This document shows positions 1-64,000 of a DNA stretch of 64,000 nucleotides, in pieces. Every line of letters begins with the position of its first letter. Within the stretch, counting starts at the first letter, position 1. The position numbers and the translations under genes are program-made. The notes beneath the pieces were generated by a model that was given only the letters and a program-made list of their open reading frames with translations, had not been told where the DNA came from and ran no database searches. The stretch is from Okamejei kenojei (Eukaryota): contig CM069156.1 of the NCBI GenBank assembly GCA_035221665.1, positions 22,320,001 to 22,384,000 on the forward strand, read 5' to 3'.

Positions 1-94
1 ACCTGAAGTTAGATAATTTGGTGTTAGTACTACTTGAATTGTAGACTACCTAGGCAGAATACGAGGTGATGTCTCCAAAGAGACTAAGTGCATA

Positions 95-383
95 GGGTGG
101 CACAGTGGTAGAGTTGCTGACTTATAGTGTCAGAGACACAGGTTTGATCCTGACAATGGGTGCTGACTGTACAGAATTCGTATGTCATCTCTGTGACCAT
201 GTGAGTTATCTCCAGGTGTTTCGGTTTCCTTCCACATTCCAAAGACGTGCAGGTGTGTAGGTTAATTGGCTTCTATAAATTGTCCCTAGTTTATAGGGTA
301 GAACTAGTGGACGGGTGATCACTGGTTGGCTTGGACTCGGTAGGCCAAAGGTCCTGTTTCCATGCAGTATCTCTAATTAAACA
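95..383 (+). mobile_element. tRNA-derived V-SINE (HE1-like), degenerate
   Basis: tRNA-like head (GGCACAGTGGTAGAG...GGTTTGATCCTG), V-domain-like core (GGTTTCCTTCCACATTCCAAAGACGTGCAGG) and CR1-like tail (GGCCAAAGGTCCTGTTTCCATGCAGTATCTCTAA). Several related copies occur in the window. Confidence 0.75.
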
Positions 384-3300
384 CTGGTAGGGGCATGGCA
401 AGTGAAATGTGTGATCATCCACTTTGGTTTAAAAAAGAATAAAGGCGGAATTCTTATTAAATGATGAGTTTGTCTTTGAAGAACTGTATCATTGCCCCAG
501 AATCACTGACAGTTATTCGTTGGTTACAGTAATTAGTTAGGGAAGGAATGCTAGCCTTTATTGGAAGAGAATTTGATTGCAAGAGTAAAAACATGTTATA
601 ATTGTACAGAGCCTGGAGAAGTAGCTGGAACATTCTGTCCAGGTCTGATCTCTTTACCCAAGGAAAGACATACTTGTGGTATAGGGAACTAATGTGGTAT
701 AGGGAATGTTCACTAAATTGATTTCTGTAATTGCAGCATGTTGGCTTGCGAGGATAGATTAGTGGAGTGGGCCTAGATTTGTCTTTTCGCTGTGCCAGGA
801 AAATCTGAGATATTGCTCTTGGAGCCCTAAAATTACATTCCTGTTTCTTTCTCATAAATTGAAGCATTTGGGATTAGTCCTATTTCTTCTGTGCACTGCC
901 ACCAGTGTTTGCCGCCTCAGTTTTTGAGTAAACAGAGCTGACGTATACGGTACTTGTTCTAAACGTGCTTATCTATGGTTTGTTTGAATCATTGCTCTCT
1001 TTGTTTCAGTCGTAGAATGAAACAAAGAGAACAAATGAAACATTGTGATTGCCTTCAATTTTTCTGCTGTGCATTGATTAAAAATTATTTTGTCTTTTAA
1101 GACACTTAGATGTGTGTCAGTATTGCTTATTGAGTTGTAAGAATTAACGGGAGATGGTCTTACAACCTGCTTTTTTAAATTTAACATCAGGCTTGTTTTT
1201 CTTCTTTTGCTGCCACTTTTCTTCACTAAATCCCATGTATTTTTCCTTTAATATTCAAAAGTCTATCAATCTCAAAGTTGAATATACTAAGCCACCACAG
1301 CTCTCAGGGGAGAATTGCATAAATTCCCTATGGTTGAAAGAATATTGATCCCTTGTGTTGGGACTGGAACCTGTTGTTCTAGACATCCTGTCCAGAGAAA
1401 GGATAAACATACTTTCTTGTAGAAGCCTTCCAACTTGATTAGCAATTAACTTTTGACATTCTCTGGTTGAAGATGTTGCTCATATCTTTTTGTGAGATAC
1501 CTGGTTTTGACCCAATTTAAATCTTTTTATTCAATGTATTTATGACGACTTAATTTACTACTTTGTGGTTGGATAATCTAAAATAGAGAAAAATACCTTT
1601 TATCTTTGCATTATTTTTCCTTTGATTTTAAGTTATTTAAACTGCCTTTAAACCAGCCTTGAAGGTTCTAAAATCGCATTTACCTTTTTAGATTTATATC
1701 TTCAAAATATTGCACTTAGCCTCCACTGAAATATTGGACGTATCTAATTCTAAACTATTTTCTTTACATTCCCTTAAGGGCTTATTTCGTTTTCTGTGCT
1801 TCTATTCTTTGATATTTGAATATCAGATCATGTTAATATTGATCCTTTGGTTACTGTTTCTCAAGACTTTGTTTCCTACATATTGTCAGGATAATGACAC
1901 GAAACTGTTGAAGGTCAGCACCATCTTTTGTAGCTTCCTTGGAGCACTGGTCATGAAGTATTCACGCATTGTATTTACCTGCACGTAGTTCAATTGTGTT
2001 CAAAGTGACATGGCATTGTTCCATGGCTCTTGGGACTTTGGTATGCTTTGATATGTTTAAACGTGTGTGTAATTGGCTTCGTAACTCACCGCAACGTGGA
2101 TTACTGCGAAAGTAAATGTATGTTAACGATGGACTCTAAAGCACTGATCACCGCATATTTTGCAGACACTGAAGTCTTGTGAAAATGTTTTTGTTTTTAA
2201 AACTGTTGCATCAAAAAATCTGGAAATGATCCTGTTATACTGATTTGTCTCATCCTGCTCCAACACTAATTCCTGTTGTGAGTTTTCTTAAATTTTTTCG
2301 AGCTATGTCCTTCAACTACTATTTTGTACCAAGTACCTCAATCCAACTGTTTAGTAAAGAAGGGAGGGTTGCGTTTATGAACTATTATCTTGTAGTCTAC
2401 CAACCCATTCCCCAACTTGCCAAGTTCAAATTATCATCTTTATAACATAACATAACATAACAAATACTCTATTAATCCTCTTATTCAGGGGAAATTCAGA
2501 TTTCCCCTGAATTATATCCACACAGTTGAACCATTTCATCATTTTAATGCCTGCAAGGGTCACCACTGTGTGTTCTATTCGAAAAGTGATTTTTGATTCC
2601 AATATTTTCTAATTGCTGATGACCTTGTGTAATGTTTGTAAATCTGAGTTATTTCAGTGGCTTTGATAATCTTTTTGTGAAATTGAAATTGTACATAACA
2701 TGCAAGGTTACAGAACCTTAGTGTAAACTTAGTCTGGAAATAGCCCCATTACCTATACGTGTGGCTTCATTATGCAGTGATTTGGAAAAAATAATTTAAC
2801 TGAATAATTAACAAATAATAATTTGTCCCCATTTCTTTACTCCATAGATAGACTAGTTTCCCAATGAGTAAATGGTCTCCTTATTCCTCCTTCCAAAATT
2901 ATTTGCATACTTGTCTGCATGTAAAACAAATTTTCATTTTTCAGCCTTTACCATTTATTAACTGTACTAATTTGTTTTGTACCCCAAATCTTCAAATTAT
3001 TTCTGGCTCCCAAGTTCAAATTAAAAATGTAAAATATGAATAATAATGATTTAATAGATGATTATTTTTAGTATTGGCAAATTCTGTGGAATGTGCCAAC
3101 CTGCATAACATGTCCCATCCATTTATTTAACAAAGTAGATCTCCACAACTAAATTTCAAACATTTGCTTTTAGCTATTTGTAATCAATTTTATTTGTACC
3201 CAGTCTCCAGTCTAGCAACTGATATCCTTTTAATGTCCACATCTTTTATTTTCACAGCATTTCCCTTTTTTAATTCTGAATATTGTATAAGACAAGCCAT

Positions 3301-3614
3301 CTTTGTAAGCCTTGACCATAGGATACAAATATGAGTGTTGCGACACTGGCATCTTTTTTCATTTTCTATTTTATTGTCTGGTGTTTTTGCATACATAAGA
3401 TATTAATACAGAAGAAAGGTCTAGGTATTTCAGCAGTACACTGTTGCAGAAAGCATGTATAATGAATGTTGTGACCACCATTTTAAGATGCCCGATTGCT
3501 AATCCTATTTGTTTTGCTGGCAACTAACACATTTTTAAAATGATCTGTACTTTTTTTTTTTAAATCACAAATTTGAAAAAATCAAAAAATTGTACTTTTT
3601 TTTTCTACTGACAG

Positions 3615-3738
3615 GTGTGAAAAAGGAGTTATGTCACTGGTTAATGTTAGGAACTGTATTCGCTTTTATCAGACTGCAGAGGAGCTGAATGCTGTTGCAT
3701 TATTGAACTACTGTTCTGAAATCATAGCCAGCCATTGG
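3615..3738 (+). CDS. ANKFY1: ANKFY1 (rabankyrin-5) coding exon, first in window (BTB/BACK region); upstream exons lie outside the window
   Basis: acag| ... TGG|gtgagt; encodes CEKGVMSLVNVRNCIRFYQTAEELNAVALLNYCSEIIASHW; 124 bp. Confidence 0.93.
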
Positions 3739-6700
3739 GTGAGTTAAAGGATGACAATAACTTGTATTAAGCAGCACCTTCAATGTGGAGAAATGTCTGA
3801 AAGTAGCATTTGAGGAATAATACTTGATGCATGTAAGATATGTTTTGTGATTCATCTCTAGAATATTTTTTTGTATTTGTTTTGACATAATGCTCATTTA
3901 CTGACAAGTTTGTGATTTTTAATTGTCAAATTGTGTAAAGCTGCTTTTGTTGTGACATTAACAATTTTTACACAAAATAAGCCCAATGGCCGACTTGGAA
4001 ATCTTGTGCCTCATTTGAGACTTAACCTGCTGCAAATCTGCATCGGTTGATTTAGTTGTTACTTTCTCTTTGGGTACAACTTCAAATGAGAAACGGGTCT
4101 TCCAGCAACATTCCTAACTTTCACAAGTCTACGGTATTGAAGTGCTAGTGCGGAACATGAACACGTTTAGCAATGCAGCACGTTCAGGATAATGAAAACC
4201 TGTCCATTTGGAGAGTTTACTTTGGTGCACCTGATGAGTGAGTTAGTTTTGGGTGCTGGCTGTCATCACTGCAAATGTATTCTGAATGTTGAAGTGAGGT
4301 CTGTTTTAAATTTACAGCTTTATGAATAAAGTTTTGGAGTTTTTTCAATAAATTGGAGCTTAATAGTTCCCCCCCCCCTCCCCCCCCATTAAATTCTCAT
4401 TGAACCATATAATCTTAGGAGGTGGCTGACTTACTCTCATTTGCTGAGATAGTTTTTCAACTATAACAATGGTAACTAGTTTTGCCTACCAATTCCCTTT
4501 AGGAAAAAGTTGTTTTTGGATGAAATGTCATATCGATGGGCCAAATCCTCCCACCTTCCCACTATTAATATGTATTATAATATTAATTATTGGGTCATTC
4601 ATATATTTACTTTTTCATGCCCTTGTGGCAACAAATTCTTTGCCGTATCCGAAAGTTCATTCCGTATGCAGTTATGTGTTTGAAAATCACTATACAGAAT
4701 ACACCAGTATTTCAACGGTCCAGTTACTGTAGAATAACCGTGTGGTGGTGAATGCCGGTTATATTTACCACCATGACTAGCATTGTGACATGTGTAGCCT
4801 GGCTGTGCTGATGGTAAAACATTGCTGGAAAAATTCTTGGCACACACCATCTGTGGAGACATGCAGTGCTAGCATTTCAGTCCAATGGCTTCCGTGATCT
4901 ACAATGTCTGCAATATTTTTCAGAATATTTGACTGGAGGAAAGCACTATTGTGAACAAATTTATTTTTACCACTAAACTATTACTTTAATGTATCTGTTG
5001 GATAACAGAATCTGATGGCAATAAATAGAAACCTGTTTTTTTTTTTTCGTGTGTGATTCCACACACGACTTGTGAAATCCAATTTATAGTCTCTCCAGCA
5101 GCAGAATTTTACTGATTATCTTGGTGAACAATAATAATGACTTGATCAACATGAGGGCTTCATGATATGGGCTATAATAATATTCCTCTCTCGGACCCTT
5201 CTTTATCCACCCAAGCTGTGTCTCCATTCCCTGAGACTGGTCACCAATCCCTATCCTGCAACCGAAGCTCATTGTTCAAGCTCCCTCTTAATAGTTTGAC
5301 ACCTTTTTTTTCACCTTCCTTGAATATCTTCTGTCCAGCTTTAAATGCCTTTTTAAAGTAATTCTCCCGATCAATGTCATTCTCCTGATTGTGTTGCATT
5401 TTGTCCTTTATGATTAATAGTCATAAAATTGATAGTCACATGCCATAGAACCGCCCACTTCTGCCAACTCATCCATGCCGAACAAAATGCCGAAACCAAG
5501 CAAGTTCCATCCTGTAGAAATATTACTTGCAGAAAACTTTCATATATATTAGGAGCTGAATGAAAAGATCATAATAAATATCCTACAACATCAGTCTCTT
5601 AACCACATTTGATTGTTATGATTAATGAAGGGTTGTTATCTTTTTACTGCAATAAACACCAGTAATACATTAAAATTATATTTCAAAAAATAATTAGACT
5701 ACTCAATCTTTGTCCAGTTGAAAGCCAACCCTGAGCTCGGATTGTAGCAGGGACTCCGTCAAAGTTCTCCATTCTACTACTAAAGTCCCTGCTACAATTG
5801 CTGTGGAATAACAACTGGGTACATGTTTTTTTAGAAGGGAGAAGTATGGGTAGAAGTAACCAAGGCCCAGTGACAGACAATAAGGGTCTACTCCTGTGAC
5901 CAAAACCTGAGGTTATTTTGATTCTGTGCCAACGTTTTGGACATAAGCTCAGGCTCAGCATTGGGTTTGGTGTAGTTCCCTTGGTACTGGGAATTATGGT
6001 AACTGGTTTCACCAAGGTCTGTAGCTCCTTCCAGATTTGTGTCGGGATTAAATCATATTATTCTTATTACCATAACTGTTATCAGAACTAATTGTCATTG
6101 GCCCAGAACGTTAAATCTTTGTCTACAGATGCTACCTGACCTGTTGAGTATTTCCAGTGTTCTGTTTTAATTCTGGATCAGTTATTAGCACCCACACAGG
6201 TTGAGAGTGAGGGGCATTCGTGTCTAGCACTGTCTGCCCAACCTCGCAACTCTTCCCTGCAATATCTTATCCCAAAAATACTATTCATAGTATTTAACTT
6301 GAGTAACAGTTGCCAGGATACGAGCCTATGAGTCCTGACCCAAAGTGTTACTTATCCATGTTCTCCAAGGATGCTGCACGACCTGCTGAGTTACTCCAGC
6401 ATTTTTTGTCTTTCTTTGGTAAACCAGCATCTTCAGTTCCTTGTTTCTACTAAGATACTGGGCTAGTTATCAAAAGCAGAGGGAATAAATTTGGGGATGT
6501 GTCTGAGGCTGGAATTAAAAGAAAACAATATTCCAAATCCCGGAGCATGTTGTGGAGTCCAGGGCAAATCCCTTGAATGATTTGAGCATGTGTATTTTAA
6601 ATTACGTAATTGAAGATTATAAAGCCAGAGCATTTTCCATTGGGCCATTCAAGCATATTCTTTTTCTGGTGTTTAACAGTGTGACTAATGCTGTCATTGT

Positions 6701-6782
6701 CAGTTATTTTGTTAGTTGCTCTTTGGGCTACTTAGCTATCACCCTATGTTGTCAACTAAAAACTATTTCTGTATTTATCTAG

Positions 6783-6932
6783 GATGATCTACAGAAGGAT
6801 GACTTCAGCAGCATGACTGCTCCTTTGTTATACAAAATGATTAAATCAAAAACCGAGTACCCTTTGCATAAAGCTATCAAAGTAGAAAGGGAAGATGTTG
6901 TATTTCTCCACCTTATTGCGATGGACTCTCAG
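6783..6932 (+). CDS. ANKFY1: ANKFY1 coding exon
   Basis: ctag| DDLQKDDFSSMTAPLLYKMIKSKTEYPLHKAIKVEREDVVFLHLIAMDSQ |gtaaaa; 150 bp, phase 0-0. Confidence 0.93.
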
Positions 6933-7117
6933 GTAAAAGCATTGTTAATCAAAATGCCTTAAGCACAAGTATATCCTGGGTTTTTGACTGTTTATCTTAA
7001 TTATCAAGCTTCATGTATGTAGCATTGAGGAATAATAATAGCTGTAACGAGTGCATTTTGCAGTAGATGATCAGGATATGAACTGGAACTGCACTGCACA
7101 TTGCTGCAGAAGTGGAG

Positions 7118-7300
7118 AGGCAAATGGTGTAAGTGGGAGGGAGAGCTGCCGCCTCACAACTCTAGAGACCCAAGTTCAGTCGTGACCTTGGGTGCTGTCT
7201 GTGTGTTTTCATCAGGTGGCCCGATTTCCTCCCATATACCAAACCCATGCGGGTTGGCTGCTGCAGATTGTGCCTGGTGCATAGGCGAGTGGTAAATCTG
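7118..7300 (+). mobile_element. V-SINE (HE1-like), degenerate partial copy
   Basis: GAGCTGCCGCCTCACAACTCTAGAGACCCAAGTTC...GGTGCTGTCTGTGTG...GATTTCCTCCCATATACCAAA resembles the copy at 95-383. Confidence 0.6.
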
Positions 7301-7852
7301 GTGGAGATGGTGGGCAAATGGGAACTCGATGGTTGGCGAAGAAGAGATGGGCAGAAGAGCGCCTGTATGTCCTCTGTTGCTCAAGTTGTTAATGAATTGA
7401 GATTTAACCCAGCACATGCAAATGAAACTTTGGTAAAGTTTATCCCAAGTAAAATTTTGTTTCAAAAATGCCCCGGGTTTCTTTTATCTTCAGGAACTGC
7501 TTACATTTGTGGAATTGTGGTTGGAGTCTATATGTTCCCATTATGTGATACTTATATGCAAGGCTGCTGATAATCCGTCTTGGTTTGTTGGTTTGTGCTT
7601 TGTACGTCACAAAGCAATAGTACTTAAATTGCAAAATTCTGAATCTAACAGATCCGACTGGTCGGTGCTGACACATAAGCAAATAGAATGGAGCTCATTT
7701 GGGAACAGATTTTTGGCTTTTTAAAAGGGATTTGCTATGTACATCGAGCTTGTGTTTAGTAACAGCACCAGCAGTGATCTTTGGCCAATTTGATTTAGCA
7801 ATGTTGAGGCTTTTCTGCAGACTGTTCACTACAGTTTTTTATTAATCTACAG

Positions 7853-8018
7853 TTACCTGGCAAACTAAATGAACTTGACGATAATGGAGACCTGGCCTTG
7901 GATCTGGCTCTCTCTCGACGGCTAGAGAGTATTGCGACAACGCTGGTTAATAACAAAGCAGATGTTGACATGGTGGATAAGACTGGCTGGAGTTTGCTTC
8001 ACAAAGCTATCCAACGAG
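7853..8018 (+). CDS. ANKFY1: ANKFY1 coding exon (ankyrin repeats)
   Basis: acag| LPGKLNELDDNGDLALDLALSRRLESIATTLVNNKADVDMVDKTGWSLLHKAIQR G|gtaaag; 166 bp. Confidence 0.93.
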
Positions 8019-8704
8019 GTAAAGTGATAGCAAACAAATGAAGCTCCATGAGTTGATGGGTTGGATGTTCAGAGTTTCATCTGATTTTCAGCTTGGTCCC
8101 CATGGGATGATTTGTCAATCAACTTCATATAGAACTGGCGTAGTGAATGTGGGCCTTTCTGGTTTAGCATTTACTTGTTTATACTGCAAAAGCGAAATAA
8201 GTTTTAATTGTGAAATACAATCAAAATGGTAGCAACATGGTAAGCAAGAATGGAGACAAAGTTAATCTTTCAGTTTTCTTTTAATCAAAACTAAATAAAG
8301 CTGGTGATGATGGGTTTTAAATATGTACAGAAGGAATGCAAGGGCTGAGGGGAAGAAAGAACAAAAGGGAAAATCTGAAATGAGACGGGTGAGATTAAAT
8401 GATGACAGAGAAAAGCAGCATTGAATAAATCAATTTAAAACTATTTATTTACAGCAACTGCTCTTCAAGAAAATGGGGCCAGTGACTATTTTCAAGGATT
8501 GTTGTAATTGTAGAATGTGCCAATTCTAGAAATCTTTTCCTAAAGTTCAAGTTTTGTAATTCCAATCAAGAACCTATTTTCTCCATTATTTCTATTAAGG
8601 GTGCCTGGATCAGCTGCTTCTAGTTACGGTAGCTCTAGAGTGTTTTGTTAAAATTGGATTGAACAAAATGAACAACTAGCTCTGGGACTGCACAATAATG
8701 CTAT

Positions 8705-9105
8705 ATAGAAGACTGAGGGGGGATCTTATAGAAACTTACAAAATTCTTAAGGGGTTGGATAGGCTAGATGCAGGAAGATTGTTCCCGATGTTGGGGAGGT
8801 CCAGAGCAAGGGGTCACAGTCTAAAGATAAGGGGGAATTCCTTTAGGACCGAGATGAGGAAAACATTTTTCACAGAGAGTGGTGAGTCTCTGGAATTATC
8901 TGCCACAGAAGGTAGTTGAGGCCAGTTCATTGGCTATATTTAAGGGAGTTAGATGTGGCCCTTGTGGCTAAAGGGATCAGGGGGTATGGAGATAAGGCAG
9001 GTACAGGATACTGAGTTGGATGATCAGCCATGATCATATTGAATGGTGGTGCAGGCTCGAAGGGCCGAATGACCTACTCCAGCACCTAATTTCTATGTTT
9101 CTATG
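8705..9105 (+). mobile_element. CR1-clade (HER1-like) LINE 3' end
   Basis: RRLRGDLIETYKILKGLDRLDAGRLFP C-terminal ORF2 motif; ends in (TTTCTATG)n tail; same family as 11788-14028. Confidence 0.9.
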
Positions 9106-9689
9106 AAGTATCAAGAAATAATCCTTTCAATTTTATTGCGCAAAGCTGTAACTCGGGGATTATTGCTGACTATAAACCCAGAGATGCTTTGCATGATTCT
9201 TTTCAAATCTCCTTGGTCTACTCCAAGTTTAATAAATGTGACAGTTAGGTTGCACTAGAAAAATATCGGTGAAAGCTTGTTAAACACCCACTGGTTCTTC
9301 AGTATCATTCAGAGCTGGAAGACCAGCATCCTTGCTGGAGGCTTTACATTTGGTTGCAGACCGACTCTGGAGTAATCTCTGCATGTCGCTGAACAGCTGA
9401 AAAAAGGCAATTCCCAACAACAGAGGGCTGGAATTTTAAAATTCTTCTTCTCGTTTTATAGTCCCTTTTTTTTCACACAATGTACATTTGTATATTTGCA
9501 CACAATGTACATTTTCAATTGTGTGACCATGTGTTGTATATTTGCAAGTATGCACTACCTCGTACGTGCACTAACTCAATACGTGGCTCCAAGAGAAATT
9601 TGGTGATTACTATTCTCGGTCCTGCTTTTTAACTTTTTGCATAGCTCCACTGTATTCATTCTACAGCACCTCATTCATTTCCCTACCTA

Positions 9690-10450
9690 TGTCATTGTGC
9701 TAATGTGGACAACAACTTCCAACTGCTTGCACTCCCCTTTGACAATGTTCTGCAGCTGCTGAGATATCATGAACCCCAATTTCAGGGAGACAACACGCCA
9801 TCCTGGAGTCTCTGTTGTCACATAATCCACTATCTGTCCCACTAACTGGTCTCCTATCACTCTGCCTGTCTTCACACTTCTTTACAGTGCCTTAGAATCA
9901 GGCCTGATGCAACAGATCTGACCACAGCTGAGCTCCCCTGATCCAAAGGGGCATACATGTTGAAATGGGGAATGATCATGGGGCATTGCTGCACTCTCTG
10001 GCTACTCCCTTTCCTGGTAGGAAAATCTACATTTTGTCCATATCCAAGGCGTGACCACCTCACTGCCTACTACTATCACTGCCTCAGTCTCCCAGATAAT
10101 CTTGAGGTTGTCCAACTGCTGTTCCCTTTCCCTAACACGGTCTGTATGCTGCTGAACCTTGCACAAGTGTAGTCTTGATTTCCCACATCCTGCAGGAGGC
10201 GCATACCACTGTCCAAGTTCAAGAACACCAAGAAAGATTTATGAAAAAAGGAAAAATCACAGACCGTACCTTATCCTGCTGTCACCCTCTGTGCCAAAGC
10301 CTCACACTTACACCCCCCCCCCACATGGCTGCTCCAGTGTTGTCTGCCTTCTTTCTAGACATCCACAAGGAGCAGTCACTGGGCAAAATGTAGACCGTGA
10401 CTACCAGGAAAGGGAGTAGCCAGTGTGTGCAGCAATCCCCTGTGACCATA
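9690..10450 (-). mobile_element. Degenerate CR1-like LINE 5'/ORF1 fragments, with an internal inversion
   Basis: Minus-strand remnants (VVVHISTM..., PGWRV) resemble CR1 ORF1 esterase; about 60-bp inverted duplicate at 9981-10040 / 10381-10440. Confidence 0.4.
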
Positions 10451-10976
10451 ACTGCTTTCAGTTGCAAAACAATGTGCCTTGTTAACTGGCTGCTGAATTT
10501 TAAAAGTTCCTGTTGACAGTTGCTCACTGACAGTGACTTTCTGACCTGTTAATATTCTGACCGCCTCCTTGTTTCAGTTGCAACCAGGGAGTGATTGAAA
10601 TGAACCTGATAACAATCCTCTGCTTGCCTTCAGCAAATAGTTTTGCATTAACATTAAAACTTGGTTTGCACATTTCATTTTCTTTTTTTATTGGGTAAAA
10701 AACAGTTTTTTGTTCACCCTTAACATTTTTTAAATGCTCTGCCTGTCTAATACTAGGTTCCAAGGCAAAGTTACACACTGAAAAACGTTATTTGTTGACA
10801 GTTGTCTTTTGCATTTCCTGTATCCTGGTCACATGCAGCATTTGTTTAGGAATGTTGGATTGCAATGTAGCCATGATTTAAAAAAATTGTTGTTCTATCA
10901 CATATTGATCTAAGACGTGCAATGAGTGATGTATGGATTTGAACCTAAACGTGTTTAACTTTTTGTTTAAACCAAG

Positions 10977-11181
10977 GTGATGAATTTTCTGCTAGCTTTT
11001 TGATTCGAAACGGTGCCTGTATAAATGCGGCTACTTTCGGCGAACAGGAGACATCGCTTCACCTTGTGGCCTCGTACAGTTTGAAAAGACACTCGTTGGA
11101 AGCAATGGCAGGAATGGCGCGTATTGCACAAGCACTTTTGGAAGCTTCTGCCAATTCCAATATGCAGGATAGCAAAGGAAG
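10977..11181 (+). CDS. ANKFY1: ANKFY1 coding exon
   Basis: ccaag| (G)DEFSASFLIRNGACINAATFGEQETSLHLVASY...NMQDSKG AG|gtagat; 205 bp. Confidence 0.92.
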
Positions 11182-11787
11182 GTAGATAACCATTGGGATC
11201 GTGTTTCTTTGCGTATTATGCATAGTGAGTGACGACCAGAAAGGTCATTGGAGGGTAAGGAAGAGGGGGCAAGTGTGTAATCCAAATGCTCCCTGCTTAC
11301 TTCATGTAATGGGTTAAACCTGCTGGGATGCAAAGTGATATAATGTAAATCTCATGAACAAATAGTGTGATATATTTTGCAGTGCAGTGGTGACACTGAA
11401 ATATATTGTCCATTTGCCCATTTTACAAATTAAGTTATGAAGTTTGTTTTGGGGGAGGTGGGTGGGGGGGGGGGGTGGGGGTTGTGGCTGGAGTGGTGGA
11501 TGTATAATGCTACCAAATGGTTGAAGAAAAGTTCTGTATTTAATTATGGAGTTCTACGTGCATATTTGACTGCCATTTCAAAACATTAGCATTAAGCAGT
11601 GCTGGTTAACCTAAATAAAAAGTGTCCTTTATTTTGTAGAACTCTGAAGGTATTTCAGAATCTGCTATGCTGTTAGTAGCTGTGCAGAGGTAGGTTTCTA
11701 ATCGAGTTCTGATATAAATGAGCAGAGCCATTTCATCAGGTTAAGTTGGGCTAGCCTGATTTTCTCAATTGGGAGTGTCAAGAATTT

Positions 11788-14028
11788 AGAAACATAGAAA
11801 CATAGAAATTAGGTGCAGGAGTAGGCCATTCAGCCCTTCGAGCCTGCACCGCCATTCAATATGATCATGGCTGATCATCCAACTCAGTATCCCGTACCTG
11901 CCTTCTCTCCATACCCTCTGATCCCCTTAGCCACAAGGGCCACATCCAACTCACTCTTAAATATAGCCAATGAACTGGCCTCAACTACCCTCTGTGGCAG
12001 AGAGTTCCAGAGACTCACCACTCTCTGTGTGAAAAAAAGTCTTTCTCATCTCGGTCTTAAAGGATTTCCCCCTTATCCTTAAGCTGTGACCCCTTGTCCT
12101 GGACTTCCCCAACATCGGGAACAATCTTCCTGCATCTAGCCTGTCCAACCCCTTAAGAATTTTGTAAGTTTCTATAAGATCCCCTCTTAATCTCCTAAAT
12201 TCCAGAGAGTATAAACCGAGTCTATCCAGTCTTTCTTCATAAGACAGTCCTGACATCCAGGAATCAGTCTGGTGAACCTTCTCTGCACTCCCTCTATGGC
12301 AATAATGTCCTTCCTCAGATTTGGAGACCAAAACTGCACGCAATACTCCAGGTGTGGTCTCACCAAGACCCTGTACAACTGAAGTAGAACCTCCCTGCTC
12401 CTGTACTCAAATCCTTTTGCTATGAAAGCTAACATACCATTCGCTTTTTTCACTGCCTGCTGCACCTGCATGCCTACTTTCAATGACTGGTGTACCATGA
12501 CACCCAGGTCTCGCTGCATCTCCCCTTTTCCTAATCGGCCACCATTTAAATAATAGTCTGCTTTCCTGTTTTTGCCACCAAAGTGGATAACCTCACATTT
12601 ATCCACATTATACTGCATCTGCCAAACATTTGCCCACTCACCCAGCTATCCAAGTCACCTTGCAGTCTCCTAGCATCCTCCTCACAGCGAACACTGCCCC
12701 CAGCTTAGTGTCATCCGCAAACTTGGAGATATTTCCTTCAATTCCCTCATCCAGATCATTAATATATATTGTAAATAGCTGGGGTCCCAGCACTGAGCCC
12801 TGCGGTACCCCACTAGTTACTGCCTGCCATTGTGAAAAGGACCCGTTTACTCCTACTCTTTGCTTCCTGTTTGCCAGCCAGTTCTCTATCCACATCAATA
12901 CTGAACCCTAATAACGTATGCTTTAAGTTTGTATACTAATCTCTTATGTGGGACCTTGTCGAAAGCCTTCTGGAAGTCCAGATATACCACATCCACTGGT
13001 TCTCCCTTATCCACGCTACTAGTTACATCCTCGAAAAATTCCACAAGATTCGTCAGACATGATTTACCTTTTGTAAATCCATGCTGACTTTGTCCAATGA
13101 TTTCACCACTTTCCAAATGTGCTGCTATCCATCTTTAATAACTGACTCTAGCAGTTTCCCCACTACCGATGTTAGACTAACTGGTCTGTAATTCCCCGTT
13201 TTCTCTCTCCCTCCCTTCTTAAAAAGAGGGGTTACATTTGCTACCCGCCAATCCTCAGGAACTACTCCAGAATCTAAAGAGTTTTGAAAGATTATCACTA
13301 ATGCATCCACTATTTCCTGAGCTACTTCCTTAAGTACTCTGGGATGCAGCCTATCTGGCCCTGGGGATGTATCGGCCTTTAATCTATTCAATTTACCCAA
13401 CACCACTTCCCGACTGACCTGGATTTCACTCAATTCCTCCTTTGACCCACAGTCCCCTGCTATTTCAGGCAGATTATTTATGTCTTCCTTAGTGAAGACG
13501 GAACCAAAGTAGTTATTCAATTGGTCCGCCATATCCTTGTTCCCCATGATCAACTCACCTGTTTCTGACTGCAAGGGACCTACATTTGTTTTAACTAACC
13601 TCTTTCTCTTCACATATCTATAAAAACTTTTGCAGTCAGTTTTTATGTTCCCTGCCAGTTTTCTTTCATAATCTATTTTTCCTTTCCTAATTAAGCCTTT
13701 GTCCTCCTCTGCTGGTCTCTGAATTTCTCCCAGTCCTCTGGTATGCTGCTTTTTCTGGCTACTTTGTACGCATCATCCTTTGCTTTGATACTATCCCTGA
13801 TTTCCCTTGTTATCCACGGATGCACTACCTTCCCCGATTTATTCTTTTGCCAAACTGGGATGAACAATTTTTGTAGTTCATCCATGCAGTCTTTAAATGT
13901 CTTCCATTGTATATCCACCGTCAACCCTTTTAGAATTAATTGCCAGTCAATCTTGGCCAATTCACGTCTCATACCCTCAAAGTTACCTTTCTTTAAGTTC
14001 AGAACCATTGTTTCTGAATTAACAATGT
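11788..14028 (-). mobile_element. CR1-clade (HER1-like) LINE, 5'-truncated, about 2.2 kb, frameshifted reverse-transcriptase ORF2
   Basis: [56 protein letters not shown] motifs across ORFs 12187-14080; (GAAACATA)n tail at 11788. Confidence 0.96.
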
Positions 14029-14225
14029 GCTTAATCTTATATACTTGCTCTTCACCCTGACAAATGGGGACGGTGGGCATGAAATCCTGTTTGTTATGAA
14101 TACATAATGGAATGGTGCATTTTGTTTACCCTCCAGAAAATCTGAAATTTCTGGGAGTATTTGAAATGTGCATTACTTTGTATGATTAGTTAACTCCCTC
14201 AATTACTTCTCTCTTGCTTACACAG

Positions 14226-14294
14226 GACACCTTTGCATAGCTCTATATTGGCAGGAAACGAGTATGTCTTCACACAGTTACTGCAGTGTAAACG
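14226..14294 (+). CDS. ANKFY1: ANKFY1 coding exon (69 bp) ending at a GC donor
   Basis: cacag| (R)TPLHSSILAGNEYVFTQLLQCK CG|gcaagt; only the GC donor keeps frame with the next exon. Confidence 0.88.
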
Positions 14295-14393
14295 GCAAGT
14301 ATTTATTTAAATATATCATTGCCTTCTAAGAGAACCCTTTTGAATTCCGAAGTCAAGTTGTATTCAGCACTGATTTTTAAATGTTTGTTCCAG

Positions 14394-14590
14394 ATGTGAT
14401 TTGGAGTTGAAGGATCACGAAGGAAGTACTGCACTGTGGTTAGCACTTCAGGATATAACGGTGGATTCTGATCAATCAGTGAATCCATTTGATGATGTTC
14501 AGGTTGTGAACGGCACCTCTTTTGATGAGAATAGTTTTGCTGCAAAGCTTATAGCACGAGGCAGTAATCCTGATGCTCCAGATGCAAAAG
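14394..14590 (+). CDS. ANKFY1: ANKFY1 coding exon
   Basis: ttccag| CDLELKDHEGSTALWLAL...FDENSFAAKLIARGSNPDAPDAK G|gtaagg; 197 bp. Confidence 0.93.
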
Positions 14591-14622
14591 GTAAGGAAGC
14601 CAGCCAAGTAAAGTTAGATATA

Positions 14623-16212
14623 CAGTGCATTCAGAAAGTAATCAGACCACTTTTTCCACATTTTGTTATGTTACAGCCTTATTCTAAAATTGATCTTTTT
14701 AAATCATCAATCTACACACAATACCCCATAATACAAAAAGCGAAAACTGGTGTTTAGAAATTTCTGCAAAGTAATTAAAAATATATAACTGAAATATCAC
14801 ATTTACATAAGTATTCAGACCCTTTGCTAAGATACTCAAAATTGAGCTTAGGTTCACCCTGTTTCCATTGATTATCCTTGAGATGTTTCTACAAATTGAT
14901 TGGATTCCACCAGTGGTAAATCAAATTGACTGGACATGATTTGGAAAGGCACACACCTGTCTATATAAGGTTCCACAGTTGACAGTGCACGTCAGAGCAA
15001 AAACCAAGCCATGAAGACGAAGGAATTGTCCGTAGTCCTCCGAGACAGGATTGTGTGGAGACACAGATCTGGGGAAGGGTATAAAACAATTGCAGGCCCC
15101 GAAGAGCACAGTGGCCTCAGTCATTCTTAAATGGAAGAACTTTGGAACCACCAGGACTCTTCAAAGAGCAGATCGCCCGGCCAAACTGAGCAATCGGGAG
15201 AGAAGGGCCTTGGTCAGGGAGGCGACCAAGAACCCGATGGTCACTCGGACAGAGCTCCAGAGTTCCTTGTGGAGATGGAAGAACCTTCCAGAAGGGCAAC
15301 TATATCTGCAGCTCTCCACCAATCAGGTCTTTATGGTAGTGGCCAGATGGAAGTTACTCCTCAGTAAAAGGCACATGACAGCCCGCTTGGAGTTTGCCAA
15401 AAGGCACCTCAAGGACTCTCAGACCATGAGAAACAAGATTCTCTGGTCTGATAAAACCAAGATTGAACTCTTTGGCCTAAATGCCAACCGTCAAGTCTGG
15501 AGGAAACCGCTCATCACCTGGCCAATACCATACCTATAGTGAAGCATGGTGGTGGCAGCATCATGCTGTAGGGATGTTTTTTTTAGCGGCAGGAACTGGG
15601 AGATTAGTCGGGATCGAGGGAAAGATGAACAGAGCAAAGTAGAGAGAGAGATCCTTGATAAAAACCTGCTCCAGAGCATTCTGGACCTCAGACTGGGGCG
15701 TAGGTTCACCTTCTAACAGGGCAATAGCCCTACGCACACAGCCAAGACAATGCAGGAGCGGCTTCGTGACACGTCTGTGAATATCCTTGAGTGGCCCAGC
15801 CAGTGCCCGGACTTGAACCCGATCAAACATCTCTGGAGGGACCTGAAAATAGCTGTGCATCAACGCTACCCCTCCAACCTGACAGAGCTTGAGAGGATCT
15901 GCAGAGAAGAATGGGAGAAATTACCCAAATACAGGTGTGCCAAGAAGACTTGAGGCTGTAATCGCTGCCAAAGGTGCTTCAACAAAGTACTGAGTAAAGG
16001 GTCTGAATACATATGTAAATGTGATATTTCTGTTATTTATTTTTAATTACTTTGCAAAAATTTCTAAACTTGTTTTCGCTTTTTTATTATGGGGTATTGT
16101 GTGTAGATTGATTTAAAAAAAAAAGAGAGAATTTAATCCATTTTAGAATAAGGCTGTAACGTAACAAAATGTGGAAAATGTGAAGGGGTCTGACTACTTT
16201 CTGGATGCACTG
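14623..16212 (+). mobile_element. Full-length, defective Tc1-family DNA transposon with long IR/DR-type TIRs (Passport/SSTN-like)
   Basis: TA|CAGTGCATTCAGAAAGTA ... TACTTTCTGGATGCACTG|TA; TIRs of about 200 bp with internal repeats (AAGTATTCAGACCC); disrupted transposase inside. Confidence 0.95.
15011..15993 (+). pseudogene. Tc1 DD34E transposase pseudogene
   Basis: MKTKELS..., KILWSDKTKIELFG, KHGGGSIML, LEWPSQCPDLNPIKHLW, ...AKGASTKY*; several frameshifts and stops; second catalytic D and the E are substituted. Confidence 0.93.
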
Positions 16213-17419
16213 TAAATGGTATTATTTGAAATTAGAATGATTAATGCTTCCAAATTTATGCTGGTATGACCAAGTCATTGGCAGTATGACCATCAAGAAT
16301 CTATCCATCAAGGACCTAGATCTTCTCCCTGTAACTTTTGACATTGTTACTAATCAACAACCCATCAATCTCCGATTTAAAAATACTTAATGACTTAGAC
16401 AATACTCAGACATTGAAGGATACAATACTCTGTGGCATTGAATTCCACATATTCACCACAATGAAATTCCCCCTCATGTCCATTCTAAATGTATGTCCTT
16501 TTATTCTGATGCTGTGCTCTCTGGTCCTAGACTCTCCCACTCATGAAGCCATTGGCCAATAGGGTTGACCGTTAAAGAAGGGCAAGGTTATTTACAATTG
16601 TATAGATTATTTATTTTGCGCAAACACTCTATTTCCTTTCTTTCTGTTTTTCTCTGCTATACTTTTTCTCAAAAATTGAGATATTTCATGCCTAGCTGCT
16701 ATGGCATTCTGCTATGTATATGATACATTTGAGTATGCTTCTAGTTTGTAACAAAGAGTACTAGATTCTGTTTGTTCGGTAATTTTGCTTTTTTTTAAAG
16801 TCGTATCTGAATTTTGTGTATGTATTTCAACCTTAACTCAAAGTAAGACTACAAAATGAAAAGGCATCTTCAACAATTCCGTGTCTCTAGCAGTAGAAGT
16901 TATTTCCTCAAAAGTTCCAAATAACCATCTTTCGTTCCCCTATCTATCCCTCTAATATTAAAATCCTTCCATCCGTATTCTGTTCCAATTCTTCTATTAA
17001 AACTATTTACTGATGTGGAATGTGTAAGAAGGAACAGCAGATGCTGGATTAAACTGAAGACACTGCTGTGGTATACTTATCATATTGCTACCCCATCTTT
17101 TCACCACTCATGGTTTCACAGACCCGTTTTATCTACTGGCTGCAAGTAAATTCCTGTCCAACCAATATTAAAATGAAACTTAAAATAAATGTATTCACCT
17201 TTCTAGTTATTCCCCAACTCTAAGCTTTACCTGAGTAGGCTTGGCATTGTCCACTTGCAGAAACTGCTATGTGAGACTGATACAGTATGGACACTTTAGG
17301 AATAAGTGAACCTAATTTAATTACATTTTATAGCTTTATGAAACGTCCTCCTGACCTATTGTGCTTTTGGAGACATTTAATGCAGTGAACTGCATTTAAC
17401 ACTCTAAATTCTATGCCAG

Positions 17420-17517
17420 GTAATTGTTTGATGCAAAGAGCGTCTGAGAGCAAAAATGAAGCTGCTGCACTTTTCCTGGTTGCTCATGGTGCAAAAGTGA
17501 ATCACATCAATCAAGGG
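17420..17517 (+). CDS. ANKFY1: ANKFY1 coding exon
   Basis: ccag| NCLMQRASESKNEAAALFLVAHGAKVNHINQG |gtgagt; 98 bp. Confidence 0.92.
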
Positions 17518-18117
17518 GTGAGTGAAAATAGTCTTCAAGGAGACTTTTTCTATTTGTTATGAATTAAGTCAATAAATAACTTTGGGGAAAATCTCAACAT
17601 ATTTGTGATCCATGTGTTGGCCAACATTTGATTGCATTAACTTTTATTCCAAGGAATTGTGCAGTACGAAGCATCATATTAAAATACTTCAGTGCCTTCA
17701 TTATGTTGACCGTCGCCAAAGCAAGCACACATTCGCTTACATTAATAAAAGCTCCACACTGTGGTGAGATGCAGAAAGACATCATCCAAGTTTTGATTTG
17801 TGCTCAAACATTCAATCTTATGCTTAGATTGGCACATAAGGAAAGAATGGCCAAGGATTTTTTTTTTCCATTTATTTTCTAATTACTCATGTTGTGTTGA
17901 CAAGACTGCAGTTTGAGTGAGTTGGGCAGATTAGCTTTCGCCCAGTACTAAGAATTGCTCATGAAAGTAAAAATCCCAAAATTGGGGCAGATCAAGATTA
18001 ACTGATCCAAATGAGGATTGTGAAAATATGAACCACTCGGTATTTAACTTGGTCTCTGTCTCTCCTTTTGTGTTTTCTTCCCACCACCATGTCACATTTG
18101 GCTGACCATTGACATAG

Positions 18118-18340
18118 GGTGAAACACCACTACACACGGCCTGCCGACATGGCCTGGCGAACCTCACTGTAGAACTATTGCAACATGGAGCAAATCCCAA
18201 CATTCAAACAAAACGGCCGCTTCCCACTGGCACTGGTGTGTCACAAGATACTGCTGACGGCCTCCACATGCAGACGCCACTTCACATGGCAATAGCAAAC
18301 AACCATCCAGATGTGGTATCTGTGATACTGGAGCAGAAAG
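18118..18340 (+). CDS. ANKFY1: ANKFY1 coding exon
   Basis: catag| GETPLHTACRHGLANLTVELLQHGANPNIQ...HPDVVSVILEQK G|gtaggt; 223 bp. Confidence 0.93.
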
Positions 18341-19758
18341 GTAGGTGTGTTTGTTTGCTGCACCGGCTTTACCTCATTAAGATGTTATTGTAGCTTCAGA
18401 TTAACACATTAAGAACTTTATGAAGGGCTTTTCCCTCTTCTCACTTTCCCTCTGTTCCATTTCCTCGCCTCACCATGACTTGAAGCAAATTTTAACATCT
18501 GCCCAATTAATGTTCGTATTCTTAGGGTGTACAGTATTGTGTCATCAGACCTGTTTTAACCAGTTTTTGCTCTGACAGACAATGTTATTAACTGGGGGAA
18601 AAAATATGGAGGGAAAATGTATTCCGGCCATTGGTTGCATTCATCCAAATTCACAGTAGTATCAAATGTGTACAACTGGCAGCTGATACACTCACTCATT
18701 TAGCACTAATTATAAATTAATTCTTCCCCCATGTTAAATATGTTAAATATGTAGTATTTTTATTGATGATTACCACTGATGGCAGTAAATTAATACTTAA
18801 ATTTGTTGAAAGCAATGAACCTACAAGAACAAGTGCCACTCATGACTGACACTCTTACACTTGAAGCGAGAGATTAATTTCTCCCCATGCCGGCTGTCCA
18901 CAGGTTATGAACTTCAGACTTGCGGACACCCTTAAATCGGACCGAACTCTCATAATAAATTTAAAAGTCCAACATAGGTACAAAAGTTTTGTTTTCCTCT
19001 ATCTCCTCTTTTAATAATTTCTTATCAGACGAATGTGCTGTTGATTGCATTCAATACCACACTGTGGAGATATGGCACCATTTTGAGTCGCTTTTGCTTA
19101 TTTTCCAACGAGTTATGGATGCCCGTATTTTAAAAAATCATCAATTTGGGATTGAGCCATAAATTCAATACCGTATTAACTCAAAACTTTAAATTCAAAG
19201 TAAACGGTAAAATAATAATTTGGACTTTGCAGGTCAGAACTGCTATGTCTGTGTGCACCATAATCTGGATTTTGCAGAGAAATGCCAGTAGTCCTATGTC
19301 CTACTACAGAAGTGCTAAACTTGTTGGTAGCTGTTTACTTATAATTCACAGTATCAGAGTGTGAAAATAGCCAGAAGGTGCATGATAGAATTTATCGAAA
19401 TAATCTGTGTAGAGCTATATCTAGCAAAGGAATGGCATATATCTTCAATTCACTGGTGAGGAATGGAAATCTTCATTTATTTGATTAGTTTGATTTTCAG
19501 AAACATTCCAAGTTCAATGATTGGTGCCCGTCTTAATTGATTTCAGATTTTGCAGGGGTTTTGTGGGCAGGAATTATTTTGTCATCTTGTCCATATCTTC
19601 TAACAAAGGATGGGCCATGCCATTTCCCAAGGGAGCAATCCCAGTCATCCTATTCTCCCCACCACCACCACAACACCCTGCGCTCCTGCAATTATTCTTG
19701 CGCTCACACATGTTCATGATTACCTTTAGATTCTTTGTGCTCTTGACCAATGTTGAGA

Positions 19759-20051
19759 GTGGCACCGTGGCACAGCGGGTAGAGGTGCTACCTCACAGCG
19801 CCAGATTCCTGGGATTGATCCATCTCGGGTGCTGTCTGTGTGGAGTTTTCATGTTCTCCTGTATCCACGTGGGTTTCGTCTGGGTGCTCCAGTTTCCTCC
19901 CACATCCCAAAGACATGCAGGTGTGTAGATTAATTGGCCCCGGTAAATTGCCCCTAATGGATGGGATTATATAGGACTAGTGTAAATGGATAATCAATGA
20001 TTAGTGTGGATTTGAAGGGCCTTTTCCATGCTGTATCTCTCAACTAAACTA
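19759..20051 (+). mobile_element. V-SINE (HE1-like), near full length
   Basis: GTGGCACCGTGGCACAGCGGGTAGAG...GGTGCTCCAGTTTCCTCCCACATCCCAAAGAC...CCATGCTGTATCTCTCAACTAAACTAA. Confidence 0.8.
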
Positions 20052-20297
20052 AGGGTTTTGTGGAGCAGTGGTGAGTGTGGGTAGCACATTGCTCCTTAAA
20101 TTTCAAGAGGTTATCCATTTAAGGTATTTGAGGAATTGGCACTTGGAAACTGGCAGATGCAATTGCCTCAAATGTTTTATACTCCAGTGAAAGAAATGTA
20201 TTTAGTTTAGTCTAAGTAAATAATTGGGTATTGTTTGCCCATTATTTGGAAAGTCTGAGCTGGAAAGAATACTAATTTTGTTCTTTTATCAACTTAG

Positions 20298-20396
20298 CAA
20301 ATGCACTTCATGCGGCTAGTAATCTGCTAATTATTCCTGACTTCAGCCTGAAAGATTCCAGAGATCAGACTGTTCTAGGATTGGCTCTGTGGACAG
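20298..20396 (+). CDS. ANKFY1: ANKFY1 coding exon
   Basis: ttag| NALHAASNLLIIPDFSLKDSRDQTVLGLALWT G|gtaatg; 99 bp. Confidence 0.93.
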
Positions 20397-20705
20397 GTAA
20401 TGGTGCATGCTTCCTATCATTTTATTGTATTTGCTCCTCTTCAAGAAATTAGAGTATTTCTACTTGGATAAGATGCTGAGAAGGATGTTGTTAGCTGAGC
20501 TAGATCTGTTATGATCATGGGAAATATCATGTTTGGTGCGATATGCCCTTATTGGAGAGTTGGGGAAAATGTAATTTACATCAACCAATTTAAAAGATAT
20601 TCAGGAGTAACTGAGATAAAGTCTTTTTTTTAAAACCTCTCTTACTTGACATGAGAACCCGAAGACCAACAGTTAACCATAGTACCAACTGCACTCTTCC
20701 TGCAG

Positions 20706-20859
20706 GCATGCACACAATTGCAGCACAGCTCCTTGGTTCAGGAGCAGCCATTAATGACTGTATGTCTGATGGTCAGACTCTACTGCACATGGCGATTCAG
20801 AGGCAGGATAGCAAAAGTGCCCTCTTCCTTCTTGAACACCAAGCTGATATAAATGTCCG
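20706..20859 (+). CDS. ANKFY1: ANKFY1 coding exon
   Basis: tgcag| MHTIAAQLLGSGAAINDCMSDGQTLLHMAIQRQDSKSALFLLEHQADINV CG|gtgagt; 154 bp. Confidence 0.94.
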
Positions 20860-21015
20860 GTGAGTGTGATGTGATACTAGGTACACCCTGCTTCTTTACG
20901 ATCTTGGTGCATAGCTGAATATGACCTTTTGACCATTTATCGTTCAGAACTTTTTCTCATTCTGATCTCCTTTGTTTTTACCCCTGAGTTCACTTCATTT
21001 TTTTTCCCCCCTCAG

Positions 21016-21184
21016 AACTAATGACAGTGAAACAGCTCTTCAGTTAGCCATCAAAAATCAGCTTCCGCTTGTTGTTGATGCTCTTTGTACACGAGGTGCA
21101 GATATGACTGTGCCGGATGAGAAGGGAAATGCACCTTTGTGGCTGGCCCTGGACAGTGGACTTGAGGACATTGCCTCCACGCTG
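21016..21184 (+). CDS. ANKFY1: ANKFY1 coding exon
   Basis: ctcag| TNDSETALQLAIKNQLPLVVDALCTRGAD...LEDIASTL |gtgagt; 169 bp. Confidence 0.94.
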
Positions 21185-23479
21185 GTGAGTGCTACCCAGC
21201 AATGATTTGAGATATTACCATAGTCTTCGGTTGATTCGTCTTTCTTTGTGCACAGATCTGGGGAAGGACAAAAATGCAAATTCTAAACAATTAGTTCTTC
21301 AAATATGCCACCCCTAGTGTAAATGTAATCATAGATCATTGAGTCGTGTTTTCATCAATCGTAAAGCATCTGTTGGGAATTGTCAAGTATTTGAAAGTCT
21401 TTTGTTCGACCTCTTCCCTGTGTTGAATATGACTGCCACAAGTCGACAAGTTGTCCTAACCTACAGAGGAAAGATAGAATGAAATTCTGGTTGCTAATGG
21501 TAATCCATTCTGTCTGCTGCATTTTATGTACTATCAGATTATATCACCACTAAGTTCACAAATAAAAGGCAGCAATTAGTTGACGCGCCTGCAGCATTCA
21601 TTCGCAATGATTCAGTTTTGACACATACGCTTCAATCAGAAGGTTGTGTTTAAGTTGGTGTCCAGAGGCTTGAAAACCAAATGTAGCAAGGAGCCTTGCA
21701 AAGTTGGCAGCCCCGTGTTAAGTGGACATGATACCTTCCATGGTACCTTCGGCAGGAAGTAGGCGAGCTCAGCTAGATGACTAAGCAACATTACGATGTT
21801 AAAACAAGACTTTGATGTTGCTGAGCCACGATTATTTTCTTTGCCATGATTACTGTATGATATTGATTCTTTTATATTTACAGAAATGTTTCACAGAAAA
21901 ATGTGCTGAGACAGATCTGCGATGAGAAATAGGAAAATGCATGGTGTTGTGTTGAATAGATACATTTCGAAAAATAACCTTTTGGGCGAAGAGAGCATTT
22001 TAGTTAATGTGGAATTATCAAGGGGATGGTGTCATCCTTGAGTGTTATTGGAACATCCATGCATATAAATAGTATTTAATTAATGTTCTCTTATGATACA
22101 GAAAATGAATAGTTCTGAGGAGTCCAAGAAATTGCTTACCAAATATCCAGGTCCAACTACTGAAATTTTTAGTCAATAAAGGTTTATAGATGTTAAACCC
22201 TAGACTAAGTGAATTCAGTGGGCGAATTCTCAGCAGTTTCATTGTCATTGCCAAATTGAATTAGCTGAATGCAGACATGTAGCATATACAAAGGCAGGGA
22301 TGAATTATCTGCAATATTCCTGGCTAAAGGATGTTGGTGAGTTTAGCCTCTCCTTTTGTACTCGCGTAGAAGTTATACAAGTTGGAGTATTCTGTGACGA
22401 GCCTTCTAAGAAAGTAGAGGTGCTAATGTGCTATCTTTGTGATTACATGGATATGCTAGTCCCAGCACAACTCAACCAAGCGTTTTCTCTCTCTCCAAAA
22501 TGCTGACTCAATGCTATCGAAGATTTGACGAACAACAGTGGTGTCGTGCATGAATATATAGATGGCATTGGAGCTAAACAACAAACGTTGGTGTCCTCTG
22601 CGTGAAAACTGAGTTTTGTCTCCACAAAATAGTCAGAATTAGAAACTAAATATCCTAGTATTGGGATCTATGAGACAATGAAACTGCAAGGAATAAACAA
22701 ACATACATTTGCAGATAAAGCCAAAGAAACAGTTAACCTTTCAATTCAATGACCCCTAGTCAGAATTAGGAGGAAAAATCCAAAAATATTTCATTGAGAG
22801 AATATAATGAGATACAAGCAATCAGCAACAATAGTAGAATTGAGAAATAGATGAGCATTTAACATTCTGGAAGTTGCTTATCAGTCCTTTTATGGCAAGT
22901 GTGAAATGGAGGAAAGCATAAATACATTGCCAAATATGTGGTTTAGGCTGGAGAATAGGGCGAAGTTTGGCTGCATCGAATTAGGCTCAGCACACTAATT
23001 CTTGCCTGAAAGGCAGTGGGTTTCTGCAACATTTTCAGAATAGCTTTTTGCAGCAAGGTTTATCTAGAAACAACAAGGGAGTATTAAAATGAAGACAGAA
23101 GCAAGTTGATAAAAATGTATTGCATGAAGTGCTGGCTTTAGCCACATTCTTATGGTGCATGAATATTTTGTGTAAAAGCAATCATAATATTCTTCAGTCC
23201 AATGTAATCATCAAAAGGAAGAAATATAAGGAAAATTTGAAGTAAAAACAAAGTGCTGAAAAGCTGTAGTTAAGGTTAAATTTTGTGAATGTCTCAAAAA
23301 TCCAAATTAAAAACTACAAAAGAGTGTGAAAAAGATTTCACACAATAGTTTTATTATATTGGGAAGAAGAAAATGTGGATGGTCAAGAGCCCTCTGAATC
23401 CTTTAAACATAAATATATTAAGTTAATGTTCATAAATGGCAGTGCCTTGGAATGTTGTAAAACAAAGAAACCAAAGGGT

Positions 23480-23990
23480 ACATGTTTCCTGAAAGTATCA
23501 ACACATGTAGACAAAGTGTTGAAGAAGGCATATCACATGCTTGCCTTCATCGGACAAGGCATTGAGTACAAGAGTTGGAACACCATGTTACAGCTGTGTG
23601 TGATTTTGGGACCATTAACTGGAATATTATGTGTCATTCTGATTGCCGTCCTATAGGAAGGAAGTGATTAAACTAGACTGGGTGTGGAAAAAAATGCCTG
23701 AGGATGTTGCTTGGAATGGAAGGCTTGTGTAATAAGAGGGGGGGGGGGGGCTAAAGAGGACACAAGGGGGCAGCTTTTTCCACATGGTGAGTATATGGAA
23801 CATGGAACTGCCAGAGGTGTTGGAGTCGGGTACAATCCCAATATTTAAAAATACATTTGGTCAAGTATATGGATAAGAAAGGTATGGAGGAATATGGGTC
23901 ATATGTGTGCAAATTGGACTAGCTCATGAAGGTCCTTGACGGGCATGGATGGGTTGGGCTGCAGAGTCTACATGAGTGCAGAATGACTCC
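23480..23990 (+). mobile_element. Old CR1-clade LINE 3' fragment
   Basis: VDKVLKKAYHMLAFIGQGIEYKSW..MLQL motif and a degraded CR1 3' region. Confidence 0.75.
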
Positions 23991-24426
23991 TGGCTGTAAC
24001 ATGGTGAGCATGTTGAATGATTTTCCTGTAAAGGAAAAGGAAAATATAGATGCCTTAAAATGTTTTGAAGCACAGCTAGGATCTTGTTAAAATTAACAAA
24101 AGCAAAATAGCATTGTTTAAATGGTGATAAATGCACATGATCAGCCGATTCCTGTCCTGTGTTCTAAAGTAGGTGAACACATTGCAGATGCCCTTACTCA
24201 ATTCAGGAACTTCCGTTAGATTGGTACAGGATCTCTCTGCTATTGAAGAAAGGTGAGAAAGGAAACTTGTGCAATTATAGACCAGTTAGCCTAACAAGTT
24301 TGTCATTAGTCTGTCATTAATTTTCAAAAAGCAAGTAATTGCAGATTTAAAAAATCTAAAATAACCACAACACAGCTGTAGATGCTCAGAAATTGTGGAG
24401 GGAGGAACAAAGTTAGTGTGCGGATT

Positions 24427-24543
24427 TTGGCCTGAAACGTTGCATATTTCCTTCGCTCCATAGATGCTGCTGCACCCGCTGAGTTTCTCCAGCATTTTTA
24501 TTTCCCTTCGATTTTCCAGCATCTGCAGTTCCTTCTTAAACAC
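24427..24543 (+). mobile_element. Short Penelope-like terminal-repeat (pLTR) insertion
   Basis: Matches the terminal repeat of the PLE at 53411-53944; flanked by TTAGTGTG(C/T)GGATT at 24413-24426 and 24544-24557. Confidence 0.8.
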
Positions 24544-24850
24544 TTAGTGTGTGGATTAATGCCTTTACAACAAAACTGGAACAATGTGAAAATGGGCAAG
24601 CTTTACGTTGCAGAGAAGGTTGGGGACGGGAGAACAAAGGGAATATATCTATGAAATGCTGGAGGTGAAGAGAGTCCAGGCAACACAAGTGCTGCTGGTG
24701 GCGAATGCCTGATAATCAGTTGATCTGTCTTGTAGTGTAAATGTAACTGAGGACAGAAGGGTAATAATGAGAAACTTTAATTTAGAATGATTTAAGATTG
24801 GTTAAAAAAGAATTTGAAAGCTCTGATATTAGCCTCCGGTCAGTTATTAT

Positions 24851-26407
24851 TAGCCAGGATTGTGCCATAAATGCCATGTGCCTTTTCATGCATTTTTTAG
24901 TGATTTCACCAGGATAATACCCTTTCAACGATCGAGTGCCTAAATCAGCCTATTTTTGCCGTTTTGCTAAAAGGTTGTACTATTTTCTCTAGTTGTACCA
25001 TGATTACAATGACATTTTCAATGTTAACACAATTAATGTTAATATTAATGTTATTATTAACGTGTTAACATAGTATAACTTGCAAGCCTGGCCCCTCATT
25101 CCATTTACTGAGTTTTCGAGTGATTTTTGCAAGGCATTCATTGATGCTGGAATTCCACTGTAGAAATTGGAAATCAAATCTCTCTGAGGTTTTTTAGAAA
25201 AATACACAGAGGAACATATACCAAGCGAGTAATCATTGTGGAAAAATTATGTTGACAGCAACTTCAACATTGTTGTGCAGAAAATTAGAGATGAAGTTGC
25301 ATGCAACAAAATATGGATCCCAATAGGTGAGACAACCGATGCTTTGGGGAGATATGTTGCCAATGTGATCATTGGTACACTGGAGGCAAGTCAACCAACA
25401 AAGGAGTATTTGTTGACATTGGAAGTATTGGGCAAGTCAAACAGCTCAACTATTGCTCAGTTGTTTACATCTTCACTTACTGTACTTAGGCCAGAAAGTA
25501 TAAAACACACAAATGTACTTCTGTTTGTGACAAAGTTTTATTCCCCAAAATGTTGTATTTGACATGCTTAGCTCAAGGACTTCATAGAATTACCAAGCAC
25601 AGACATAGCTTGTTTCCAAATGTTAATCGCCGAGGCATTGTCAAGAAAACCTTCCTCAAAATACAGTCACGTGTGCAGTTGTTCAAGGAAATGGCACCCG
25701 AGATTCCGCTACCTCCTCATCCCGTTTTGACTAGGTGGGGTACATGGCTCTCTGCTGTACTCTACTATGCTGCAAATTTTGAAAAGATAAAATAAATTGT
25801 CAACTCTTTTGAAGAAGAAGAATCTGCTGCAGTCAGAATCGTCAGTGAAATCACCAGAAAAAGTCCCTCTTGTTTATTGCTTTCCCACAAGCTACCACTT
25901 CCCTTGAGAAACGTGGCGAAACATTAGTGAATAACTTGCAGGTTTTTAACAAAGTAACTGACGATATTCACAAAGTTCCTGGCAATGTATGTAAAGACAT
26001 ACAAGGAAAATTCGAGAGTGATTTTAGCTAACAAAGATCTTGAAGAAATACAAAACATAGCTAAAGTTCTCAAAGGTAGTTGTAATGCACAAGATATCAA
26101 CATGAATATAGAGTCTGTAGCTTGTTTCGGGTATGCACCAGTGACCTCAGCTCAGGTAGTCAAATTTTTCACAACTGAAGCATATTCTGTCTGACAGACG
26201 GCATAGTGTAACACCAGATAATTTGAAAAAAAAATGCTAGTAATTATGTGCAACCAGGAAACTTTGGTCATTTAATGTAGTATACCTTTATATTATTATT
26301 TTTAACCATATTTTGTTGGTGGAAATAAATGCCTTTTTCGGGCCTTTTTTGTAATTTTATTTTGCCTTTTTCGGAGTTTTGTTTAGTGCCTAAACATCCT
26401 GGCTCTA
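24851..26407 (+). mobile_element. hAT-superfamily DNA transposon (DUF659/CGGBP-related type), internally deleted and decayed
   Basis: 8-bp TSD GTTATTAT/GTTATTAC; termini TAGCCAGGAT and ATCCTGGCTCTA; remnants KIWIPIGETTDALGRYVANVIIGTL, TCLAQGLHR, PVLTRWGTWL, YAPVTSA and a hATC-like C-terminus (LKHILSDRRHS). Confidence 0.85.
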
Positions 26408-26551
26408 GTTATTACAATTGTAGAGTATCACTACATTTGCCCTACAACTTCTGTTGTTCAGTTTCTCTATTGGCTGGACAACTTTTGTGTTTGGATTTAT
26501 AATTGCTACAGAACAAACTTCATCCTAAACTGAAAACTCCTTTAATTTCAG

Positions 26552-26670
26552 GTGAGACATGGCTGTGATGCAACGTGTTGGGGTACCGGACCCGGCGGGT
26601 GTCTGCAGACTTTGTTACACCGAGCCATTGATGAGAATAACGAGAATTCTGGATGCTTCCTTATCCGCAG
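26552..26670 (+). CDS. ANKFY1: ANKFY1 coding exon
   Basis: ttcag| VRHGCDATCWGTGPGGCLQTLLHRAIDENNENSGCFLIR AG|gtatag; 119 bp. Confidence 0.93.
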
Positions 26671-26974
26671 GTATAGAATGGATTATCTTTAAATGCCCAC
26701 GTTCAAAATTGCATGGCATTAAAGGCACCGACTTGAAATCTTTGTTTTGAGGGGGAGTTTAAGTTTTGTGTAATTTGTCCAATGCACTTGTTATGGACCA
26801 CTTTCCTATTGTGATGCTGTGTGAAATGTCTACACCAAGTGACCTCCAAACATCTGTAGAGTAACTTTATTGTTATGTTGAGTGGGGAATTCATGCTCGG
26901 GATCTGTCTGCAGGTGCTTTTTAAATTTAATGCCTTAATCAGCATTGTTGCCGTGCTGGTTATTTTGAGAAAGA

Positions 26975-27185
26975 AAGATACAAAATGCTGGAGTAATCAG
27001 AGGGTCAGGCAGTATTTCTGGAGAACATGGACAGATGACATTTAGGTTCGGGACTCGACGGATTGAAGAAGGGTCCTGACCCAAATTGTCTCTTATCTTT
27101 GTTCTCGAAACATGCTGACTGACCTGCTGAGTAATGCTAGCACTTTGTTTTTTTTTTGTAAAGCAACTGCAGCTCCTTGTTTCTG
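26975..27185. mobile_element. Old fold-back (head-to-head) Penelope-like pLTR insertion
   Basis: ACAAAATGCTGGAGTAATCAG...GGCAG on the left is the reverse complement of CTGACCTGCTGAGTAATGCTAGCACTTTGT on the right; centre TTGAAGAAGGGTCCTGACCC. Confidence 0.7.
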
Positions 27186-27597
27186 GTGATTTTGACATTT
27201 CATCTTTTCCTCCATCATTCTACAACATTGTTTGCACGTTCTTAACATGATCAAGAAAAAGCAATTTTATTTACTGACTTGTGTTTATCTCAAAATTCAA
27301 AAGTGAACAGTACAAAATTCCCTGATAATGCAAGTCGAAGCAAGTATCTTCCAATACTCTATTTTGAAATACTGATGCCGTTTTCTTGCACTGATATTAT
27401 GACAAAATGGTCTCAATGTTTGAGAATTGGAAAAGCCACCCTAACGTGTCTACAATGCATAAACAAGCTTTATTTTTTATGGAGAAGGAGAAACTTTAAG
27501 ATGGAATGATTCAATATTTTACAAAATAAATGGGAATGTAGAGGAGTCTCCGGTCAGTTATACTTTTACTGCAACATAGTTTCTCTTTAATTGGCAG

Positions 27598-27754
27598 CGG
27601 GTGTGATACAAACAGTCCCAGGCGACCAGGGCCCAATGGTGAAGGTGATGAGGAGGCACATGATGCCCAGACACCGTTGCACATGGCAGCAAGCTGGGGC
27701 CTTGAGGAAGTGGTGCAGTGCCTGCTGGAGTTCGGTGCCAACGTGAATACTCAG
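27598..27754 (+). CDS. ANKFY1: ANKFY1 coding exon
   Basis: ggcag| GCDTNSPRRPGPNGEGDEEAHDAQTPLHMAASWGLEEVVQCLLEFGANVNTQ |gtcagt; 157 bp. Confidence 0.94.
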
Positions 27755-28092
27755 GTCAGTAGCGGAGTGCACGATTCAATCTAAGAACACCCTCATGTTA
27801 TAATTTCATTGAACTTTGGATTTAAATAGTACTTTGCCATCCCCTTCCTTGCATTCTTATAGTGTTCACTGGTTTTAGTAGTGGAAGAATCATCTGAAGT
27901 GGACTATGAAAATGGACAGAGCCATGGTCAGAGAGAAAAATGGGCAAGTGGTGGGAAGAGAGAAAAAGGAGGGAAAAAACTGAAGCTCAAAAGAACTCCA
28001 ATTTTATCTGTTCACACAGTAAACTAAACTTGATGCAACATTTATCCATTAATTTCACCCTGGGTTATATTGCTACAGAATGTCAGATGGGA

Positions 28093-28560
28093 ATAGAAAA
28101 ATAGAAAATAGGTGCAGGAGTATGATAATCCTGCTCGTCCAAAATCAGTACCCCGTTCCTGCTTTCTCCGCATATCCCTTGATTCCATTAGCTCTGAGAG
28201 CTATATCGAACTCTCTCTTGAATACATCCAGTGAAATGGCCTCCACTGCCTACTGTAGTAGAGAATTCCGCAGATTCACAACTTTCTGGGTGAAAAAGAT
28301 TTTCCTCATCTCATTCTGAAATGGTCTACCCCTTATTCTAAACTGCGACCCCTGGTTCTGGACTCTCCCAACAACAGGAGCATTTTTCCTGCATCTAGCC
28401 TGTCCAATCCCTTAAGAATTTTATGTTTCTATAAGATATCCTCTCATCCTTCTAAATACCAGTTAATAAAAACAGTCGATCCATTATTTCATCATATGTC
28501 AGTCCCGCCATCCCGGGAATTAACCTGGTGAACCTACGCTGCACTCCCTCAGTGGCAAGA
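28093..28560 (-). mobile_element. CR1-clade LINE 3' fragment
   Basis: ATAGAAAATAGGTGCAGGAGT tail and homology to 11800-12300. Confidence 0.85.
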
Positions 28561-29168
28561 ATAATAACCTAGAGTGAAGAAAGTTCATAATTTCTGGTTT
28601 GTATGTCAGTAAACCCTGAGTTTTGAATGCTGGTCTGACTGGGCTGTCTGTACTGCTTCTTGGAAAAAGGGTTGTTTTTTGGTCCTTTGTGCAGTAGCCT
28701 CTGCTGGACAGAAAGAAGCTTTTCACTATTCTTCAGCACATGTGACAATAATAAAACTAAACCGAATGCCTCTGTATAATCGAATTAAGACCGAGCTGAA
28801 CGCTGATCTGAAATGTTAACTTTTGTTTCCTCTCCCAACATGCTCCTTGGCTTGCTGAACATTATGCAGATTTATTGTTTTGTTTGGAGCTCTGAACGAT
28901 TTGGTAATGGTAGTTTGGAGAAGTGCGACAATTTAAATAGAAACCTTTTTGTTGCCTTTTTGTTTTCTTGTTAAGACATGGCATTTATTTGCAGTATGTA
29001 GTCATTACAGACCAAGCTGGTATTTAATGCCTATCCCTAATTGCACCCATGACTTCAGACATTTTTAGTTGACCCTGTTGTTGTGTTTGGAGCTGCCCCC
29101 TGGGGTCAGAACGTCCAAGGATGGTAGATTATTTGCTAAGGCACAACGAACAAAGTCATGATTTCACA

Positions 29169-30182
29169 TGATCTCACTTGGTTCTCCTCAAAATTCTATC
29201 CCCTACTTCCAAATCCTCCGTCTACGCCGTATCTGCACCCAGGATGAGGTGTTCCTTACCAGGGCATCGGAGATGTCCTCATTCTTTAGGGAACAGGGGT
29301 TCTCTTCCATGATAGATGAGGCTCTCACTGGGGTCTCCTTGATATCCCGCAGCTCTTCTCTTACTCCCCCACCCCCCATTCGTAACAAGGACAGAGTCCC
29401 CCTTGTCCTCACCTTCCACCCCATCAGCCGTCGTATACAACATTTTCGCCACCTCCAAAGGGATCCCACTACTGGCCACATCTTCCCATCTCCACCCCTT
29501 TCTGCTTTCTGCGGAGTCCGTTCCCTCTAACTCCCTGGTCAACTCGTCCCTTCCCGCCCAATACCTTTTCCCAGGTACGTTCCCCTGCAACCGCAGGAGA
29601 TGCAACACCTGTCCCTTTACCTCCCCCCTCGACTGCATCCAAGGACTTAAACACTCTTTCCAGGTGAGGCAGGGGTTCACTTGCACCTCCTCCAACCTCA
29701 TCTACTGTATCCGCTGTTCCAGGTGTCAACTTCTCTACATCGACGAGAACAAGCGCAGGCTCGGCGATCGTTTCGCTGAACTCCTCCGCTCAGTCCATCT
29801 TAACCTATCTGATCTCCCGGTGGCCCAGCACTTCAACTCCCACTTCCATTCCTAATCTGACCTTTCTGTCCTGGGCCTCCTCTATTGTCAGAGTGAGGCC
29901 CAGCGCAAATTGGAGGAACAGCACCTCATATTTCCCTTGGGTAGTTTACACCCCTGCGGTATGAACGTTGACTTCTCTAATTTCAGATAGCCCTTGCTTT
30001 CTCGCTCCTTTCCCTTCCCAGTTCTCCCACTAGTCCTACTGTCTCCGCCTACATTCTATCATTGTCCCACCCACTCCCCTGACATCAGTCTGATGAAGGG
30101 TCTCGACCTGAAACGCCACCATTCCTTCTCTCCAGAGATGCTGCCTCACCCGCTGAGTTACTCCAGCATTTTGTGTCTACTG
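29169..30182 (+). mobile_element. Penelope-like retroelement (GIY-YIG endonuclease region plus pLTR), 5'-truncated
   Basis: RVPLVLTFHP, CNRRRCNTC Cys linker, CTSSNLIYCIRCSRCQLLYI(D)E.KRRLGDRF..H GIY-YIG-like motif, VAQHFN; candidate TSD TGATTTCACA at 29159-29168 and 30183-30192. Confidence 0.88.
30090..30117 (+). ncRNA. Minimal type I hammerhead-ribozyme-like motif in the PLE pLTR (cleavage triplet mutated)
   Basis: CTGATGA-A-GGGT-CTCG-ACCT-GAAA-CGCC. Confidence 0.55.
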
Positions 30183-30663
30183 TGATTTCACAGTCACTGA
30201 TCACAGCCAACTTTTCCTTCTACCTGTTTTTAATTACTTGCATTTGAATGGAGTAGATGGTGTGATGCAGTAACTTGTCCTCTGGATCAAAAGACAAGGA
30301 TGCTGGATAGTAGTCGAGTAATTTAATCACAATGGTACAACTCCTCGGCCACGTTAAAAAGTTGGAATGAACGATCATTTGGACATTGTATTAACTGGTC
30401 GGCATTTGGGCCAAATAATTCCCCAGTTGAAAGTCAGTGTTGGAGTCTTAACACACTTGGACTTAATATATGCAAATCATTATAATCATGCCTTTAATTC
30501 ATTATTTACGTGAACTTATTAAAGGAATTTCTTGTAGTTGCTGTAGACACCTTGTGTCCCGGTAGTTGTTTGTGAAATTAGCAGGGTACTGTTGTAAATT
30601 AACTTTCTCTTGTTCTCATGTTGTTGGCGAGTCGAATTGAAATGTTTCTCTTATCTTTACAAG

Positions 30664-30864
30664 GATGCAGAGGGAAGAACTCCAATCCACGTTGCCATTA
30701 GCAATCAGCACAGCATTATAATTCAGCTTCTGATCTCGCATCCTGATATCCGGTTAAACGTGCGGGATCGCCAGGGTCTAACGCCCTTTGCCTGTGCAAT
30801 GACGTACAAGAACAACAAGGCTGCGGAGTCGATCCTCAAACGAGAGTCAGGAGCAGCTGAGCAG
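30664..30864 (+). CDS. ANKFY1: ANKFY1 coding exon, probable GC donor
   Basis: tacaag| DAEGRTPIHVAISNQH...KRESGAAEQ |gcaaga; 201 bp. Confidence 0.9.
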
Positions 30865-30908
30865 GCAAGAGTGCAAAATCAACATTACACAACATTACAT
30901 AGCCTTTA

Positions 30909-31101
30909 GGTAGACAAAAGTGCTGGGGAAACTCAGCGGGTGCAGCAGCATCTATGGAGCGAAGAAAATAGGCAAGGTTTCGGGCCGAAACCCTTCTTCA
31001 GGCTCGAAACGTTGCCCATTTCCTTCGCTCCACAGCACCTGCTGAGTTTCTCCAGCACTTTTGTCTACCTTCGATTTTCCAGCATCTGCAGTTCCTTCTT
31101 T
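30909..31101. mobile_element. Young fold-back Penelope-like pLTR insertion with TSD
   Basis: Inverted arms (GGTAGACAAAAGTGCTGG / CCAGCACTTTTGTCTACC); direct repeat AACATTACATAGCCTTTA at 30891-30908 and 31102-31119. Confidence 0.85.
30974..31001 (-). ncRNA. Minimal type I hammerhead-ribozyme-like motif with intact core boxes
   Basis: Minus strand reads CTGAAGA-A-GGGT-TTCG-GCCC-GAAA-CCTT; stem II is capped by UUCG. Confidence 0.6.
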
Positions 31102-31294
31102 AACATTACATAGCCTTTATACATGCTATGTATTTTTCAGAAAGAAATGGGTTTGGAATTGTTCAGCGTGGTTCATGCTCGGGTGTAAAATCTGAACTCT
31201 AACAGTTAGATCCAAAATCGGTGAAGTACTATCCAACTACTATCTGATGAACCTGCTTACTGCTCAGGCTAACTATTGTAATTATCAAGTACAC

Positions 31295-31455
31295 ACCAAC
31301 GCTTCTACTTCCTTAAGGGCTTAGGATGTTCGGCATGTCCCCTACAACTCTCACCAACTTCTACAGATGCGGTGTAGAAAGCATTTTATTAGAATGCATC
31401 ACAGGTTGCTTTGTGAACAGCTCCATCTAAGACTGTAAGAAATTGCAGCAAGTTG
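31295..31455 (+). mobile_element. Rex1/Babar-like LINE fragment
   Basis: QRFYFL...FGMSPTTLTNFYRCGVESIL motif. Confidence 0.65.
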
Positions 31456-33924
31456 CTGTTTCCTCATCCAGTTATCATTAAATCATCTCTGCCATGTAAA
31501 ATTGACCTTGTCCCAGTTAAAAACATTTCCTCCAGTCTATCTGTCCTTTATCACACCAACTCTACTCTAATTAAATTACTATCATTGCTCCTGTTTTTTT
31601 AATCCTTTACCACTTGCCCAGGTTCATTCCTTAATGTTATCTAGTACTGCCATATCTCATAGTCTTACCGTGTGGATACAGGCCCATTTGGCCCAAACGG
31701 TCCATCTACACTAGTCCCACCTGCCTACTTTGGGATTGTTATATATTTAAGCAAAGGTTGGTGTTGAATAACATTTCAAGAAGCCTGATCCTTCTGTATT
31801 TTTAATCGAGCCCTCCCCGTCCAATTAGGGTAACCAAAATCCCCATCTACCACTTGTACAATTCTATCACTTTCGCAGACTATTGGGGAGCCTGTGGCAA
31901 ACACCAGAAATGTAATTGACTCTTTCTGTTCCTCAGTTCAATTCCTGTGGGCTCATTTATTAATCATCCTTCCGTACAATTGTAATTACTTCCTTAACCT
32001 ACATTGGGATACTACCTCGGACTCCTTCCCACACCACACCCTCTCTGTTATCTATGAGCCCAGTAACCTTGGAATGTCAGCTGCTATTCTTGCTTGCGTT
32101 TTAGCTGTCTTACAGTAATGAACACTGTTTTGTTCTCAGATGTTTATCTATGCCCTCAGTTCCTTGAACTCAGAACTGAGGGCACAGATAAACATCTGAC
32201 AGCAAATCAGAACAAGCTTTATTACCACGATGCCTTGCATTAAAATGCAAACAATTAAACCCTGCTAAAATAAATGTTTCTCCTCCGAGCCTTTGTTTTC
32301 TCAAATCCATGGCTCTGATTTGCAGTCTTTATTACATACATTTTTTGTCTTCTGAAACTGATGCCAATTCCTTTCTTCCTGCCAACCTATTATAAACCTG
32401 GTCGGAGATGCAGCCTGTCTCGTTTTTTCAGATCCCACCATCACACAACATTGGAACATTTGCTAATATCCTTGGAAACCCCCCCCTTCCTGCACTATTT
32501 TCATGATTCTGTATCGGGATACATGGTACAAGTTGTAATCTGGACATGACAACTGTTTTTTGAGGTTGTGTTTTTTAATCTCCCTAACTCAAACATACCA
32601 TGCCATCCTGAAATAATATCTGTGGCCATAGAAACTCCCCCACATCCCTTAAATCCTGTTTGGTCAGTTCCACTCCCTTTCTGTACAGTTGAGTTAACCA
32701 CAGTTCCATGGAATAGACTTTTTACTCCCAAGGACACACTATCTCCAGGTTCGGAGGTAATGCCCATTAGTGTGATGCTAGTCTTGAGGTGATTTCACTA
32801 TGTTGAATGTGTCCTCTGCCATTTTTCCTTTGATGTATTTTACTTCTCTCCCAGATATGCTTATTTCTGAATGATGGATTAAAGTCATTATTTTCATTTG
32901 ACCTCTCGTAAACCAAGCAACACATATCCTTGGTTTACTAAATTCCCATCTTTCATATTCTATGGAAGCTGCACACTGCTCTAAAATTAAATACATGTAA
33001 TTTAGAACCAACATAAATTGGTGATGCCAAAATCTAACTCTGCTAATAGTAATTAACCAAGCACAATAGTCTATGCTCACATTCCAATGTGGATTTGGGA
33101 GGGGTAGGTTTGGAGGTATGGGCGGAGGGGTAGGGCTGGGGTGCATGTGATGAGACGTCACACCAAAGCACACTGGAGCTTCTCATGCCCCCCCTCTGGT
33201 GGATATTAGAAATACCATGGAACTTTTTAAAAAGAACTACAGCATTATCCTTCAAAACAATAATGGTATTTACAACGTTTTTAAATGGCTATAAAACACT
33301 TTAAAATGTCTACAGTTGTGGTTTAATTTGATTTCTGGTTCTGCTATCAGTGAAGCATCGATTTTGTCCAGGTAAATACTTGACTTAACAAATATAATAA
33401 AATTATTTGGGAGTCGAGTCCTTTTTACACACTTGTTGCTTAAGTGTATACACACAAGTACTTTGGCAAAAATTTAGTGAAAGCAATATTGTAATTTTAA
33501 AACATTTTGGTCATCCAAGGACTCAGAGTATTGCATTGATGGGCAATCTACCCAGTATCACAGAAAATATATGGCAACAACAGGAGGCTATGAAGACTGT
33601 GCCACCCCAGGTTTATCCTGCCTTCCATTGTTAACCTACAGGTTATAATTGCACAAGTGTATATCCAAGCGCTACACTGTGGTGAAAATTCCTGCATCTC
33701 CTATCATTTCAGGCAGCAAATTCTGGATCACCATTGGGGACAAGCAACTCAAGCAATGGTGTAACTTGTACTCCTAGGTTTAATCTGATTAGATATTTTG
33801 TGTTTAAAACAATCTGACGATATCTTGTTAGAATATAGAACACCACAGCACTTGAACAGACCCTTCGGTCCACAATGTCTGGGCTGATCATGATGTTAAG
33901 ACCATCACTTATCTATCTGCGCAT

Positions 33925-34195
33925 AATCCATGAGACCAAGCGCAGGCTCGCCGATCATTTCTCTGAACACCTCCGCTCAGTCCGCCTTAACCTGTCTGAT
34001 CTCCCGGTTGCTAAACACTTTAACTCCCCCTCCCATGCCGTTCGAATGAAAAAACCCAAATCTGTCGAACCTCTCCCTGTAGCTAATTCCCACTAGACCA
34101 GGCATCATCGTGGCAAACCACCTATGCACTCCTTCCGAAGCCTCCACATGCTTCTTGTAATGGGGCAACCAGAACTGTGCGCAATACTCCAAACA
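33925..34195. mobile_element. Composite of a PLE GIY-YIG fragment (+) and a CR1 fragment (-)
   Basis: ETKRRLADHFSEHLRSV...VAKHFN on +; EYCAQFWLPHYKK on -. Confidence 0.7.
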
Positions 34196-34309
34196 AATGT
34201 TCTAGTTTAGTTTCTGTTGTAAACCTAATGGCAGTCTTGCTGCTAAACATGTGAGGTGTTCCCTGGGTTATATGCTATGGTAAGCCTTTTCCCTGTTGTA
34301 TTTCAACAG

Positions 34310-34486
34310 ATTGATAACAAGGGGAGGAACTTTCTTCATATTGCTGTGCAGAACTCTGACATCGAGAGTGTTCTATTCCTGATTAGTGTGCAGGCCAATG
34401 TGAACTCGCGAGTCCAGGATTCATCCAAGCTTACACCATTACACCTGGCAGTGCAAGCAGGATCTGAGATAATAGTCCGGAATCTG
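34310..34486 (+). CDS. ANKFY1: ANKFY1 coding exon
   Basis: aacag| IDNKGRNFLHIAVQNSDIESVLFLISVQANVNSRVQD...GSEIIVRNL |gtaaga; 177 bp. Confidence 0.94.
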
Positions 34487-35719
34487 GTAAGAACAAGGCG
34501 ATTAATGTAAAGGCAATGGGATTCACAGTTATCCTTGTCCTCCTTATGGCATTGTTCTTGGCTTACTGTACCATTAACCCTTGAAGCATGGACATAACAG
34601 TTTCTTAACAAAGATGTGCTTTTACAAAAAATATATCTTGGTAAGGAAGTCAAATACCCGTGGAAAAACTGTTTGTCTTCTATTGGATCTTGGACCATGC
34701 TGCAATTTCTTTTTAACGTTGAGCGATTGGAAACTTGTTTAGCTGGAGCTACTGTCCTTGTACTTAAATCACAGAAGGAAAATGTGCAGGTTCAATAACA
34801 ATTTGGAAGGCAAAAGATATTTTGACCGTTACTGTATGAAGATTACTGAATGCCAGAATTGTGGAAACGTATGCTACCCGCTGCTGCTGTGTGGGGACGT
34901 TGTTGCTTATGTCCTGATGATCAAAATGTATTTATCTGCTTCTGCAAAATTAAAGTTAACTACTTATGTGCTGAGTATGGGACCTTGCTGAATGTAAATT
35001 AGTTGCTGTGTTTGCTATACTACAGCAGCTATTGCACTTCATCAGTGATTAAGTATTCTGGAGCACCCAGAGTTCTTGAAAAGTGAAACGGAAATGTGTA
35101 AGCTTAGAAACGGAAATGAATAAGCTAATATGATTAGCTTATTCATGGTCCTAATGTGTTATATTTTAACTCATTTGAATTTAAATGTTAATATACTCGT
35201 TGTTGCACGTGAATAGAAACTTCAAAATTAAACAGATCCCAGATTAAAATCCTGTACAGCTGATCTATGCTGGAGGTTTTTTTTAGCAGCTAGAAATGGG
35301 ATTTTACTTTTTTTAACTGGCGGTGTAATTTTCAAATATGCTGTATAATGAGTCTAGGAAATCTGTTCTATGGTAATCCGGTTTCCTTGCTTTGTTTTCC
35401 CTCTTCCATATCCCCCCCCCCCCCCCCATCACCCCCTCTCGATCTGTATCCTGTCATTCCCTAAGCTTTAATATCACTTATTTCAATTTGCAGTTTGTGG
35501 CCCCAACCCGTAGGACACCTTCCCACGGCCTCCATTCTCATTGGTGTGTTCTCATTGCAAAGCCTTTTATTATTCAGTCAGACATGTCAGTTTACTGTTG
35601 GTACTGAGGAGTCTATATTCATTACTTGCCTGTTTCTGCTGCAGCCAAGCTAAGTGCAGTCAGGACTGGATTGTCACTTGCAGTCTCTTATTCCCAATGT
35701 CCTCTTTCCTGTGTCCCAG

Positions 35720-35867
35720 CTGCTTGCAGGGGCCAAAGTGAACGAGCTGACAAAACACCGTCAGACAGCCCTCCATCTTGCGGCTCAGCAGGACCTGCCA
35801 ACTATCTGCTCTGTGCTGCTGGAGAACGGTGTGGAGTTTGCTGCTGTCGATGAGAATGGAAACAACG
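35720..35867 (+). CDS. ANKFY1: ANKFY1 coding exon
   Basis: cccag| LLAGAKVNELTKHRQTALHLAAQQDLPTICSVLLENGVEFAAVDENGNN G|gtaagg; 148 bp. Confidence 0.94.
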
Positions 35868-37123
35868 GTAAGGGACCTGGCAATGAACGATTTGAAAGAC
35901 AGTATTGAGCTTACATTTATAAACACATTTTAACCTGCATCCTCGTCTCGAACGCAGGAAATAATAAAAATGCGAAGCCTTCACATGGTCATAATTTCAC
36001 CAGGAATTTCACAGAAATTAAATCACTTAATTGCAACTGTGTCATCAGAGGCTTGGTCAGAGTCATCCTAAAGGAAGACGATGGGATTTGGAGTATTCCA
36101 TAGCATGGGGCCTCAGCAGCTGATGGCAAAAGCCATTGACAGAATGATGTACAGAATGCCAGAGCAGGGGGGAGGGAATATTCTGTGTATAATGGCTCTT
36201 GATGTAACATGTATTCTGCATAAATACTGTTCAAAATTTGGTCACATTTCTAAATTATTTGAGATTTATCCATAACCCGTGTCAAAGTCTTGAAGATTAA
36301 CTTGAAAACAAGTGGTCGATCATTCTGAAAACGGTGGTTAAGTTACAGATCAGAAGCCAGAGCTCTGGGCCATTGATCTGGAAATGCCGACATGAATGCT
36401 GGCAGATTCAAGTGGTTAAATAAATCTGAATATGTTTTTTTTTTAAAAAGCAAACAACATAATTATGAAACTCTAATCATGAAAGCAGTGGACTACAGCT
36501 GACAACGCATCAGGTTGTTTTTCAGTGGGGAGAATCCAGCCCATCTGTGAGTCCACATCCACCAGTGTTGTTCACTCCCCAGGTGGAAAATAATCTGCAG
36601 CCTTGCCAGCAATCCTCATCCAGTGGATAAATAAAAGGATTGTGAAAAGGATCTTTCATCCTTGTTCAACGACTTTCAGCAGTTTTGTCCTTGAAAGAAA
36701 TAATAGATGAATGGTCAGTGTTGTGAATGAAACTTCAGAAAGAAGTTGCAAAGTGAAGCTTCCCCCATTACGGATCAATGGCGGTTTAATCATTAATGCA
36801 ATAAATGCCATTGCCCTCTATTGTTTCTTTCAATAAATTATTACTGATCACTTCAATGATCTTGGGAGTAGAGGCACTTTGGGTAACAGTGTGTGCATTA
36901 CAGTCCAGCTTCTTGACAGTGAGAGGGCTCAGTAATTCACCACTCTTTTGACGAGGGAAAGTTAAAAGTTCAAGTGGACAATTTTTGAACATCATCCTGA
37001 TGATGCACTTCGCTGAAGGGAATTAGTATTAGCTGGAACCTCAATGGAACTATTGTTTTATTTTCTTGGTGTGCTTGCTTTCTGTTAGCACCACTGATCA
37101 CCTTTTAAAACTTTTTTTTACAG

Positions 37124-37214
37124 CCCTTCACCTGGCGGTTATGCATGGACGCCTCAACGTAGTGCGTGTTCTCCTAACTGAGTGTAGTGTCGATGCTGAA
37201 GTTTTCAATTTGAG
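37124..37214 (+). CDS. ANKFY1: ANKFY1 coding exon
   Basis: tacag| LHLAVMHGRLNVVRVLLTECSVDAEVFNL AG|gtatga; 91 bp. Confidence 0.93.
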
Positions 37215-37399
37215 GTATGATCATTTGGGGGAAATTTAGCACATCAGTCTCTGCCTTATAAATTGACACAATACCATCAAATGCAATACATTTTCAGACA
37301 TCCCTGACGCTCTTGTTGGATTCTGAATGACGATGTCAATTGAAAAAGGAAACGTTTTAATGCTACTGCTGTTTTATATCAAAATGGTAATTCAAGTGG

Positions 37400-38320
37400 T
37401 AATTGAATTGAATACGTTTTTATTGGCCATACAAAGAATTTACCTTGTTGCTCCGCCCGCAAGTGACAACGTGACATAGTGACAGTTAGGAATGATACAT
37501 AAAACATTAAACATTAATAATAAAACATTATTGATTAAACATATTAATTAAATAAAATACCAGAGCAAAAGGAGGCTACATTTTTGGTTATTGAGTAGAG
37601 CAACTACTCGTGGAAATAAGCTGTTTTTATGTCTGGCTGTGGCAGCTTTGACAGTCCGGAGTCGCCTTCCAGAGGGAAGTGATTCAAAGAGTTTGTGGCC
37701 AGGGTGAGAGAGGTCAGAGATAATCTTACCTGCTCGCTTCCTGGCACTTGCAGTGTACAGTTCATCAATAGAGGGACGTTTGCAGCCAATAACCTTCTCA
37801 GCTGATCGGACGATTCGCTGCAGCCTCCGGATGTCGTGCTTGGTGGCTGAGCCAAACCAGACCATGATGGAGAAGGCGATGACAGACTCTACGATGGCCG
37901 TATAGAATTGGACTATCATGGCCTGTGGCAGATTGTGCTTCCTCAGCTGCCGCAGGAAGTACATCCTCTGTTGTGCCTTTTTGACAGTGGAGTCGATGAT
38001 AGCCCCCCCCCCCCCCAACTTAGGTTCTTGAAGATGATGGTTCCCAGGAACTTAAAATACTCCACAGATGTGACTGTGGTGTTGTTGATGGTGAGTAGGA
38101 TGATGGGAGGGGGAGCTCTCCTAAAGTCTACTATCAATTCCACTGTCTTAAGAGCATTGAGCTCTAGGTTGTTGCAATGGCACCAGGACGGCAGCTGTGT
38201 CACTTCCTGTCTGTAGGCAGATTCCTCCCCATCCTGGATCAGTCCAATGAGGGTTGTGTCGCCCACAAACTTGAGAATCTTGACATAGGAGTCAGTGGAG
38301 GTGCAGACATAAAGAGTGTA
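37400..38320 (-). mobile_element. Rex1/Babar-clade LINE, 5'-truncated
   Basis: DTTLIGLIQDGEESAYRQEV, LNALKTVELIVDFRR, KKAQQRMYFLRQLRK, SHPGHKLFESLPSGRRLR; short (TTCAA)n tail near 37400. Confidence 0.9.
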
Positions 38321-38463
38321 AAGTGAAATTATACCAAATCATTAACCTGCTTCTATTGTCAACAATATTTCAGCTTCAAATCTCCTGGCTCATGTACTCA
38401 TCAGTTAATTTCAGTTAATTGTTGATATTTGCATTCTGACTTATTTTTCCCCTCGCTCTGCAG

Positions 38464-38588
38464 GGGGCAGTCACCTACGCACGTCCTGGGACATTATGGG
38501 AAAGAAAATGCAGCAACCATCTTTGAGCTCTTCTTAGAATGCATGCCTGACTACCCACTCGATAAGCCAGATGCTGAAGGGAACACGG
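38464..38588 (+). CDS. ANKFY1: ANKFY1 coding exon
   Basis: tgcag| GQSPTHVLGHYGKENAATIFELFLECMPDYPLDKPDAEGNT G|gtaggt; 125 bp. Confidence 0.93.
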
Positions 38589-39436
38589 GTAGGTGTTAAA
38601 TTGGTGAAAGCAGCTCCTGGAAAAATGAGTGCAATTCTGATAATCAGATTTTCAGGACTATTGCGTGTTATTCCTTGTACCCAACTCACTTTTACTTTAG
38701 ATGGTAAGGAATGATATAATTTTCCAGTGAGCCCCATGAGATAAGAGGGAGTATAGGTACTGAGGTCCCAGTGAGTTGAGGAGAGTGCAGCAAACATCTG
38801 GTGAGCCAGATGCTGGACCATTGGGATTTTCCAACAGTCGGATTAACAGAGCTTCATTATATTTCTATGTGAACGCTGCTTATATGTTTTGTGGGTATTT
38901 CTAATTTTTTTTCTTCTGATTTTTAAAATTTCAGTTAATGAACTGTGCTGTCTGGTCTTGGGTTCATTTTGAATGTTCTTGCCCGTTTCCTGAATTTGTT
39001 TGTTCGAACTTTGCCGGGGAGCCTCAGCGTTGGAGTTGCCCCCCTCAGATCTCTTGAAATTGGTGTTGGCCTGGCCATCCTGACCCTCTGGTTCTGTATC
39101 TGTTCAGTGATCAGGGAGTTGTTGTTTTGTAATCTGTACAGGAATTAACTTTGGTGGGAAAACCAGAACAGAGTGACGAGGCAGAAAGGATACAGTTGGG
39201 AACGGTCACATAGCACCAGTAGCATCTTGGTTTTACGCCATGCGGGAATATGAATCGGAGGGTATTATTTTAAAGTCACCATTCGGGAGAAGTCTATTCA
39301 GTAATTTTGGTACTTGTTGCCTGACTACTGGTAAAGGCGCTGTTATGACTTGCTGCTGTATTTCTAAATATCCTGTGCACTTGTGAGCAGGTTGTCTACC
39401 CAACTCCAAGTACACGATCCTCCGCACTACCTAACC

Positions 39437-39723
39437 CAGTGCCTCCCAAACGTTTTTATCTGCAGCCAAAAAAAGATCAAATATTTGGATTCGTGAACCA
39501 TCTTTGGAGATGCATGATAAATAAATTGATAATTCTGTCAGAATGATGAAAGTTTTCAAATACATTTTATTTGGGCGATGCAACCTGAATCACCAAATTA
39601 AAACATTAAATACAAGTCAAATTAAATAATTGAAAATTAAGTTAAAACATGAATTAAACAATTTTGGAGCCCTTCATAGCCCAGTTTCAATTCTCTGTGG
39701 CGGCCTGAGATTAGGAACCAACG
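39437..39723. mobile_element. hAT (Charlie-like) non-autonomous MITE
   Basis: Degenerate TIRs CAGTGCCTCCCAAAC and TTAGGAACCAACG; perfect 8-bp TSD ACCTAACC at 39429-39436 and 39724-39731. Confidence 0.7.
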
Positions 39724-40236
39724 ACCTAACCCATGATTGCTCACAATAGTAGCATGATTGCTCACAACTGTTTGCTATATATTGTTTCTTTTTGGGTAGG
39801 TGTGGTTTTAAAATCAGTAATCATTGGTCATTATTCTTATTTTTTAATCAGCCCTTTACAGAGCTGACCACCATCTTTTGCAGTACTAGGTCTTTGAGCT
39901 GCATTGGTAAAGCAGCCAGAGAAGTGATTTGGTGTACGCCTTTAAATGGGTGCTTGAGGTTTCCGTGGGCTGAAGAGTCTGTTTCCATGCTGTATGAATC
40001 GATCTTGTCTGATGTGTCCGTGTTGTTTAATGCAGATTGGTATAATTGGTTTAAATGGCAGGCACCAGATGACTTAGTCTTGGCTTCTTACTAATTTGTG
40101 GATAAAGTACTCTTAAGGAGCATGTTTTTTTCCCCCTGTTCATAAAACCCCGGATAAAACTGTTATATTAGGATCAGATGTTGCACTGTATAATTGTCAG
40201 TATTTTTTATTTAACCTGTGGCCGTTCCTTTGGCAG

Positions 40237-40383
40237 TCTTGCTGCTGGCTTACATGAAGGGAAATGCCAATCTATGTCGAGCCATTGTGCGGGCTGGAGC
40301 CCGCCTGGGTGTCAATAACAACCAGGGGATCAACATATTTAATTACCAGGTGGCCACAAAGCAACTGCTCTTCCGGCTTCTAG
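40237..40383 (+). CDS. ANKFY1: ANKFY1 coding exon
   Basis: ggcag| LLLAYMKGNANLCRAIVRAGARLGVNNNQGINIFNYQVATKQLLFRLL G|gtaaca; 147 bp. Confidence 0.94.
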
Positions 40384-40609
40384 GTAACATACCACTGATT
40401 ACAAAGCTGAATTTGATTATTGTAATTTGTGTATAGAAAAATAGTTTAATTTTGAGTAAAATTATCAATGGATTGAGAGAAAGTTGGTTACCTGGTTTTC
40501 TTTCAATCTGTTAGCATTTCTATTATAAACTGGTGTGATAACTCCACATTCAGATATTATAAAGGCTCACTTGGTCTTTCTTACTGACATGTAATTCATA
40601 GCAAATTAG

Positions 40610-40686
40610 GTAGACACAAAATGCTGGAGTAACTCAGCGGGACAGGCAGCATCTCTGGAGAGAAGGAATGGGTGACGTTTCGGGTC
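40610..40686 (-). mobile_element. Short Penelope-like pLTR insertion truncated inside the hammerhead-like motif
   Basis: Minus strand reads GACCCGAAACGTCACCCATTCC...TTTTGTGTCTAC; CAAATTAG is repeated on both flanks. Confidence 0.75.
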
Positions 40687-41376
40687 ATGTCATGTCAAAT
40701 TAGAGTTGTCTAATGAAGCACCAGTCAGAGGTCAGAACAATGCCAGATTGGTGATGCTATCAACCAGTGTGGGAACACCCACCAAAGACAGCTGTAGCAT
40801 TTTCTGGAAGGATTGGCACCATGCATCGTCGACATTGACTCCACATGTAGCTTGTAAATTTTCATGGTGTTGGTTCAAACATGAGCTGGGAAGATTCATC
40901 TGATTATTATTAAAGCCACAGAGGGCATTTGGCCCATTGGGTCCATGCCGGCTGCTAACGGAGCAGTCACATTTGCTCTCCATTTTCCTCTAACCTTGCA
41001 ACTTACTTTCTCACCATAGCCATCAGTTCCTCTTTGGTTCTTTTGCCATCTACCAACACCCAGGAGTAATTTTCAGCAGCAATTAACCTGCCAGCACACC
41101 CTTAGTGTGTGGATGTCTAATTCTTGCTCGGTTCTGACCAAAGGTCCAAGACCTAAAATGTTAACTTTTTTTCCAAAAATGTTGTCTGACCAGAGTTATT
41201 CGAGCATTTTCTTTTTACTTCAGTTTAACAATGTCTACTTTATTTTTGATTTTCAGCAGTTTATAATGTTCATTAGGTATGAAATTCTCGGGTGTCAACA
41301 AAAGGTGTTGAGAAAAATTGTTCTGCAAAGTAACCTTGGATACCATCTGGTTTCTGATGTTAAAATGTTGTTTCAG

Positions 41377-41467
41377 ACATGCTGTCAAAGGAGCCCCCTT
41401 GGTGTGATGGTTCCAACTGCTTCGAGTGCATCTCCAAGTTTGGCGTCACAATGCGCAAGCACCATTG
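41377..41467 (+). CDS. ANKFY1: ANKFY1 coding exon (start of FYVE domain)
   Basis: ttcag| MLSKEPPWCDGSNCFECISKFGVTMRKHH TG|gtgagt; 91 bp. Confidence 0.94.
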
Positions 41468-41635
41468 GTGAGTTTGGTTTTTGCGCTCAAATATATTTCA
41501 CTTGTGTGAAGAGTTTGTCAGTATTATTTGAAGCTGACACTAATGTTACTTTATCTTTTAAAATTGTACACATTATGAATGGATCCTCTCCCAGTCTGGT
41601 AGCTTTTCATTTAGAGCTGCATTAGCAGCAGGAAT

Positions 41636-41699
41636 TGGTCATAGGGCCCCTTGAATGGTCATAGGGCCCCTTGAATGGTCATAGGGCCCCTTGAATGGT
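41636..41699 (+). repeat. 20-bp tandem repeat, about 3.2 copies
   Basis: (TGGTCATAGGGCCCCTTGAA)x3 plus TGGT. Confidence 0.95.
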
Positions 41700-44600
41700 G
41701 CACGTTGTTCACCATTCAGTGATCTAATTGTTGCCTGCCTGATCCTCAGAATTTTGTGACACGTACAAAAATAGCAAATTTTGGATGTAAATTTATTTCA
41801 AGAGCATCCACAGCATTGTCAGGTAACAAGTTCCAAAGATTCCTTTGGAGACTCCTTTGGAGAATGAATTCCATCTTCTCCACCCAGCCTTTATCCTGAG
41901 ATTGCGCCTCCTTGTTCTAGGTTTCCTACTGGAGAAATGTCCTTGTGGCATTTACCTTGGCAAGCTCAGGGAGTAAATCACCACTTCACTGCATTGAATG
42001 CAAAATATCTTCCTTAAAATGGAAACTATATATTGCACTCTGTGTGAACTCTGAACAAATGTAGTAAAACCTCCCTTTTGTAACCCATCCGTCTTGCATT
42101 AATGACATGCTAACTTTCCCTTGAACAAGGACAGCCAGCTCTCTGAATACAGCATTCATTAATCTCACACCATTTAAATCTGCTTTTCTATTCATCCCAT
42201 CACAGTGAATATGTTTGCATCTTTCAATTTGCTAACTGTTGGCTCTTTTGCTGAACCTACCTGTGGGCCTTTGCAGAATTTTTTCTTTTCTACAACCGCC
42301 TTTCCCATTGAACTTTGTAACATCAGCAAATGTGGACTCCATACACAGTCCTTTCATTTTAATCACGATGAGAGATTCTAAATGGCTGAGAACCCAGCAT
42401 TGATCCCTTGCCTACCCCACTAGATAAAGATTGCCATCTGGGAAACTACCATTCCGCCTAGCTGTTTTGTCCATTAACCAATCCTTTATTTCTATTAATA
42501 TTATCCCCCACAATATATTTATAAGCCACAACGTTACTTCACGTCTTTTATTTGAAATCCATCGTCGACCCTGTCAATCCTCTTGCAGTTATCTTTCATA
42601 TTTTGTCTTTTAAATGACGACCTAGCTTTAAATAATCTACTCCAACCTTTTCCCAATGACACATTGTAGGCTCACTAGCCCGCTGCAAGTCTACTTTCTT
42701 GTTTATTGAACAGCTGTGCTCCATTTGCAGATTTCCAATCCATTGGAACCTTTGAAAACCCGCAACAGTGCACCAACTACTTCTGGAGCCATTTCTTTAG
42801 ATTTGTAGAAAAGTATTGCACAGAAACAGGTCCTTCAGCCCACAATGTCTATGCTGAACAGTTACACTAATTAAACTAACCACCATATCCCCTCCATTCC
42901 TTGCATATCCAAATGCCTATCTAAAAGGCCTATCTAAACACCACTATAAGATCTGTTTCCACCACAGCCCCTGCCAGCTAGTTCCAGGCATCCAGTATTC
43001 TCGTAAAACAAAAAAAACCTACCCATATATCTCCTTTAAACTTTCCCCCTCTCACCTTAAAGCTATACCCTTTAGCCTTTGACATTCCCATGCTGGGGAC
43101 AAGGTCTGTCTACCTAGCTATGTGCCTCAGAAGTTTACATAATTTTGTCAGATCTCCCTTCAATCTCCATCACTCCAAAGAAAACAATCCAAGCTTGTCC
43201 AATCTTTTCTTATAGCTAAAATCCTCTAATTCAGGCAACATTTACATAAACCTTCTCTGCACCCTCTCCAAACCCTCCATGTCCTTCCTCTAATGGGGCA
43301 TTCATTGATGCACACACTGCTCCAAATACAACCTAACCAAAGCTGCAACATAACTGCCTGGCTCTTGTACTCAATTGCTCGACTGTTGAAGGCAAGCAGA
43401 CCAGACGCCGGCTTTACCACTCTATCTATGACCGTGCTATGGACTTGGACTCCAAGATCCCTCTGTACGTTATGACTAACTTTATACTTTCACCTTGCAT
43501 TCGAAATATCAAAGTCCAACAGCTCACATGGATTAAACTCTGTCTGTCATGTCTCTGCCCATACCTGTAACCTATCCCACTATCCTTATACAGTCTTCCT
43601 CACAGCCTTCAACTGTTTGTATATCACAGCCGTCACTTAACCTGCAGAATATCATTGGTCACAGACCTGCAGCTAGAGCAACATCATTAGTCTTCGACTA
43701 ATAAGCCAGGTCTGAATCCAAACGATCATGTCAGCATGGGCCCCATGCATCTTAATTTTCTGGATTAGCCTACAATGAGGCACTTTATCAAATGCCTTTC
43801 TAAATTCTAGGTGGACAATATCCACTGCCCAAACCTTATCACTAACTCTTGATGCTTCCTCGAAAAACTCGATCAATTTAGTAAGAGGTGATCTGCTTCA
43901 GGCAAAGCCATGCTGACTTTCCCTGATGATTGCATTCTCTTCCAAATGCAACTAAATCCTATCCTGACGAATCCTCTCCAATTGCTTCCCCACTGTTGTC
44001 CTGCAGTTCACTGGCCTATAATTTCCTGGATTATTTCAACTTCCCTTAAACAAAGCAACAGGACTGTTGTTGCTCCTTTCCTGTCCTCTGGAACTTTGCC
44101 TGTGACTAGAGAGGATACAAATATCTTTGTCGGGGCCTTTGCAATCTCTCCTCTGGGGCCCCTCAATAGCCTGGGATAGATCCCACCAAGCCCTGGGGAT
44201 TTATCCACCATTAATCCTTCTGAAGAAACCTAAAATGATCATCTTTTGATTTCAAACTGCCTTAGTGTATTGGTATATCAACCACTGATCTCACTGTCCT
44301 CCATGCCCTTCTTGGTGAATCCAATTGCAAAGTACTCTTTTAATAGCTTGCCTACATCATCTGAACCAAGCACAAATGTCCTCCTCTGAGTGAGTGATCT
44401 GACCTTATCCTGAATTACCCTCTAGTTTTTTTAATGTATAAACGGCCTTGATCGACTTGCCAGTGACATTTCATGGCCCTTTTTTCCAGTCTTTACTCCC
44501 TTTACCTTACCTTGTACACTTTTATTCTTGTGATTTAAATTCTTTACCCCTTTGTTTTCTAATTCCCTACTATTTTTAATATATTCTGCACTTTGCCTCC

Positions 44601-44880
44601 TTTCTCTTTGTGCACCACCTGTTGTACTCGTATATGGTATGATTTGCCTGGATTGTATGCAAACAGTTTTTCACTATCTCCATATATATGATACTAATAA
44701 AGCAATACCAATATTTTAAGTGCCTCCTGCACTCCAGGGAAAATTAGACCCAGTCTCTTCTTACAGTTCAAACCCTCCAGACTCAGTAACATCCTTACAA
44801 ATCGTGTTTGTATCCTTTTCAGTTTAATGGCATCCTGTCTGTAACTGGGTGACTAGAACTGTACACAGTACTCGAAATAT
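41700..44880 (-). mobile_element. Cluster of old CR1-clade LINE fragments
   Basis: IEFFEE...[44 protein letters not shown] motifs on the minus strand; boundaries approximate. Confidence 0.75.
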
Positions 44881-45704
44881 GGGAGAGTTTGGGCAGAAGG
44901 AAATTTGAGGAGTACGTTCAAAATGTGATGGCCAGTGCAGTACGATACTAAGGGAGAGTGCATATAATGTTAACAGAGCCACGGTAAATAGGTCAAAGTA
45001 GGGAAACAACGTAAAATATTGAAATTACAGACTTCAGATGAGGAAAATGAATTGGCAGATGCGAGAAATCTGAAACAAAAGACAAAATACCAAACAGCAT
45101 ATCAGATAGCAACTATGTAAATTAACATAACATGTCCACCAAATCTGTGAAGAACTCGATGGAGAAAACGTGCGTTTTAAATTGCAATGGAGAAGCAAAG
45201 GAAATGTCTGATAGGATGGAGACCAGGGTTGCCCAGGTACAATCGTTGTCTTCAGCGCTACTTAGTTACAGCTGCACAGTATCTGTCCCCATATCTGGTT
45301 ACATAATTATCTGATTAGCTTAACTAACAGATGACTTGTTTTCTGTAGATTAATAGTGTAACAATCCACAAAAAAAACTAGTTTAATATTGCTTTTAGAA
45401 CTTAAAAACTTTAGAATGATGACCAAATTCCTGACATTTATACTCTGGTACACCCATTTAAACTGCTTTTAAACCTGGTTAGTTTTGATGCCAACTTTTC
45501 AAAGCTTAAATGCTTTCAGGAGTTTGTGGCTTGGTTTGGTAACACACCACCCTCTGAGTGAGAAAGATGAGGATTCCAGCCACCTGATCACAGAAACAGG
45601 GTATCACAGCACCAGGAGTGCTGCCTTTTAGGTGAGACAGTGCTTGGTAAGTGGAAAATGAAAAACCTTTACTGTTATTTGAAGAGCAGAGTTGTTCTTC
45701 CAGA

Positions 45705-45820
45705 GTACAGTCATATAACAACCATATAACAATTACAGCACGGAAACAGGCCCTCTCGGCCCTTCCAGTCCGTGCCGACCATTTGCTTTCCCCTAGTCCC
45801 ATCTACCTGCACTCAGTCCA
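45705..45820 (-). mobile_element. CR1/HER1 LINE or SINE 3' tail
   Basis: (ACCATATA)n-like tail plus CAGCACGGAAACAGGCCCTCTCGGCCC. Confidence 0.65.
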
Positions 45821-46259
45821 ATAACAATCCACAGCTTGTGTTATTAGAAGACATTATCTGTTTGCTCACACTGTGTTTGCCCCCTTGTGCAAACTAGCTG
45901 CAATGTTTCCCAGTATTACAATGATTCTTTAACAAACCTATTAATTATAAGTGCTTGGAGTGACATGGAATTGGGAAATTGAATTTTATTAATGCAAAGT
46001 TTGAACAGCTAATTAAATAGTTGTCTGTCTCCTGTCTGTCTTGACCATATTTTGAAACTATTTTTCTTCTTTCATTTCACTCCAGAAAAAAAAGATGGTT
46101 TAGTTGTAACAGTCTATTGTGTCACAAGCTGCCAGCAAAGGAGATGGTACTGTTTAATAACACTTATAAATATATGTAACTGATGAAGAGATGGTGTGGG
46201 GAAGGTTGTGCTGCCTCCAGGCTGCTCATTGTTGACCCGATTACTCTTTGTCTTCACAG

Positions 46260-46392
46260 CCGCCATTGTGGACGATTGCTGTGCCACAAGTGTTCAATGA
46301 AGGAAATTCCCATCATCAAGTTTGATTTGAACAAGCCTGTGCGAGTGTGCGACATATGCTTTGATGTCCTGACACTGGGTGGAGTCTCTTAG
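46260..46392 (+). CDS. ANKFY1: ANKFY1 last coding exon (FYVE zinc finger C-terminus and stop)
   Basis: cacag| RHCGRLLCHKCSMKEIPIIKFDLNKPVRVCDICFDVLTLGGVS*; completes the RKHHCRxCG FYVE motif. Confidence 0.96.
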
Positions 46393-49300
46393 TACTTGTT
46401 AGAGTTGCTCTCTTGTTTGTGTTTTACCAGCACTACATAATGCCTTTTCCAGCAGCTGGAAGGTCGAATTGGACTAGCACCTTTAAAGAGAAGTCTAAAC
46501 ACTTGAAGATTGCATTGTATTACTCAGATTGAAATTATGCTGTTTGATTGTAATAAGGGACTTGATGGCATTAATGAATGAGCAAATGCATAGCCACGTG
46601 AATCACTCAGAGTTGAGTGCAGGTGCTTCTGGCTGGGATTGGTATGAGCCTATTCTTACAGGGTTGTATGGTAGAAATATTCAGGACCTGGGGGTGTTTC
46701 AAATGAGCACACTCCAGTTCTGTTCTACTTTGTATTTTTTTAAATCCTTGCTCGTTAATCATAGGTAATGCTTTTTTCCCTTCCCCAGATCCATTCAAAA
46801 TATAATCTTCGATATCATTGGGAAGTTACACTTGTGACTGTAGACTAACTCAACAATCCCTTGAGGGTATTGACTATCCACTTCTCACATGGACCATGTA
46901 TGGCAAATGCTTCAATTTAGAATCCTCATTCTTCATCTGTACATGACAGCAATTGACTTGCTGATTAGAAATTGACTCTCTGGGAAGAAATTGGTAACAC
47001 TAATTCATTTTACCAGTATAGTGGCTATGCATTTAAAAAGGGAAATGGCATATATTTGAACGAAATGCATAGCCTACTCTGTGGTAGAATATAGTTTCTT
47101 TTAAACTGGAAAAACATAACTTTTAAAAAATATATCTGCTTAGCACAGTAACAAACTAATCTTTAGGAAGTTAATTCTGTAGTCTATAGTATTTGAACAG
47201 AATGTTTTGCCTTTTCATTAATTTCAGTTTTAGTTCAGTAGGTCTGTTTGCTGGATTCCCCTTGTAAGGAGCAGTGCAGACTTGCATGCGACTTGTTCTA
47301 GGATCACCTCACTGGATAATGGATGTGCTCCAACTAGAATAGAGGAGATTAGTTTGTTGGAAACCCTGCCATGAGAGTCATTAATCCATCGGGTGCTGGG
47401 CGCACACATTAAGCTTTGGTCATAAGTCACAAAGAAGCCACTTTTGTTATGTGTGAATGATACTCGGGCATCCCTGAACAAGAGAATGTTACATTTTGAA
47501 AACTATTCCACTTTGTCAAGATTCGCTGCATGACATGCAGTGAAAATTGTGTAAAATATTTCAGAACAAAATGTATTTTAAGCAGTTTGTGCAGTGCTGA
47601 ACAATGCTTTAATGTGTTTTGGCAAAATTTCCCATTGCATTATAACTTAATCCATTGGAATATAAACTCTGCTGCTTTGAGCCTGAATAGTTGATATCTT
47701 ACATTGACATCCCATATATAATTCTGTTATACTCTGTAATATTGCTTGCTCTGCACTTATTGACGGGATGAAGGGTAAACTAGACCTTTGGAAAGGTTTA
47801 CATTCATTTCTTTGTTGAAGTCGGCAACTTGTTGAATAACATTCCATGTGTAATACGATGTTGGTGCATTTGAATGCAGCTTGTGTGCCTTGTGAAGCTG
47901 CTTATATAATTAAACTCTATTGGAGGCTTTTGGCTAACAACAATTGCTTTGAACTAATGTGCTAGTATTAAATTCCCTTAAAAGTTTAATGATGGGGTAG
48001 ATTCAAGACACTATTTACTTGGCATGATTATGTTCTTCTTTCATGGTCTTGTTTGCTAAACATCCTAGGGTAGCTATGTTATTTCACTAATTTCCCCAAT
48101 TGTGTTCATGCTAAAGCTAAAGCTTGCCAGAAAGAAAGCCAAGCTCGCTGATTCTTGCAGAGCCAAGACACAACCGATCCGTTCTAGTATAAGGAGGAGC
48201 ATTAGATTTTAGTAACCGTTTTTCCAGATACTCAGTGCTTTCAGGTGTTGGCCTGTGACACTGAAAGCAATAAGTAATGCGTGTAACAAAAATCAGGGAT
48301 CCTTCAATCCTACGATGTTTCAAGGACTGATTTAATGGTTCCGTTTGATGATGGCTGTTCATTGAGATCAATCAATAGAAGCACTGCCTTTGTGATTTCT
48401 GTATCAGTTCAGCATGTGGATAGGTTGAGCAATAATTGGCCAGCATTGCTTATTGTTTGCCCATTAAACTAAATGTCCAGTTAATTCCTGCAACCATAGT
48501 CAGAGGCTGTTGTCCTGGTAGGAACAAACTACCCATTAGGTCAGCAATTGCTTGTAGTGGTTAAATTGCAGCAAAAGCACCAACATCTTATTCCATCTAC
48601 TCCCATCTACATAATCCTTCCAGTGCCTCTGTTCTTTTAGCCTGCTGAGTAACCTCAATCCATTGAGGACTGCATCTTGTCAAACATCAATGCTCCATGT
48701 TCATCCAAACCTTCTATAATGAGCAGTGCTTTATGAATAAATCCACAGAATATTACAAAAGAACAAATGAATTTATAGAGATCTGTTTGAGTAGCCAGTG
48801 CTCAATGTGTTAAAACTTTTATTTTGGACTTTATGTCCACTTCATTTTTCAGTGTTAGAAGAGATCTGTTTTGCACTTGCATTTAAATCTGTTGCACAAT
48901 TGTCCAATAATAATGTATGTTTACTTATGTTTACAGTGTGTAGGCAAATAAGTCAGTGTAACAACATTGATTATCCAGGATGTTGCTAACACTGGTGCTT
49001 GGGGATGTATAAATCAATATAGCCAGCTTTGGTAACAGAAGCCTGACTCTGTAATTCTCGGTCATGGTGATGAAAAGTGGTCATCGACCAGAATCATGTG
49101 TAGATGTGGCTTGAGCTATGGATCAGTATTACTTTAATAGGTATTCCTGTGAAATGTCAGAACACTAATACATGTCAGTGTGATTTGGAAGCCACCACAA
49201 CTACTTTGATGTATTTTTTTAAATATACACAGACACATCATACAGTAAACAGTAAATTTAATTTGCATTTGGTTGCCTGCATTATGAAAAATATAAAATT

Positions 49301-49505
49301 TGCATATTTACAGTGCCTATTTGTTTGAACAGCAAACATGAGTACTTAACATTCCACAGTGCTGAGCATCATGTCATAATGCCATTACGTTTGGTCATGG
49401 TCAGCACAATCTCTCACAGGAATGGAGTACAAGCAGCCTTAAGCCCGATTGTTCACAGATGGAACAGGTGTACATATCCAGGAAGAAGCAATGCATACTT
49501 CAATT

Positions 49506-49584
49506 CTTCCTTTTCATCTCATGGTATTATATACCATCACCTGTCCAAGGTGATGGTATATAATACCATGAGATGAAAAGGAAG
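49506..49584. repeat. Perfect inverted repeat (37-bp stem, 5-nt loop)
   Basis: CTTCCTTTTCATCTCATGGTATTATATACCATCACCT-gtcca-AGGTGATGGTATATAATACCATGAGATGAAAAGGAAG. Confidence 0.97.
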
Positions 49585-49811
49585 GTGCTTTCGGGGATAA
49601 AACCACCTTATGAAGACCGATGCTTATCTTTAGGGTGGGGGGGAGAGAATCAAAAGATTGCAACTAGAATCGGGACTAGCTGCAAGTAGCTCAGCATCCT
49701 TGAGTAAATTTATCAAAGGGTCAATTTGCAGGCATTCAAGAGCAGAGATGCTATGGTGCAGTGGTGCTCTGTGCACAGCAGCAGTTACATTCAGCTGCAC
49801 GCTGTGCAGTA

Positions 49812-49867
49812 GTTTATTAATAAACCAACAGCAGCACGGCAGCAGCTGGAAATCCAATAAAAATAAA
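49812..49867. terminator. Candidate poly(A) signal cluster: palindromic GTTTATTAATAAAC plus tandem AATAAA on +
   Basis: AATAAA on + at 49819, 49856 and 49862; AATAAA on - at 49813-49818. Confidence 0.4.
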
Positions 49868-50039
49868 GCAATGAAAAAGCACGAGCAGCTACGTAATTTG
49901 GCACGTGCACCATTGTCCCCAGAACGTTGTCAAACAAAGTACAAGTGGTCACCTGAGTCAAGTACAAAGTGAAATGCACAATTTAGCTTCATCTCGCCCT
50001 TGAAAGAAAAGTACAGCCATTTCTATTAAGCGCTCTTAG

Positions 50040-50087
50040 AAAAAAACAAACTGTACAATCAGCCCTAATTGCATTGATAATTTTATT
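50040..50087 (-). terminator. Candidate CYB5D2 poly(A) signal with downstream U/GU-rich element
   Basis: Minus-strand AATAAA at 50087-50082, followed about 30 nt later by GTTTGTTTTTTT. Confidence 0.5.
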
Positions 50088-50659
50088 TAAACTTCACCCA
50101 CAATAATGTGAAGCTTAAAGGGTCACAACACAAGTATTTCCACAGGGCATGATGGTCCCGATCTCCTCTGAGATTAGTTGGGTTGATTGACTGCTGCGCA
50201 CATTAGTTACACCATCTGATTTTGCCTGTTTTCCGACTCTGGTCCATGGGCATTGAGGAGAGTGACTCAACTATAAAATGTGAATAACAGGGTGAGACCT
50301 CAGTAGTAGGTTTGATTTACTATGAACAATGGTCAATCATGGAGTTCAGAAACTCTCATGACTATTGATGACATTGCTGCCCACTTTTCTACATTTTGTT
50401 TTGCAAAAAATTGTTTTACATCAGAGACAGTTTAGGAACTCAAGACTGCAGGGGAAAGGATAATGCAAGGAATCAACTTAATTGGAAACAAAACTACACG
50501 TTCCCCTCCAACCCCTCAATACAATCTTGACACTATTATTAGGTCAAGCATCATGAACAATATCCATAAAGGAATAGTCTCTTTGACTGATTTTGTTCCT
50601 CCCCCATTTATATAAAAGTTTAAATATTGATGGCCTCTATGCTAGCCTACAAGAGAACA

Positions 50660-50870
50660 CTATTCATCCATAATGGCACAAAAGTGTGAAAGGCTGTGGC
50701 ATCCTGGATATTCTCGCAGGGCAGGGTTGTCCAGGTCTCCTCTGGAGTGAGCTGAATCAGGTTGATTCAATGCTGGTCCGTCTGTACGCACACAGGCACA
50801 GCGATGGTTCTTTGATCCAGCCGTGTACAATTTGCGTGGGACTCCAACCCAATTCCTTTTTACTCCTCCA
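50660..50870 (-). CDS. CYB5D2: CYB5D2 (neuferricin) coding exon 4
   Basis: ttccag| (S)GGVKRNWVGVPRKLYTAGSKNHRCACV...GDLDNPALREYPGCHSLSHFCAIMDE*; 211 bp. Confidence 0.94.
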
Positions 50871-51243
50871 CTGGAAAGAGAAAGATTACTATTCAGTGTT
50901 GGGATTCTAGAGAGGTGTAACTTGTCCTGTTCATAAGCAACCACTCACTTTTATCTCTGAGCCAGCTTGTTTGTCCATACCTCTTGCCCTCCCTGCTTTT
51001 CCACTGGCCTTGTACTGCAAGGGCAACTGTGTGTGTTGCAAAACCCTGTCCTTGTTACTGCAGGATGCTTTAGGAAAAATTTTAATGCATGTTTGTTCGA
51101 AGTGGATTGGCTGCAATGATGTGCAAGAGAGGCCAGATCCATCTCCAAGTGACTGGTCATGGTTACTCCTATCAGAGTGAACAATACAACAAGGGCCGAG
51201 CACACAGTGTGATCCAATAAAGTTGCCCAACTTTACTGAGAGC

Positions 51244-51430
51244 AACACAGTGGCACAGCAGTTAGCACTGCTGCCTCAACTTGTGACCCGAGTTTGTTCC
51301 TGACCTTGGCTGCTGTCTGTGTGGAGTTTACACATTTTCTCCCTGTGATCTTGTAGTTTCCCCCCCTGACGCTCCAAATTGTTTTCCACGCCCAATGATG
51401 TTCATATGGATTACATGGCTGCTGTGAAGT
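51244..51430 (+). mobile_element. V-SINE, degenerate
   Basis: CACAGTGGCACAGCAGTTAGCACTGCTGCCTC...GCTGTCTGTGTGGAGTTT. Confidence 0.6.
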
Positions 51431-51720
51431 TAGTGAGGAGGTTAGGTAGATAAAGGATGAAAAGGGACTTGACCCAAGGGGTGTTGAGAAAATGGGTTAC
51501 ATGGGGAATGGGACTGATATGTTCGAAGGTTGGATGAATCAGATAGGCCAAATGATCTGTTCATAATGTGCAAATTCTTGGGGAAGACATTTTTAATCCT
51601 GATCTCCATGCAGTAGAAGACAATATCCAACCTGCTCCACCAATAGGTTCATCTTCATTAGAGTCAACTGGGACAGACTTCCAACAGACTATAGATTAGT
51701 GGAAAGAACAAATGTCTGAC

Positions 51721-51907
51721 CTGTAAGTCGAGCACCAAACTCTGCCGCCTTTGGTGGAAGTCCATTCCGAATTGCAGGGAGGAAACTGTTTGTTTTCCAA
51801 ATCAGACTCTGCCTTCAGTTTCCTTCCTTGCTCGGTGACCTGCTCTGCATGGATGAGAGCTTGGGTTGGTTCACCATTATGGTCATAATATGTTCCAGCT
51901 AATCTGC
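51721..51907 (-). CDS. CYB5D2: CYB5D2 coding exon 3
   Basis: ccaag| RLAGTYYDHNGEPT...FPPCNSEWTSTKGGRVWCSTY AG|gtcaga; 187 bp. Confidence 0.94.
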
Positions 51908-52914
51908 CTTGGAGGAGGTTAAAGAAAATTGCTTTTGTTATGTGGCTTGATAAATGCTCAGTAAAAATGTCCAATAAACTAATTGGAAACCTGGAATCTG
52001 AGCAACAGATCAGCTGGCAACTGAAAACCTAACTGGTAAAAAAGAAATGGCTCTCTACTACTAAATAGTCAAGTTCAGTACAGTAAGTATACTTTAGGAG
52101 GACAACCGGAAACATTTTTAACATACGACTATAGTGGTGGTTATGTTGCCAGACAAGTTATTAGCGATCAGAGTTCAAATTCCACCAGTAACTCTGCAAT
52201 TTAAGATCATTTCATAATCTGGATGCTAGAGGTCAACTGTAATGAGTTTTAAAAACTACCTGGTTCACTATTGGGTGTGTTTCTGAAACTACCCTACACG
52301 GTTGACTTTATACCCAGCATACATCCTTGTTGAAAAGGAAATTAGGGATGGGTAATTAATGCTGGCAGCACCAAAGGTGCCCACACTGGAAAATTAATAA
52401 ACAGAAATGGTAGAATGTGCCCAAGATATTAAATAACACTTAACTCGACTTTGTGTTCTTATTGATCCCCACATTATCCAAAATCTATCAACCACAGCCT
52501 TGAATACACTGACAATCATTCACCTCTGGTGCGAAGCAAATTGTAAAGGTTCACACAAACTGTTAAATGAAGAGTTCTCATCTCAGTTCACAAATGTTAA
52601 ATCCTTAACCCAAGACTGTGCTCACTAATTCTCGACCAAGCAGAGAACACATTCCTCTCAGCATATCTTCAGTCAGATGCAATCATGTTTGAATGAGAGG
52701 GCAAGGGAACACAAAGATTGGAAAATAGGAATGACAGTGTCTGTGCCAAACACGCAGCTCTTATCTGGCTGCAGATTATTTATATCCATCCATTTACTGC
52801 AGGTGTTGATCCATGAGTCCTTACATCCTTGCTACTGGACATGAGAATACAGAGTGCCAGTAAGAACATATGCCCAGGGACCATGAGGCCAGTACATTTA
52901 GTGGGCCCAGTCTG

Positions 52915-53370
52915 GCACCATCCATCGCCATGTTGAGGCTGGAAGGTTGCAATGTGGTCAGAAGAGGAAGTGGTGTTCCTTCAGCTTGCATTGTGTTGTA
53001 ACAGGGTGGTAGGGCAAGATCAGAGCGTGGGAGAAAGATGGAGAGATAAACTGACATGCAACTGGAAGGTCGGGATCATTGCTGCAGACTGAACGCAGGT
53101 CCTCTGCAAATCCATGCTCAAATCTGAGGTTAGTTTCTCCAATGTAAAGCAAGCTGCATCAGGAGCGACAATTACAATACATTAACTCCGAGGTAGTTCA
53201 ATGGCTGCTTCACCTGGGCCTTGGAGAGTGGGAAGAGGGGGGGTCAAGGGGAAGGTGCAGACAGGGTGTAAGGAGAGATGCAGAGAGACCTGTAGCATCC
53301 TTGAGGAAATAGTTCCTTCGGAATGCTACAAAAGGAAGAAGCGGGATTGGTGCTTCTGGAAATTGATAAA
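52915..53370 (-). mobile_element. Old Penelope-like element fragment
   Basis: LYIGETNLRFEHGFAEDLRSV...LPVACQF GIY-YIG remnant. Confidence 0.7.
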
Positions 53371-53410
53371 TTTTCACTAACTCGCCGAGCAAAATTGGTA
53401 ACAAATAAGC

Positions 53411-53944
53411 TTTAAAGAAGGAACTGCAGATGCTGAAAAATCGAGGGTACAAAAATGCTGGAGAAACTCAGCGGGTGCTGCAGCATCTATGGAGCGAAGG
53501 AGATAGGTGACGCTTTGGGCCGAAACCCTTCTTCAGACTGCTAGGGGGTGGAGGGGGGGGGGGGAAGGAAAGGAAAAAGGAAGAGGAGGAGCCCGAAGGC
53601 TGAGGGAGTGGAGACAGCAAGGGTTAACAGAATTGAGAGAATTCAATGTTCATGCCAAGAGGATGCAGACTCCCCAAGCGGAATATGAGGTGCTGTTCCT
53701 CCAATTTGCAGTGTTGCGCACTCTGGCCTTGGAGGAGGCCCAGGACAGAGAGGTCGGATACGGAATGGGAGGGGGAGTTGAAGTGCTGAGACACCGGGAG
53801 GTCGGGTTGGTTATTGCGGACCGAGCGGAGGTGTTCGGCCGAGAAACGATCGCCAAGCCTCCACTTGGTCTCACCAATAGATCAGCTGGCATCTAGAGCA
53901 GCGGATGCAGTAGATGAGGTTGGAGGAGGTGCAGGTGAACCTCT
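53411..53944 (-). mobile_element. Penelope-like element 3' part with pLTR and a hammerhead-like motif (53509-53536)
   Basis: Minus strand encodes CTSSNLIYCIRCSRCQLIY-like and ETKWRLGDRF; pLTR reads CTGAAGA-A-GGGT-TTCG-GCCC-AAAG-CGTC...CTGCAGTTCCTTCTTTAAA. Confidence 0.85.
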
Positions 53945-54068
53945 ACTGGCATCTTGACCTGTTCATTAGCAACAGAACCCCAGTTTAGTTTCACAGATGG
54001 CCTTTACACAGATTAGTCTGCAATATTACGATAAACAAGTAATTTGGCCTATTGAGCAACCAACATAA
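53941..54068 (-). repeat. About 125-bp diverged duplicate of the CYB5D2 intron-1/exon-2 acceptor region (54510-54638)
   Basis: CTCTACTGGC...GACCTGTTCATTAGCAACA.AACCCCAGTTTAGTTTCACAGATGG...GATAAACAAGTAATTTGGCCTATTGAGCAACCAA occurs twice. Confidence 0.93.
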
Positions 54069-54386
54069 CAAATAAGCTTGTTCCGTTAATGTCTGCTCAA
54101 AAAAAAACTTCAGACAGTGATGATTCAATGCAATTCAACTGTCTCTTAAAAATCAAACGGCTTCTCTGGCCATTGCTGTCAGTTAGAAGATGACAAGATG
54201 GATCACTGGTGGAGTTTGCCCATGAGCGAGTTTGGTTCGGACCCGAACCTATGCTCATTGTTCTGGTGGGTAGACTACAGAACGTCTGATAGATCAGTAT
54301 TAGATATGGCTTCACATCTTCCTAACAGTCTTATAACTATTTCACCCCAGATTTGTTTGTTGTCAACCTTTCTTCAATAGACTTAC

Positions 54387-54527
54387 CTTTATAAATGTAC
54401 TCTCTCTTATAGAAGGTGAGCCAGTCCTGGAGAGAGAGCATTTCAGTGGGGGAGAGTCCTGATACATCATCCACTAGACCACTGTCAGTGAAATCACCGC
54501 TCACAAAAGCTCTACTGGCGTCGCGAC
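54387..54527 (-). CDS. CYB5D2: CYB5D2 coding exon 2
   Basis: aacag| RDASRAFVSGDFTDSGLVDDVSGLSPTEMLSLQDWLTFYKREYIYK G|gtaagt; 141 bp. Confidence 0.94.
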
Positions 54528-54684
54528 CTGTTCATTAGCAACATAACCCCAGTTTAGTTTCACAGATGGCCCTTTACATAGATTAGTCAGCAATATTGCG
54601 ATAAACAAGTAATTTGGCCTATTGAGCAACCAAAAATAATGAAAGACTTGTCCCACTACGGCGTTCTTTCTGCTCCCTACTCCT

Positions 54685-55005
54685 GTTCGGCAGGAGGTAC
54701 AAGTAGCATGAAAAAGCACACCGCCTGACAAAAGAACAACTTCTTCCCATCTGTAATCGGGCTTCTGAACGTCCTTGCTTCCATAAGCGGGGGTACCATC
54801 TCGACCCCATTGACGATGTTGGATTCTATCAATGAAACTGTTGCGCGACACTGCTGAGAATTATATTCTCCACTCTATATCTTCTCCCTTGTTCTTTCTA
54901 TTGTACTCGAATTTGACGTGAGTGTATTTATGCACGGTGTATCTGATCTGTTTGGATACCATGCGAAACAAACTTTTACAACTGACATTAACAAACCTAA
55001 ACCTA
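54685..55005 (+). mobile_element. Rex1/Babar-like LINE 3' end
   Basis: GRRY...KNNFFPSVIGLLN motif followed by a typical 3' UTR and short tandem tail. Confidence 0.65.
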
Positions 55006-55139
55006 ATGAAGGCGGGGACGGGCGGAGTGAGACCCAGCCTGATGCAGACGCTAGCCTTTTTTTTTACAACGATGGCCTTTAAAACCACGCACAGTTCATG
55101 ACGGATGGGGTTTGGAAAGGCAATCAGAAGCTGCAGCAT

Positions 55140-55800
55140 TTCAGCACGGCTGCTGGCGTTAGCAGGGGGGTTAGAGAGGCGTTGCTGGTGACCAGGGCAA
55201 GCTGCTACGCTGCCGGTCCAGGAAGACGTGAAGTTCCCGCCGGGGAACAGGCAGCGCCTGGCGTTTGAGGCGAAGCTGCAGGGCCAACAAACCAAGTCAA
55301 GGCCCTCTGGCCAGTGGCCGGCAGAGTGGTGGTTTGGATTCCCCGCCCCATGCCCTCTCCCGGCGCTGGTCCCCCCTCCACCCCCGCCCCTCCCGCTGCC
55401 CCCTCCGCACCTGCGAAGAAGCGATAGGCGCCGCCCGGCCCGTAGTGTTTGTTGCCTTTCCCCACGTCGAACACCTGGCCCAGCACGGCCAGGTACAGCC
55501 CGGGGCTGCCCTTCCCGCCGCTGTAGCGACTCAGCTCGGCCTTGCTGAAGAGGCTGCCGTGCGGGGAAGCCGCCTCCGGCCCCGGCCACCGCGCCAGGCT
55601 CCGGCTCAGCAGCAGCGCGGCGGCGGCAGCGCAGACGGCGCCCAGCGCCAGGGAGCGCAGCATCCCGGCCGCCGGTCTCCGGGTCTCCGGGTCTCCGGGT
55701 CCCCGCAGGCCGGTCCCGGAAGCTGCAGGAGAGCTCAGCCACCTGCACACAAGTGCACAGTCGTCGATGCAGACTGACGAGGCAGTAACTCCGCTTCTGT
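55140..55800. promoter_or_regulatory. CpG island over CYB5D2 exon 1, with a 9-bp tandem repeat (GGTCTCCGG)x3 at 55674-55700
   Basis: Locally very high GC and CpG density against an AT-rich background. Confidence 0.75.
55411..55663 (-). CDS. CYB5D2: CYB5D2 coding exon 1 (signal anchor plus start of the cytochrome b5-like heme/steroid-binding domain)
   Basis: MLRSLALGAVCAAAAALLL...LFSKAELSRYSG...LYLAVLGQVFDVGKGNKHYGPGGAYRFFA G|gtgcgg; the four exons total 792 bp, or 263 aa plus stop. Confidence 0.93.
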
Positions 55801-56244
55801 CTGAAGTGACAGAAAATACACTCTCCCGAAGGAACAACACTACAGTTTCCTCCTAGGTTGCAAGTTCAGTAACTTGACGTTCCATTAGTTCTGAAAGACA
55901 GCTCTTCTTAAAGTGACCGCGCCGCCAGCACCTTCCCTTAAAGTGGCAGTCCACTCTCGCTGTCGCCCTGTAAAATTACCACCTTGGATTCATAGAACAA
56001 CGGCGTGCACGGCATCGTGCAGCAGATGCAAGCTGGAGAGGGTTCTGAGGACAGCCACATATATGAAAGCTTCTACACAAACTACCTCTTTGGAAATAGA
56101 GAAGTCAAGAAAAGTGAAAAATCAGATATATGGACCATGTGAAAGTGACAGCAGGGAATTGGCACCAATGATAATGGCATTTTTTAGTTCTTTGTAAATG
56201 TGGAAAGCAGCACCAATACAATCCAGGCACAATGGAAACAACAC

Positions 56245-56946
56245 CAGACACAAACAAGGATAGACACAAAAAGCTGGAGTACATCAGTGGGGCAAACAGC
56301 ATCTCTGGAAAGAAGGAAGGGTGACATTTCGGGTCGAGAAACTTCTTCAGATTGGTTAGGGATGAGGTAAACGAGTGATATAGACGATGATGGAGAGAGA
56401 TAAAGAACAATGAATAAAGGATATGCAAAAATGTAACGATGATAAAGGGAACAGGCCATTGTTAGCTGTTTGTTGGTTACAAATGAGATGCTAGTGCGAC
56501 CTGGGTGGGGGAGGGAGAGAGGGAATGCCGGGGCTCCCTGAAGTGAGAGTATTCATCCCACTGGGCTGTAAATTGCCCAAGCAAAATATGAGATGCTGTT
56601 CCTCCAATTTGCATTTAACCTCATTCAGACAATGGAGGACACCTAGGACAGAAAGGTCTGTGTGGGAGTGGGATTAAAGTGTTTAGCAACCGGGAGATCA
56701 GGTAGGTTCAGGCAGGCTGAGCGAAGGTGTTCAGCAAAATGATCGCCCAGTCTACGCTTGGTCTCGCCGATGTATAAGAGCCCACATCTTGAACAATGGA
56801 TATGGTAGATGAGGTTGGAAGAGATGCATGTGAACCTCTGCCTAGCGTGAAAGGACTGTCAGAGTCGAGGGAGGAGGTAAAGGGACAGGTGTTGCGTCTT
56901 CTGCAGTTGCAGGGCAAGGCACCTGGGGAGGGGGTGGTTTGGGTAG
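56245..56946 (-). mobile_element. Penelope-like element 3' part with pLTR and a hammerhead-like motif (56323-56350), interrupted by a CR1 LINE
   Basis: PCNCRRRNTCPF and LYIGETKRRLGDHFAEH remnants; CTGAAGA-A-GTTT-CTCG-ACCC-GAAA-TGTC. Confidence 0.85.
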
Positions 56947-59230
56947 GAAACATAGAAAATAGGTGCAGGAGTAGGCCATTCGGCCCTTTGAGCCTGCACC
57001 GCCATTCAATATGATCATGGCTGGTCATCCAACTCAGTATCCTGTACCTGCCTTCTCTCCATACCCCCTGATCCCTTTAGCCACAAGGGCCACATCTAAC
57101 TCCCTCTTAAATATAGCCAATGAACTGGCCTCAACTACCTTCTGTGGCAAGGAATTCCACAGATTCACCACTCTTTGTGTGAAAAATGATTTTCTCATCT
57201 CGGTCCTAAAAGACTTCCCCCTTATCCTTAAAATGTGACCCCTTGTTCTGGACTTCCCCAACATCGGGAAAAATCTTCCTGCATCTAGCATGTCCAACCT
57301 TTAAGAATTTTGTAAGTCTCTATAAGATCGCCTCTCAATCTTCTAAATTCCAGCGAGTACAAGCCGAGTCTATCCAATCTTTCTTCATATGGAAGTCCTG
57401 CTATCCCAGGAATCACTGGTGAATCTTCTCTGTACTCCCTCTATGGCAAGAATGTCTTTCCTCAGATTAGGAGACCAAAACTGTACGCAATACTCCAGGT
57501 GTGGTCTCACCAAGACCCTGTACAACTGCAGTAGAACCTCCCTGCTCTTAGTACTCGAATCCTTTTGCTATGAATGCCAACATACCATTCGTTTTCTTCA
57601 CTGCCTGCTGAACCTGCATGCCTAATTTCAATGACTGGTGTACCATGACACCCAGGTCTCGTTGCATCTCCCCTTTTCCTAATCGGCCACCACTCAGATA
57701 ATAGTCTACTTTCCTGTTTTTGCCACCAAATTGGATAACCTCACATTTATCCACATTCTACTGCATCTGCCATGCATTTGCCCACTCACCCAACCTATCC
57801 AAGTCACCTTGCAGCCTCCTAGCATCCTCCTCACAGCTAACACTGCCCCCCAGCTTCGTGTCATCCGCAAACTTGGAGACGTTGCATTCAATTCCCTCAT
57901 CCAGATCATTAATATATATTGTAAATAGCTGGGGTCCCAGCACTGAGCCTTGCGGTACCCCACTAGTCACTGCCTGCCATTCTGAAAATGACCTGTTTAC
58001 TCCTACTCTTTGCTTCCTGTCTGCCAGCCAGTTCTCTATCCACATCAATAGTGAACCCCCAATACTGTGTGTTTTAAGTTTATATACTAATCTCTTATGT
58101 GGGACCTTGTCGAAAGCCTTCTGAAAGTCCAGATATAACACATCCACAGGTTCTCCCTTATCCACTCCACTAGTTACATCCTTGAAAAATTCTATAAGAT
58201 TCGTCAGACATGATTTACCTTTCATAAATCCATGCTGACTTTGTCCAATGATTTCACCACTTTCCAAATGTGCTGCTATCCCATCTTTAATAACTGACTA
58301 GCATTTTTCCCACTACCGATGTTAGACTAACTGGTCTGTAATTCCCCGTTTTCTCTCTCCCTCCCTTTTTAAAAAGTGGGGTTACATTAGCTACCCTCCA
58401 ATCCTCAGGTACTACTCCATAATCTAAAGAGTTTTCAAAATTATCACTAATCCATCCACTATTTCTGGGGTTACTTCCTTAAGTACTCTGGGATGCAGCC
58501 TATCTGGCTCTGGGGATTTATCGGCCTTTAATCCATTCAATTTACCTAACACCACTTCCCGGCTAACCTGGATTTCACTCAGTTCCTCCATCTCATTTGA
58601 CCCTCGGTCCCCTGCTATTTCCTGCAGATTATTTATGTCTTCCTTAGTGAAGACAGAACCAAAGTAGTTATTCAATTGGTCTGTCATGTGCTTGTTCCCC
58701 ATGATCAATTCACCAGTTTCTGACTGCAAGGAACCTACATTTGTTTCAACTAACCTTTTTCTCTTCACATATCTATAAAAACTTTTGCAGTCAATTTTTA
58801 TGTTCCCTGCCAGTTTTCTTTCATAATCTATTTTCCCTTTCCTAATTAATCCCTTTGTCCTCCTTTGCTGGACTCTGAGTTTCTCCCAGTCCTCTGGGAG
58901 GCTGCTTTTTCTGGCTAATTTGTATGCTTCCCTGATTTTTGATACTGTCCCTGATTTCCCTTGTTATCCACGGATGCACTACCTTCCCTAATTTATTCTT
59001 TTGCCAAACTGGATGCACAATTGTTGTAGTTCATCCATGCAGTCTTTAAATGCCTTCCATTGCATTCCACCGTCAACCCTGTAAGAATCACTTGCCAGTC
59101 TATCTTGGCCAATTCACGTCTCATACTCTCAAAGTTACCTTTCTTTAAGTTCTGAACCCTTGTTTCTGAATTAACAATGTCACTCTCCATCCTAATGAAG
59201 AACTCAACCATATTATGGTCACTCTTGCCC
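56947..59230 (-). mobile_element. CR1-clade (HER1-like) LINE, 5'-truncated, about 2.3 kb
   Basis: RT motifs [44 protein letters not shown] and the endonuclease end GKSDHNMVEF; closely similar to 11788-14028. Confidence 0.96.
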
Positions 59231-59352
59231 AACAAGACTGCTAAATAACCCGAAACATCACCCATTCCTTCTCTCCAGAGATGCTGTCTTATCCCTCTCC
59301 AGAATTACTCCAGCTTTATTTGTCTATCGTTAAAGGTGTGAATCATCCTCGA

Positions 59353-59505
59353 TGGGATGGTGCTGTGGTAGAGCTGCTGACTCAGAGCACTGGGATCAAC
59401 CTCAGTTGCTGCCTGCATGTAGTTTGTATGACCTCTCTGTGACAGCATGAGTTACTTTGGTTTCCTCCCATCTTCCAAAGAGGTCAAGGCAGGTTAACAG
59501 GCTAT
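59353..59505 (+). mobile_element. V-SINE, degenerate; a short pLTR fragment precedes it at 59247-59330
   Basis: GGTAGAGCTGCTGACTCAGAGCAC...GGTTTCCTCCCATCTTCCAAAGA. Confidence 0.55.
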
Positions 59506-60371
59506 ATTGCCCCAAGGTAAATGGCAAAAAGAATCAATGGTGAATTGATGGTATTATGAGGGAAAATAAATTGCAGGGAAATTAAGGGAGAAGGAGGGAT
59601 GGGATTACGGTATTGATGGGGGGATGGGGGGAACCCATACGGTGAATGGGCTATGTTAAAGCGAGTAAGATTGGAAGTGAAAATTATTGTGTGCATTTTG
59701 GTTTTTAATGTTGATATTTTATTGAGCATATCATTTAAATTATTTTCATGAGCCCTTTATGTTGACAATTCTGGATTATTGGAACTGTCCATGTGTCCCT
59801 ACCAACCTAATGTGATATTTGTTTAAATAATTTTATTGACATAAACATCAGAATTGTACAAAAGCAATTTTACTTCTGCACTTTCACAATCACAATGTCT
59901 TAGTTTTTAACAGGAAGAGTTATATTCATAGAGACAATGTGCAAATTGCGAGGGTGATCTCCCTCTGCCTTTATAATCCCATCTGTAAATGAAGAGACGT
60001 GGGGGCGGTGGCTGCAGAACAAGTTCCCATCACCATCTGGAGGATAAACAACAAGGAGGTGCAGGTTTATGGGATGGGAAATATTGTTATTGAATTATAA
60101 TTGGATAAGCTTCTTGTAAACAAGAGAGTCACACGATGTGTAATCCAAGATCATCTTTAATCAATGTGCAGACTACAGCAGTACAGTAGATCGTTAGTTG
60201 TCAGAACATCCTAGCTGCTTCCAGAAGTGCGCAGTATAGGACGTGGGTGTTAATATAAATTACACAGTAAGGTGGGGTTAGTGATGCTAGTCTATTATGA
60301 TTGGTTGCCATGCATAAACCAATCTACACTTCTGACTCAAAAAATATTTGGATAAATGTTTTTGTTTGTTT

Positions 60372-60650
60372 TAGAGATAGAGCGTAGAAACAGGCCCATC
60401 GGCTCCGCTCCATCCAGCGATCCCTGCATATTAACACTTTCCTACCCACACGTAGGACAATTTTTACACTTACCAAGCCAATTTACCTACAAATCTGTAT
60501 GCCTTTGGAGTGTGGGAGGAAACCGAAGATCTTGGAGAAAACCCACGGAGGTGACGGGGAGAATGAACAAACTGAACAGACAGCACCTGTAGTCGGGATC
60601 GAACCTGGGTCTCTGGCGCTGTGAGGCAGGAACCCTACTGCTGCTGCCGA
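60372..60650 (-). mobile_element. V-SINE (HE1-like)
   Basis: Reverse complement of the SINE: TTTGGAGTGTGGGAGGAAACCG, GGGATCGAACCTGGGTCTCTGGCGCTGTGAGGCAG; tail AGAGATAGAGCGTAGAAACAGGCCC. Confidence 0.8.
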
Positions 60651-60879
60651 ATGCATGAAGGAAAATAATTCACATGGGTTGGGAATACATCTGGAAGTGG
60701 GACTAATTGTAGGTGATAATCACAGATCAATAGGACGAATGGACTCTCACCGTCAAGATCTGATTCGTAATAGCGATGTCCCTCCAATGCTCAAACCTGG
60801 TCCATCGTGTTACAAAGTGCCAGCAACAGGGTTAACATGCAAGCTGGAAGCCGGCAGAGTGGCAGGGGAGCAGACAAAA

Positions 60880-61860
60880 TGTGTGGGAAGGAACTACAGG
60901 TGTTGGTGTACATCAAAGATAGACACAAAATACTGCAGTAACTCAGTGGGACAGGCAACATCTCTGAATAGAAGAATGGATGATGTTTTGGGCCAAGACA
61001 CTTCTTCCGACTGAGAGTCAGGGGAGAGGGAGACACAGTGATGAGGAAGGGGAAGGTGTCAAAATGGGACATCAAAAGAGATGGGGTTCAAGCAAAATGT
61101 AGAATAGATCATTGCTAACATCTAAGGGAGAAGATAACAAAACAAACAGATCAAATGTAATCAGGGAGACTGGTCGGAGAACTAGGAAGGGGAAGGCATG
61201 AAAAGAGAGGGAAAGCAAGGGTTACTTGAAGTTAGAGAAGTCAATGTTCATACCGTTGGGGTGTAAGTTGCCCAAGCGAAATATTTGGTGCTGTTCCTCC
61301 AATTTGCGCTGGGCCTCACTCTGACAATGGAAGTGGCCCAGGACAGAAAGGTCAGTGTGGGAATGGGAGGGGGAGTTAACCAGAAATCAGGTAGGCTTAG
61401 ACAGACAGAGCGGAGGTGTTCAGCGAAATGATCGCCAAGCCTGCACTTGGTCTCGCCTATAAATAGGAGTCCACACCTGGAACAACGGATACAATAGATG
61501 ACGGTGCAAGTGAACCTCTGCCTCACCTGAAAAGACTGTCGGGGTCCTGGAGTGGGGGGGGGGTAAAGGGACAGGTGTTGCATCTCCTGCGATTGCAAGA
61601 GAAGGTACGGGGGGGGGGGGGGGGGGGGGGATTGGGTGGTGAGGGACAAGTTAACCAGGGAGTTGTGGATGGAACGGTCTCTGCGGAAGGCGGTAAGGGG
61701 TGGAGATGGGAGATGTGGCAAGTGCTGGGATCCCGTTGGGAGGTGGTGAACATGTCAGAGGATTAAGGGCTGTATGCGACTGCTGATGGGGTGAAAGGTG
61801 AGGACAAGGTGGGGGGGGGACTCTGACCCTGTTGCGATTGGAGGGAGGGGGCGCAAGAGA
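60880..61860 (-). mobile_element. Penelope-like element (GIY-YIG region plus pLTR)
   Basis: VIYCIRCSRCGLLFIGETKCRLGDHFAEHLRSV, CNRRRCNTCPF, LVLTFHP; degenerate hammerhead-like motif near 60982-61010. Confidence 0.88.
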
Positions 61861-62162
61861 GATGGCTTGGGGATAGGGCCAGTGTGCGCATGGACCAGGC
61901 ATTGCTCGCCCGAGCCCATTAGAGAGGGAGGGAGGCGGGCGGGCATATCTGGGCCCGTGTCAGTCAGTGACCATGGTTACGCCTTGAATCTGGAGGAAGT
62001 GGGAGCAGGCAGTCAAAGGTGTTAAGAGTAAGGAGGAGAGTGTTGGTAGAGGGGGAATTGGCTGGTTCTGCAGTCGGAAAAGAAACGTAGGGCTTTAAAG
62101 GGCATCCCTGGCGGCGGCCGCCGGGCCGTGAGCCGCTCGAGAGAAATCCCGCGGTGGGGGAA

Positions 62163-62290
62163 GGAGCCGGAAGTGAGGCAGGCAAGGGGCCGTCGTGAAG
62201 CAGCCGGAGCCGGAAGTGAGACAGGCAAGGGGCCGTCGTGAAGCAGCCGGAGCCGGAAGTGAGGCAGGCAGGGGCCGTCGTGAAGCAGCC
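62163..62290 (+). repeat. 43-bp tandem repeat x3; each unit contains CCGGAAGTG (ETS/GABP motif)
   Basis: Units start at 62163, 62206 and 62249: GGAGCCGGAAGTGAG(G/A)CAGGCA(A)GGGGCCGTCGTGAAGCAGCC. Confidence 0.95.
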
Positions 62291-62464
62291 GGAGCCGGAG
62301 CCGGAAGCGGACAGCGGGCAGCGGACAGTAGCTGCAGGGACCGGCCGACGGGCGGGACAGTGGGACAGCGGGCGGCAGCGGTCTCGGCGCCGTGGATTGA
62401 GGGCGGGGACCCGGCTCAGTGATCGGCGAGAGGCCGGGGACGGGGAGAGAGCGGCCAGGCCGGC

Positions 62465-62917
62465 ATGGGCAACGTCGACAGCGTCGGGGCGGAGCAGCCC
62501 GACTGCGCCGAGGAGGAGGAGGACGAGGACGAGGAGGAAGAGGACGAGCTGGGCCCGGACACTGAGCGAGGAGGCCCCGCCAAGGCCGGCTTCCCGGCGC
62601 CGGGAGGGGGCCCGGAGGCAGCGGACGGAGGCCACGTCCCGGGCCCCAGCTCCGGCTCCGGCCCCGGCCCCAGCCTGAGCCTGAGCCTGAGCCTGCGGTG
62701 CGGGCCCAGCCCCGACGCCCTGTTCCAGCACCAGCGGCTGCGGGAGGCGGCGGCCAAGGTGCGGGACGAGGTGGCGGAGAACGTGGTGCAGCAGCATCAC
62801 AGCCACTTGATCCGCTGGCTGGAGGAGCGCCTGGCCCGCGGCGACGAGACCGTCCGACTGGCGCAGTTCTGCGACCTGCTCGCCACCCGCTTCGCCGTCA
62901 AGGAGGAATGCGAGGAG
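62465..62917 (+). CDS. ZZEF1: ZZEF1 first coding exon; the gene continues beyond the window
   Basis: Kozak GGCATGG; MGN start; HHSHLIRWLEERLARGDETVRLAQFCDLL...EECEE |gtgagg resembles the ZZEF1 N-terminus; head-to-head with CYB5D2 as in mammals. Confidence 0.88.
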
Positions 62918-63290
62918 GTGAGGGAGGCGGTGGGACGGTGCGGGAAGATATAGCTAGGGCTATATATGATGTATGATTAATAAAGTAGTGAAGACCTTAA
63001 GGTGTCTTTTGAAACTGGGAGAGGAGGGTGCGGGGAATCAGGAGTGGGAGAGTGGAGGGGATGGGGACCTTGGGGGTGGGGGGTTCTGAGGGTCGACGTT
63101 AGGGGACGAGGTGGAATGAAGGGGGTCTGAGAGGGTCAGGCGGGGTGAGTGGAGGAGACGTGAGGTCAGGCGGGTGGTGGCTCCCGATCCGGGCGAGGGC
63201 TGGGATGGTGTAGGGGGAGTCCGGGGAGTCAGGAGTGGTAGGTGAGGCGTGTTGAACCCGGGGGTGTGATTCCACTGACAGTGGCCTATG

Positions 63291-63472
63291 TGTTTAAGAA
63301 GGAACTGCAGATGCTGGAAAATCGAAGGTACACGAAAATGCTGGAGAAACTCAGCGGGTGCAGCAGCATCTACGGAGCGAAGGAAATAGGCAACGTTTCG
63401 GGCCAAGACGTTGCTTATTTCCTTCGCTCCATGGATGCTGCTGCACCCGCTGAGTTTCTCCAGCATTTTTGT
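63291..63472. mobile_element. Young fold-back Penelope-like pLTR insertion with TSD
   Basis: Inverted arms of about 70 bp (AAAATGCTGGAGAAACTCAGCGGGTGCAGCAGCATC / GATGCTGCTGCACCCGCTGAGTTTCTCCAGCATTTT); flanks GTGG(C/T)CTATGTGTT at 63281-63294 and 63471-63484. Confidence 0.85.
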
Positions 63473-64000
63473 GGTCTATGTGTTATCCTCCCGGTACTGA
63501 CCCGCCGCATGGGTGAATCGCGGAGCCGCTACCCGCGAGTGGTTTAAGGAACTCTCCCCGAGCAAATTCGGAAAACACTCTTGTTTCAACGCGCGGTTAT
63601 CGTTCGAAGAAAAGAGTAGTTAAATATATTGGACATTTGGAAGGTTATTTCAAAACTTAGAAGAGCAGATTTAATCATTTATACTTTCCTTGGTAGGATG
63701 TAATCGAATGCCATCAAAAATCTGTTTTAACCTAGTTTGACAGAACGATTAATAGTAAACTGCACGCCGAGTTTTGGGAATGTATTTACACTTGCTCTTC
63801 TGGAATAATTGAGCAGGTCTCCAGGGGACATCTCTTACCCACACTGTTCCAAGCTGCCAAACCTATTGCCCCGCTGAGTACAAGCCAGTCTCTGACAGCA
63901 GGTGTCAATAGCAACAATAGCCTTTGATAGGCTACTGAGACCTTGTTTACTAAGCTGCGGTTAAAGGATTGCAGTTGAAGGGATACAACTATTATTGCAT

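Follow-up and report, generated by a model that had tools for sequence, protein, structure and literature searches.

A stretch of 64,000 nucleotides of skate DNA (Okamejei kenojei, contig CM069156.1, positions 22,320,001 to 22,384,000; hereafter the window) holds decayed minimal hammerhead ribozymes of a Penelope-like element (PLE), and about half of the copies of that family begin at the 5' edge of the motif, likely because the RNA that is copied starts there uncut. We hold this account to be probable as a whole. That the motifs are PLE minimal hammerheads is close to certain; the reading of the 5' pile-up as a transcription start, which is drawn from sequence, stands only somewhat above an even chance. 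The ribozyme find itself is ordinary, in that the motif class is known and the window copies are decayed. Reports of PLE minimal hammerheads go back to 2014 and include fish, coelacanth, frog and reptiles; literature searches found no published PLE hammerhead from a cartilaginous fish, and a retrozyme preprint covers a single chondrichthyan, with supplements that could bear on the point. The preliminary description of this DNA correctly recognized the motif class, overstated covariation and host effect, and leads to a modest mechanistic lead. Some 40,000 near-identical young copies record the start and end points of reverse transcription, and these end points argue against cut RNA as the template. 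An RNA start at the edge of the ribozyme would bear on what PLE hammerheads do.

Decayed hammerheads in the window and their host genes

Positions are counted from C3 of the core (position 0), and the predicted cut falls between +27 (H17) and +28. The window contains 15 sites of one repeat, and all four hammerhead-like motifs previously picked out are copies of it (Table 1), with letters, coordinates and strands of the 28-mers exactly as reported. Half-motifs GAAACGT(C/T) were likewise recovered at 24434(+) and 40674(-), while the third, given as 63402, lies at 63392-63399(-). Core mutations had been ascribed to most copies; all four proved to be mutated, and none passes a minimal-hammerhead descriptor. 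An Rfam 15 scan of the window returned no hammerhead match at E<=10 and miRNA-like matches to fold-backs instead. In the copy at 30090, the G·U pair reflects one C>T change in a CpG. GIY-YIG-type ORFs end upstream of the cores at 30090, 53509, 56323 and 60982, the last of which closes a PLE fragment extending to ~61692. Judged by their sequence, the window motifs are mutated and likely inactive copies of a PLE minimal hammerhead. The focal core at 30974 lies in a fold-back insertion with a minus arm from about -2 to +91 and a plus arm from about +15 to +130 (the tail). It reads CCUU at its end, the G16.2>C change having removed the ACGU palindrome.

Table 1. Copies of the PLE repeat in the window, with associated features and core changes
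Feature	Position	Strand	Remarks
Head-to-head (fold-back) pLTR insertion holding the focal core	30909..31107	both	
Focal minimal hammerhead core, UUCG-loop subfamily	30974..31001	-	G16.2>C
Target-site duplication, left copy, 18 bp	30891..30908	+	
Target-site duplication, right copy, 18 bp	31102..31119	+	
5'-truncated PLE	29195..30199	+	RT-region end, CxxxxCxxC linker, GIY-YIG region, 3' UTR, pLTR
Hammerhead core	30090..30117	+	U16.1>C, C11.1>U; ~100 nt past ORF end
5'-truncated PLE	53407..53947	-	GIY-YIG region, 3' UTR, pLTR, tail
Hammerhead core, predicted dead	53509..53536	-	G12>A + A15.1>G
5'-truncated PLE fragment	56235..56932	-	
Hammerhead core	56323..56350	-	Stem II mismatched at two positions
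Damaged core	~60982..61009	-	U4>G, G12>A, G16.2>A; absent from the preliminary description
Damaged core	~27063..27090	+	Arm of head-to-head pair 26965-27181; absent from the preliminary description
Fold-back pLTR insertion	63286..63473	both	Arms start near +10 (inside stem II); without CUGA box
Solo pLTR stub	24422..24548	+	Start near +8
Solo pLTR stub	40608..40696	-	3' half of motif only

Other features of the window were noted in passing. Near-perfect hairpins with weak scores against Rfam miRNA models, likely fold-back insertions, occur at 32123-32212, 49483-49608 and 25021-25071. A LINE-type RT repeat is present in copies 91-96% identical (11797-13700, 56947-58855 and 8703-9105), and the transposase fragments at 15036-15950 (+) are presumably Tc1/mariner-like.

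The plus strand bears ankyrin-repeat exons near 30.6 kb and near 34.3 kb, the minus strand a cytochrome-b5-domain exon at 55.2-55.9 kb, and their Pfam domains agree with the gene names ANKFY1 and CYB5D2 suggested earlier. The exon before the focal insertion apparently ends at a GC donor (CAG|GCAAGA; 30865-30870, plus strand), and a GC-rich island with long open frames at ~62000-62950 is likely exon 1 of a gene that faces the cytochrome-b5-domain gene head-to-head. It had been suggested that some copies lie in the sense strand of introns of these genes. This holds for 30090(+) in the ankyrin-repeat gene and 53509(-) in the cytochrome-b5-domain gene; the focal copy at 30974(-) is antisense to its host, and the core at 56323(-) sits upstream of 55852, where the first coding exon lies. 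Two sense intronic copies, and an intact motif that is very common across the genome, are what would be expected if such copies cleave host pre-mRNA and thereby regulate host genes. We consider this exceedingly improbable: both sense copies carry core changes (Table 1), the focal copy lies in the wrong orientation, copies decay neutrally, and single minimal motifs showed no cutting in vitro (PMC4209133). Since every window copy is mutated, cutting of host pre-mRNA by these copies is not supported.

The element and its family motif

The attribution of the motifs to Penelope-like pLTRs is borne out by full-length copies of 3.95 kb, each pLTR of which carries the motif. Of 30 loci that reach the 5' region, 7 extend from the 5' pLTR into the ORF, and in 4 of 5 re-examined full-length copies the two motifs lie 3,935-3,969 nt apart. 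The ATG of full-length copies is at +163 from C3 and, in most, the stop is 239 nt before the second motif; the motif follows the stop codon of the ORF (RT + GIY-YIG) at ~90-245 nt, and a further one precedes the ATG by 163 nt. This single ORF of ~1,190 codons has a Pro-rich N-terminal part followed by RT and, at the C-terminus, a GIY-YIG domain. For the longest relative retrieved, Pfam gave matches to RVT_1 (E 2.6e-6) and to GIY-YIG (E 0.003) that are each below its cut-off, and it gave none for two short window fragments or the N-terminal 624 aa of a full-length ORF. The longest relative also has a CNRKKCNTC linker, which follows the CxxxxCxxC pattern; a CX2-5CxxC linker marks the Neptune/Nematis clades in the part of the published account drawn on here (PMC8557442). 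Sequence thus points to a likely Neptune-clade Penelope-like retrotransposon, an assignment made from the linker alone, a motif found in Nematis as well. Hallmarks of EN+ PLEs are present, namely pLTRs, an inverted 5'-truncated copy, a 30-40 bp tail and a TSD.

Within the 5' UTR, a pyrimidine tract is followed by AG|ATG (+50), which opens an upstream ORF of 42 codons (L168:755-868, +50..+163). It recurs in L143, L160, L165 and L169, the AG-ATG being conserved across subfamilies, and the main ATG (+161) shares bases with a donor-like AAG|GTATG; the 5' UTR possibly holds a uORF or an intron. At another locus (L313), the downstream part of the young subfamily is joined to a C-rich 3' UTR resembling that of another subfamily, possibly through a template switch at the hammerhead.

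The family is very abundant. Searched as a degenerate 27-nt pattern, the family motif is matched exactly at 60,464 places in the 2.76-Gb genome; the reversed pattern is matched at 0. With an anchor confined to sequence downstream of the motif, 243 copies turned up in a sample of 80 stretches of 10 kb at regular spacing, from which a genome total of roughly 0.8 million copies may be extrapolated, fold-back arms being counted twice. A strict minimal-hammerhead descriptor, the kind of check suggested earlier, gave 29 matches in this 800-kb genome sample, more than chance would give, since each of 10 dinucleotide shuffles yielded 0-1; the 64-kb window yielded 0.

Subfamilies were compared by aligning 150 of 207 copies tried, 125 of which grouped into 5 clusters with 5 or more members each. 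As had been expected of the consensus, the CUGANGA, GAAA and UH boxes are kept: 0 of 13 core positions vary among the clusters, compared with 15 of 59 downstream (Fisher p=0.057), a contrast that falls short of p<0.05. The five motif positions that do vary are two loop bases, 11.4 (U-A/U·G), H17 (C/U) and 1.1 (U-A/U·G), all tolerated by the fold. Two other features anticipated for the motif were also recovered. The extra residue between A9 and G10.1 is A in 144 of 152 copies, and the ACGU palindrome replaces helix III in all clusters. Stem I has 2 bp only (U-A or U·G, then G-C), a length inside the published range. At the G10.1-C11.1 pair, G is kept in 126 and C, which belongs to a CpG, in 111 of 152 copies. 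Individual genomic copies decay at an equal rate in core (6.7%) and flank (6.0%).

The claim of compensatory stem II variants fared less well. Differences between subfamilies are one-sided (at the closing pair, U-A vs U·G) or lie in the loop, and none of the five variable positions is changed on both sides among the 5 clusters. Two-sided covariation was considered at pair 10.2-11.2, where 608 copies genome-wide differ on both sides, and was ruled out: among the first 30 of these, 19 are A·A mismatches and 9 still pair. With one-sided changes at the variable positions and mostly A·A at the double ones, the term compensatory is unsupported. The subfamilies are too close for this comparison to have power, and no more divergent PLE family was found in this genome to supply covariation.

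Folding of -3..+33 yields a predicted minimum-energy structure of -5.3 kcal/mol in which bases after the cut pair with the 5' strand of stem II. The hammerhead fold is predicted at -4.2 kcal/mol on a stretch 3 nt shorter, and the competing fold would thus be slightly more stable. In all subfamilies the bases after the cut site (RCCY, +28..+31) resemble stem II's 3' strand (RCCC); this mimicry (+8..+11 / +28..+31) permits an alternative, inactive pairing, perhaps a folding switch.

Copy ends and the origin of the 5' pile-up

The 5' ends were first resolved in an unbiased sample of 204 of 239 extracted copies, with a few loci counted twice. While 37 of the 204 continue upstream and only 7 start at -29..-9, 101 start at -8..+5; of the rest, 39 start at +6..+27, +28..31 is empty and 20 start still further downstream. 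Some of the starts at -8..-4 probably represent older subfamilies with a 3' UTR missing from the library. This problem is avoided in the young subfamily, which has 39,734 exact anchors and for which the first 100 on one contig (C1) were analysed, one locus twice. Among these, 29 continue upstream, 4 start at -35..-12, 53 at -7..+4, 11 at +6..+18 and 3 at +29..31, with no start at +28; the 3' ends fall at +90..96 (62 copies) and +126..134 (29). In the UUCG-type subfamily of the focal copy, 16 of 30 start at -9..+5. Junctions counted genome-wide with 35-letter patterns, indel variants included, number 127 at -12, 3,110 at -3, 112 at +25, 244 at +28 and 459 at +31, and their ratios are approximate because the patterns differ in subfamily scope. 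The 5' ends are thus spread across ~12 nt and do not fall on one base.

A cleavage footprint was sought at +28 and rejected, as the counts rise from +25 to +31 with no peak over neighbours. Many of the +31 matches derive from short tandem arrays. These rare arrays consist of 57-64 bp pLTR units that start at +31 or +28 and lack the catalytic core (C4:11448775-11448981, C2:93578893-93579041, C2:137651883-137652108 and C6:118521266-118521418), and likely arose by repeated microhomology jumps. Perfect fold-backs with arms meeting at the predicted cut site were seen at C1:77127298-77127361, C1:106932185-106932248 and C2:50948764-50948827; they occur at +31 too and are therefore not specific to the cut site. 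A splice acceptor (CAG at -4..-2) was also considered as the origin of the pile-up and rejected, because the sequences upstream of the copies are unrelated to each other. The 24 sequence runs considered all consist of contigs; in four of them the signal tracks genomic copy number and is DNA-like, and so has no bearing on expression, start or splicing. The same repeat end was observed at very high depth in two organisms (X1, X3 and X4 from organism A, X5 from organism B), with the same loose ends at -4.

The reading that we slightly favour is that RNA polymerase II would start at YCAGTCT, with A at -3, which we take to resemble an initiator; ACGT follows ~27-30 nt past this proposed start. Reverse transcriptase would then use the nicked target to prime on the tail region, and its cDNA would extend over ~95-135 nt as far as the 5' end of the RNA. 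The cDNA may next join the target, giving a solo stub, or alternatively fold back to give a head-to-head pair or jump to the 3' part of the RNA to give long copies. By analogy with other PLEs, the ribozyme of master elements may cut after GUC/GUU, if weakly, and would do so solely in dimeric form or with the protein of the element bound. It would likely trim the 3' end of read-through RNA, in the 3' pLTR of master transcripts, and be dispensable for insertion.

It is also possible, although we would not expect it, that the pile-up marks a hotspot at which RT stalls or switches template on the folded motif within a longer read-through RNA. Ends that cover -7..+5 and thin out by +20, and an inverted arm upstream in 51 of the 204 sampled copies, would suit such stalling, as would a weak cap-G signal: among the first 100 junctions at -3, a hand count, confounded by inverted junctions, places G next to ~39, and a clear extra non-templated G precedes the start in 1 of 10 TSD-resolved copies. 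The abrupt upstream drop in the unbiased sample and between -3 and -12 genome-wide is less easily explained by a stall, and the peak base suits an initiator-like context.

Alternatively, the block could be kept chiefly as an internal promoter, with an initiator at -5..+1 and ACGT as a downstream element at ~+27..+30 from the start, and the hammerhead could be a vestige no longer cutting in this lineage. Conservation is sharp from -4 and the upstream 3' UTRs vary in length and sequence among subfamilies, 5' ends accumulate at this conservation edge, and no cut-site footprint is present. Helix I has only 2 bp, a competing fold is predicted, and the internal promoter element of D. virilis Penelope, RGACGTGY, has an ACGT core in the part of that account used here (PMC2377424). 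A vestige is nevertheless doubtful. The 13 core positions are all retained, as are the extra base and the pairing in stem II, the variants at 10.4/11.4, 1.1 and H17 are ones that a hammerhead tolerates, 2-bp helices I occur in other published PLE motifs, and a related anole motif cuts with protein added, according to the portion of the anole work considered.

A further proposal, put forward tentatively and judged unlikely on balance, is that the hammerhead acts as internal promoter region and terminal redundancy of the RNA at once, as an R region does. Transcription would start 3 nt before the core, the 5' copy would stay uncut and the 3' copy would be cut, so that the 31 nt from start to cut would act like retroviral R and a short 'strong-stop' cDNA would jump to the RNA's 3' end. 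The solo and fold-back stubs, in their hundreds of thousands, would then represent jumps that failed. If true, this would supply the missing role of PLE hammerheads in transposition.

Finally, the short copies might form a family of their own, non-autonomous and SINE- or retrozyme-like, which would spread by means of the ribozyme it carries. Solo units of 90-135 bp with TSDs are indeed common, and retrozymes have been reported as pLTR derivatives, one chondrichthyan included, in the part of the preprint available (bioRxiv 10.64898/2026.07.22.740005). However, junctions vary from copy to copy, units do not run from cut site to cut site and end instead at PLE tail positions, and their diagnostic bases agree with ORF-linked subfamilies, all of which makes an independent family very unlikely.

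Comparison with known systems

The metazoan PLE hammerhead consensus is NNN CUGANGAH G..C GAAAN NUH NNN (PMC4209133 Fig. S3), and the skate-family motif fits it box for box, which places it in a known motif class. Shared features include CUGANGAH, G10.1-C11.1, GAAA-C-G-U-H, the extra base after A9 and a short helix I, whose length of 2 bp is also that seen in D. virilis and Culex, together with a motif in both pLTRs, mostly single truncated copies and opposite-strand pairs (PMC4209133). Stem II is 4 bp in the skate family compared with 7-8 bp in schistosome motifs, and the exact matches counted above exceed the ~4,000-9,000 copies of coelacanth and Xenopus (PMC4209133). The supplement text of that study, in the portion searched, contains no shark or skate terms.

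The closest functional comparison is with Poseidon PAc of Anolis carolinensis, as far as the consulted part of that study goes (Frangieh 2024, PMC11167929). In the anole PLE the hammerhead cuts only with protein, hammerhead mutants show normal insertion and the cut site is not the end point of any read, and the tail arises from two internal RT start sites ~35 nt apart. The skate family is alike in the two 3'-end clusters, which match such a tail, in a hammerhead near the ORF start and in showing no sign of cut RNA as template. It differs in that its ATG lies 163 nt after C3, whereas that of PAc lies inside the hammerhead, in the Neptune/Nematis-type linker of its protein, and in the genomic 5'-end pile-up at the hammerhead edge, of which the PAc account, to the extent covered, describes none.

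With Neptune/Nematis EN+ PLEs, the family shares the C-terminal GIY-YIG and the CX2-5CxxC linker, as well as partial tandems, an adjacent inverted 5'-truncated copy, a 30-40 bp tail and TSDs, on the evidence of the passages used from those papers (Craig 2021, PMC8557442; Arkhipova 2013, PMC3846280); its ORF is distinguished from theirs by its length (~1,190 codons) and by a Pro-rich N-terminal part without a Pfam match. Non-LTR retrozymes, as described in the accessible part of the preprint (bioRxiv 10.64898/2026.07.22.740005), are likewise short pLTR-derived sequences with a type I hammerhead, but they are tandem units delimited by the ribozyme, whereas the skate-family copies are dispersed stubs with individual junctions.
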